Shown here: piece by piece, positions 1 through 64,000 of the stretch
Position numbering within the stretch: position 1 is the first letter of the stretch
Layout of the letters: each line of letters opens with the position of its first letter
Source of the DNA: Laetmonice hystrix
Lineage: Eukaryota
Direction of reading: 5' to 3'
Assembly: GCA_965235115.1 (NCBI GenBank)
Contig: OZ249436.1
Coordinates: forward strand, 2,172,001-2,236,000
DNA length: 64,000 bases
The notes under the pieces: generated by a model
Database searches by the model: none
Told to the model about the DNA's origin: nothing
What the model saw: only the letters and a program-made list of their open reading frames with translations
Position numbers and translations under genes: made by a program

Positions 1-276
1 TTGGATCCTAAGAAGTAAGAAGTTATTTTGATGACCAAAGATTGTCTTTTCTCTTACCAGATGATACATGTAAACAACTTGTCCTACAGGTCACGCTGAT
101 CTGTAATTTATTAACATTACGTAAGGACAGATAGGTTCAGGTATTGTCTTACATGAGAATAATTAAAATCAAGTATTGTTTTTTTCTATCTCTGACCCAG
201 CAGTCTTGATACGCTCAGGTCAGTGTCTTTGAGATCACCTTCTAACTTCTTCTTCAATATGTTATCATCTTGGTAA

Positions 277-1953
277 AACTGTTTCCCGTGAGAAGTATAA
301 GATATGTCAAGTATATCCAGTAACCAACCCCAGAATACAACTGTTTCCCGTGAGGAGTATAAAATATGTCAAGTATATCCAGTAACCAACCCCAGAATAC
401 AACTGTTTCCCTTGAGGAGTATAAAATATGTCAAGTATATCCAGTAACCAACCCCAGAATACAACTGTTTCCCGTGAGGAGTATAAAATATGTCAAGTAT
501 ATCCATTAACCAACCCCAGAATACAACTGTTTCCCGTGAGGAGTATAAAATATGTCAAGTATATCCATTAACCAACCCCAGAATACAACTGTTTCCCGTG
601 AGGAGTATAAAATATGTCAAGTATATCCATTAACTAACCCCAGAATACAACTGTTTCCCGTGAGGAGTATAAAATATGTCAAGTATATCCATTAACCAAC
701 CCCAGAATACAACTGTTTCCCGTGAGGAGTATAAAATATGTCAAGTATATCCATTAACCAACCCCAGAATACAACTGTTTCCCGTGAGGAGTATAAAATA
801 TGTCAAGTATATCCATTAACCAACCCCAGAATACAACTGTTTCCCGTGAGAAGTATAAAATATGTCAAGTATATCCATTAACCAACCCCAGAATACAACT
901 GTTTCCCGTGAGGAGTATAAAATATGTCAAGTATATCCATTAACTAACCCCAGAATACAACTGTTTCCCGTGAGGAGTATAAAATATGTCAAGTATATCC
1001 AGTAACCAACCCCAGAATACAACTGTTTCCCGTGAGAAGTCTAAAATATGTCAAGTATATCCATTAACCAACCCCAGAATACAACTGTTTCCCGTCAGAA
1101 GTATAAAATATGTCAAGTATATCCATTAACTAACCCCAGAATACAACTGTTTCCCGTCAGAAGTATAAAATATGTCAAGTATATCCATTAACCAACCCCA
1201 GAATACAACTGTTTCCCGTCAGAAGTATAAAATATGTCAAGTATATCCATTAACCAACCCCAGAATACAACTGTTTCCCGTGAGGAGTATAAAATATGTC
1301 AAGTATATCCATTAACCAACCCCAGAATACAACTGTTTCCCGTCAGAAGTATAAAATATGTCAAGTATATCCATTAACTAACCCCAGAATACAACTGTTT
1401 CCCGTGAGAAGTATAAAATATGTCAAGTATATCCATTAACTAACCCCAGAATACAACTGTTTCCCGTCAGAAGTATAAAATATGTCAAGTATATCCATTA
1501 ACCAACCCCAGAATACAACTGTTTCCCGTCAGAAGTATAAAATATGTCAAGTATATCCATTAACCAACCCCAGAATACAACTGTTTCCCGTGAGAAGTAT
1601 AAAATATGTCAAGTATATCCATTAACCAACCCCAGAATACAACTGTTTCCCGTGAGAAGTATCAAATATGTCAAGTATATCCATTAACCAACCCCAGAAT
1701 ACAACTGTTTCCCGTGAGGAGTATAAAATATGTCAAGTATATCCAGTAACCAACCCCAGAATACAACTGTTTCCCGTGAGGAGTATAAAATATGTCAGGT
1801 ATATCCATTAACTAACCCCAGAATACAACTGTTTCCCGTGAGGAGTATAAAATATGTCAAGTATATCCATTAACCAACCCCAGAATACAACTGTTTCCCG
1901 TGAGGAGTATAAAATATGTCAAGTATATCCATTAACCAATCCCAGAATACAAC
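277..1953. repeat. Minisatellite, 62-bp unit, about 27 copies
   Basis: aactgtttcccgtgaggagtataaaatatgtcaagtatatccattaaccaaccccagaatac. Confidence 0.97.
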
Positions 1954-2128
1954 CAACGTCTCGATCATGTTTGTGTTTACATGGACATGAATTTGGTGAT
2001 ATCCTGGTTTTTGTAAAGTTTGGAGTCGCTAACAGACCAAATACTGAGATATTCAACATATTCACTAACATGGTCGATACGAGCAAGATGTCGGTTATAT
2101 TTTCGGGTTGGTTCAGAGATATCCTCTA

Positions 2129-2685
2129 TATCACTATATTATACACCTGGCCCAGCTAAGCAATCTGATTGGTCCATTTGTACCACGTGACCGTCCCGAA
2201 AATTTTGATATTGGACGGTAAAATACGATATTGGACGGTTCGCTCTGGAAACCATAGAGACGAAGATGATAAGATGGATAAGATAAGATGAATTTAACTA
2301 TAGCAACTAGTTAATGGGGTTCTAAAGTTAATGTGTCCAATTGTCACATTGACCATGGAACCTTACAGAAAATATGTTCATTAAAGTTTACATTTTCATA
2401 TTACAGCAATGACCCTGGTCGATGTGTTGGTTCTTGTAGGCCTAATCCAAGCTGATACCTAAGCAGGTCTTCTCGACTTTATTTATATGGGATTATCAAT
2501 ATTTTACTTATATAGGCCTATAGGTGTATAATATAGCAAGTGTTGGATGGCAGCTCGTCCACTATACAGTTTACGGGACTCTGAAAAGCGATAATGGACT
2601 CGGCTTCGCCTCGTCCATTATCGCTTTTCTTCGTCCCGTAAACTGTATAGTGGACTCGCCGCCATCCAATATTTGTATAGTGATA
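2129..2685. mobile_element. Non-autonomous element with nested inverted repeats and a long terminal hairpin (Crypton- or Helentron-like; class uncertain)
   Basis: IR tatcactata 2129-2138 / 2676-2685; IR ctatattatacacct 2134-2148 / 2522-2536; hairpin 2543-2669 capped by ggcttcgcc. Confidence 0.6.
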
Positions 2686-3903
2686 ATGGATAGACATTTG
2701 AGAGGGAGGGGGGGAGGGGGGCTTACTCTTTAATTAAGTAGTGTTGGTTGAAGAGTTGGTGGGCGTGATGGTAGTTTTCATTAAATAATATGTAATACTC
2801 GGCCCTGTCTTCGATAACGACCAATCTGTAATAGAAGTCCCCCAGTTCGAGTTACAGTATTTAGCACAGAAGTCCCTCACACAGAAGTCCCCCAGTTCGT
2901 GTTACAGTATTTAGCACAGAAGTCCCTCAGTTCGAGTTACAGTATTTAGCACTGGTTCGACCTGAGGGTTGCCCTTATTACTTATATATATGTCATTAAT
3001 GATATGCTTACCGCTTCTTATTACCTAATTATATGTTAAACGTATCAAATTACCTAATTATATGTTAAACGTATCTAATTACCTAATTATATGTTAATCG
3101 TATCTAATTACCTATGCTATGACGTGAAGTCAGTGAATTGATTGCGTCACATATCTTTTTTGTCGGAGAAAAAGAAAAGATCGATAGTGCTCAGTGTGCA
3201 TGAATTGATTTCGTGGTTGAAATAATTAGAATATTGTGATATTCTATACTGGGCACATTCAGGTTTTTCCCTCACAATGGAACAATGTAAGTGTACGTTA
3301 AGTGACTCAATAGATAGCAGTATTCACCCACCGTATGGTAGGAATCAGTAGTACGATACATGTGGAGATCGAGTAACTGTGAACTATGGAAAAAATATTC
3401 TAGTAATACAGCCGACAACACAATGATATAAAAAAATCTTGTCCTTTGTCGTGTAGACTGCCAGTAACGTTAGAATGTGGTGTCGGTTGATGAAATTATT
3501 CATTTACACCTAATTATACTGACGTCACGGAGTAAAGATATGAAGTATTTTCATGGTGGAATAGAGTGAAATCGCAGTGATTTCGCTCGAAGATTAAAGT
3601 TGAGCATTTAAACAAAAACAAAATCCAATATCCTGAGTTCAGGTCATGGCCTATAGGTGTCGCTGTGTGTGAGACGGACTCCAGAGTGGTTTGAGTTGTT
3701 GAACGATACTTGACCAAGTATTCAGTAGTATAGAGTCTGGCATGTGCGCAGGTTTTTCAGCTTTGTCAGCTAACTGAACAAGTATGTCTTACGACAGGTT
3801 TTTAAATTCTCAAACGATTTGATCTTTGCATGTTTGCATTCGTTCTCTAGGCCATTGTATTAATCCCTAATGCTGTCATACCATTCAGTAGTAAGGTCGG
3901 TTC

Positions 3904-4498
3904 CTCATGGACCGTGCAGTCCTATCTCATGGACCGTGCAGTCCTATCTCATGGACCGTGCAGTCCTATCTCATGGACCGTGCAGTCCTGTCTCATGGAC
4001 CATGCGGTCCTAGCTCATGGACCGTGCAGTCCTATCATGGACCGTGCAGTCCTATCTCATGGACCGTGCAGTCCTGTCTCATGAACCGTGCAGTCCTATC
4101 TCATGGACCGTGCGGTCCTATCTCATGGACCGTGCGGTCCTATCTCATGGACCGTGCAGTCATATCTCATGGACCCTGCAGTCATGTCTCATGGACCGTG
4201 CAGTCCTGTCTCATGGACCGTGCAGTCCTATCTCATGGACCGTGCAGGCCTAGCTCATGGACCGTGCAGTCCTATCTCATGGACCGTGCAGTCCTATCTC
4301 ATGGACTGGGCGCTCCTATCTCATGGACCGCGCGGTCCTATCTCATGGAATGTGCAGCCCTGTCTCATGGACCGTGCAGTTCTATCTCATGGACCGTGCA
4401 GTCCTATCTCATGGACCGTGCAGTCCTGTCTCATGGACCGTGCAGTCCTGTCTCATGGACCGTGCAGTCCTATCTCATGGACCGTACAGTCCTATCTC
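3904..4498. repeat. Minisatellite, 22-bp unit, about 27 copies
   Basis: ctcatggaccgtgcagtcctat. Confidence 0.97.
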
Positions 4499-5113
4499 CG
4501 CCACTATTGCCCTGGAGACGTTTAGTGTGTGGCAGTTTCTCACCTTTTTGCATGTTGTGAGGTTTTTTATTTCAGTCTCCAGAAGTACATTTTGAAGCTA
4601 GAGTGCCATGACCTTGATAAAAAGAATTTAGAAACAGATTGACAGTACTAACGTAGTACATTTAGTTACAAAATATGGCAACAGAGGGCAGGAGCATGGA
4701 TAAGTCCTTCCCACATCCACGTTTCAGATTTTGGCCATCTAGCCATTATTTTGTTGCCGTAGCCTAGTTGCTATAGTTTGCTATAACACTGTGACGTCAC
4801 TACCACAGTCCTTACTGATTTTTGTGTGTCAATTTTTCAATCAAATGTTTAAAAGATAAATGTCGAAAAATAAAATGACATATCACCTGATCTCATACCA
4901 GGAGTTGGTAACCCGACCACCTAGCGGTGGGCTGACGAACTAAGCTTTTAAAGACCTCTGGCGTTTCGGCCAGCTTGCCTGAAATCCCCCCCCCCGGCCC
5001 CTCCCCCTTCCCAGTTCTTAATGATGCCATTGGATGATTTTCCCAACATCAACAGCTCTCGGGTGTTGTAAGTTGTAGACAACTTTTTGTGTTTTCTATT
5101 TCACGCCTTCCAG

Positions 5114-5194
5114 AGGTCATGGGATGCCCATGGTTGACCCCTATGTGACCCCAGGATCCAGTCCCGTCGACAGCCGGGTGTCATCGCTCGGGAG
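5114..5194 (+). CDS. unc-13: Internal coding exon of probable unc-13 (GHGMPMVDPYVTPGSSPVDSRVSSLG), phase 2/2, non-canonical GC donor
   Basis: Pyrimidine-rich acceptor ctatttcacgccttccag; 81 nt open frame; donor AG|gcaagc. In frame with the next exon. The PGSSPVDSRVSS motif resembles GGSPMDSRMSS in the 9003 exon. Confidence 0.65.
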
Positions 5195-5610
5195 GCAAGC
5201 TGGCTTCGGCTCTTTCTGTTTTTATCAATATTTTCGTTGTCTGTTCATCAGTTCTAACAAGATTTTATCTTCCATTTCGCTGTTTTCGTACAAAAAGTAA
5301 CTAAAGTCGACATCTATTTGTTTTATTAAGATTTTAATCGTAAAGAATTTGCAGCTTAATGTTGCCAAGTTTTGTCACATTTTGAACCGATTTAAAATCA
5401 CTGAACGTGTGGTACACTACAGGAAAAGTAATTTGCACGCCTCTGGCTCTGGCCGTGTTTTGTCCAGATCGTTTTCATGATCTGTGTATTTGTACGTCTG
5501 TGTCTGTGTTTGTGAAGACGTAAAACTTGCTCATTGATGTTCTTACTGGTGCCTGGGTGGCTTACTGTAGAGGGCCTGGGTGGCTTACTGTAGAGGGCCT
5601 GGGTGGCTTA

Positions 5611-5821
5611 AGTGCTGAACCCACCAAGGCGATTCCCCTTGCGACGGCCATGCGATTTTTAATTTAATGGTGGAATTTCACTCTGAAATTTTTCCTGGCT
5701 GGCCTTCTCCGTTTCAGGAAATGGGTTCCATCCTTTAATCTCAAAATTACAGTAAAATAAAAGGGTGATGTCAAAATCGCATGGGCGTCGCAAGGGGAAT
5801 CGCCTTGGTGGGTTCAGCACT
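5611..5821. mobile_element. PIF/Harbinger-type MITE, 211 bp
   Basis: About 50 bp near-perfect TIR (agtgctgaacccaccaaggcgattccccttgcgac...), TTA TSD, inserted in a short tandem repeat. Confidence 0.9.
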
Positions 5822-6215
5822 TTACTGTAGAGTGCCTGGGTGACTTACTGTGCCCACTTGGTCCTGTCTTTCTCTGATTACAATGATGTTTTATGTCATC
5901 AGTAGATGTGATATTTGTTTTTTAACAGCACTCGATACAACGATACAACCAGGATTATCAGGGAAAAGCTTAACTAGTAGATTATTTTATAATCCATGGA
6001 TGTTACCATTCGTAATTCAGTGAAAGATGGATTTTACTTCAGTGGAAGTCATGAATAGTACACCTGAGATAGGCACAGCTTGAAGTTCCTTCCCTTGGAT
6101 ATTCATTTTGCTGGTTAAATGCAGAGTGTGCCAGTGCCCTCTGTCCGATGTGTACCGATGTTTTCTGATCTATAATTTAGTTATTTTTGTCTCCATGGTG
6201 TATCGGTATTGAGTT

Positions 6216-6450
6216 GCTGTGACGTCAATATATTGTACTGGTATTTATTGACTGTGACGTCAGTATTGTACCGGTATTTATTGACTGTGACGTCAGAATT
6301 GTACCGGTATTTAGTGACTGTGACGTCAGTATTGTACCGGTATTAAGTGACTGTGACGTCAGTATTGTGCCGGTATTAAGTGACTGTGACGTCAGTATTG
6401 TACCCGTATTTAGTCACTCTAATGCCAGTATTGTACCCGTATTTAGTCAT
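6216..6450. repeat. Minisatellite, 33-bp unit, about 7 copies, six containing TGACGTCA
   Basis: gactgtgacgtcagtattgtaccggtatttatt. Confidence 0.9.
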
Positions 6451-6517
6451 TAGAACCTGCATGGTTAGGACCTTCCACACCCAGTATAATAAAGCGCCAC
6501 CTGTTGCCCACTTTCAG

Positions 6518-7219
6518 TCCGAACCGGGACGTCTACATGTACCAGAACCGAAGCTATGGAAGCCGCGAGTTTAGTGATCATTATGACGACAGCAGGCAGC
6601 ACGGTTATAGGGACATCAGACCGGGCTATGTCGACAGGGATCAAGAACTTTATGGGCGGGACTCTCCGGGCTATGACCGATCAGATCTGGGCTATGACGG
6701 GCGGGACTCACCGGGGAGACATAGCCAGGACCGGTTCTATGACAGAAGAGACCCTGCAGGCTGTAACAATAGGGACGCTGACTATGGTAGTCGAGGACCT
6801 GACTATAGTAGTCAAGGAGAAGATTATGACAGTCAAAGATATGACAATGATAGTCGAACCCATGACTATTACAGTCGAAACCATGATTATGATAGTCGAA
6901 ACAACCGGTCGCCAGATTATGATAAAGATTACGATAAAGACTATGATAAGGACTATGATAAGGACTATGATAAAGACTACGATAAAGACTATGATAAAGA
7001 CTATGATAAAGAATACGATAAAGACTATGATAAAGACTATGATAAAGACTATGATAAAGACTATGATAGCCGTGACCCGGAGTTTGGTAGTCCATTGTAT
7101 GATAGAGAATACGACAGTAAAGACAGTTACCGAAACCATGATAACTATCCTAATAGTGGCACCTATCAAGGCAAGGACTCGTACCCCAGAGACGACTATC
7201 AGAGCCGAGACCCATACAA
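6518..7219 (+). CDS. unc-13: Large internal coding exon (702 nt), D/Y/R/S-rich low complexity with 13 DYDK-type repeats
   Basis: Acceptor cactttcag|T, donor TACAA|gtaagt, phase 2/2, open throughout. Differences between repeat units are almost all synonymous. Confidence 0.8.
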
Positions 7220-8042
7220 GTAAGTCATGCTCCTCTGCTCCCGTGTTTACCCTTGGGGTGGGGGGTTAGACGGGGGTCATGTAGTGCGTGTTGTAGGGGG
7301 GTGACACAGAGCATGCATGGTAGCAGCCTCTGATTGATACCAGTCTCTGCCACCAGGTGGCGGCACTAAGTGTCCACCTGTTTTAGTCTCATCCTCATCA
7401 TTGGCACGCTTTCTCTCGGCTTCTTCATCTGTCTTCATGGCGTCCCGTATTATTTGTTTTCATGAGGTGTTATTGTTGTGAGTAATGATTCAGTTTTCTT
7501 TCGCTTGAAGTAGAAGTCTGATTGCCGCATTGTATCCAGTCTTATTTTCGGAGCTAGATTTCACGGGGGTTCAACAGATCCCGCTCCGAACCTCTTCCGT
7601 TTCATTTTTGTTGCCACTCCATGCATGTTTGATTTGCTAATCTTTCGGTTTATTTTTGATTGACAGGTGGCATAGAGCGATCTGACCTTTTGTTTAAAAC
7701 ATTCACGCTATATTAGTTTTGTTGACTGTAGCCACAATGTTTTTCTCTTGTTCTGCATGATATTGTCACTAGGTACAGTCATCATCTTTCTGTATATTTC
7801 ATTATGTCCTCCTAAAAACATCCAATCGACCGTAAGTGAACGTTTTTTATTACAGATAATTTTCTATAGAATAAGTGTTTTACCAATTTCGAGTGGTGTA
7901 AAAACGACTCGCATGGTGTAATGTTTCGGCCCCTGGTAAGATGTCGGTTCATTTAATTATATTATTTGTCAATATACGCTGCACAGTCGACATTATTACA
8001 AACAGGTAATGCAAACCAGTTCAGATGTTTCAATAAAAACAA

Positions 8043-8686
8043 TGCCCAATGTCAGATTTGAAGGGTTAGAAGCACTCTGCCCAATGTCAGATTTGAAGGG
8101 TTAGAATCACTACGCCCAATGTCAGATTTGAAGGGTTAGAAACGCTCTACCCAATGTCAGATTTGAAGGGTTAGAAACACTGCCCATTGTCAGATTTGAA
8201 GGGTTAGAAACGCTCTGCCCATTGTCAGATTTGAAGGGTTAGAAACGCTCTGCCCAATGTCAGATGTGAAAACACTCTGCCCAATGTCAGATTTGAAGGG
8301 TTAGAAACACTCTGCCCAATGTCAGATTTGAAGGGTTAGAAACACTCGGCCCAATGTCAGATTTGAAGCATTAGAAACGCTCTGCCCAATGTCAGATTTG
8401 AAGGGTTAGAAACGCTCTGCCCAATGTCAGATTCTAAGGGTTAGAAACACTCTGCCCAATGTCAGATTTGAAGGGTTAGAAACGCTCTGCCCAATGTCAG
8501 ATTTGAAGTGTTAGAAACACTCTGCCCAATGTCAGATTTGAAGGGTTAGAAACACTCTGCTCAATGTCAGATTTGAAGTGTTAGAAACACTGCCCAATGT
8601 CAGATTTGAAGGGTTAGAAACACTCTGCCCAATGTCAGATTTGAAGGGTTAGAAACACTCTGCCCAATGTCAGATTTGAAGGGTTA
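8043..8686. repeat. Minisatellite, 35-bp unit, about 18 copies
   Basis: ctgcccaatgtcagatttgaagggttagaaacact. Confidence 0.96.
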
Positions 8687-9002
8687 AAGCCTCTCACCGT
8701 CTAAAACCGTCTCCAAACGTTGAACGGCCGGTCTCGTTCATGCTTGGTTTGTCAATAGTACAGATACAAATCAGGTGTTGTGATGTAGGGATCACGACGA
8801 CATATTTTTTGTACCCGTTAACGCCACCTGACCCGTGTCATCTGTCCTAGAAGGGACAACACTACTGACGAGGCGCAGATTGCCTCGATGTAAACAAAAT
8901 GTCCCATGACCTTCTCTTTAGTTGTTTTTATCAAGTTAGCGGCAGAGCTGTAGAGTGGAGTAGAGCAGTTTGTTTAATTTTCGTGTTTGACATACTCCTC
9001 AG

Positions 9003-9104
9003 AAACAGCGGTGGCCAGGACGCGTACACGTCTGCGGGTGGTAGCCCCATGGACAGTCGTATGTCCTCCTTCAGCATGAGTCGGCAAAGTACACAGGACT
9101 ACAG
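9003..9104 (+). CDS. unc-13: Internal coding exon (NSGGQDAYTSAGGSPMDSRMSSFSMSRQSTQDY)
   Basis: Acceptor actcctcag|A, donor TACAG|gtaaat, 102 nt, phase 2/2, in frame with the flanking exons. Confidence 0.8.
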
Positions 9105-9140
9105 GTAAATCAAGCAAAACATTACCTTCACTTTGATCTT

Positions 9141-9932
9141 TTACTGCATGTTGTGGGGTAAATTACACTGATTGTACTGAGGGCCCAGGTCCAGTGTAGA
9201 ATCGTAACCTTACTGCATGTTGTGGGGTAAATTACACTGATTGTACTGAGGGTGCAGGTCCAGTGTAGAATCGTAAGCTTACTGTATGTTGTGGGGTAAA
9301 TTACACTGATTGTACTCAGGGTGCAGGTCCAGTGTAGAATGGTAACCTTACTGCATGTTGTGGGGTAAATTACACTGATTGTACTCAGGGCCCAGGTCCA
9401 GTGTAGAATCGTAACCTCACTGCATGTTGTGGGGTAAATTACACTGATTGTACTGAGGGTGCAGGTCCAGTGTAGAATCGTAACCTCACTGCATGTTGTG
9501 GGGTAAATTACACTGATTGTACTGAGGGCCCAGGTCCAGTGTAGAATCGTAACCTCACTGCATGTTGTGGGGTAAATTACACTGATTGTACTGAGGGCCC
9601 AGGTCCAGTGTAGAATCGTAACCTCACTGCATGTTGTGGGGTAAATTACACTGATTGTACTCAGGGTGCAGGTCCAGTGTAGAATCGTAACCTCACTGCA
9701 TGTTGTGGGGTAAATTACACTGATTGTACTGAGGGTACAGGTCCAGTGTAGAATCGTAACCTTACTGCATGTTGTGGGGTAAATTACACTGATTGTACTG
9801 AGGGTACAGGTCCAGTGTAGAATCGTAACCTCACTGCATGTTGTGGGGTAAATTACACTGATTGTACTGAGGGTGCAGGTCCAGTGTAGAATCGTAACCT
9901 CACTGCATGTTGTGGAGTAAATACTGATTGTA
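9141..9932. repeat. Minisatellite, 69-bp unit, about 11 copies
   Basis: actgcatgttgtggggtaaattacactgattgtactgagg...gtccagtgtagaatcgtaacct. Confidence 0.96.
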
Positions 9933-11111
9933 CAGACGACCCTAATCATAAAGATCAAACTCAGGAAAACCTAGAAAGTTTGGCTTGAAGTGGATGTTAC
10001 TGGGTGGTATAAGGGGGACCTGCCCTGTTTCGCACCTGAGTGTTGAAATCTGCAACTTAGAGAAAATAAGAAATATGTCGTATAGAATATATATCTATAT
10101 TGTGGTAGTGATGTCACTCATTAAGCCCTGCTGTGAATGTGGTATGTTTGGGTCCTGTTTGGGCCATGTTTGGGTATTCTGTAAACATGAGCGCAGTACG
10201 GTGGCCTGTTAGGGTCCCGGATCAGACGACCCTACCCGGCCACCGTACTTAGCGTGAAGACTCCGTACAATTCACTCACTCTGGCACTCTGACTTGCGTC
10301 ACCAGACCCCACACCCACAGTGAGGAGCATATACAAAGTGACAGAGAAAGCATTACCAGCCCACTGAGATCAGTAAGGTTCAAAAGGTCAGATCTTATTA
10401 TCTAGATTACATCTATATGTCCCAACATACATGGCTATATTATTTCCTTACCTTTTTTCACCCTACCAACTTTATATATATTCCATATATACTTTTTCCA
10501 TAGACACGTTTTTTGAATCGCAGCAGAGCTTTTTACATTTTCCATTTCGATGATTCTTTTTAATTCTCATGTAGAAGATTGAAATATGTCTTTGGGATAT
10601 GATGTTGGCATGATTGGGATGACTGTATTAGTAGTGCTAAGTCTGCCATGATTTTAAAGTACTGGTACTCTTAACATGCTAGCAGTGTTAGCGGACAGAT
10701 ATACCTAAAGGTCAGACATTGTCAGGTCGTCCTACCGGGACTCAAGTCTACCCATGACCCGCACCCGGCACACTCAAGGCTCAGACCACGTGACGTACAG
10801 TATCTGACGAAACTAAAACGTGAACTAAGCTATAGTTTACCCTCTCCGGGCCTGAGCTTGTTTTGTTTTGTCTTATGAATTAAGAATGAGGAGCCTCAAT
10901 ATGGACGAGAGAGTGACCGACGATTGCCATACAGTGGGTCCGGTTTCTCTTTAAACTTAAGATCTTTCTGCTTGATTGGCTGGTTCCAGCAAATCAACCA
11001 ATCAGATGCGCTAAAGTAAGCTTAAGTACGATCTTAAGACCATATAAACCAGCAAGACGGTATGATGATTATACCAAGATCTGGTCATCCTAGAGAACTC
11101 GCTCAAGTTAA

Positions 11112-12029
11112 TACCCTAGTCACACTAGAGGCGGAATGAGCCAGAATGCTGTCGGAATGAAAATTCTTGGTATATTCCTGGATATTCGAAGTGCATTCTA
11201 AAAGTTCTGACTGCATTCTGAGTGCATTCCAAATATTCGGGCCCATTCTTGTGGCCGGCCCGAATGTTTTGTTCATGCTCAAAACTTTCGAGGTGCATTC
11301 GAAGGGGAAAAATATCGAACGGCATTCGAAGTGTATTTTAAATGCACTCTGACTGCATTCTAAATATTCTTACGGCAGTCCAACAGCATTCGAAACGTTC
11401 TGATCGCATTCGAGGGAGAATCGAAACGGCAAGCCACTTCAAATCCTGCCAGAATGTCCCGAATGCGCCTCGAATGAGCCGGAATGCACCTCGAATGCAT
11501 CTCAATTGGTGCCGGAATCTATACTCGGGACATTTGTGTTACATTCTAAGTACATTCGAAGTACATTCGAAGTATTCGAGCTGCATTCTGTTTGAATTTT
11601 TGGACGTTCGAACCATATTCGGGGGCCATTCCGGGAGCGTTCTGACTGCATTTGAGGTGAATTCGTACAGCATTCGAGGCACCTTCCAACCAGACATCGG
11701 GCGGTATTTAGGCAGCAATCGAACCGCACTCTTACGGCATTCGAGGTGCATTCTAAATATTCTGACTGCATTCTAACAATATTCTAAATATTCCTACTGT
11801 GTTCCAACTACATTCGAGCTGCATTCGAGCTAATACACCCGGAATGTACAAGAATCATTCGAGGCGGGTTCGAAGCGCATTCTAAGTATTCGAACGCCAT
11901 TCTTACAAAGCTGTAAGAATTTTGGTCAATTTGAAATTCCCTCCCGAATGTGGCGCGAATTTTGAGAATTCTTCATTCCGGCTGGTTCTGCTTGATTCCT
12001 GCTGATTCCGAATAAGTGTGACGGGGGTA
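11112..12029. mobile_element. PIF/Harbinger-type non-autonomous element, 918 bp
   Basis: TIR taccctagtcacact / agtgtgacgggggta, TAA TSD; interior filled with cattcga/tcgaatg motifs. Confidence 0.85.
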
Positions 12030-12109
12030 TAAGCTAGCACCGAGGGCTCATTATAAGGGTTATTCAAGAAAGTTCCTACTACTGTTTTAGTAGAAAGGCT
12101 AAATAGAGT

Positions 12110-12376
12110 GCTAACAGATGGTTACCATAACAGCTCATACAATGCTTACAGATGGTTATGGTGAAAGCTTATACAGTGATAACAGATGGTTACCATAACA
12201 GCTCATACAATGCTTACAGATGGTTATGGTGAAAGCTCATAAAATGCTAACAGTTGGTTACCGTGAGAGCTCATACAATGCTTACAGATGGTTATGGTGA
12301 AAGCTCCTAAAATGCTAACAGATGATTACCGTGAGAGCTCATACAATGCTAACATAGATGCTTATGTTGAAAGCTT
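12110..12376. repeat. Degenerate minisatellite, about 34-bp unit
   Basis: gctcatacaatgcttacagatggttatggtgaaa variants. Confidence 0.85.
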
Positions 12377-13292
12377 AAGTGAGGGATAGGGCACGGCCCA
12401 CGAATGGCTCCATGCAGGTTATACGCTGAGGTGAACCTTGACCACTTTCTGCTGCTATAGAACACGTTTTGGAGGATTTCCGGCAATTATCCAACATGAC
12501 CGTGTACTAGGGATCCAAGTAAATAATCCTACCACAGCATTTTGTCCTCCGACGTGTTTTCGCTGCGTATGCAGCACAAGTAGGTTCTATACGACCAAAC
12601 CTATAGATTTCTCCCGATAGCACATCTCCCGCCATAATTTGGCGGACAACCTCCCATCAACCCGTGTAATTGCATACTGTGTCACATCCTGTGTGTGCAC
12701 TCTCTGCATGTGCTTAGTTACGTGCTTCGCTTAGTTGTAAACAATTCAGCAGTTGCACTCGATCGTCCGGCATCAGAATGCCACCCAAAAAATATTTTAC
12801 GAAATCGGCAGAGAAGCGGGTTAAATGAAACTGATAAGTCTGTCTTTGTTTACCAAGCAATTTTAATGAAGGATCTCTTTATGAAAACAGCGAAAGTTCT
12901 TTGAAATACCGATTTTTCACGTTTCCTTATAATATGCCCCTTTAAGTTGGAACAAAAATAGGCAATTTCTTGCACGTGGTTTAGCAGCGCCTCTAGTGAG
13001 CTGTATCAGAAGACGAGCCCGTGTACATTTTCTCATATATTTAATAAATACTGCGATGCATTACGTTTTCAAATATTTTATTTAATTAGAAAATGTTTAT
13101 TATGGGCAGTTAGAACCTTCTAGGTTCCTTACATATATTCGACGCAACTTCGGTGAGAAATGTGTTCTACCAAGCTTACACACCACTGTGCAAGTAGTCT
13201 ACTTTATGCTATATGAGTCGTGACAAGGGGTGGTCAATGTACGCTTCTCAGTCGTCTGAGATTAAAGCGACATGTCGCCTCGTGACGTGAGA

Positions 13293-13536
13293 TGGGCCAA
13301 GACAATAGGGTGTCATCCCAGGTGTTGAGGTCCACCGATGTGTCACATGATACCGAGGTGGGCCAAGACAAGAGGGTGTCTACCCAGGTGTTGAGGTCCA
13401 CCCATGTGTCACATCATACAGAGGTGGGCCACGACAAGAGGGTGTCTACCCAGGTGTTGAGGTCCACCCATGTGTCACATCATACCGAGGTGGGCCGAAA
13501 CAAGAGGGCGTAACCCCGAGTGTTGAGGTCCACCGA
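13293..13536. repeat. Minisatellite, 63-bp unit, about 4 copies
   Basis: caggtgttgaggtccacccatgtgtcacatcat... Confidence 0.88.
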
Positions 13537-13805
13537 GATTGATGAGGTGTATACAAGCGAGTGGCGGTATTGGTAGAGAGCCGAGGTGAGCCGAGGCTGT
13601 GGTAGACAGCCGAGGTGAGCCGAGGCTGTCTACCAATACCGACATGAGCGATCCCAATAGAGGTTGCCACCACTGTGGTGGTGGTCGTCGTTGGGACTCA
13701 CCCGTGTCCACTCAACTATGGCGCTTGATAATCGCACTCATAATTGCCACATGGTGACTTAGGTGAATGCTTATACAACGTGGCCAGTTTGAGATTTCCT
13801 TGAGC

Positions 13806-14015
13806 AGACTGAATAATCTCTGCAGCCAGTAGGAGTTCGTCTTGCATGCTATGCCTCAGACTGAATCATCTCTGCAGCCAATAGGAGTTCGTCTTGCATG
13901 CTATGCCGCAGACTGAATAATCTCTGTAGCCAGTAGGAGTTCGTCTTGCATGCTATACTTCAGACTGAATAATCTCTGTAGCCAGTAGGAGTTCGTCTTG
14001 CATGCTATGCCTCAG
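13806..14015. repeat. Minisatellite, about 52-bp unit, about 4 copies
   Basis: cagactgaataatctctgcagccagtaggagttcgtcttgcatgctatgc. Confidence 0.9.
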
Positions 14016-14120
14016 CTGGCTGGCTATCTGTGCTCCTATGACAAGACAACACCCCACTGATACTGGCAGGGCCTGGAACGCCAGGGCGGAGTTGGGCAGT
14101 TCGCTGTCAGAACACCGTAA

Positions 14121-14301
14121 CAGTAGCGTACCCGGGAAGGGGGGGGGGGGGGTGTGTGTGCTTGGGGTGCTCAAGCACCCCCCTCAATTTGCCCATTTTT
14201 TTGGTGCGCTTGTTGCCCACAGCGCCCTCACAATTTGCAGCGCCTACGACGTTGGTTATTCCAGCACCCCGCCCTGGGTCCAGTTTCTGGGTACGTCACT
14301 G
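14121..14301. mobile_element. hAT-like MITE
   Basis: Imperfect TIR cagtagcgtacccg / ctgggtacgtcactg; flanks ccgtaa / tcgtaa (possible 6-bp TSD with one mismatch). Confidence 0.6.
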
Positions 14302-14437
14302 TCGTAAGGTCGTGCTCGGCCAGGGCAGCCGCTGTATAACTGATGGCTGAACGTGATGCCAGGACAAAGTCCTGTCTAGACTTCACATCTTCAGATATAC
14401 ATGATAAGTTTCTCTAGGAGGATAAACAGACTTCAAC

Positions 14438-15360
14438 ACGGCGTCCTGTGTTAGCGAGCTCTCCTGGCGGCGTCCTGTGTTAGCGAACTCTCCTCACGGC
14501 GTCCTGTGTTAGCGAGCTCTCCTCACGGCGTCCTGTGTTAGCGAGCTCTCCTCACGGCGTCCTGTGTTAGCGAGCTCTCCTCACGGCGTCCTGTGTTAAC
14601 GAGCAGTCCTCACGGCGTCCTGTGTTAGCGAGCTCTCCTCACGGCGTCCTGTGTTAGCGAGCTCTCCTCACGGCGTCCCGTGTTAGCGAGCTCTCCTCAC
14701 GGCGTCCCGTGTTAGCGAGCTCTCCTCACGGCGTCCTGTGTTAGCGAGCTCTCCTCACGGCGTCCCGTGTTAGCGAGCTCTCCTCACGGCGTCCTGTGTT
14801 AGCGAGCTCTCCTCACGGCGTCCTGTGTTAGCGAGCTCTCCTCACGGCGTCCTGTGTTAGCGAGCTCTCCTCACGGCGTCCTGTGTTAGCGAGCTCTCCT
14901 CACGGCGTCCTGTGTTAACGAGCAGTCCTCACGGCGTCCTGTGTTAGCGAGCTCTCCTCACGGCGTCCTGTGTTAGCGAGCTCTCCTCACGGCGTCCTGT
15001 GTTAGCGAGCTCTCCTCACGGCGTCCTGTGTTAACGAGCTCTCCTCACGGCGTCCTGTGTTAGCGAGCTCTCCTCACGGCGTCCTGTGTTAGCGAGCTCT
15101 CCTCACGGCGTCCTGTGTTAGCGAGCTCTCCTCACGGCGTCCTGTGTTAGCGAGCTCTCCTCACGGCGTCCTGTGTTAGCGAGCTCTCCTCACGGCGTCC
15201 TGTGTTAGCGAGCTCTCCTCACGGCGTCCTGTGTTAGCGAGCTCTCCTCACGGCGTCCTGTGTTAGCGAGCTCTCCTCACGGCGTCCTGTGTTAGCGAGC
15301 TCTCCTCACGGCGTCCCGTGTTAGCGAGCTCTCCTCACAGCGTCCTGTGTTAGCGAGCTC
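14438..15360. repeat. Minisatellite, 29-bp unit, about 32 copies
   Basis: cacggcgtcctgtgttagcgagctctcct. Confidence 0.97.
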
Positions 15361-16663
15361 GGCTACACCATCCTGTGTTAGTGAGTTCTCTTAACGGGAG
15401 CCAGTTAACGATTTCGACCTGTAGAATTGCAATGTCATGAACTGCTAGATTGAAATCTGCTCTTTCTTGTAAAGAATGGAGGGGGATAACAGCTGGAGCA
15501 ATTTATACTAGTACCAGATACAGTCCTTATCGAATGTTTCATTGATTCCCGTTGGTATTCAGTAGAAAGTTATTACTAGCTAGTCAAATAAATGGAATAA
15601 AATGTTGATTTTATCATATTTTTGTTGGTGACTTACCTTCGTGTGGGTAGTATCATTATGAAGTCTCACTTAACATGTTATAATACCCTGGATAATACCA
15701 ACCATTGTCGGTCGGAAAATCTAATCAAAAATTGAAATTTTGTGGAGTTATTGAAGTTTCTCTCACAAATTACCAGTAGAGTAGATGATGTCTTTAAATT
15801 ATTAATAAGGTTTATCACCTTCATAACCGATGTGAACGGGTATTATGGCATATTGAGGACTTTACACACGTACTGGTTATAACTATATCATACTAGATTG
15901 ATATATTATGCCAAATAAGTTTTGTCGAAAAGAAAAGCAGAATTTTAGTTTATTTTTTTCCTAAAAGTCTGTTCATATTATGTTGAGCAAAAATAATAAT
16001 TTTGTCATCTTTCTATGAATTAGAAATACTTGTATTGACCGTAATATTCGAGTAGTCATCATAGTGCATGATAATCCTTTACGATAATCCTACAGTTTCA
16101 AAATCATGTCAGCATCTCTAAGATATTCTGACCAACCCGGTTTTCTCATCATACTTTGGACTGTAACTATGTGATTAGGTTTATCAGAAAAGACTTTCAT
16201 ATCTTTGTCAGAATTACTAATGCCTATATATCGTCGTTCAAAGTTGTATATATGTGTAAGAAATGAGTCAGTATAACATGTGAAGTTCTAAGTTGTCACA
16301 GACTTAGAGAGGAGCACTAAAATGAAGCTTGCCAGACTTTACTAATTTGATATTAAATATATTTGATTAATTTCATATTGTAAAGAAAATAGATTACCAT
16401 ATGCACAAACACTGAAATTGATAGCGGCTACTTAATACCTAATTATTATTATGTTTAGCTTTAGCAGAATATTTGTTATAATCCTACCAGCAAACCGAAT
16501 TGTCCATGTTTAGCACAATCGATCAGTTGAGAAAGGTGTAAAAATATAAGGATGTTAGAATAATCGGATGTTTAGGAAGACAGGAAAGAAAAATGAAGTT
16601 TCTTAATATTTAATATCACCAAAGTTTCTTAATATTTATTTTATCGTGGTAAGTAATGGAAAT

Positions 16664-17154
16664 CAGGGTTCCCACGGTTATGGAAAATCCTGGGGAAAAT
16701 CTGTCATTTAAACTCAGTGAAATGTCATGGAAAATGGGCAAAAAATTTAAAGTCATGAAAACGGAAAAATATCATGGAAAAGTTATGAAACTTAGATGGA
16801 TGTCACTTTACAATTATCGCGATTATGGCTACGGCGTCTTCCAGTCTGTTTTATATTCCCTTGCCTTGGCCTACTTATCTTTGATCAATAGGACATTATA
16901 TTATGTAAATGTAATTTTTGCTTGACGATTTCCAGTTGGTGTAGGCGTTGTGGGTGGGTCGGGTGGCTATGAGTGGAGGAGGAGGCCGTATTAACAAAAT
17001 TGGAAGTTACATTTACATGTGCGATGGATATTGTGAATATCTTCTACATTTACTTCTATAAAATATCGTAATTCATGGAAAACAACATAATTTGTCATGG
17101 AAACGCCATGGAAAAGTCATGGAATTTTGTTATCAGATTTCCGTGGGAACCCTG
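16664..17154. mobile_element. hAT-like MITE, 491 bp
   Basis: Perfect 14-bp TIR cagggttcccacgg; subterminal tcatggaaaa repeats; flanks ggaaat / ggaatt. Confidence 0.8.
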
Positions 17155-17940
17155 GGAATTAACAAATGTTTTAAAGAGATTACAACTTTATACCCCATTA
17201 GTTAATATTGTTAAATATTGTGTGTGCTAATATATTTTAAAATATCTGATAATGAAACAGAATTGAAGGCGCGAACAAACGGAGAGTTGTTTCTTATTAT
17301 GATTTTTGCTGATACGAACAGATATTCTCTTCAGATTGGTAGATTCAGCACTTTGTTTCTGTCACTTTGTTCTGCACCAGCTAAATGTTGCACTCAGCGT
17401 GTCCTTGAAACCTCACTACAGTCGGCATTGCTCGGATGCTCGGCACAGACATATACGCTTTGGCGCCAACAATCGATGTTCCTGACAGAAAACTGACAGA
17501 AAAGTAAAATTACAAATACTGCTGACATTTTGTCCTAGTCGGAATCTCTCACATATTAGCCTTTAGAACAAACATATATACTGAAATCCCAAGGAGGGGG
17601 GGAGGTTCCTGTTCATATTCATTTCAGAACAGTTGGTATGTGAAGAAGATTGAATTTAACTTGACCGGAGAAGATGTGTGTACGAAAGAATATCTGTTTC
17701 ACCCGTTCACCAAGGCGATATGAAAGTGGCCCCCTTTGAAAGATATTAAGTTCTGTCAAAGCGCCAAGTCCTTCAGTCCCATTCCCAACAATGTTTCCAG
17801 CGTCGGTCTTTTTTGTCGTCATGATTTCTTTTTCTTATGTAATAGATTTTTTTTAGGAGAATAACCTAAATACTGAAGAAGGTAATGTTGTGTTGGTCTG
17901 GTGACCAATGCGTTTCGTGAAGAGGAGTGTATAGATAGGA

Positions 17941-18514
17941 TTGTAGGGTCATGTTGGGTATAGGCGCCACCCATACTAAACCTATTGTAGGATCATGTTG
18001 GGTATAGGCGCCACCCATACTAAACCTATTGTAGGATCATGTTGGGTATAGGCGCCACCCATACTAAACCTATTGTAGGATCATGTTGGGTATAGGCGCC
18101 ACCCATACTAAACGTATCGTAGGATCATGTTGGGTATAGGCGCCACCCATACTAAACGTATCGTAGGATCATGTTGGGTATAGGCGCCACCCATACTAAA
18201 CGTATCGTAGGATCATGTTGGGTATAGGCGCCACCCATACTAAACGTATCGTAGGATCATGTTGGGTATAGGCGCCACCCATACTAAACGTATCGTAGGA
18301 TCATGTTGGGTATAGGCGTCACCCATACTAAACGTATCGTAGGATCATGTTGGGTATAGGGGTCACCCATACTAAACGTATCGTAGGATCATGTTGGGTA
18401 TAGGCGCCACCCATACTAAACGTATCGTAGGATCATGTTGGGTATAGGCGTCACCCATACTAAACGTATCGTAGGATCATGTTGGGTATAGGCGCCACCC
18501 ATACTAAACGTATC
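17941..18514. repeat. Minisatellite, 44-bp unit, 13 copies, ending about 20 nt before the CaM exon
   Basis: cgtaggatcatgttgggtataggcgccacccatactaaacgtat. Confidence 0.96.
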
Positions 18515-18533
18515 TGTTTGTTTCACTCCATAG

Positions 18534-18693
18534 TCCACACGGCAGCAGCCAGATGTCACAGCAGAGTACTCAAGGCTACCCCAGTGATGTCAACACCGAT
18601 ATGTATGACGTCATGGTTAATCCCGAAATGCCATCGCCAGCCCGAATTCGCTGGATTGGTGCCTTTCAAAAGGTCTGCGCGAAGCTCAATGAA
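18534..18693 (+). CDS. unc-13: Coding exon carrying an Unc13/Munc13-type calmodulin-binding motif (PARIRWIGAFQKVCAKLNE)
   Basis: Acceptor tgtttgtttcactccatag, donor GAA|gtaagt, phase 2 in and 0 out. W-x3-F-x2-V spacing matches Munc13-1 RAKANWLRAFNKVRMQLQE (recalled sequence). Confidence 0.85.
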
Positions 18694-19145
18694 GTAAGTA
18701 CTCCCTTTGTTTACACCCTACCTGACCACAGTATATTATAATGTTCTCTGTTAGCTAGCAGTGCATTGTTTACATCAATGAGCAGTCGGTGTTGATCTGT
18801 TGAAATGTTTTGAGTGTTTTAGCGAACTTTCCTGGTTTTGTTCATTGTTTCCTCATCACCATTGTCGCCATCAATCATCGATATTTCAGGGACATCATCA
18901 AGTTTTTGTTGTTATTCGGATCCTAGAGTTGACATCTTTGTATGACCTGGATGTAACCTAAGCTTCTATTTGGTGACCTATTGTCCATGGTATCCCAGAG
19001 TTCCATCCTCTACTTCCGGTTGTTCCCGCTGGCTGCCGTTGATGAGTTCCGTCTATGAGTTTACTCGTCGAAGCCTGCAGTGTTGGCCTGTAGCTCTCCT
19101 TGTCATACTCCTGTTGGAAACCCCAATACCTCAGTGTTTGTCTGG

Positions 19146-19600
19146 CTTGTATCCACCCTGGGCAGTATACCCTGTAAGGTGACTGTTGGGGGATGAAACG
19201 ACTGCTATTTGTTTCAGGTTGACATACAGGTTGTGGTAGTATAAGTATGTGATACTTACCTTGTATCCACCCTGGGCAGTGTACCCTGTAAGGCGACTGT
19301 TGGGGGATGAAACGACCGCTATTTGTTTCAGGTTGACATACAGGTTGTGGTAGTATAAGTATGTGATACTTACCTTGTATCCACCCTGGGCAGTGTACCC
19401 TGTAAGGCGACTGTTGGGGGATGAAACGACTGCTATTTGTTTCAGGTTGACATACAGGTTGTGGTAGTATAAGTATGTGATACTTACCTTGTATCCACCC
19501 TGGGCAGTGTACCCTGTAAGGCGACTGTTGGGGGATGAAACGACTGCTATTTGTTTCAGGTTGACATACAGGTTGTGGTAGTAGTATGTGATACTTACCT
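19146..19600. repeat. Tandem repeat, 114-bp unit, about 4 copies
   Basis: cttgtatccaccctgggcagtgtaccctgtaagg...gtgatacttac. Confidence 0.95.
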
Positions 19601-20156
19601 AGGAACTCCAGGGACACCATGTTCAAATTTCAGGTTCAAGCGATCAGCGAAAGTATTTTTATAATGGACTGGAAAGATATGTTTCTGTTGTTCTTGCTTA
19701 CTCCGATTCTGCTGCCATATTTGGACATACCCTATGATCTATAAATAGATTACTGCTAGTTCCCAGCTCGCGCTGGCTTCAGAAAATAGCGGACGGGCCG
19801 AACGGTAACTCTTGGCTGAACTCCATTTTTAAAATACTTTTAACAATGTTACAAAAGGTAACGTGTTGGATCTCCTACAAGTTCTAAGACTCCACGACAT
19901 TTACCCACCGGACTTTGTACCCCTGTGAATCTCGATCTCAACCCGGATCAGTTGTTACCCCGCAAACAAGTTTTCCATCCAAAGGCAACTGGTGTAAAAC
20001 ATGACAGGCGACTCGAGAAGGGCACATTTAGGAGTATTCCTCTGAGAGAAGCTTTATCTATTTTTTAACCCGTTGTGTCGGCTGGATTTGTTGTGTACCG
20101 ATTTGAAGTTGTGACACGTTTATGAAAACAACCCCCAGCCTTGCCATCTGAGCGTC

Positions 20157-20428
20157 ACCTGGGAGATATAGAAAGTTAGTTGAAGTCTGAGGGACATCTG
20201 GGAGATATACAAAAGGTTAGTTGAAGTCTGAGGGACATCTGGGAGATATACAAAAGGTTAGTTGAAGTCTGAGGGACATCTGGGAGATATAGAAAGGTAG
20301 TTGAAGTCTGGGGGACATCTGGGAGATATACAAAAGGTTAGTTGAAGTCTGAGGGACATCTGGGAGATATACAAAAGGTTAGTTGAAGTCTGAGGGACAT
20401 CTGGGAGATACAGAAAGGTAGTTGAAGT
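20157..20428. repeat. Minisatellite, about 40-bp unit, about 6 copies
   Basis: ttgaagtctgagggacatctgggagatatacaaaaggttag. Confidence 0.92.
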
Positions 20429-20908
20429 AGCTAACATTATTAATGAGGTTTCACAGACAAGTATTGATCGACAAAGCTAGGTTTATATACGTCTTTGTGT
20501 ATTGATCGACTGAGCTAAATTTATATACGTCTGTGTGTATTGGAGTTAGGAATACCGAGTGAGCATTGAGAGGATGTGATTAGGTTTAGGACAGTTGTTA
20601 TAACAAAAGAATCAATCGAATAAAAATACGAAATCAGAACAACTTCCGGAGAACCTGGTGGGAGGTTGTTGTTGAAGTAGGCGGCTGTCTACAGGGTTAT
20701 TGCGACGTGTTGCACAGTTAGCGTGGCTGCGTATGTCAGTACGGGCCATCTGAGGGGGCGGGAGGGATGCTGTCCCCTACGAGAACAAGATTACATGTAC
20801 ATGTATTGAATATGCCAAGAATATTGAATAAACAAAATTACTGACATGCAGGTGGCACAATACAGATGAGTGAATACATTTAGTCGTGATGTTAACAGGG
20901 GAAAATAT

Positions 20909-21491
20909 CCCCCAACTGTACAGTAGTCCTGTCATATGTATACAAAACTACCGGTAGTACCCTCCCCCCAACTGTACAGTAGTCCTGTCATATGTATACA
21001 AAACTACCGGTAGTACCCTCTCCCCAACTGTACAGTAGTCCTGTCATATGTATACAAAACTACCGGTAGTACCCTCTCCCCAACTGTACAGTAGTCCTGT
21101 CATATGTATACAAAACTACCGGTAGTACCCTCTCCCCAACTGTACAGTAGTCCTGTCATATGTATACAAAACTACCGGTAGTACCCTCTCCCCAACTGTA
21201 CAGTAGTCCTGTCATATGTATACAAAACTACCGGTAGTACCCTCTCCCCAACTGTACAGTAGTCCTGTCATATGTATACAAAACTACCGGTAGTACCCTC
21301 TCCCCAACTGTACAGTAGTCCTGTCATATGTATACAAAACTACCGGCAGTACCGTCTCCCCAACTGTACAGTAGTCCTGTCATATGTATACAAAACTACC
21401 GGTAGTACCCTCTCCCCAACTGTACAGTAGTCCTGTCATATGTATACAAAACTACCGGTAGTACCCTCCCCCCAACTGTACAGTAGTCCTG
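20909..21491. repeat. Minisatellite, 56-bp palindrome-rich unit, about 10 copies
   Basis: actgtacagtagtcctgtcatatgtatacaaaactaccggtagtaccctctcccca. Confidence 0.96.
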
Positions 21492-21976
21492 CCGTGCTGT
21501 GGTGTCACCGAATACTGACATCTGTATACTGGCCCCACAACGTGTCAATTAAAGCGGCCATATCCTCCGAGATTTGTAGGTGACCTCCTCGTGCTGTCAG
21601 TGTGTCCACGGTACGGGTAGATAACACTGACAGCGGTCTATAACTGACAATAGAACGTTGCTTCACAGCAAACAGGTGATCCTCACTGCTGACGGGTATA
21701 GGGGGAAGTAGGCCACCTGTAGGTAAATTATGGCATAGCTAACCGGGTCACAGGCGGGATGACCCTGAGATTTTCTCGTCTAGAAGATCAACTGTAAGAG
21801 TGTCCCGAAAAGGACCAGTGGAATAAAAACAGGTAGGTAAGGGTGCACGCCCATTGGGGCAGACAGAAGGAGGGGGTGATTAGGGGGTATTAGGGGAGGG
21901 AGATTAGGAGAGGGTGTATGAAGAGGAAGTCAGAAATAAAAGAGGACATGCATTGAGGGAGGTAGTGAAGACAGTG

Positions 21977-22050
21977 ATGGGTGATCTGTTACTGCTGCCC
22001 ACGTTAGTGAGGGGCGTATCGTGCCGCCCACCGCTCCCACTGTCAGCCAG
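21977..22050 (+). CDS. Candidate alternative first coding exon (MGDLLLLPTLVRGVSCRPPLPLSA)
   Basis: ATG at 21977 with an in-frame TAG upstream at 21905; strong donor CAG|gtaagc; its phase 2 exit matches the acceptor at 22372. Confidence 0.3.
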
Positions 22051-22371
22051 GTAAGCAGTTCCCAGCCTCATTACCGTGTGACACTCATATCTTACCTGAG
22101 GCAGGTGCCCGTGTGTCCAGCCAGTGTCCACTAGTTGCCTATGTACAGGTCCCGGCAGCGTGTGGCCGGCTGCTCGCCCCAGGATGCTATCTCACCGTAC
22201 CGTTATCCGGCCTTCATATACCCGGAGACGGCCATGATTGACAGCGTGTGATCACCTCGGAATATTGTCTGCACTCAGCCTAATGGATCAGTCGACAAAT
22301 ACACTCAGCTGTAGACAGCTATGAAGTGATCATGTCTGTATATACCCAACAGTGACTTGATACATTCCCAG

Positions 22372-22789
22372 GCGGAGCTGCCCAAAGTGTCAAGAAGTTG
22401 CACATTTCCCAATGGATCCCGAGTTAGCGGGTAGTTTCCTGATGATGGGGCTGTTGTCGCCCATGAAGGCGGTCATGTTCCCGGCCAAGCCCCCACCAGT
22501 CCAGTTTGACAGCGGGTTGAGGACGCCTAGGGCTCGCAGTATGAGTGACCTTCTGACGCTTAATGACGCTCCATCCATGGTGCCCCTTGCAAACAGTCTT
22601 CTCGTACCCCAGACACTGCGACAGCTGACGCTTCGTAAGAGTCACACCGAGGTCAATATGGCGGCATTCATACGGGATCAAGAACTGCCTTTTCTTCAAG
22701 AGTTAAAAAAGGCCAAGGAATCAAAGGTCGAGGTCAGCCTCAGAAATGTCCCTGAGGTCACGGCAAGGGTCATGTGGATGAATCTAAAG
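22372..22789 (+). CDS. Alternative coding exon (418 nt; RSCPKCQEVAHFPMDPE...TARVMWMNLK), probably isoform-specific for unc-13
   Basis: Acceptor tacattcccag|G, donor AAG|gtaggc. Non-repetitive, protein-like open frame. Phase 2 in and 0 out, identical to the CaM exon. Confidence 0.65.
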
Positions 22790-23055
22790 GTAGGCGTCAA
22801 TTCTACCCAACTGTCAAAAAATTGTATCTATTACTCACGCAGCAATATCAAGGGAGGCAATTTTTGATGTCCCCTAACTTCTGCGGACCAGAGTGGGGGC
22901 GGCCTTCCTTGTTTAAAAATTAATTGAAAAAAAAAAACACATTCTAGATACACATGTAAACTTTGAACAGGTAAAGAGTCTCAAATAGGGGTTTAATAGG
23001 GCCATCGCAATCAGTGATTTTTAAATGAAAGCTGTAAAAACATTTCAACAATATA

Positions 23056-23626
23056 CAGGGTGGTCCAACAAAAGTTACCAATTCTAAATTGCTGTCATTT
23101 CCAGGAAAAGTATGATTTTCTGTAAATTTCAGGTGAACCACAGTTTGGAGCTACAAAGTTTTATTGACCGGCAGCAATGAATCCAGAAACTCGATACTCG
23201 CTGCAGGAGAGGGTCAACATTTTTGAGACCTATTTTGCGAAATCAAAAATTAAAAATCAAAAATTCTGCCAGACGTTTTCTCAGAGTCTCAGTGTTGTTT
23301 TCCGTCCTAGCAGGGCAGACCACAGTGACCTTTATTTGTATCTTTCGTTTCCCTCAATTGGTCCAGGAGACGTCTACCTCTAAGTCTACTAGGAGCATTT
23401 CTTCCTGGAAACTCCGTCATAAATTGCCCTTGAGTGAGGACTTGATTTCCTCGCAAAATAGGTCTCGACAATCTTGACCCTCCCCTGCACAAGTTTCTGG
23501 ATCCATTGATGCTGGTCAGTAAGAATTGGAAGCTTCCACTATGGTTCCCCTGAAATTGAAAGAAAAATAATCATTTTCCTGGAAATGACAACAATTTAGA
23601 ATTGGTAATTTTTTTATACCACCCTG
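23056..23626 (+). mobile_element. Internally deleted Tc1/mariner element with a transposase N-terminal remnant
   Basis: About 100 bp imperfect TIRs (cagggtgg...ccaccctg), TA TSD. ORF 23177 MNPETRYSLQERVNIFETYF resembles the N-terminal HTH of DD37D/maT-like transposases. Confidence 0.8.
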
Positions 23627-23980
23627 TAAAAACTTCACTGAATACATTATGGGGTGACATGATGTTTGATTAATTGTGCTCGATGTCTGGACGGACATCT
23701 AGCTGACCTTATAGATGAAAACAATGCTGCTGCTGTTGGTGCTGAGCACTGTTGAACATTGCTGCTGCTGTTGCTGCTGGTGTTATATCTGCCGTTTCTA
23801 CTGCTGAAACTGTGCTGGTGTTATATCTACCGTTTCTACTGCTGAAACTGTGCTGGTGTTATATCTACCGTTTCTACTGCTGAAACTGTGACAGACAACC
23901 CCGAGATGAACCAGTATTGTTATCGATATTTTAAGCTGCCACTCTCATGGTTTTTAAGACTCATTGAAAGCCAGTGTTCT

Positions 23981-24247
23981 CTTCCAGCTGTAGTTTAAAA
24001 GCTTCCAGCTGTAGTTTGAAAGCTTCCAGCTGTAGTTTGAAAGCTTCCAGCTGTAGTTTGAAAGCTTCCAACTGTAGGTTGAAAGCTTCCAGCTGTAGTT
24101 TGAAAGCTTCCAGCTGTAGTTTGAAAGCTTCCAGCTGTAGTTTGAAAGCTTCCAGCTGTAGTTTGAAAGCTTCCAACTGTAGGTTGAAAGCTTCCAGCTG
24201 TAGTTTGAAAGCTTCCAGCTGTAGTTTGAAAGCTTCCAGCTGTAGTT
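23981..24247. repeat. Minisatellite, 21-bp unit, about 12 copies
   Basis: ttccagctgtagtttgaaagc; a variant unit recurs 105 bp apart. Confidence 0.95.
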
Positions 24248-25167
24248 AGCGTACATTGCCTCAATGGGAACATTGAGACTATGTACGCTGGTACGCTGTG
24301 TTTCATGATTACATGGCATGGTTCAGTTAGAAGAGGGTTGAGGGTTAACCCCCATGTCCCCCATGGAAACATCTCCAGGGAAATTGGGGGTAAGAACTAC
24401 AAATGTAACACTTTCTCCCCCCCCCCCTCCAAAAAAAAATCCCAATCGCTTCTTAAAGAAATTACTGTAAAATTTAGCATGGCTGAGTAACCAGTCACGA
24501 TGACGGACACGTTAAAACTGCACCAGATTGGTTCTCCTTTTGTATGGCCGAGTTTGGAAACGTTGAGGTAGTGATTTGACCGTCGAGTGGGAGTGACAGT
24601 TAAAACAAAGACGTGCCTTGATTTGTGAACGTTAAACACTAAGGATCAGGTTCCATCATCTCTTAGCTCATCTTAGTTCGTCTTAGCTCGTCTTAGCCCA
24701 TTGTGTTCCAGTAACAGGAAAACATTGCACATCAGTGGCCACGAATCTTGGTCTCTGCCGTCATAATACAATCGAAACCTGTTTAGTTGGAGAAAAATAC
24801 GATTACTGGATTAAATAGTCAGTGATCACAGTGTTAGCATTGAATCGAGTTACCGAAAAAAGTCGTCTTGGGAGATCTGGAGAAAGTTGTAAATACATTA
24901 CATTCAATATTTTAAAAAAAGGTGATTTATATTAATACATCCCCGGTGACATACTGTCAGGCACCACTTCACTTATTGTGACTTTAGAGTCAGCCCAGAA
25001 TAGGGTAGTACCCCTCCCAACTGTATCATCTAATAGGATAAAAAAAACTATTTGTAAGGGTCTCATCACTATTTTATCACGGCTAAATTTTGCTTTATCG
25101 GTTAAAATATTAATGATAGGATGGTTCTCTGGGTAGCCCATTCTTCTGTCTTCATTGAATATTTAAA

Positions 25168-27077
25168 CCATGAAGTCCATATACTATGTGATCGGTCTCA
25201 GGCTGAAGGCTGCGTGCCATGAGGTCCATGTGCTATGTGATAGGTCAGGCTGAAGGCTGGGTACCATCAAGTCCATGTACTATGTGATCGGTCAGGCTGA
25301 AGGCTGCGTGCCATGAGGTCCATGTACTATGTGATCGGTCAGGCTGAAGGCTGCGTGCCATGAGGTCCATGTACTATGTGATCGGTCAGGCTGAAGGCTG
25401 CGTGCCATGAAGTCCATGTACTATGTGACCGGTCAGGCTGAAGGCTGTGTGCCATGAGGTCCATGTGCTATGGTCAGGCTGAAGGCTGCGTGCCATGAGG
25501 TCCATGTGCTATGATCAGGCTGAAGGCTGCGTGCCATGAGGTCCATGTGCTATGGTCAGGCTGAAGGCTGCTAACCATGAGGTCCATGTGCTATGGTCAG
25601 GCTGAAGGCTGCTTACCATGAGGTCCATGTGCTATGGTCAGGCTGAAGGCTGCTTACCATGAGGTCCATGTGCTATGGTCAGGCTGAAGGCTGCGTGCCA
25701 TGAAGTCCATGTACTATGTGATCGGTCAAGCTGAAGGCTGCGTGCCATGAGGTCCATGTGCTATGTGATCGGTCAGGCTGAAGGCTGCGTACCATGAGGT
25801 CCATGTACTATGTGATCGGTCAGGCTGAAGGCTGCGTGCCATGAGGTCCATGTACTATGTGATCGGTCAGGCTGAAGGCTGCGTGCCATGAAGTCCATGT
25901 GCTGTATGATCGGTCAGGCTGAAGGCTGCGTGCCATGAAGTCCATGTACTATGTGATCGGTCAGGCTGAAGGCTGCGTGCCATGAGGTCCATGTGCTATG
26001 TGATCGGTCAGGCTGAAGGCTGCGTGCCATGAGGTCCATGTGCTATGTGATCGGTCAGGCTGAAGGCTGGGTACCATGAAGTCCATGTACTATGTGATCG
26101 GTCAGGTTGAAGGCTGGGTACCATCAAGTCCATGTACTATGTGATCGGTCAGGCTGAAGGCTGCGTGCCATGAGGTCGATGTGCTATGTGATCGGTCAGG
26201 CTGAAGGCTGCGTGCCATGAGGTCCATGTACTATGTGATCGGTCAGGCTGAAGGCTGTGTGCCATGAGGTCCATGTGCTATGTGATCGGTCAGGCTGAAG
26301 GCTGTGTGCCATGAGGTCCATGTGCTATGTGATAGGTCAGGCTGAAGGCTGGGTACCATCAAGTCCATGTACTATGTGATCGGTCAGGCTGAAGGCTGCG
26401 TGCCATGAAGTCCATGTGCTGTATGATCGGTCAGGCTGAAGGCTGTGTGCCATCAAGTCCATGTACTATGTGATCGGTCAGGCTGAAGGCTGCGTGCCAT
26501 GAGGTCCATGTACTATGTGATCGGTCAGGCTGAAGGCTGCGTGCCATGAGGTCCATGTGCTATGGTCAGGCTGAAGGCTGCTTACCATGAGGTCCATGTG
26601 CTATGGTCAGGCTGAAGGCTGCGTGCCATGAAGTCCATGTACTATGTGATCGGTCAAGCTGAAGGCTGCGTGCCATGAGGTCGATGTGCTATGTGATCGG
26701 TCAAGCTGAAGGCTGCGTGCCATGAGGTCGATGTGCTATGTGATCGGTCAAGCTGAAGGCTGCGTGCCATGAGGTCCATGTGCTATGTGATCGGTCAAGC
26801 TGAAGGCTGCGTGCCATGAGGTCGATGTGCTATGTGATCGGTCAAGCTGAAGGCTGCGTGCCATAAGGTCGATGTGCTATGTGACCGGCCAGGCTGAAGG
26901 CTGGGTACCATCAAGTCCATGTACTATGTGATCGGTCAGGCTGAAGGCTGCGTGCCATGAGGTCCATGTACTATGTGATCGGTCAGGCTGAAGGCTGCGT
27001 GCCATGAGGTCCATGTGCTATGGTCAGGCTGAAGGCTGCTTACCATGAGGTCCATGTACTATGGTCAGGCTGAAGGC
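25168..27077. repeat. Minisatellite, 47/41-bp units, about 42 copies
   Basis: ccatgaggtccatgtactatgtgatcggtcaggctgaaggctgcgtg and a 6-bp-deleted form. Confidence 0.97.
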
Positions 27078-27289
27078 GTCGGGTGATTGAAGGAAACGTC
27101 TCACATCGAAATAAACACCGGAAACCGGATATGTAGTCCTCAAAATGACTGTCAGGTTTGTAAAGGCAAAAAAATGTTTCTTTTCTTGTCCTTTTGTTTC
27201 TTGAAGAAAGCAAATCTAATACAATGATATTCAATGTTTTTATTAAAGAACTCCCAGCTAAACAATCCACCAAACGCCAAAGAACCTGG

Positions 27290-28172
27290 TATGAAATATA
27301 ACATCAGCTCAACCAACCACACCAAACTCCTGGTCTGAAATATAACATGACCTCACCCGACCACACCAAACTCCTGGTCTGAAATATAACATGACCTCAC
27401 CCGACCACACCAAACTCCTGGACTGAAATATAACATGACCTCACCCGACCACACCAAACTCCTGGTCTGAAATATAACATGACCTCACCCGACCACACCA
27501 AACTTCTGGTCTGAAATATAACATGACCCCACCCGACCACACCAAACTCTTGGTCAGAAATATAACCTGACCCCACCCGACCACACCAAACTTCTGGTCT
27601 GAAATATAACCTGACCCCACCCGACCACACCAAACTTCTGGTCTAAAATATAACCCTCCTCCCCCCCCCCCCCCACCCGACCACACCAAACTCCTGGACT
27701 GAAATATAACATGACCCCACCCGACCACACCAAACTGCTGGTCTGAAAATAACATGACCTCACCCGACCACACCAAACTCTTGGTCTGAAATATAACATG
27801 ACCTCACCCGACCACACCAAACTTCTGGTCTGAAATATAACCCTCCTCCCCCCCCCCCCCCCCCCACCCGACCACACCAAACTCCTGGACTGAAATATAA
27901 CATGACCCCACCCGACCACACTAAACTGCTGGTCTGAAATATAACATGACCTCACCCGACCACACCAAACTCCTGGTCTGAAATATAACATGACCTCACC
28001 CGACCACACCAAACTCTTGGTCTGAAATATAACATGACCTCACCACGCCAAACTGCTGGTCTGAAATATAGCATGACCCCACCCGACCACACCAAACTCC
28101 TGGTCTGAAATCTAACATGACCTCACCCGACCACACCAAACTTCTGGTCTGAAATATAACATGACCTCACCC
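27290..28172. repeat. Minisatellite, 44-bp unit, about 20 copies, two with poly-C
   Basis: ccacaccaaactcctggtctgaaatataacatgacctcacccga. Confidence 0.95.
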
Positions 28173-29115
28173 ATCCTCCCACGCTCGGGGTTGAACCGCT
28201 TACAGTGACCCCCCCCCCCTCGCAGCGCCATCTGTTTTCCACCTACTATGGTACTTCGTACAACCAATCAGATTACAGCACATTGATTACCATTGGAGTC
28301 CGTACTTTCGGAGCCATTAAGAAATGATTAGATGTGAACCTCGCATGTAATTTCAAGTAATCTGCATGGTTTAAATTCCTTAGCCCTATCTTATTGTTGC
28401 AAGGATTGCAAGAGAACAATAATAATGTCATCGACAACCTGTTTTTCGTACAAGGGTGGCAGGGACAATAAAAAGAGGTATTAGAATTATAATGTCATCC
28501 AAACAACTCCTCAGACAGCAAGGCACACAGAAGGCGGGTTCATTTTTTGGAGTAAGTGTTCCCCATTTTAGATTTTGTTAGATCAATATCTATACTTTTT
28601 GGTCACAAAGGGTTAAAACCAGGTCACTAAGTTTTTTCTAAGGCCTTCTCCCTGGCCAATTGACGAGTGTATAGGCCTGCTCTCAGGACGGTGGATCTAC
28701 ATGTTGTTAGAGTGTGACCCCCCGAGTCGCTCACTCTAATACAGTATAAGTCCTGCGTCATTTGAAAGCTCGTTCTGACAGACCAGCTAACCTTGCCGAC
28801 CACCCTGAGTGAGGTGCAGTCATAATATGCCCGTAGTTTTACTCGACAGTGAAGACCTCTGTGCCCCCCTTCCCGGGTTTGGAATTGTCGACACGAAACG
28901 CTGAGGACTCGGCGTTTACGTCCTCTGCCGAGTTCTAGGAATGCCGTGGTCAGTTGGTGCACCCCTGACATCGTCTCCATGGCAACGTCACCTGACGTGA
29001 AATACATCGGCCTTCCATTATCTATAACTTGGCGAGAGTTTTCTAGGCCGGTGGTGCACCAGTAAACTGACCAGAGTGAAACAAACGCCTGTGAATGTGT
29101 TTATTTGTGGGAGGG

Positions 29116-30060
29116 GCGCCACCTGGTGGAAACGGTTGACACCTTCCTCATACCTACATGATGTATACCGAACACACCATAACGCACAGCTCGATCTGTT
29201 ATAAATGCATAATCTATATTATAAATGCATAATGCAGGACCACCAGTTTGCCTAGGCATGGGGTTGGATAATTTAAGGTGTTGCTGAATTAATTGGTAGG
29301 CGTTATTCTAGATACCAAGGCTGGGGTCTTAACTAAGGCAAAGTCTCATTTCCGTGACGATGTCGTCTTGTCTCATCAACTCCACCGCCAGCTGCTCCTC
29401 CGTCCTTTATCGCCTTTTTTTTTTACTCATGAAAGAAATTTCCATCCTTAAATCGGCGTAAATGTAAGCTATGCGGCGTATCACTACGACATAATCTCAT
29501 GAATAATGTTAGCATGTCGGAAACCCTGTCAGACATGGACTGGTCGAGGTGAGAGCTCGATCAGCACGACCTGCTCAAGGAGACCCGAGACTGTTTCCAC
29601 GAGTATGAAGTGGGACTGAAGGTGACAAAAGCTGTGGTGTCGCGTGAGTGCAGTGAAATACACTGACTGCTACATACAGGGTGTTCGCTTAGCATGTCAC
29701 TGTTAACGGAAACACCGGCTCGTCTCCACAGTTCCCACCAGATGGCGCTACAGTAAGCGGCCCGGTGGTTCGAGTCGCTGACAGGCGGTTCGCCTGGGGA
29801 GCCGGTGTTATATTGAAAATATCCCCCATGAAGTATGGACCCTGGGGTCTATTTTTAGTGGGGCGTGGGCCGGGGGGGGGGGGGTATTTCCCCGATGGTG
29901 ACAGCCCAGGTTGGGTTGAGTTACGGGCAGGGTTGGTGCTGGGGATACGTGGGTTAGCCACGGGTATTATAGAGACCGAGAGTAGGATAAGGTCCGGGGT
30001 AGGCAGCCTTTCCTCAGGGAAGACATCCCGGCGTCCTGTGACATACAGCGCCCCTGGTGG
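29116..30060. promoter_or_regulatory. Cluster of CTCF-like motifs
   Basis: ccaccaggtggcgc (minus, 29116-29129), ccaccagatggcgc (plus, 29735-29748), ccaccaggggcgctg (minus, 30046-30060). Confidence 0.4.
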
Positions 30061-30577
30061 TCGGTTTGGTCAATTTGTCCTGAATGTCAGCATCTGGCCC
30101 TGTTTGTGTGTCCTTAGAAGACGAGCAGGTGCGTTTTGATGCTGAAAGAACCGGCATTCTCAAATTTCCTGTGGTTTAAGTTAAAACGTGTTTTCCATGT
30201 TCATCCAGTGTTCAAAGGTGGCGCAGCTGCAGAATCGTGCACAGTTTTTGCAGGTTCGTGCTTCTTCACGCTGTCTTCAAAGGTGGCTTGTCAAACAGCG
30301 AGTGATCGTTTTGCAGACACAGAAATTGGGTTCTGGACATTGAAGGACTTTTATTTACAAGAATTGTGATCCGGTCATGTGCCTTGTACCAGTCTGTCTG
30401 CAGATGTGCCTTAATGCATATTTTATGTTTAAAAAAACGGATGAAAAAATTATGTTGAGGGATATTATAACTCAGATTTGGGGATTGGAGTCTGTCAAGG
30501 CAGTCGGGCATGAATTGTATATGCAAGCAGAGTATTTCACAGGTTGTACAAAGGCTATTGTGAATCTAACTAGACGG

Positions 30578-30690
30578 AAAGAGAGAGAGAGATAGAGACA
30601 GAGAAATAGACACAGAGATAGAGACAGAGAGAGACAAAGAAAGAAAGAGGGACAGACAGAGAGACAGAGAGAAAGACAGAGAGAGACAGT
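30578..30690. repeat. GA/GACA-rich microsatellite
   Basis: gagagagagagatagagacagag... Confidence 0.85.
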
Positions 30691-30795
30691 AGGAGCAGGT
30701 GCCCAGCAGGTATTTGTAACCATGTCACCCTGACGTCTCCGCCTGCCAATCACGTGCTGTCACATAGCGGATGGTCGCTAAATGTGAAGGGAAAC

Positions 30796-31614
30796 GTTTA
30801 GACGCGGTAAATGTACCCTCATTCTGTGCCAGCTGTCCAGGGTTTAGACGCGGTAAATGTACCCTCATTCTGTGCCAGCTGTCCAGGGTTTAGACGCGGT
30901 AAATGTACCCTCATTCTGGGCCAGCTGTCCAGGGTTTAGACACAGTAAATGTACCCTCATTCTGGGCCAGCTGTCCAGGGTTTCGACGCAGTAAATGTAC
31001 CCTCATTCTGTGCCAGCTGTATTCTGTGCCAGCTGTCCAGGGTTTAGACGCAGTAAATGTACCCTCATTCTGTGCCAGCTGTCCAGGGTTTAGACGCGGT
31101 AAATGTACCCTCATTCTGTGCCAGCTGTCCAGGGTTTAGACGCGGTAAATGTACCCTCATTCTGTGCCAGCTGTCCAGGGTTTAGACGCGGTAAATGTAC
31201 CCTCATTCTGTGCCAGCTGTATTCTGTGCCAGCTGTCCAGGGTTTAGACGCAGTAAATGTACCCTCATTCTGTGCCAGCTGTATTCTGTGCCAGCTGTCC
31301 AGGGTTTAGACGCGGTAAATGTACCCTCATTCTGTGCCAGCTGTATTCTGTGCCAGCTGTCCAGGGTTTAGACGCAGTAAATGTACCCTCATTCTGTGCC
31401 AGCTGTATTCTGTGCCAGCTGTCCAGGGTTTAGACGCGGTAAATGTACCCTCATTCTGTGCCAGCTGTCCAGGGTTTAGACGCGGTAAATGTACCCTCAT
31501 TCTGTGCCAGCTGTCCAGGGTTTAGACGCGGTAAATGTACCCTCATTCTGTGCCAGCTGTCCAGGGTATAGACGCGGTAAATGTACCCTCATTCTGTGCC
31601 AGCTGTCCAGGGTT
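30796..31614. repeat. Minisatellite, 46-bp unit with a 62-bp variant (internal 16-bp duplication)
   Basis: ttagacgcggtaaatgtaccctcattctgtgccagctgtccagggt. Confidence 0.96.
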
Positions 31615-32524
31615 TTAGGGTGCACCCCCACTAGAATCTTGTCAGGGCGGGATGTATAAGACAGGCGGACAGACAGCAGAGGCCAGATGTTTTCATGATA
31701 AACATGTCGGATAATTGTCTGTTTTGTGAAGACGTGTGCCAAAAATGGCGGTCGTCGTCCCGTAAATATCTGCGAGCTGTTTGAGGGTGCAGTGAGGTGT
31801 GAGTACTAACAACTGATCACGCTGTCTTCAAACCTCACCGAACCACCCCTCTCCGCCCGGCCCTGCCACCCCGCCCGGCCCTGCCACCCCGCCCGGCACG
31901 GCGGTCCTCCCGGCCCGGCCACCCCGCCCGGCCCTGCTACCCCGCCCGGCACGGCGGCCCTCCCTCCCTCCCGGCCCTGCAACCCCGCCTGGCACGGCCA
32001 CCCCGTCCGGCCCGCCACCCTCCCTCCTGGCCCGACCATCAAAAGAACACATTTTTAACTATTGTTTTGACATGCTCGTGGCCCCGCTCGGATCAGCCGG
32101 GTTGAAAGTGGACGCTTTCCCCGCGGTGCTTTCTGGTAAATTGGTCTGGCCCAATGGAGCTGGCAGATCGACAAGAGCTGGCATGGTTGGACGAGGTTGA
32201 GCAAGGGGATCGTTGTTTCTGGGGAAATGGACTCCTTCATTTCGGGATGGTCAGAGTGTGCTGGGTAAGGTGGGTTATGGAGGGTCGGGTGCGGTGGGCC
32301 GGGTGGGATGAAGGGCGGGGACCCTCGGTTGGCGAGGCCCGCCGCCCGCCAGTCTACCAATCATAGTGGAACCATTAGGAGTCAGCGTTCCTTACCAAAT
32401 TACCAAGGACTGGTGGTAACAGGAGGTACTGATACGGCGATTTGACAAGGGCCGAGAGTCCGGGCAGACATCAGTGGGCATTCACTGTCGTAATGAGCTC
32501 TCTAACCAGCCTTAACTCCTGCCC

Positions 32525-33526
32525 CAACTACCGCTCCAACAATCCACACAGCCTGGCCAGGAAATACCACTCCAACAATCCACACAGCTCGGCCAGGACA
32601 ACTACAACTACCACTCCAACAATCCACACAGCCTGGCCAGGACAACTACAACTACCACTCCAACAATCCACACAGCCTGGCCAGGACAACTACAACTACC
32701 ACTCCAACAATCCACACAGCCTGGCCAGGACAACTATAACTACCGCTCCAACAATCCACACAACCTGGCCAGGACAACTATAACTACCACTCCAACAATC
32801 CACACAGCCTGGCCAGGACAACTACAACTACCACTCCAACAATCCACACAGCCTGGCCAGGACAACTACAACTACCACTCCAACAATCCACACAGCCTGG
32901 CCAGGACAACTATAACTACCACTCCAACAATCCACACAGCCTGGCCAGGACAACTACAACTACCACTCCAACAATCCACATAGCTCGCCAGGACAACTAT
33001 AACTACCACTCCAACAATCCACACAGCCTGGCCAGGACAACTATAACTACCACTCCAACAATCCACACAGCCTGGCCAGGACAACTACAACTACCGCTCC
33101 AACAATCCACACAGCTCGGCCAGGACAACTACAACTACCACTCCAACAATCCGCACAGCCTGGCGATGACAACTATAACTACCACTCCAACAATCCACAC
33201 AGCCTGGCCAGGACAACTATAACTACCGCTCCAACAATCCACACAGCTCGGCCAGGACAACTATAACTACCACTCCAACAATCCACACAGCCTGGCCAGG
33301 ACAACTATAACTACCACTCCAACAATCCACACAGCCTGGCCAGGACAACTACAACTACCACTCCAACAATCCACACAGCCTGGCCAGGACAACTATAACT
33401 ACCACTCCAACAATCCACACAGCCTGGCCAGGACAACTACAACTACCACTCCAACAATCCACACAGCCTGGCCAGGACAACTATAACTACCACTCCAACA
33501 ATACACACAGCCTGGCCAGGACAACT
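32525..33526. repeat. Minisatellite, 44-bp unit, about 22 copies
   Basis: ccactccaacaatccacacagcctggccaggacaactacaacta. Confidence 0.97.
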
Positions 33527-33699
33527 TTTATAATCCGCCAGTGAAATCTTTTAAGTCATGCTCGCAGTCTGTACCTTGTTTCCCAGTGTTTCTCCTCACG
33601 CTGCCTCGTGATCAGAAGTGAAGTAATCCAATACATTGTATAATGTTGTATTGGAATAAAAAAAAATACGGTGGTCATGATGGTCGGCAGCAGGTTCAA

Positions 33700-34682
33700 A
33701 GGCCGTGGTTCAGCGTGTAGGCCGTGCTGGTGGCGGGGACAGGCCAGCCGTGGTGTCCATGTGGGCGAGGCCATGGTTCACCGTGTAGGCCGTGCTGGTG
33801 GCAGGGACAGGCCAGCCGTGGTGTCCATGTGGGCGAGGCCGTGGTTCACCTTGTAGGCCGTGCGGGTGGCAGGGACAGGCCAGCCGTGGTGTCCATGTGG
33901 GCGAGGCCGTGGTGTAGGCCGTGCGGGTGGAAGGGACAGGCCAGCCGTGGTGTCCATGTGGGCGAGGCCGTGGTTCACCGTGTAGGCCGTGCTGGTGGCA
34001 GGGACAGGCCAGCTGTGGTGTCCATGTGGGCGAGGCCGCGGTTCACGGTGTAGGCCGGCCGTGCTGGTGGCAGGGACAGGCCAGCCGTGGTGTCCATGTG
34101 GGCGAGGCCGTGGTTCACCTTGTAGGCCGTGCGGGTGGCAGGGACAGGCCAGCCGTGGTGTCCATGTGGGCGAGGCCGTGGTGTAGGCCGTGCGGGTGGC
34201 AGGGACAGGCCAGCCGTGGTGTCCATATGGGCGAGGCCGTGGTGTAGGCCGTGCGGGTGGCAGGGACAGGCCAGCCGTGGTGTCCATGTGGGCGAGGCCG
34301 TGGTGTAGGCCGCGCTGGTGGCAGGGACAGGCCAGCCGTGGTGTCCATGTGGACGAGGTCGTGGTTCACCGTGTAGGCCGTGCTGGTGGCAGGGACAGGC
34401 CAGCCGTGGTGTCCATGTGGGCGAGGCCGTGGTGTAGGCCGTGCGGGTGGCAGGGACAGGCCAGCCGTGGTGTCCATGTGGACGAGGCCGTGGTTCACCG
34501 TGTAGGCCGAGCGGGTGGCAGGGACAGGCCAGCCGTGGTGTCCATGTGAGCGAGGCCGTGGTTCAGCGTGTAGGCCGTGCTGGTGGCAGGGACAGGCCAG
34601 CCGTGGTGTCCATGTGGGCGAGGCCGTGGTGTAGGCCGTGTGGGTGGCAGGGACAGGCCAGCCGTGGTGTCCATGTGGGCGA
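33700..34682. repeat. GC-rich minisatellite with long and short unit variants (about 55-63 bp)
   Basis: ggtggcagggacaggccagccgtggtgtccatgtgggcgaggccgtgg(ttcacc)gtgtaggccgtgc. Confidence 0.96.
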
Positions 34683-34841
34683 CAGTCAATGCTGTCACCA
34701 CAATGTGCTCGGTCAGCGCGACAAATCTCGTTACTGGACCCACACACATGACAAACACGCTTTTACTCAGCGACCTCCTCCTTTCACCTACTCCTTCTTA
34801 CTGTCCGGTTTCAGTGACAGCATTGTCGGGAGTAGAGCAGT

Positions 34842-35567
34842 TGTGAGTGGGGAATGCCCTCCAGGTGATGTGAGTGGGGAATGTCCTCCAGGTGCTGTGA
34901 GTGGGGAATGTCCTCCAGGTTCTGTGAGTGGGGAATGTCCTCCAGGTGCTGTGAGTGGGGAATGTCCTCCAGGTGCTGTGAGTGGGGAACGTTCTCCAGG
35001 TGCTGTGAGTGGGGAATGTCCTCCAGGTGCTGTGAGTGAGGAATGTCCTCCAGGTGCTGTGAGTGGGGAATGTCCTCCAGGTGCTGTGAGTGGGGAATGT
35101 CCTCCAGGTGCTGTGAGTGGGGAATGTCCTCCAGGTGCTGTGAGTGGGGAATGTCCTCGAGGTGCTGTGAGTGGGGAATGTCCTCCAGGTGCTGTGAGTG
35201 CGGAATGTCCTCCAGGTGCTGTGAGTGGGGAATGTCCTCCAGGTGCTGTGAGTGAGGAATGTCCTCCAGGTGCTGTGAGTGGGGAATGTCCTCCAGGTGC
35301 TGTGAGTGGGGAATGTCCTCCAGGTGCTGTGAGTGGGGAATGTCCTCCAGGTGCTGTGAGTGGGGAATGTCCTCCAGGTGCTGTGAGTGGGGAATGTCCT
35401 CCAGGTGCTGTGAGTGAGGAATGTCCTCCAGGTGCTGTGAGTGGGGAATGTCCTCCAGGTGCTGTGAGTGAGGAATGTCCTCCAGGTGCTGTGAGTGGGG
35501 AATGTCCTCCAGGTGCTGTGAGTGGGGAATGTCCTCCAGGTGCTGTGAGTGGGGAATGTTCTCCAGG
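34842..35567. repeat. Minisatellite, 27-bp unit, about 27 copies
   Basis: gctgtgagtggggaatgtcctccaggt. Confidence 0.97.
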
Positions 35568-35676
35568 AGAACCTGGAGAGGTAGTCTGTCCTATACATGA
35601 CACGTTGTACCGGCGGATCAAATGGTTCTTTGTAATCCTGGCCCACCAGCCACAATCTCAGCACCACACAGACCGT

Positions 35677-35970
35677 TTGATATTAACCCTATCATTCCTG
35701 CCCCCACCCCACCACCTGCAGCCTTCCCCACTCGCCCTCAGTTACGACACCAGATTGACCCTCAGAGGGCACACAGAGGGTTTGATATTAACCCTATCAT
35801 TCCTGCCCCCACCCCACCACCTGCAGCCTTCCCCACTCGCCCTCAGTTACGACACCAGATTGACCCTCAGAGGGCACACAGAGGGTTTGATATTAACCCT
35901 ATCATTCCTGCCCCCACCCCACCACCTGCAGCCTTCCCCACTCGCCCTCAGTTACGACACCAGATTGACC
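35677..35970. repeat. Tandem repeat, 105-bp unit, about 3 copies
   Basis: ttgatattaaccctatcattcctgcccccacc...gattgaccc. Confidence 0.93.
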
Positions 35971-36650
35971 CGCACAGGACGCTGACCAAACTAATATTCC
36001 AACAAGTCCTTGCCAATTTGCACGGTTGCAGCTGAGCTGCTGGTGGTTGGTTGTCATTCACGTAACATATTGTAGGAGAGAACGGGACCAGACAGGAGGC
36101 AGTTGTTCCAGTGACGAGCTTCATCATTCGTCCCCTGCTGCTGGTGGTTGGTTGTCATTCACGTAACATATTGTGGGAGAGAACGGGACCAGAGAGGAGT
36201 CCCCCTACGCCCTACCCCAGGCCGCCCTGGCGGGGGTTGGGCGGGGTGGGGGTGGAATCCCCCTACGCCCTACCCCGGGCCGCCCTGGCGGGGGTTGGGC
36301 GGGGTGGGGGTGGAATCCCCCTATACTACGCCCTACCCTGGGGCCCTGGTTACAGTAACCAGCAGCCTTCCATTTACTCCTATGTTAACGATCTGGTTAT
36401 TAACCAGCCTTTAGTGAGACGGGTCCCCGGGCCGCCCTGGCGGGGGTTGATGAGGTGAATACTTCGTACCTCCTTCACCTTGCTACGGCCAACAAGCATG
36501 TGTATACTCGGACTATTTACTGTGGATATATTCGGTATTATATAAATATACTTAATCAACAAAGCACCAATATCAAGCTTGAAGGACATTGATATTTTGA
36601 AGGATTTAAATCTATTGGATTGCAGTCTATGGGTTATAATGCCATAGCCA

Positions 36651-38615
36651 GATCAGGTGAAGGTATTTGCCCATCAGAAGAAAGCGTTGTTAGAAGCCAG
36701 AGTGTGAGAGTTTATGCTTGCCTTACCCACAGTTAGATCAGGTAAAGGTATTTGCCCATCAGAAGAAAGCGTTGTTAGAAGCCATAGTGTGAGGGTTTAT
36801 GCTAGCCTTACCCGCAGTTAGATCAGGTGAAGGTATTTGCCCATCAGAAGAAAGCGTTGTTAGAAGCCATAGTGTAAGAGTTTATGCTAGCCTTACCCGC
36901 AGTTAGATCAGGTGAAGGTATTTGCCCATCAGAAGAAAGCGTTGTTAGAAGCCGTAGTGTGAGAGTTTATGCTTGCCTTACCCGCAGTTAGATCAGGTGA
37001 AGGTATTTGCCCATCAGAAGAAAGCGTTGTTAGAAGCCATAGTGTAAGAGTTTATGCTAGCCTTACCCGCAGTTAGATCAGGTGAAGGTATTTGCCCATC
37101 AGAAGAAAGCGTTGTTAGAAGCCATAGTGTAAGAGTTTATGCTAGCCTTACCGGCAGTTAGATCAGGTGAAGGTATTTGCCCATCAGAAGAAAGCGTTGT
37201 TAGAAGCCAGAGTGTGAGAGTTTATGCTTGCCTTACCCGCAGTTAGATCAGGTGAAGGTATTTGCCCATCAGAAGAAAGCGTTGTGAGAAGCCATAGTGT
37301 GAGAGTTTATGCTAGCCTTACCCACAGTTAGATCAGGTGAAGGTATTTGCCCATCAGAAGAAAGCGTTGTTAGAAGCCATAGTGTAAGAGTTTATGCTAG
37401 CCTTACCGGCAGTTACAGTCTGTTCGCTCTAAGAAGAGCACGGGGATATTCATGACCCTCCCGCCCCACTCCTCCAGCGTGTCCAATAACAGGCCGCGGG
37501 CCGTAACGGCTGCCCGCGGGAGGATGTAAAGCTGGGGTGAACACTCCATTTGGGGTAATACAGAACCACATGGAGTTTGGTGCCATTCTTGAGTGACAAG
37601 CAGTGGCGACTTGTGATACGCCAGCTGTGGGTAGCCGGGAGGAGGGGGCAGGTCACAGCTTATAATGAGGCCGGGGTCATGCTCTTCTTAGAGCGAACAG
37701 ACTGTAGATCAGGTGAAGGTATCAGAAGAAAGCGTTGTTGGAAGCCATAGTGTGAGAGTTTATGCTTGCCTTACCCGCAGTTAGATCACGTGAAGGTATT
37801 TGCCCATCAGAAGAAAGCGTTGTTAGAAGCCAGAGTGTGAGAGTTTATGCTTGCCTTACCAGCAGTTAGATCAGGTGAAGGTATTTGCCCATCAGAAGAA
37901 AGCGTTGTTAGAAGCCAGAGTGTGAGAGTTTATGCTTGCCTTACCCGCAGTTAGATCAGGTGAAGGTATTTGCCCATCAGAAGAAAGCGTTGTTAGAAGC
38001 CAGAGTGTGAGAGTTTATGCTTGCCTTACCAGCAGTTAGATCAGGTGAAGGTATTTGCCCATCAGAAGAAAGCGTTGTTAGAAGCCATAGTGTGAGAGTT
38101 TATGCTTGCCTTACCAGCAGTTAGATCAGGTGAAGGTATTTGCCCATCAGAAGAAAGCGTTGTTAGAAGCCAGAGTGTGAGAGTTTATGCTTGCCTTACC
38201 AGCAGTTAGATCAGGTGAAGGTATTTGCCCATCAGAAGAAAGCGTTGTTAGAAGCCAGAGTGTGAGAGTTTATGCTTGCCTTACCAGCAGTTAGATCAGG
38301 TGAAGGTATTTGCCCATCAGAAGAAAGCGTTGTTAGAAGCCAGAGTGTGAGAGTTTATGCTTGCCTTACCAGCAGTTAGATCAGGTGAAGGTATTTGCCC
38401 ATCAGAAGAAAGCGTTGTTAGAAGCCATAGTGTGAGAGTTTATGCTTGCCTTACCCGCAGTTAGATCAGGTAAAGGTATCAGAAGAAAGCGTTGTTAGAA
38501 GCCATAGTGTGAGAGTTTATGCTTGCCTTACCCACAGTTAGATCAGGTAAAGGTATCAGAAGAAAGCGTTGTTAGAAGCCATAGTGTGAGAGTTTATGCT
38601 TGCCTTACCCACAGT
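36651..38615. repeat. Minisatellite, 85-bp unit, about 20 copies, interrupted by a MITE
   Basis: gatcaggtgaaggtatttgcccatcagaagaaagcgttgttagaagcc...ccttacccgcagtta. Confidence 0.97.
37416..37704. mobile_element. Tc1/mariner-type MITE (289 bp) inserted in the 85-bp minisatellite
   Basis: 25-bp perfect TIR cagtctgttcgctctaagaagagca; TA TSD at the cagtTAgatc site of a repeat unit. Confidence 0.9.
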
Positions 38616-38914
38616 TTATGTTGCTGCTGTCACCAGAATGGCCATCCCCATCCGTTCTCTCACCTGATTTACGTTACGCCCAGGACATTACTTTATTGGG
38701 ATGTGAAATGGGTGCCAACCAGTAAAAGCCGACACTATCGCCGGTCTTATTAGGATGCTATGGGAAGCCTTGCCTGTACTACACCCCGGAGAGTTTACCA
38801 AATGAAGCCATAATACCAACGTTCTTTCGTTTTTTTTTGCACTGGATTTGTTAACGCTAAAGGTGGCGGAGATATGAAGTGGTTCTGCCCTAGTACCGCT
38901 GTTAGTCACCCAAG

Positions 38915-39258
38915 AACCCGTTTATCTTGTAGATGTTTTTTGAGCCCAAACCCGTTTATCTTGTAGATGTTATTTGAGCCCAAACCCGTTTATCTTGTAG
39001 ATGTTATTTGAGCCCAAACCCGTTTATCTTGTAGATGTTATTTGAGCCCAAACCCGTTTATCTTGTAGATGTTATTGGAGCCCAAACCCGTTTATCTTGT
39101 AGATGTTATTTGAGCCCAAACCCGTTTATCTTGTAGATGTTATTTGAGCCCAAACCCGTTTATCTTGTAGATGTTATTTGAGCCCAAACCCGTTTATCTA
39201 GTAGATGTTATTTGAGCCCAAACCCGTTTATCTTGTAAATGTTATTTGAGCCCAAACC
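38915..39258. repeat. Minisatellite, 34-bp unit, about 10 copies
   Basis: aaacccgtttatcttgtagatgttatttgagccc. Confidence 0.95.
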
Positions 39259-39635
39259 GGCCGCTACTTCACTGAACTCGGTACAAGTGTCAACCTACTT
39301 TTATTGAAGCGTGTTTGATGAGTAAAGCAAAGGAAGACTTCTGCTCGTGACCTGCACTCCCTGGCACCCATGACTGTCTTTGAATACCCTACAGGTAGCA
39401 ATAATGAAATCCGTTCTTTGATGTATTCTCTAAAAGCGGCAGGTAGGGCTGGCGGCAGGTATGGAGTGTTACATAAAGGTGAGAGCAGTGTTCTCAAGGA
39501 TTGTCTGCCAGGCGGGGTCTTTGATCTTACCGGGGACAGGTGGGCGGAGCTGGAGGTATCCTGAACAGACAGTACTGTCCTCGGTAACTTCATCCAGCAC
39601 ACCTTGAGGGCTGAGAGCACCTGACCCCCTTTACA
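39234..39635 (-). mobile_element. Possible solo-LTR-like sequence
   Basis: Bounded by TGTAAA...TTTACA, with AATAAA near the minus-strand 3' end. No TSD found; one end overlaps the 34-bp array. Confidence 0.25.
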
Positions 39636-39723
39636 CAATGGGGTCAGGTCACAGGGATCAGGGGGTCAGGTCACAGGTACCGGCATTATGGCAGCTTTCA
39701 ACTAGAAACCGAAGCTGACCAGG

Positions 39724-39978
39724 AGGCCGCACCATGCCTCCAGGCCGCGTCCTGCCTCCAGGCCGTATCATGCCTCCAGGCCGCATCATGCCTCCAGGCC
39801 ACACCATGCCTCCAGGCCGCACCATGCCTCCAGGCCACACCATGCCTCCAGGCCACACCATGCCTCCAGGCCGCATCATGCCTTCAGGCCACACCATGCC
39901 TCCAGGCCGCATCATGCCTCCAGGCCGCATCATGCCTCCAGGCCGCACCATGCCTCCAGGCCGTATCATGTCTCCAGG
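39724..39978. repeat. Minisatellite, 18-bp unit, about 14 copies
   Basis: ccatgcctccaggccgca. Confidence 0.94.
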
Positions 39979-40397
39979 GCTAACTACATGTTATCGGTTC
40001 CGCTTAACATCGGTCAAACAAAATCCCCTCAGGAATAGAAGGATTGCGGCATTGCCATCTTGAAAACAAAGGAATCCCTTGGGGTTTGTTATCCAACTTT
40101 TTTAGTTTTACCATGTTTTTACCTTGAAGACGGCGTAAAACGACCAACAGTGACTCATTTAAAACAAGAGATGATTGTTCGGTCATAATGTGAACGTAAA
40201 GATAAAGTAATCTTATAGAAGAGAGAACTGTGATGAGTAATGTGTTGTGGTCGGTGTTAGAACGACGTATGAAGTACAAAGAGATAAGGAGGCGTGTAAG
40301 GATGCAGTTCGGTAGATTTATTGTGTATGGCTTGGCGTGGGGAATGGGTTGGAACTCTCACCGGGAGGTAGCACGGGTCAGGGTCCTATGTTATCCT

Positions 40398-40819
40398 CAG
40401 TCAGAACGCCGGGCCACTGCCACCACAGCGGCCAGTCAGAACGCCGGACCACTGCCACCACAGTGGCCAGTCAGAGCGCCGGGCCACTGCCACCACAGTG
40501 GCCAGTCAGAGCGCCGGGCCACTGCCACCACAGCGGCCAGTCAGAGCGCCGGGCCACTGCCACCACAGCGGCCAGTCAGAGCGCCGGGCCACTGCCACCA
40601 CAGCGGCCAGTCAGAGCGCCGGACCACTGCCACCACAGTGGCCAGTCAGAGCGCCGGGCCACTGCCACCACAGTGGCCAGTCAGAGCGCCGGGCCACTGC
40701 CACCACAGTGGCCAGTCAGAGCGCCGGACCACTGCCACCACAGCGGCCAGTCAGAACGCCGGACCACTGCCACCACAGCGGCCAGTCAGAGCGCCGGACC
40801 ACTGCCATCACAGTGGCCA
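40398..40819. repeat. Minisatellite, 35-bp unit, 12 copies
   Basis: cagtcagagcgccgggccactgccaccacagcggc. Confidence 0.95.
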
Positions 40820-40876
40820 ACCTTCAACCCAAGTCTCCCTTGTAGACCACCATAGAAAGGTTTGGATCGAGACTAA

Positions 40877-41160
40877 AGGTCTGTACCCACTATAGCGTTT
40901 TTTTTCGCTCTATCGAAAACGCTGCGAATTCCCGCGACGGGAAGCCGCGGCGTCCCTGACTAGGGGTTCCCACTTTGGCGTAAAAGCGCATGCCATAGAA
41001 TACTATGACCCAAGAATCCGCTGCGGTGATTCGCTTCGAATGCTATTTTTCCCCCTGGAAACCATTCTATGAAATTCAGTTGTACCAATCTCGGCGGTGA
41101 TCGTCGCGGTTTACCGCAGCGGGGACCGCAGCGGTAAAACGCGATAGTGTGTACAGACCT
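40877..41160. mobile_element. PIF/Harbinger-type MITE, 284 bp
   Basis: TIR aggtctgtacccactatagcgtttt / aaaacgcgatagtgtgtacagacct, TAA TSD. Confidence 0.85.
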
Positions 41161-41499
41161 TAACGGAGAGACATGGGAGGAAGGGACAAATGATGGACAG
41201 GCCAACTTGATGGATGCCTGAACACCCTCTCTCACCCCCCCCCCCCCCTTCCGGTACAGCCAGGTCGCATTCTGATGCGCCATTAATTTCATCCCACCAC
41301 ATGCCCAAGGTGCCGATTTGACGTCGGCAGTGGGGTTATAAATATATTTCTGGGGTGGGGTGGGGGTTTCTTCATGGTAAAAAAATCTGGGCAGGGGTTG
41401 TGTATCGGTATTTCCTGTGTGTGATTGAACGAAACCACCTGCTACTGTCAGCGGACTCACTGTGAACAGGTGCTTGAGCACGGCCTGGTCGCTCTTAGT

Positions 41500-41900
41500 G
41501 ATGGCCGTTTAAAACACGTCGTCTGCTCGGTATGTGACGTCCGCCTCTATGACGTCACGCGGGACGGACCGCCGCGTCAGTGGGCGGATTCGAGTGGGGC
41601 CGAGTTCTAGCAGCGCCCCTCCAACCGCTACAAGCGTCAGCCCATCCAACCACTACAAGCGTCAGTCCACCCACAGCCTCGGCCACTACACCCTCAAACT
41701 CGTCAGCTTCCTGTTGCCTAGCAACATCTTACATCAGGAAAATATAATCCGATCAAGGACATACGTGTTCACGTTGTCGTCAGTAATGTCCCCTGACAAC
41801 CGGTGTGCGCGCCAATTTCGGCCGACTGTGACTGCGCAGCGGGCCGCGGTAGTGGCAAGCCCAGATTGGGCCACTCGAGTCTGACCCGTATCAACCCGCA
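41500..41900. promoter_or_regulatory. CpG-rich candidate internal promoter or enhancer
   Basis: Full CRE TGACGTCA 41550-41557, half-sites nearby, GC box gggcgg 41582-41587, tgcgcg/tgcgca motifs, high CpG density. Confidence 0.35.
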
Positions 41901-42324
41901 ACCTGGCCTACTTGAGCACAAAGTATGGGAGAAATGAGCAAATTATCTATACGACATTTTGCTTTCTTGGCGTCTGCGGATTTACAGTTGTGGTGATAAG
42001 GAAATAAGATTGCTGCTTCGACTGAAGAATAGCAAATAGCAAAAGTCAGCAGCAATAGAATAGAGAAAGAACTACTCTAATGTGTCAATGTATTCACCTA
42101 AAAAACGTGTTAAGGCGGCACTTTGATGTACCAAAATGTATCGGGTTACAGCCAATTATATGATAAATAGGGTAATAGGGAATTAAAAAAAGAACCGAAT
42201 TCTCTTGTTCTAAAAGGAAACGATTCAGTGAAAGGAAACTACCCATGACCAGACAAGTTGAGAAACCGTTAGTGAACTTTTTTAGTCTGTAATAATTGGG
42301 CCTATATGATAAGGTCTCCAGACC

Positions 42325-42508
42325 GGTATATCGCCCATGATAACTTAAACCCCACGAAATCTGGTGGAAAGTAAAGATCCATGGCCCTGACCTTATCCCT
42401 AACCCCTAACCCCAGTCCCTACACCTCCCAAAAACATATCCCTATCCCTGGCCTTGACCCTAACCCCTGCCCAAACATTTCGTGGAAAGTTATCATGGGG
42501 GAAGAACC
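42325..42508. mobile_element. MULE- or hAT-like MITE with telomere-like ccctaa interior
   Basis: Imperfect TIR around cccatgataactt / aagttatcatggg; flanking direct repeat (c)tccagacc(g) of 8-10 bp. Confidence 0.65.
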
Positions 42509-45500
42509 TCCAGACCGCATTCAGTATGTTAGCTTTAGTAAGTAGTATAGGAAACTGGGGCATATACTCAGGTCTCTAGCCCACATTCAGTGTTAGCTTT
42601 AGTAAGTAGTATAGGAAACTGGGGCATATACTCAGGTCTCTAGACCGCATTCAGTGTTAGCTTTAGTAAGTAGTATAGGAAACTGGGGCATATACTCAGG
42701 TCTCTAGTCCACATTCAGTGTTAGCTTTAGTAAGTAGTATAGGAAACTGGGGCATATACTCAGGTCTCTAGACCGCATTCAGTGTTAGCTTTAGTAAGTA
42801 GTATAGGAAACTGGGGCATATACTCAGGTCTCTAGTCCACATTCAGTGTTAGCTTAAGTAAGTAGTATAGGAAACTGGGGCATATACTCAGGTCTCTAGC
42901 CCACATTCAGTGTTAGCTTTAGTAGGTAGTATAGGAAACTGGGGCATATACTCAGGTCTCTAGCCCACATTCAGTGTTAGCTTTAGTAAGTAGTATAGGA
43001 AACTGGGGCATATACTCAGGTCTCTAGACCGCATTCAGTGTTAGCTTTAGTAAGTAGTATAGGAAGCTGGGGCATATACTCAGGTCTCTAGCCCACATTC
43101 AGTGTTAGCTTTAGTAAGTAGTATAGGAAACTGGGGCATATACTCAGGTCTCTAGACCACATTCAGTGTTAGCTTTAGTAAGTAGTATAGGAAACTGGGG
43201 CATATACTCAGGTCTCTAGCCCACATTCAGTACGTTAGCGTTAGTAAGTAGTATAGGAAACTGGGGTATATACTCAGGTCTCTAGACCGCATTCAGTGTT
43301 AGCTTTAGTAAGTAGTATAGGAAACTGGGGCATATACTCAGGTCTCTAACCCACATTCAGTGTTAGCTTTAGTAAGTAGTATAGGAAACTGGGGCATATA
43401 CTCAGGTCTCTAGACCGCATTCAGTGTTAGCTTAAGTAAGTAGTATAGGAAACTGGGGCATATACTCAGGTCTCCAGACCGCATTCAGTGTTAGCTTTAG
43501 TAAGTAGTATAGGAAACTGGGGCATATACTCAGGTCTCTAGCCCACATTCAGTACGTTAGCTTTAGTAAGTAGTATAGGAAACTGGGGCATATACTCAGG
43601 TCTCTAGCCCACATTCAGTACGTTAGCTTTAGTAAGTAGTATAGGAAATTGGGGTATATACTCAGGTCTCTAGACCGCATTCAGTGTTAGCTTTAGTAAG
43701 TAGTATAGAAAACTGGGGCATATACTCGGGTCTCTAGACCGCATTCAGTGTTAGCTTTAGTAAGTAGTATAGGAAACTGGGGCATATACTCAGGTCTCTA
43801 GACCACATTCAGTGTTAGCTTTAGTAAGTAGTATAGGAAACTGGGGCATATACTCAGGTCTCTAGCCCACATTCAGTACGTTAGCGTTAGTAAGTAGTAT
43901 AGAAAACTGGGGCATATACTCGGGTCTCTAGACCGCATTCAGTACGTTAGCGTTAGTAAGTAGTATAGGAAACTGGGGCATATACTCAGGTCTCTACCCC
44001 ACATTCAGTGTTAGCTTTAGTAAGTAGTATAGGAAACTGGGGCATATACTCAGGTCTCTAGCCCACATTCAGTGTTAGCTTTAGTAAGTAGTATAGGAAA
44101 CTGGGGCATATACTCAGGTCTCTAGCCCACATTCAGTTAGCGTTAGTAAGTAGTATAGGAAACTGGGGCATATACTCAGGTCTCTAGACCGCATTCAGTG
44201 TTAGCTTTAGTAAGTAGTATAGGAAACTGGGGCATAGACTTAGGTCTCTAGCCCACATTCAGTGTTAGCGTTAGTAAGTAGTATAGGAAACTGGGGCATA
44301 TACTCAGGTCTCTAGCCCACATTCAGTACGTTAGCGTTAGTAAGTAGTATAGGAAACTGGGGTATATACTCAGGTCTCTAGACCGCATTCAGTGTTAGCT
44401 TTAGTAAGTAGTATAGGAAACTGGGGCATATACTCAGGTCTCCAGACCGCATTCAGTGTTAGCTTTAGTAAGTAGTATAGGAAATTGGGGTATATACTCA
44501 GGTCTCTAGACCGCATTCAGTGTTAGCTTTAGTAAGTAGTATAGAAAACTGGGGCATATACTCGGGTCTCTAGACCGCATTCAGTGTTAGCTTTAGTAAG
44601 TAGTATAGGAAACTGGGGCATATGCTCAGGTCTCTAGCCCACATTCAGTACGTTAGCGTTAGTAAGTAGTATAGGAAACTGGGGTATATACTCAGGTCTC
44701 TAGACCGCATTCAGTGTTAGCTTAAGTAAGTAGTATAGGAAACTGGGGCATATACTCAGGTCTCTAACCCACATTCAGTGTTAGCTTTAGTAAGTAGTAT
44801 AGGAAACTGGGGCATATACTCAGGTCTCTAGCCCACATTCAGTACGTTAGCGTTAGTAAGTAGTATAGGAAACTGGGGTATATACTCAGGTCTCTAGACC
44901 GCATTCAGTGTTAGCTTTAGTAAGTAGTATAGGAAACTGGGGCATATACTCAGGTCTCCAGACCGCATTCAGTGTTAGCTTTAGTAAGTAGTATAGGAAA
45001 CTGGGGCATATGCTCAGGTCTCTAGCCCACATTCAGTACGTTAGCGTTAGTAAGTAGTATAGGAAACTGGGGCATATGCTCAGGTCTCTAGCCCACATTC
45101 AGTACGTTAGCGTTAGTAAGTAGTATAGGAAACTGGGGCATATACTCAGGTCTCTAACCCACATTCAGTGTTAGCTTTAGTAAGTAGTATAGGAAACTGG
45201 GGCGTATACTCAGGTCTCTAGACCGCATTCAGTGTTAGCTTTAGTAAGTAGTATAGGAAACTGGGGCATAGACTTAGGTCTCTAGCCCACATTCAGTGTT
45301 AGCGTTAGTAAGTAGTATAGAAAACTGGGGCATATACTCGGGTCTCTAGACCGCATTCAGTGTTAGCTTTAGTAAGTAGTATAGGAAACTGGGGCATATA
45401 CTCAGGTCTCTAGCCCACATTCAGTTAGCGTTAGTAAGTAGTATAGAAAACTGGGGCATATACTCAGGTCTCTAGCCCACATTCAGTGTTAGCTTTAGTA

Positions 45501-45697
45501 AGTAGTATAGGAAACTGGGGCATATACTCAGGTCTCTAGCCCACATTCAGTGTTAGCTTTAGTAAGTAGTATAGGAAACTGGGGCATATACTCAGGTCTC
45601 TAGACCGCATTCAGTATTAGCTTTAGTAAGTAGTATAGGAAACTAGGGTATACTCAGGTCTCTAGCCCACATTCAGTGTTAGCTTAAGTAAGTAGTA
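42509..45697. repeat. Largest minisatellite, about 64-bp unit, about 50 copies
   Basis: cattcagtgttagctttagtaagtagtataggaaactggggcatatactcaggtctctagccca. Confidence 0.98.
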
Positions 45698-46768
45698 CGT
45701 TGGTACACAGATGTACCTTGGACAGGTTGGTGTACTACTGTGGTGTACTACAATGGTGGGAACCTAACAGAAACAACCACTCACTGCGGTTCACCAAACG
45801 CTGTGCAGCTACAAGTAGTATGTAATTGTTGCACATTATCAGGTGAATAGACCGTGTCAGAGACTTTCACCATCCGTTTGTGTATAACGTCTTTGTGAAC
45901 CATTCTGTAGTAGCTTTTCTAATAAAAATCAGGAATAATATCAATAGTTCAGACATATATATGGTGGCATAGTGTCAGGGATGGCAGGACTTAGACATAA
46001 ACAATTGGATTAATCAATTCCCTCATTAATACAGCAGCTATAACTTCCACCGATTCCATGTTTGATAAATTTCCACCGATTCCATGTTTGATAAATCAAG
46101 TCCTGATATTATTGACAGTTAAATTGACAGAAACATGACAGATTTGACAGACTGTCAGTGGTACCGTCGCTGAGGACGATCGTTTATCAATACGAAAGTT
46201 CTCGCTCGTTTACCAACATTTACCAAGGGTTTAAGTACTTAGACAACACGCAGGCTGAACCCTGTATATCTTAATAACCTTGAATTATGGACTGATTATT
46301 TCTAGGTCTATATTAAGATAATGTTCTTTAGTTGACACTCGCTGGCTTTCCTCTCAATGATAGGGGGGAAAAGGTTACACTATCAGAGGGATTGGTTGGA
46401 AGAAATTGACATGAGAAGTGATCCCGAGATCTAACTGTCAGCCGTGAGGGTGAGCATAGGTTAATTTGATGATGTTATCGAGACTGGAGGCGGTGGGATG
46501 GAGAGGTCGGGGTGGGGGTTGAACCCCCCCCCCATACCCTACCCCTAGGCCGGTCGGTCGTCACGGATCGACTTGAGCTGTCCCTCAAACCAAGGTGAAC
46601 GCCTGATATGTTCAGTGTTTTGAACGCTTGATGTTCAAACACGTTCAGTGTCGTTCTCCAGTGACAACCACCACCTTTTTCTTTGTGTTTTCAGAGGGGG
46701 ACTGGGCAGGGTGTAACATATGCTGGGGTAGACGCGATCGATACTGCTGCTGTCATTTTGCTGATTGT

Positions 46769-47069
46769 CCTCGAGTCGAGGTACAAAGGGAGCAGGGTAC
46801 CGACGGGAAGGGACAGGGGACCAGTGCGTCACGTCAGATGATGTCCTCGAGTCGAGGTACAAAGGGAGCAGGGTACCGACGGGAAGGGACAGGGGACCAG
46901 TGCGTTACGTCAGATGATGTTTCTCGAGTCGAGGTACAAAGGGAGTAGGGTACCGACGGGAAGGGACAGGGGACCAGTGCGTCACGTCAGATGATGTCCT
47001 CGAGTCGAGGTACAAAGGGAGCAGGGTACCGACGGGAAAGGACAGGGGACCAGTACGTCACGTCAGATG
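46769..47069. repeat. Tandem repeat, about 76-bp unit, 4 copies
   Basis: cctcgagtcgaggtacaaagggagcagggtaccgacgggaagggacaggggaccagtgcgtcacgtcagatgatgt. Confidence 0.93.
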
Positions 47070-48114
47070 ACAGGATTGGAAGCCAGCCGACTGGGAATCT
47101 TTGTGAGGAGAGAGTATAGAGGTCGACTGACTGACACGGTTGGGTACTGTGGGTGAGGTCTGTGAGGAGAGAGTATAGAGGTCGACTGACTGACACGGTT
47201 GGGTACTGTGGGTGAGGTCTAACTGTCAGCTGGTGTTCTCATCAAAACCAGTCAACCAAGTATCATGGGTCTCAATAAACGATCACAGAGGCGACCATTC
47301 CTTTTTCTCAAGAAAGAAATTAAAGAAAGAAAATACATAAACCTTTTGTACAGCTTGTGAACGTGTTGCTGATTGCGAACGTGACTTTGTCTTTGATGTG
47401 TCGATGAGAATGATTTATGATGAAGGGATGTGAGCACTGTGTCAGTGTGTTTGAGGGGTAGAGAGGGCCGTGGTGGTCACGGTGGGGGGGGGGGGGGTTA
47501 TTCACATGAAATTAGCGGTAGGGAGGATGTCCTGTAGGATTTTACCTGTTGGGGTGGAGAATTGAGGTTTTTTCGAGGAAAAATAAAGCCAGAAACTTTT
47601 GTGGACCCCTCCCGACCGGCTCTCCCCCTCCCCACCGACCCGCTGACTGTGTACACAGGCGGTGGCCATATCGTGCTAACATTGACAGTTGGTCATTGTC
47701 AGCTTGGCCTGCCCATGATAAGTGTTGCCAGGTGCCAGGGCCAACAAGATCCAGCAGGCCTGTCTCAACCCAGCCACATGCCACAAGTGTTTGAACCTCC
47801 CCCTACCCAACACAAACTGCTCTCCTCCTAAAGTTCATGACCTACTTACGCGGCTTGGCAGACGATCTTGAAGCCACGTCCGGTTTTATCAGCTGCCATG
47901 ATATATAATAGAGAGATGCTGATGGTTTGTATGCGTGCACCGCTAACACTCAGCATACAGTTGGGACTGATATTGGTGAGGTTTTGGGTGTCTGCCTATT
48001 TCCATATTAAATTAGGTCCTCTTTGTGTTCCTTATTTCTTATTGGTCACTTTTGTAGATGTTCCATGAAGAACTGGAAGGTAGACATTGCTACCAGGAGA
48101 TATGCGTTGGGTTC

Positions 48115-49659
48115 TGGGACAGTCCCAGATCTGATGGGGACAGGGCCAGTCCCAGATCTGATGGGGACAGGGCCAGCCCCAGATCTGATGGGGACAGGGC
48201 CAGCCCAGATCTGATGTGTACAGGGCCAGTCCCAGATCTGATGTGGACAGGGCCAGCCCCAGATCTGATGGGGACAGGGCCAGCCCCAGATATGATGGGG
48301 ACAGGGACAATCCCAGACCTGATGGGGACAGGGCCAGCCCCAGATCTGATGGGGACAGGGACAATCCCAGATCTGATGTGGACAGGGCCAGCCCCAGATC
48401 TGATGGGGACAGCGTGAGCCCCAGATCTGATGGGGACAGCGTGAGCCCCAGATCTGATGGGGACAGCGTGAGCCCCAGATCTAATGGGGACAGGGCCAGC
48501 CCCAGATCTGATGGGGACAGCGTGAGCCCCAGATCTGATGGGGACAGGGCCAGCCCCAGATCTGATGGGGACAGCGTGAGCCCCAGATCTGATGGGGACA
48601 GGGCCAGCCCCAGATCTGATGGGGACAGGGCCAGCCCCAGATCTGATGGGGACAGGGACAGCCCCAGATCTAATGGGGACAGCGTGAGCCCCAGATCTGA
48701 TGGGGACAGGGCCAGCCCCAGATATGATGGGGGCAGGGCCAGTCCCAGATCTGATGGGGACAGCGTGAGCCCCAGATCTGATGGGGACAGCGCCAGCCCC
48801 AGATCTGATGGGGACAGCGCCAGCCCCAGATCTGATGGGGACAGGGCCAGCCCCAGATCTGATGGGGACAGGGCCAGCCCCAGATATGATGGGGACAGGG
48901 ACAATCCCAGACCTGATGGGGACAGGGCCAGCCCCAGATCTGATGGGGACAGGGACAATCCCAGATCTGATGTGGACAGGGCCAGCCCCAGATCTGATGT
49001 GGACAGGGCCAGCCCCAGATCTGATGGGGACAGCGCCAGACCCAGATCTGATGGGGACAGCGTGAGCCCCAGATCTGATGGGGACAGCGCCAGCCCCAGA
49101 TATGATGGGGACAGAGTGAGCCCCAGATCTGATGGGGGCAGGGACAGCCCCAGATCTGATGGGGACAGCGCCAGCCCCAGATCTGATGGGGACAGGGCCA
49201 GCCCGAGATCTGATAGGGACAGGGCCAGCCCCAGATTTGATGGGGACAGCGTGAGTCCCAGATCTGATGGGGACAGCGTGAGCCCCAGATCTGATGGGGA
49301 CAGCGCCAGCCCCAGATATGATGGGGACAGCGCCAGCCCCAGATATGATGGGGACAGGGCCAGCCCCAGAACTGATGGGGGTTGGGCCAGCCCCAGATCT
49401 GATGGGGACAGGGCCAGCCCCAGATCTGATGGGGACAGGGCCAGCCCCAGATCTGATGGGGACAGGGCCAGCCCCAGATCTGATGGGGACAGGGCCAGCC
49501 CGAGATCTGATAGGGACAGGGCCAGCCCCAGATTTGATGGGGACAGCGTGAGTCCCAGATCTGATGGGGACAGCGTGAGCCCCAGATCTGATGGGGACAG
49601 CGCCAGCCCCAGATATGATGGGGACAGCGCCAGCCCCAGATATGATGGGGACAATCCCA
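48115..49659. repeat. Minisatellite, 27-bp unit, about 57 copies
   Basis: ccccagatctgatggggacag plus a variable 6-7 nt segment. Confidence 0.97.
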
Positions 49660-49839
49660 GGACAACCGTTTGATGATCAGTGCCGCCTCCCGGCACGTGC
49701 CGTAAACCCGTCTCTGGGACCAAAGGGACTCGGAGCGTGACAACCGCACGAAGTCACTCTGACCGGTCAAACAGTTCTCGTACTCAGAAATCATCTCTTC
49801 CTCCCCTCGTAATGAACTTCACAACGCCTACCCGAGCGT

Positions 49840-50030
49840 ACTTGATATCAAGAATAGAGATGACGTTTGAAATTACCAGGGTAACACGAGGTAAGGCGAG
49901 GATCGGTTCATTCCGCTATCGGGTACCATTGTTATGGCATTCGTTACCCAAACATCTGCTGGTTCCGTATAGTCCTGCTTCAAGTCCTCAGATATAAAAA
50001 CAATAAATGCAGCATTTCCTCGGCCAGATG
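49840..50030 (+). mobile_element. Degenerate 3' end of a LINE ORF2 (L2/CR1-group-like)
   Basis: Translation SFRYRVPLLWHSLPKHL resembles the F-x-Y-R-x-P-x-L-W-N-x-L-P C-terminal motif of these LINEs. Confidence 0.5.
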
Positions 50031-50325
50031 TTAAAGGAGCCAATAATATTTTCTTCCTTGAGATAAAACGCCCTTGATTAGTATTCCGTTATCTTTGTGC
50101 GCACATGTAGAAATTAAGCCACTGAGGTAAATGTATTAGGAGCTTTACATTCCTATAGTATTCTTTTTCTGGCGTTTTATACTTCAGGTGTCGGGCAAAA
50201 TTCCTTCTCTGTAATAATACGTATAATTATTATAGATGTAGCATTTTTCTGTTCTTGGTTATGGATCCTTATAATTCCATCTTTGATGGTGTGAGCATTT
50301 GAAGTGCACCTCTTTCAGTTATAAT

Positions 50326-50820
50326 ATCATAGCAACCCGTAGAGAACCCCCCTATTGTACGGTCTTGTAGACTGCGTACGATCATAGCAACCCGTAGAGA
50401 ACCCCCCTATTGTACGGTCTTGTAGACTGCGTACGATCATAGCAACCCGTAGAGAACCCCCCTATTGTACGGTCTTGTAGATTGCGTACGATCATAGCAA
50501 CCCGTAGAGAACCCCCCTATTGTACGGTCTTGTAGATTGCGTACGATCATAGCAACCCGTAGAGAACCCCCCTATTGTACGGTCTTGTAGACTGCGTACG
50601 ATCATAGCAACCCGTAGAGAACCCCCTATTGTACGGTCTTGTAGACTGCGTACGATCATAGCAACCCGTAGAGAACCCCCCTATTGTACGGTCTTGTAGA
50701 CTGCGTACGATCATAGCAACCCGTAGAGAACCCCCTATTGTACGGTCTTGTAGATTGCGTACGGTCATAGCAAAGAGAACCCCCCTATTGTACGGTCTTG
50801 TAGATTGCGTAAGATCATAG
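50326..50820. repeat. Minisatellite, 55-bp unit, about 9 copies
   Basis: atcatagcaacccgtagagaacccccctattgtacggtcttgtagactgcgtacg. Confidence 0.96.
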
Positions 50821-51390
50821 AACTCGTTAGTATTCACATGGAAGCCGAGGACCGACACCAATCATTAATTACCATATTAATACCAGCTTCATTGTGCCGC
50901 CTGCCTTCTAATGACCAGATTATCATTACCCGCTCGTGTTTCTCATGGCTTGGTCAGTTCTTCACTCCGACAACCAAGGTTTGGGAGAAGGTTTCTGTGT
51001 GTACGGGTGGTTGGGGTTTGATTTATTGTTACCCTAAATCAAGGTAACAGATTGTGGTCCCCGTAGGGCAGCAACGTCTTGAATCTAACCACATGATTGG
51101 ACCGAGCAAGCTGTATTGTTACACGTTCTATGATTGGACAGAGCAACCTGTATTGTTACACATTCTATGATTGGACAGAAGAGTCTTTCTATAACTACAA
51201 TTGCCGTAAGCATGACAGAAATCTTTGGGTTTGAGGAAATGATTGGTCTCAGATGAATACAAATATGAATCAGCAAATCTAAACTATAAAATCTACTTGA
51301 CTAGTTTGATATATTGATTGCAAATGAAATTCTACATTTAATTTAAGACTTTTAAAAAGTTGTAGTAGGTCAAACACAATTCATCATCAG

Positions 51391-51546
51391 GGCCCAGCTT
51401 TTCAAAAATTCTCAACTTGAGTAAAGCTTACTTAAGTAAACTAACAGGCTTCTGATTGGCTGATTTACTTAGGCCCGCCAATCAGAAGCTTGTTAGTTTA
51501 CTTAAGTAAGCTTTACTCAAGTTGAGAGTTCTTGAAAAACTGGGCC
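51391..51546. mobile_element. Almost fully palindromic MITE, 156 bp, CAG TSD
   Basis: About 70-bp arms (ggcccagcttttcaa...ctgattggc / gccaatcag...ttgaaaaactgggcc) flanked by cag on both sides. Confidence 0.85.
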
Positions 51547-52229
51547 CAGCTGGACCTGTTCATGAGTTCATAGAGTGAATGACTTGTTTTGAGACGTTCC
51601 ATTCGCCGTCGTCAGGGTAACGGTGTGAAAGGGAGATTGTGCAACAAGACTGTGACTCTAACGAGAGGCGACAGCTTTGATTATTGATAAAGATTCGTGT
51701 TTAATGACCGCGCTTCAGCTGAATTAACTATGGAAGGATTTGCAGCTTCCAGCTTTAATTAACCAAATAAAAACTGGGGACTTTCGAGTACCGTTAACCT
51801 TGCGGTATGGGTTCTTCTGACTTGTATTTCCGCCAAGGAGGGCCCCAAAATGGCGCCTTTTTTTCGGTCATTCCGACGCGCGTCAGACGCCGGCTTTGAT
51901 CAGCGTCCGTTTCAGTGGTCACGTGTCGTGGAACCATTAGCCTTAGAGAACGGTCAGCTCGAGTGACCTGTCCTGATTGACCACCACTGAGATGGTCTCT
52001 CGCGGTCTGCTGGACACGATCCGATGGACGTGAGCCCAGGCGCTTGGTACACGAGAGGGCAGCGGTATGGACCATTGCATCCTGATTAACTTCTCCCGTC
52101 TTCTTAGCCGACAGAGAACAAATATTTTATTTATCAGGAATAGTGTGGGATAAAGGCACTCTGACTTCTTGTCGTCCAGATTCTTGGTTTCAGTACGGTT
52201 CATATCAAGCAGATCGACTGACTAATATC

Positions 52230-53157
52230 TGTTCAAGGTTAGACAGAATCAGAGGTATTCAAAGTTAGACAATATCAGAGGTCTTCAAGGTTAGACAGAA
52301 TCTGAGGTATTCAAGGTTAGACAGTATCAGAGGTCTTCAAGGTTAGACAGTATCAGAGGTCTTCAAGGTTAGACAGTATCAAGTCTGCTCAGGGTTAGAC
52401 AGTATCAGGTCTGCAGCCAAGGTGGGTCCGTTTCTAGAGTAGAAGACAGCCGAGGTGGGGTCCGTTTCTAAAGTAGAAGACAGCCGAGGTGGTGTCCGTT
52501 TCTATAGTAGAAGACAGCCGAGGTGGGGTCCGTTTCTAGAGTAGAAGACAGCCGAGGTGGGGTCCGTTTCTAGAGTAGAAGACAGCCGAGGTGGGGTCCG
52601 TTTCTAGAGTAGAAGACAGCCGAGGTGGGGTCCGTTTCTAGAGTAGAAGACAGCCGAGGTGGGGTCCGTTTCTAGAGTAGAAGACAGCCGAGGTGGGGTC
52701 CGTTTCTACAGTAGAAGACAGCCGAGGTGGGGTCCGTTTCTACAGTAGAAGACAGCCGAGGTGGGGCCCGTTTCTACAGTAGAAGACAGCCGAGGTGGGG
52801 GACCGTTTCTACAGTAGAAGACAGCCGAGGTGGGGAAGCGTTTCTACAGTAGAAGACAGCCGAGGTGGGGTCCGTTTCTACAGTAGAAGACAGCCGAGGT
52901 GGGGTCCGTTTCTACAGTAGAAGACAGCCGAGGTGGGGACCGTTTCTACAGTAGAAGACAGCCGAGGTGGGGGCCGTTTCTACAGTAGAAGACAGCCGAG
53001 GTGGGGGACCGTTTCTACAGTAGAAGACAGCCGAGGTGGGGTCCGTTTCTACAGGAGAAGACAGCCGAGGTGGGGTCCGTTTCTACAGTAGAAGACAGCC
53101 GAGGTGGGGTCCGTTTCTACAGTAGAAGACAGCCGAGGTGGGGTCCGTTTCTACAGT
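52230..53157. repeat. Two abutting minisatellites: about 28-bp unit (52230-52410) and 34-bp unit (52414-53157, about 22 copies)
   Basis: ttcaaggttagacagtatcagaggtc; cagccgaggtggggtccgtttctacagtagaaga. Confidence 0.95.
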
Positions 53158-53778
53158 GACAGGAGGTCATTAAGACGCTGAGGGATTAACCAAGAGTGTT
53201 GTAATCTAACCCTGACACGTATGGCATCCCCGCTAGAGGACCTGACAATGTTTACACCCATACCTGCCGCTAGAGATGTCGACCAGCTCATTTTCTAAGT
53301 AAGTTTTTGACCTTAGAGTACTGAGGCTTTTTTATATTTGAAAATGGCAAACCATTGCGTCGGTTAGTGATATAGTGCGGTTTGTGACAAGGTACGAAAA
53401 ACACCATTTCCGTCATTGTTAACTACAGACACCTTTTTACGGTTCCCTTTCAAGGTATTGCCAGCCGTTTTTTTAATCGAGTGTCCCAAACGTCGTAAAA
53501 GTAGGAGAGAAAGTGGTGTTTCCCAGAATGCTCTCTGACCGTTATTTATGACCAACACGGAAGTGTTTGTTCTATGATAAGTGCTGTGCCAGTATTGGCT
53601 GTTGTGGTCGGCCTCACGTGGACGAAACGTGAATGTATTAGAGATAGGTTGTCATATTGTAAGGACCACATGTTATGATAGTAATCGGGCTATCTGGGGT
53701 AGATTTATGGAGTCCTTGCACATGGAGAGCGGGGATTATCGCGGATAGAACCGGCCACATGAGGCGGTACGTGGAACC

Positions 53779-53989
53779 GGGCCCTATCCACTAAGCCGAT
53801 ATTTCCTGCGACGCCCATGCGATTTTGACATCACCCTTTTATTTTACTGTTATTTTGAGATTAAAGGATGGAACCCATTTTCTTAAACAGGGAAGGCCAC
53901 CCAGGAAAAATATAGGCATGAAATTCCACCATTAAATCAAAAATCGCATGGCCGTCGCAAGTGGAATCGGCTTAGTGGATTGCAGAACT
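53779..53989. mobile_element. Second, diverged and inverted copy of the 5611 MITE family
   Basis: Interior matches the reverse complement of 5611-5821 (gcgattttgacatcacccttttattttactgt...gatggaacccattt); its own IR is atccactaagccgat / atcggcttagtggat. Confidence 0.85.
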
Positions 53990-55326
53990 GATACATGGAA
54001 CCGGTACATGGAACCGGTAGATGAACCCGGTACATGGAACCGATACATGGAAACCGGTACGGCTATGGTTGGACGTATAGTTAAAAAAAGAAAAATATTT
54101 CATTCTATATATTAGAATATAATAGTGACATTTGATATTTTAATGATTTCTACCCAAAACCAACTACTCAGATGGCGTTTTTACCTGGGAAAGCATGCAT
54201 CCTTCTGCATTTTTCATTTTTGTTCAGTATGGCCAACCATACCAAACTCGGTATCTGGCCGGGCGAACCAGTGTATATGGCCCAGTAACAGTGTAAGCGT
54301 AGCTCAACCAACATGGTCGAGTGCTGTTAGCACTATTGTTTTGGTTGCACACAATAATTCAGAGTTATTGCTCAGAAAGCTGAACCTGACAGTACTTTGG
54401 CAGGTTGGTTTCAGTATCGATTCTTAAAGCTGGTCCACACTCCATGAAAACATGCTTCAAGTGAGCAAGGTTAGTTATATTTCAACAATCAGCAAGTCCA
54501 ACTGAGGTGTGAAATGCATTTTGCGCTTGGCTAGCAGCATGTGTGGGCCGAGATTGGTGGTTCTTGAGAACCCCCGGCGGTAGGAAGGCATTCATGAATA
54601 TTCTACCATTCAACAACCTGGACGATCTGCCATGGCTGGGATGTGGAGAGTTTAGGGCTGGGTGGGCTGTTTGATCAGATACGGGGACGCCTATGGCGCC
54701 TACTGGATGACGCTACGGTAGGCGTCGGCCCACCGTGGGAGGGGGTCACTCCGTGAGGTTTGGGGCGCTTCTGATCACATCGACAGTTTGATATGAAGCA
54801 ACCACGTGGTTGGATGTAGGAGGTCCCTGGGCAGGGGTTCCGGCCGGGCTGACCCTCCCCGCCCCCGGGCCCGGCCCCCCCGGACCCCGCCCACCGGCTA
54901 TGATGAATGGCCCCTCCGGGAACCCCCGCCTGGTACCTCTCGGTGTTTGAACGTCTGCCGTCCAATCACTTCATCAACAACCAATCTATCACCTCCTTCA
55001 TCTACCACACATAAAGAATGACACCAAATATTACAATACAAACAACAGGCAGAATTATATGCATGACAAACTCTGGCTTCTCTTAGTCGTTAAATTTAAC
55101 TTTTCAAGTGGATGGCAAATACTTTATCTGATTTTTAATCCCTTTAATCTGGATTATCTTTTAAATTCCACAAGAGCAGCCAGGGCCGTACAACTGGGTG
55201 TGTGTGTGGGGGGGGGGGGGGAGGGCTACGTCAGCCCCTAGTGCCGTGTTGACTGAGGAAATCTCTAAAATTTCTACGTGTAGGGGGATACAGGCCTCCG
55301 CATAATTTCTGTAGATATATGGGGGG

Positions 55327-56162
55327 GATTTCATACTTGGTATGTACTCCGTCACCCCTCCGTCGATACGGGTCTACATACCAAGATTTCATACCTGGTA
55401 TGTACTCCGTCACCCCTCCGTCGATACGGGTCTACATACCAAGATTTCATACTTGGTATGTACTCCGTCACCCCTCCGTCGATACGGGTCTACATACCAA
55501 GATTTCATACCTGGTATGTACTCCGTCACCCCTCCGTCGATACGGGTCTACATAACAAGATTTCATACCTGGTATGTACTCCGTCACCCCTCCGTCGATA
55601 CGGGTCTACATACCAAGATTTCATACCTGGTATGTACTCCGTCACCCCTCCGTCGATACGGGTCTACAACAAAAATTTCATACCTGGTATGTACTCCGTC
55701 ACCCCTCCGTCGATACGGATCTCCATACCAAGATTTCATACCTGGTATGTACTCCGTCACCCCTCCGTCGATGCGGGTCTACAGACCAAGATTTCATACC
55801 TGGTATGTACTCCGTCACCCCTCCGTCGATACAGGTGTACATACCAAGATTTCATACCTGGTATGTACTCCGTCACCCCTCCGTCGATACGGGTCTACAT
55901 GCCAAGATTTCATACCTGGTATGTACTCCGTCACCCCTCCGTCGATGCGGGTCTACAGACCAAGATTTCATACCTGGTATGTACTCCGTCACCCCCCGTC
56001 GATACAGGTGTACATACCAAGATTTCATACCTGGTATGTACTCCGTCACCCTTCCGTCGATACGGGTCTACATACCAAGATTTCATACCTGGTATGTACT
56101 CCGTCACCCCTCCGTCGATACGGGTGTACATACCAAGATTTCATACCTGGTATGTACTCCGT
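55327..56162. repeat. Minisatellite, 58-bp unit, about 14 copies
   Basis: gatttcatacctggtatgtactccgtcacccctccgtcgatacgggtctacataccaa. Confidence 0.96.
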
Positions 56163-56825
56163 GACTCCGTTTTTGCAGATGTAAAACCATTGTAAACTTA
56201 ATTAATATGATGATTAATTCAGATTTTTTAAATCTCATGTAAGAAAGACTTAAATGTTATATCGAACTCTCTTTCCTCTGAATTTCGAGTTTATAGTGAA
56301 TTGCAGACTCATGACAAAGCGGTAAAACGAAGGGAGAGGCACTGGAGAAGAAAAAGTAAACATTTAATCAATTTATGTAAATAAAGAACGATGTTATTGT
56401 GATGCTGTCTTGTAGAAAGAAAAAAAGTTTGGAGATAAATTCTTGTCTCTTTCACTGCTGAGAACATCCTTTCAAAGTGGAGGTCTCGAATATTTTCCTC
56501 TTGTAAAAACCTGTGTCTGTCGGAGAAAGGTGATATGGGCAGGCGTACTGAATACTAAACTAGAGAGATTTATCTTGAACTCTTACAGAGACTAAGGAGA
56601 AGTAGGTAGGTGGGTGGAATCAAGGTGTCCCTGTCTCATGCCGAGTGGAGAGCTGTGAGATGTCGGTAGCAGGGTAAACAGCGATGAATAGATCGTAGTC
56701 GAGCTGTCTGATTAGGACCAATGTGAGAGGCAGGGAATAGAAGCGATTAGAGGCGGCAGTGTTCACAGTGTTAGAGCTGAGGTTAAAGTTTAAACTGGCT
56801 GTCTATCTTAGGCAGAGGGGACGGC

Positions 56826-58148
56826 CCACACACTGTCCCACCCACTGTCCCACCCACACACTATTCCACACGCTGTCCCACACACTGTCCCACACACTGT
56901 CCCACCCACACACTATTCCACACGCTGTCCCACATACTGTCCCACACACTATCCCACACACTATCCCAAACCGTCCCACACTCTGTCCCACACTCTGTCC
57001 CACACTCTGTCCCACACACTGTCCCACATACTGTCCCACACACTATCCCACACTGTCCCACACACTGTCCCACACACTGTCCCACACACTGTCCCACACA
57101 CTATCCCAAACTGTCCCACACACTGTCCCACACTCTGTCCCACACACTATCCCACATACTGTCCCACACACTATCCCAAACTGTCCCGCACACTGTCCCA
57201 CACACTGTCCCACCCACACACTATTCCACACGCTGTTCCACACACTATCCCACACACTGTCCCACACTCTGTCCCACACACTATCCCACACACTGTTCCA
57301 CACACTGTCCCACACACTATCCCAAACTGTCCCACACACTGTCCCAGACACTGTCCCACACACTATCCCAAACTGTCCCACACACTGTCCCACACACTAT
57401 CCCAAACTGTCCCACACACTGTCCCAGACACTGTCCCACACACTATCCCAAACTGTCCCACACACTGTCCCACACACTATCCCAAACTGTCCCACACACT
57501 GTCCCACACACTATCCCAAACTGTCCCACACACTGTCCCACACACTATCCCAAACTGTCCCACACACTGTCCCAGACACTATCCCAAACTGTCCCACACA
57601 CTGTCCCACACACTATCCCAAACTGTCCCACACACTGTCCCAGACACTATCCCAAACTGTCCCACACACTGTCCCAGACACTATCCCAAACTGTCCCACA
57701 CACTATCCCACATACTATCCCAAACTGTCCCACACACTGTCCCACACACTATCCCAAACTGTCCCACACACTGTCCCAGACACTGTCCCACACACTATCC
57801 CAAACTGTCCCACACACTGTCCCACACACTGTCCCACACTCTGTCCCACACTCTGTCCCACACACTGTCCCACACACTATCCCACACACTGTCCCACACA
57901 CTATCCCAAACTGTCCCACACACTGTCCCACACTCTGTCCCACACACTGTCCCACACACTATCCCACACACTGTCCCACACTCTGTCCCACACACTATCC
58001 CACATACTGTCCCACACACTGTCCCAAACTGTCCCACACACTATCCCACATACTGTCCCACACACTGTCCCAAACTGTCCCAAACTGTCCCACACTCTGT
58101 CCCACACACTATCCCAAACTGTCCCACATACTGTCCCACACACTGCCC
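56826..58148. repeat. Compound 10/12-bp satellite (cacactgtccca / aactgtccca / cacactatccca)
   Basis: About 1.3 kb of interleaved short variants. Confidence 0.96.
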
Positions 58149-59018
58149 AGAGCTGTGAACTCTGGGCACGGCTAGGCCAGCGTGAAATGACCCTGTCTGA
58201 ATCGGTATGCATAGGTTGGAAATTGGTCCGTGTGGAAGTTATCTTTGGTGTTGACATCGTGACGAGGGATGCCCGCAGTGAGCAGGCAGCAGACGGTAGG
58301 CCTACAATTAAATATGATTCATTGAGAAACATGTTCTGAATCCAGCCAGCTTTCTACAAATACCTAAATCTAGATCATGAGGGATGTTTGTGATACTAGC
58401 TGTAGGAATACAGAACTACATAGAGTAAGTTTTCCAGTCGGCGATCTACCTTATAAAGGGAGTTGAGGGAGAATGAACGACAACAATACTTGAGGAATTA
58501 TGTTGATCAGAATGTTGATGTAGAGTGATGCGATGTTATTAGATTAAACTCGAATTCTTGTCTGAGTTTACATAAAGTGTAAGATAGCATATAACCTCTT
58601 GAGACCAGCTCAGTGGCGACTTGCCGACCTTGCTGAGATGAATCGTTCAGGAGGTACCTTTGTGGCCGAGTCCAGAGTAGGCAAGTCACAGGGGAAATCT
58701 CTGGTAGGTAAACTGCCGACCATGATGGGGTGCGATTCGTTCCATGGGGTTACAAACCACAATAACATCATAACTCTCCAGTGACAACTGAAATATTGTC
58801 GGCAGTTGGACGTGTAGACGTAGAGTACATCGATCCATGTTTAGGTGGTCCGGGAAAGGGAGAAAAACAAACAGATAAAAGTAGTGATGATTTGACCCAG
58901 CATGCAATTATTGAAACGCTGGGCACTGATATAGGACGGGCAGACCCATGGGGTAAGGAGACTGGCGATGGGGGATGGAAGTTTTAGCTAAGCTGGATAT
59001 CGTCGATCAGAACTGGTA

Positions 59019-59630
59019 GGGGCGCTGACACCCTTCAAACTCTGCCTCTCAGAACGATTGGTGAAAGGGGCGCTGACACCCTTCAAACTCGGCCTCTCAG
59101 GACGACTGGTGAAAGGGGCGACGACACCCTTCAAACTCGGCCTCTCAGAACGACTGGTGAAAGGGGCGCTGACACCCTTCAAACTCTGCCTCTCAGAACG
59201 ATTGGTGAAAGGGGCGCTGACACCCTTCAAACTCTGCCTCTCAGAACGATTGGTGAAAGGGGCGCTGACACCCTTCAAACTCGGCCTCTCAGAACGATTG
59301 GTGAAAGGGGCGCTGACACCCTTCAAACTCGGCCTCTCAGAACGATTGGTTAAAGGGACGCTGACACCCTTCAAACTCGGCCTCTCAGAACGATTGGTGA
59401 AAGGGGCGCCGACACCCTTTAAACTCGGCCTCTCAGAACGATTGGTGAAAGGGGCACCGACACCCTTCAAACTCGGCCTCTCAGAACGATTGGTGAAAGG
59501 GGCACCGACACCCTTCAAACTCGGCCTCTCAGAACGATTGGTGAAAGGGGCACCGACACCCTTCAAACTCGGCCTCTCAGAACGATTGGTGAAAGGGACG
59601 CCGACACCCTTTAAACTGCCTTTCAGAACG
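59019..59630. repeat. Minisatellite, 60-bp unit, about 10 copies
   Basis: ggggcgctgacacccttcaaactcggcctctcagaacgattggtgaaa... Confidence 0.95.
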
Positions 59631-62600
59631 GCTAAAGTCTCAGAGCCTCTCTGGTTGGTGAAAGGCCATCTTGGCCAATGGGAGCCGTGCATCTAGATCA
59701 CAGGTAGAACTCGACAAAACGCCAAATGTTCGCCTTGTTGAGGGCAAAGTGGATTGCTGTGTTTCGGTTGGCAGAGCTGGTGGTGACACCTGGCGGGAGG
59801 ATTCCCCAGCCAGGTAGCCGGAACGGATCAATACGAGAGAGACGAGAAATGGCACGAGAACGGAGTGATCCCCGTATACCACTGGCCTCCTACTCCTCAT
59901 TATGCATGCCGAGTGAACAGGCCAGCCTCCCGCGGCCCTTCACCCTGCTACCACGGCTGGGATAAGGACGGTTGACATTCCACCACCGGGGCCGCAGTTC
60001 ACCACTAAACCCGGAGACCAGCCAGCCAACCAGCCATCCCGCAAGCAGAGACTGCAGCGGCGGTGTCGGCACTGAAGACATGCCCCGTCACTGCTGGTCT
60101 ATGGTGACATAGTCACATGCAAACCTGCCAGCACTGCATTAGGGGCAGGCAGTCTGTTAGTCGTTCACTGACTGGCATCCGTTATGTAGATCGAGAGAAG
60201 GAGGAGAGAGAGAGAGTCGATGGCAGCAGTAGCACCAGTGGCGGCCGCAGCAGCAGCAGCAGGAACAGCCAGCGTGCGCGGATTCCAAAAGACAGCCCTG
60301 TAGTGGAATGGGTGCTCTATGTAAAGGACGTGCCGTGGAGCAGTAACATGTAACCGTCGTACAAGAGTCTGCAGGGTTCCTGGAACATGTAACCGTCGTA
60401 CAAAGGTCTGCAGGGTTCCTGGGCAGGAACCAACTCCTATAGACGGCAGACCATCCGTGACACGGGCAATCCGTGACAGTCATCACAGATCGTGAAGACG
60501 TGACAGAGGATTATTGTCAACTGAAGAACAATCGTGTGGCGGCAGCAGCCGTGAGAGCCGGGCTCACGCGGGACCTGCAGCTTCTATAGAGTCTATCCGG
60601 TGGGTCTAACCTAGATAGTGTGAGGTCAACCCACACTCGCATCCTGTGAACGGTCAACTGATGGACGGTGGGGGCAAACAAGGCAGCCAGGTGACAACGG
60701 TCGGTGACAGCCGCTAGTACTGTTAACTCGACCGTCGTGGTGGTCTAACTGTAATCGCGACCGTCGTGGTGGTCGGTGGTAGGAACCGCCGCCAGCCGGG
60801 CTGGCCGACCGACCGACTGTCCGACACCGGAGTGTCGCCGGCGGGCCGTGCGACACGTCGCCGGGACTGTGATTCGTAAGGCGATGGTCGCGACAACTGT
60901 TCAACTGTGAAATCAGCGTCCCCAACCACTGCAGGCCAGCAAGGCATTACCCGGCCCTCCATGGATGGTACACTGCCTCCCCAGCCCACCCCTCCATGGA
61001 TGGTACTCTGCTAACATGCAATACTCCCTAATCTAAGCGGATCCAGAAATGGGCGAGCGATACATTATTTATGAAAACTCTTTATTTTGTCAATGGAAAT
61101 GTGTGCATGAACTGCCAGCCAAGGGAAAGTGCTCTGGCTGCAAGTATACACTGGAGAAGAGTGCATGTTTAGAACGAGTGCGTCAGACCGTTGTAGTAGG
61201 TGAACTGAGTCAGTCATTGCTCCGGGCGGGCTGAAGACCAGAGAACATATTACCACCGTACGGCCTGGACTCGGTTTGAACATGAACGGCGATCAGTACT
61301 CCTGCACCTGCTGCAATATTGGATCAGACGGAACACTGAACAGTGGGGATCAGTGGCTCGCGATGGAAGCAGGCCCAGTTTGATTGAATATCTCAAGGAC
61401 ACCTGCCTTTGAATTGGCATGATCTGATGCCATTATTGATGTTTATACACATCATCTCCAGACTAGCTGAACTTGACCCAGGCCGTAATAAGCAAAGCCC
61501 ATGAGGTCAGAAGAATTATAGTGAAGTGATTAGTTCAACCACAGACTTTGGCTGCTGTCCAGACATCGGCCTGGAGAAGGGCGTGGTCATTCTAACGGAT
61601 GTGGTGTCAATATTGTGAAGGTTGTCCATCAGATCAGAGCACCAAGAATGTGCGTGTGACGCCCCTCCATGACCTTTGACCTGTGATCGGAGGGTAGGCG
61701 GGCAGGACCAGTATCCGGCAGGGCTCTCCCCACTGACAACCCCCTCCAGGCGGTGTACAGTGGTGGTGGGCGGCACTCAAAGCCGCTCACAGAGGCCGCG
61801 GTCACGCAACCTCTACCAGCAGCTACTGGAGCAGAAAGGCGTACGTCACAGCAAGCATACCGCACCTGACTTATACCACACCTGACAAATGAAGGCTTTT
61901 ACCCAATCAACCACGCAACCCATTGCTGCTGTTTCTCTGGCCACATCTCTCTGATCGGATCAAACGTCGTTTTCCTCCAGTCTCTCTTTAGATATCTTAC
62001 ATGGGAGAGCGTAACACCGAATCCAAGACCTTTGATCTACTCGGCAGACAGTAGTGGTTCCGTAGCCAAGGCCCCGTTATCAAAGGATTCTATTAGAGTG
62101 ATATGCTGGCATTGTTATCGACTGTGCTATAAATAGAGTTGGCAATGAGTGAAACTATATGATCCTAAGCTGGCCCAGTGAGGCGATACCGTTACGTCTT
62201 TTCCATTAGCCATCAAAAAGATCAAATCGGAACCTCGAGGGAAGAGAGGGAATAAACATCGATATATGTGTGTGAACCAGAAGACAGAAGTGGGATGGCG
62301 AGTGGCAGCATGTGATAGAAGTCTGTGGTGATGTACCAGAGACAAGGGGGTAGTGAGAATGTACTAGATCAAGCCTAGGGTGATGTCCTGGATGGCGTGT
62401 GGCAGCATGTGTTAGAAGTCTGTGGTGATGTCACAGAGACAAGGGGGTAGTGAGAATGTACTAGACCAAGCCTAGGGTGACGTCCTGTACACGAGTGTTT
62501 CATGATACAGTCGGACACAGAGGACCTACTGATGTAATAAAGGGCTTTGTGACTGTGCTAATGATGCTTCTTCAGCCGGTTGAAGGAGCTTGCCCTGCCT

Positions 62601-64000
62601 GACACCAAGACTGAGACCGCCGGGGACAAGCAAGTAATGGGAAGTCTGTATTAATTGATGCCGGGCTGTATCAGTGTCAAGGATACGGGCCGGTGTAGGT
62701 GAGGAACACACCCGGAGATTGGTAGGCTGGTCACAGTGAGCAGGCTTACATCAGCGAACTCCTGTCCAGATATCGTCGCGTGAAACCTCCTGTAGCAGTA
62801 ATATGTTAATGGCCACATAACAGACAGACGGAGTGTTAGAGTCCTGCATTGAGTGGTTGACCCGGGTTTCACCTCCAGTAGGCCGCTGTGACCCTATCTT
62901 ACTCACACAGTTGTACGAGGAAAGACTTGTTGCATTGTGAAATATTCGGCAGGTGGTCACTTGTAGTGAAGAGGTCCCACAGGGTCGGACAGTGGTCACT
63001 TTAATATTGGACCCACAGTGGACACCGCCTCCATGGTGGCGCCCCATAGAGGCGTCGTTTGTGTGGATGCTGGATGAAGCGCCGGAGGTGTAATCCCATG
63101 GAGTGATTCATGAGAGGGACGCTGGGAGGATGGAGCAAGGGCGGGAGTGACTGATGGTCACATCTATTGGATCAATGCCCCCAGGGAGAGTCACATCTGA
63201 CAGACTGTAGCCAGGAAATATACATGCCTACTTAACAGGCGCAGCTGGGGCAATGTACATTTCACTGGTGAGAATATCTGGTAACGTTCAGCGGTCGTAG
63301 GCCTAGTTTGAATCTTTCCACTGGGTCGTAGCAGCTTCCATTCATTCCAGTAATAAGACCAATCATAGCACAAGGCCGCCCAGTGAGACCACGGTGGCTA
63401 CGGTCACCAATTACATTTGGGTCATCAGCCGCAGACTGGGCTCTTTGGTAATTGGCTTGGCTTCGTTTTGCGGCGGTCCCAAATGGTACCGCTGATGTAG
63501 GCGACTAACATGGCGATTGCCTGCAGCCGGCCATTGCATCACGGTGGTAGAAAAATGGTCACCGACCGGATTCGTCTAATGGATGTTGTTTTAGACGTGA
63601 GTGGATCATTCCGTATCTGGATACAGTACATACAGCAATAGCTATATCATGGCGCCAGGATGGTACTCGATCCGGGCTAGGTCTCCAGTGTGACGTCATA
63701 TACTGGAGGAGAACGCAGGATGTCAGTGGACGACTCGAGGATCGGTTATAATCACAGCCAGTGGTCCACTACAAACATCAGCCGGACGTAGCTCAACTAG
63801 AATCTCCTCATAGACACACGGAGACGACCGTTTTATTGTGCGAGCCGCCAGTCTCGCTCACAGCTTCAATTCACATAGAACGAGGGCAAGTCTTTGTGGA
63901 GACTAACCTGATTCACACAGTTGTCAACATAATGGCATGAATTCCGCGCGTTCTACACAAGAAGTTTAAACAGAAGGAGACTGCAATCGGAACCGTAGTG

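Follow-up and report, generated by a model that had tools for sequence, protein, structure and literature searches.

An exon of 139 codons, lying in a large intron of the neuronal Unc13 gene of Laetmonice hystrix, probably opens a shorter, intronic-promoter isoform that would contain neither the C2A domain nor the canonical calmodulin site. Unc13 is a synaptic vesicle priming protein, and its N-termini determine the site of vesicle priming and the use-dependent change in release. The initial annotation of the window (the whole stretch of 64,000 nucleotides analysed, contig OZ249436.1, positions 2,172,001 to 2,236,000) had put forward a mutually exclusive splice switch between this exon and the calmodulin exon and, as a second option, an intronic alternative N-terminus. 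The second option is favoured here and the switch disfavoured, because the two exons are non-homologous, conservation of the alternative exon begins near its Met14 and a 955-codon exon can feed the same acceptor, and also because mollusc isoforms with an N-terminus of their own join at this point, while none of 57 C2A-containing isoforms is without the calmodulin motif. The elements concerned are as follows (window positions unless marked C1):

6518..7219, + strand: upstream Unc13 linker exon rich in Asp and Tyr, phase 2 in and phase 2 out (open frame, AG/GT ends)
9003..9104, + strand: Unc13 linker exon ending in an RQSTQDY repeat, phase-2 donor (AG/GT ends)
18534..18693, + strand: canonical calmodulin-binding exon of 160 nt with W1-F5-V8-L12, phase 2 in and phase 0 out (AG/GT ends)
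21675..22050, + strand: candidate intronic promoter or first-exon zone, predicted with a gene-trained donor matrix
21977..22050, + strand: candidate first coding exon, ATG with a purine at -3 and G at +4, phase 2 out (donor CAG/GTAAGC)
22372..22789, + strand: alternative coding exon of 418 nt and 139 codons, phase 2 in and phase 0 out (AG/GT ends, donor AAG/GTAGGC)
C1:2248784-2251648, + strand: third alternative N-terminal exon, 955 codons, same intron, predicted to use the same acceptor
C1:2353187-2353251, + strand: shared 65-nt exon with a phase-0 acceptor

Judged by its encoded domains, the gene at this locus is neuronal Unc13/Munc13, as the initial annotation had held. The C1, C2B, MUN and C2C exons follow in order on the same strand 190-230 kb downstream, with 58-100% identity per exon to Lingula Unc13 in tblastn (215294 to 250377, counted from the window start) and a PF06292 match at C1:2407234-2419192, and C2A exons lie upstream on the same strand (matches at C1:1983673-2158679, 62-82% identity). 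A real duplicated either/or exon pair lies in the C1-C2B linker, farther downstream, and may be the less described feature of the gene. The linker exon at 6518..7219, which contains a coding tandem repeat of 12 nt, is compatible in phase with the exon at 9003 and matches Lingula Unc13 weakly (tblastn, E 0.18); at the one other locus with a calmodulin exon (L043), a frame likewise rich in Asp and Tyr lies ahead of that exon. The exon at 9003..9104 shares 61% with Lingula Unc13 over 23 aa, but at E 0.40, and its donor at 9104 reaches the 99.8th percentile of the gene-trained donor matrix.

The assignment of 18534-18693 as the calmodulin exon of Unc13 is borne out by tblastn to Lingula Unc13 (E 7e-8) and by a profile built from 12 Unc13 calmodulin sites, for which it is the sole significant match among 11263 segments (E 1.7e-7). 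The exon encodes a basic amphipathic helix with W, F, V and L at the hydrophobic positions 1-5-8-12, a charge of +3 and a score of 29.4 bits; position 26 of its in-silico product is Gly, not hydrophobic, and a hydrophobic position 26 is reported to be lost in some species (PMC9282427). A PDB search with this exon alone gave no matches, and a metagenome scan gave 246 candidates, one of which was confirmed (L043), with in and out phases identical to those of 18534-18693. The calmodulin motif is kept in 57/57 C2A-containing homologous isoforms, a largely redundant set from molluscs and Lingula that includes no annelid.

The coordinates and AG/GT ends of the four exons named in the initial annotation (9003-9104, 18534-18693, 21977-22050 and 22372-22789) proved correct, as did the entry of both the 160-nt and the 418-nt exon in phase 2 and their exit in phase 0. 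Upon in-silico splicing, each of the junctions 9104>18534, 9104>22372 and 22050>22372 keeps an open frame across the two shared exons that follow, inclusion of both alternatives creates a stop in the second alternative exon, 20 codons from its start, and skipping both shifts the frame. The shared 65-nt exon scores non-significantly with its profile (E 5.5) and was accepted because its ending, splice sites and phases fit; its acceptor ranks in the top percentile and is open to all three N-terminal exons. It lies 158 kb from position 22789, and the intron behind the calmodulin exon spans 162 kb. The 955-codon exon, which alone besides 22372-22789 stands out as strongly coding in the unmasked part of 1-215 kb, would use the same acceptor, so that the N-terminal choice would be at least three-way. 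Two of the three N-termini begin with Met-Gly, a possible myristoyl anchor.

The 139-codon exon is, from its conservation and codon usage, a real coding exon, as the initial annotation had proposed. Two sequence clusters match it, P0186 (E 1e-20, 52%) and P0187 (E 4.5e-9, 41%), both known as sequences outside gene context; no other of the 1.84 billion representatives searched matches at E<=0.001. P0186, the closer match, stops precisely where the exon's donor lies, and in the alignment conservation begins near Met14, whose in-frame ATG lies at 22412, the first 13 codons being unconserved; a profile search among near-length proteins returned the same two of 8000 scored. That the frame is open by chance, or is decayed sequence in which splice signals arose accidentally, is very improbable and largely refuted. 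The acceptor at 22372 is weak, and 92 kb of unmasked intron hold six + strand runs of at least 139 codons without a stop (three in the 955-codon exon, one being 22372-22789 itself), but neither the P0186 match with its conserved end nor the codon score, which ranks third of 767 stop-free stretches behind two frames of another exon, fits such an origin; this score is unable to judge short exons such as the shared exon (-2.5) and 21977-22050 (-0.9). The variants, drawn from three contigs of one sample that are continuous through introns, likewise argue against it: those at 22633, 22648 and 22705 are synonymous and 22373 changes Arg to Trp, so that 3/4 are synonymous over the whole exon (P about 0.04, calculated by hand) and 3/3 behind Met14 (P 0.012, the split at Met14 having been chosen post hoc), and indels flank the exon at 22136 and 22811 with none inside.

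A coding exon could also belong to a nested transcript of the same strand that is never joined to unc13, a reading that we regard as quite improbable. It would fit the 158 kb to the shared acceptor, the exon's absence from all 325 longer candidate Unc13 proteins (weak as a negative, since clustering conceals isoforms), the lack of gene context for P0186 and P0187, and the failure of the exon profile to match within 10 kb behind the calmodulin exon of L043 (745 segments of L043). Against this, the exon shares its donor phase with the calmodulin exon and the 955-codon exon, no other strong coding signal besides the latter accompanies it, it is single copy in the genome, alternative first exons occupy the same position in other protostomes, and none of ten long frames tested for a nested gene has a Pfam match. 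Further searches with the exon were negative within their scope: a metagenome scan gave 143 pattern matches with none confirmed, Pfam gave two matches only, both under the cut-off, and none for the 955-codon exon or for P0186/P0187, and an Atlas search gave no match at >=0.9. Homology to other alternative Unc13 N-termini was rejected, as no similarity was found among 21 of them (best E 0.31).

The switch itself, in which 9104>22372 replaces 9104>18534 to yield a C2A-positive, calmodulin-site-negative Unc13 while nonsense-mediated decay removes double inclusion, is unlikely. The phase-2 acceptor at 22372 suits the 9104 donor, the frame of the product stays open as far as the shared exons, and the acceptor scores no lower than that of the calmodulin exon (83rd versus 75th percentile); however, such a phase match has a one in three chance and is explained equally by 21977-22050. 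Of the features of a classical mutually exclusive pair, the phases and the frameshift into an early stop on double inclusion are present, whereas homology, similar length and a steric lock are absent: the exons measure 160 and 418 nt, no profile matches between them, and they lie 3678 nt apart, hence neither a duplication origin nor a steric lock applies. The retention of the motif in every C2A-containing isoform retrieved also speaks against the switch, as do the unconserved first 13 codons, which hold the sole non-synonymous variant. It is similarly improbable that the 22372 acceptor is used additionally from the upstream promoter, giving a C2A-positive Unc13 with the calmodulin helix replaced by a conserved kinase-motif cassette, a form absent among the homologues retrieved; with three N-termini and the duplicated linker exons, a single gene would then specify eight or more priming proteins by a combinatorial code.

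The arrangement expected of an intronic-promoter isoform of Unc13, namely a dedicated coding exon that follows the calmodulin exon and is in phase with the shared acceptor, is what is found. A promoter in the 162-kb intron would produce a short Unc13 transcript, which would enter 22372-22789 via 21977-22050 or be translated from Met14; the ATG at 21977 has good context and a strong donor, and that at 22412 lies near the start of P0187. The unmasked 2.3 kb that separate the two exons contain five strong donors, all in 21675..22050, with the one at 22050 the strongest; a variant at 21974 (G>A, position -3 of the ATG) preserves the purine, 21977-22050 is single copy and has no homologue, and the zone shows no CpG enrichment as a promoter signal. 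From the phase-0 donor at 22789 the transcript would be spliced to the shared 65-nt exon and continue into C1-C2B-MUN-C2C. Without C2A the protein would neither bind RIM nor form C2A homodimers, it would also be without the canonical calmodulin helix, and its N-terminus would be short, for the most part unstructured and marked by two kinase-like motifs that are conserved. It may be phosphoregulated, and it may have a role in looser or slower release. Transcripts from the upstream promoter would include the calmodulin exon and leave out 22372-22789, and in other species, too, the exon may be linked to unc13. The two motifs are:

22529..22543, + strand: conserved RxxSM, residues 53-57 (4/4 aligned sequences)
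22631..22660, + strand: conserved [LM]RKSxxE[VI]N[MV], residues 87-96 (4/4 aligned sequences)

We take the first to be a possible CaMKII-type phosphorylation site, and the second presumably resembles an AMPK/CaMK-family site. The strings RARSMS and TARVMWMNLK highlighted earlier are both present, but RxRxxS as such occurs in 1/4 aligned sequences, the shorter RxxSM being the shared element. A second calmodulin site at the exon end is unsupported (-2.2 bits versus 29.4 for the canonical site): anchored on Trp, positions 1-5-8 read W, K and A with a net charge of -1, and a Met-anchored 1-5-8 pattern beginning one residue before the Trp is one of 14 such windows in the 139-codon peptide.

The architecture itself is already known, its kind having been described in sea slugs, nematodes and flies. 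In Aplysia, unc13 is reported to have four isoforms, A-D, from intronic promoters, of which one is without the calmodulin site and one has a divergent site, and C2A occurs in one isoform only (Orvis et al., 2022; PMC9282427). The gene described here, with several predicted N-termini and a putative intronic promoter, resembles Aplysia unc13 and above all Ac-unc13-C, and in mollusc isoforms the separate N-terminus is joined directly after the calmodulin exon (P0144, P0149, P0159, P0169, P0171, P0173, P0176 and P0181); unlike in Aplysia and snails, exon 22372-22789 is dissimilar to the snail alternative N-termini and is known from genomic sequence alone. In C. elegans, UNC-13S is reported to be transcribed from a promoter within intron 13 and to possess a single exon of its own (PMC3743133), and UNC-13S and UNC-13MR share with the predicted isoform a separate N-terminal exon that comes immediately after the last L-specific exon and is skipped in the long form, the absence of C2A and the common C1-C2B-MUN-C2C region, whereas exon 14 and the M domain differ in sequence and length (259 aa versus 126-164 here), and M-domain inhibition is demonstrated for C. 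elegans while our exon is known as sequence (PMC3743133; PMC11991699). Drosophila Unc13A and Unc13B likewise combine calmodulin-positive and calmodulin-negative N-termini with a common C-terminal part, but flies have no C2A form (PMC8762327). Of the two alternative exons, the 955-codon one is structurally closer to Unc13B; homology of its tail to the arthropod B-type tail is unsupported, as the profile of the latter fails to recognise it (-4.4 bits). In mammals, too, one gene yields a product with C2A and one without it, ubMunc13-2 and bMunc13-2 (PMC9282427), yet the calmodulin site of bMunc13-2, though divergent, is real, and none is supported in exon 22372-22789.

If a C2A-positive, calmodulin-negative form existed, for which the odds are low, RIM tethering would be separated from calmodulin-driven plasticity in a natural isoform. 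If the preferred intronic-promoter isoform is real, the strategy used by molluscs, nematodes, flies and mammals would extend to L. hystrix, a probable annelid, with an N-terminal module that has no relation to those described so far, that recurs with conservation in at least two other sequence clusters, and whose conserved residues may point to kinase control replacing calmodulin control.

By sequence homology the gene is Unc13, in an assembly of 627 Mb in 35 contigs, and tandem repeat makes up ~44% of the 264 kb examined around the locus. Aligned to the locus, Lingula Unc13 matches 18529-18693 (E 7e-8) and, weakly, 9034-9102 (E 0.40), and resumes at 208313 to run through C1, C2B, MUN and C2C to 250377 (window-based; adding 2172000 gives the coordinate on C1, the contig). 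The C1, C2B and MUN domains that the initial annotation expected downstream are thus all present there, MUN also by Pfam:

C1:1983673-2158679, C2A exons, upstream of the window
C1:2407234-2419192, MUN domain (PF06292), Pfam match

In a tree built from 17 Unc13 cores, the locus clusters with the tubeworms Lamellibrachia and Ridgeia (support 89/97, not starred), with Owenia placed apart from these; the animal is accordingly a lophotrochozoan and probably an annelid. Further MUN-domain genes, presumably CAPS or Unc13-4/BAIAP3 relatives, lie at C13:8074516-8087193 and C18:14613364-14613561. On C5, EF-hand pair matches (about one third of 69) cluster at several sites between 3.4 and 23.9 Mb, which suggests an expanded calmodulin-like family. 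The window also holds a large Asp/Tyr-rich exon (6518-7219) with a 12-nt coding repeat in ~12 copies, and a 520-codon Asp/Tyr-rich frame occupies a comparable position at L043, another locus with a calmodulin exon.

When 11263 segments were searched with a profile built from 12 Unc13 calmodulin sites, the single significant match was exon 18534-18693, in which W, F, V and L occupy positions 1-5-8-12 and position 26 is Gly. Its acceptor reaches only the 75th percentile of a splice matrix built from the same gene (27 acceptors and 24 donors, a few of which are probably mis-picks). In front of the exon, a 44-nt tandem repeat in 13 copies (17943-18514) stops 20 nt short of this acceptor and is a possible source of its branch point. 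The four exons initially proposed (9003-9104, 18534-18693, 21977-22050 and 22372-22789) have AG and GT ends at every position, and in-silico splicing across junctions 9104>18534, 9104>22372 and 22050>22372 keeps the frame open in the two shared exons that follow. Including both the calmodulin exon and the 139-codon exon 22372-22789 brings a stop 20 codons into the second, as had been predicted, and the frame also shifts when neither is included. In homologues, ~25 residues separate the calmodulin helix from the PPEHNPFY exon; a linker-profile search for this stretch returned zero significant matches, and its match no. 4 (E 5.5), which resembles the mollusc linker at its C-terminal end, is the candidate shared exon:

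C1:2353187-2353251 (window-based 181187-181251), 65 nt, shared exon, phase 0 in, phase 2 out

Both its acceptor and donor fall in the top percentile of the gene-trained matrix, at a distance of 162.5 kb from the calmodulin exon and 158.4 kb from the 139-codon exon. It starts with a tandem acceptor (CAG GAG, 181187/181190), the choice of which would add or drop one Glu. At C1:2380020-2380320 (208020-208320), a tandem repeat with a 62-nt unit holds 4-5 copies of the acceptor and first ~35 bases of the PPEHNPFY exon; these create decoy acceptors, and a GTATGT donor-like word comes after every one of them.

Judged from sequence, 22372-22789 is a real, conserved, unannotated exon; its proposed coding status is borne out by protein matches, synonymous-biased variants and codon score (3rd of 767 stretches), and a chance open frame is highly improbable. 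A search of 1.84 billion representatives returned two proteins at E<=0.001; P0186 matches at E 1e-20 (52%) and P0187, of which P0188 is a near copy, at E 4.5e-9 (41%), all three being unnamed gene calls from ENA, on contigs that measure 0.37 to 5.5 Mb. The P0186 alignment extends to the final residue of the exon and is followed by Val, which is what a frame running on into a GT donor at that position would give. P0187 has its predicted start one residue away from Met14 of the exon, and within the called portions of the matches, whose starts are gene-caller choices, no conservation is seen upstream of Met14. Among the rows listed, variants at 22633, 22648 and 22705 are synonymous, 22373 (Arg>Trp) precedes Met14, and indels occur in the exon flanks only; the contigs come from one sample, probably the source animal, with per-contig counts explaining every difference in two of the covering contigs and 4 of 5 in the third. 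Behind Met14, 3/3 variants are synonymous (P 0.012, the split having been chosen post hoc), and over the whole exon 3/4 (P about 0.04, by hand). No similarity was found to 21 other alternative Unc13 N-termini (best E 0.31), nor any match to the exon profile in 10 kb behind the calmodulin exon of L043, the sole other such locus fetched, which has the same exon phases and where a counterpart could lie further off.

Of the two options initially left side by side, an intronic alternative N-terminus is favoured over a mutually exclusive internal switch, and an isoform from an intronic promoter probably starts in or near the 139-codon exon. Database isoforms of Haliotis, Pomacea, Biomphalaria, Candidula and Gigantopelta join their own N-terminus right after the calmodulin exon, and a Lineus isoform does so one exon later. 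Exon 21977-22050, a candidate first coding exon, has the strongest donor between the calmodulin and 139-codon exons; the unmasked 2.3 kb between them contain five strong donors, all within 21675-22050, a soft sign of first exons, and CpG content around the candidate promoter zone is not raised. An internal switch, in which 9104>22372 replaces 9104>18534, would be phase-matched at acceptor 22372, but is unlikely: duplicated either/or exon pairs are as a rule related, alike in length and close together, whereas here the two exons show no relationship, one is 2.6 times as long as the other and 3678 nt separate them, and the calmodulin motif is kept in 57/57 retrieved proteins with C2A signature and C1 lead-in (a redundant set, annelids absent). 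That the exon belongs to a nested gene, apart from unc13, is quite improbable.

The suggestion that the exon end begins a second calmodulin site finds no support: on the calmodulin profile this end reaches -2.2 bits and the canonical exon 29.4, Lys and Ala stand at its Trp-anchored positions 5/8, and its net charge is -1 against +3 in the canonical exon. The RxRxxS motif is present as described, but only 1/4 aligned sequences carry it. RxxSM and [LM]RKSxxE[VI]N[MV] are found in 4/4, three of them independent, and, as possible phosphorylation sites, resemble those of CaMKII and the AMPK family, respectively. The most conserved block is KxVMFPAKP.

A third N-terminus is predicted further downstream:

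C1:2248784-2251648 (L018:2784-5648, L018 being a fetched part of C1; window-based 76784-79648), + strand, 955-codon N-terminal exon, top codon score, phase-0 donor at 79648

Its frame starts at ATG 76784 (AAAATGG), is acidic and of low complexity, has no Pfam match and is open into the shared exon; MGNTYS are its first residues, and a basic helix with a Trp (W1, I5) forms its end. With the two other phase-0 donors, at least three therefore face one acceptor. A strong acceptor at 76667 hints that a non-coding first exon precedes it. In appearance the tail resembles that of B-type isoforms in arthropods, yet it goes unrecognised by a profile built from eight of those tails. Met-Gly starts recur on several C2A-less N-termini (window 21977, L018:2784, and the retrieved proteins P0144, P0149, P0173 and P0181), and at an internal Met in P0159 and P0169; mollusc ones have Lys at position 7, and these starts presumably fit the N-myristoylation consensus.

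Two 107-nt exons of the same phases, at C1:2394138-2394244 and 2395163-2395269 (L032, likewise part of C1; window-based 222138-222244 and 223163-223269), code for the last part of the C1-C2B linker together with the beginning of C2B; one version is basic, as in Munc13-1, the other acidic. Their sequences mark them as a genuine either/or pair that arose by duplication. Isoforms in the databases from Lingula, Pomacea, Biomphalaria, Haliotis and Gigantopelta contain one version or another, arthropods have both types, and gene models P0031 and P0173 each contain two in tandem. A HID-x-L motif common to the acidic type and arthropods points to an old protostome switch; mollusc second copies score no closer to the acidic type.

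Aplysia expresses four unc13 forms from intronic promoters; one of them is a truncated form lacking the calmodulin site, and unc13-C has a divergent putative site (PMC9282427). The C. elegans UNC-13S promoter lies between exons 13 and 14, UNC-13L skipping exon 14 (PMC3743133), the UNC-13S M domain inhibits release (PMC11991699), and fly Unc13B lacks the calmodulin site (PMC8762327). Among the matches listed, from a search with most subscription journals outside it, no annelid unc13 isoforms, myristoylated or lipid-anchored Unc13, or linker exon pair were found, and the available parts of PMC6025963 and PMC12084633 describe no annelid isoforms, myristoylated Unc13 or such a pair.

By analogy, an intronic N-terminal Unc13 exon is of a kind already known from other animals: as in molluscs and C. 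elegans, an own N-terminal exon, here predicted from sequence, lies behind the calmodulin or L-specific exons. Most likely, reasoning from other species, some neurons would fire a promoter in the intron behind the calmodulin exon, and the product would keep the full priming core but lack RIM tethering and calmodulin-driven facilitation. If it behaves like UNC-13S and Unc13B, such a protein would be positioned at a greater distance from calcium channels and support slower release, and phosphorylation would perhaps tune this short Unc13.
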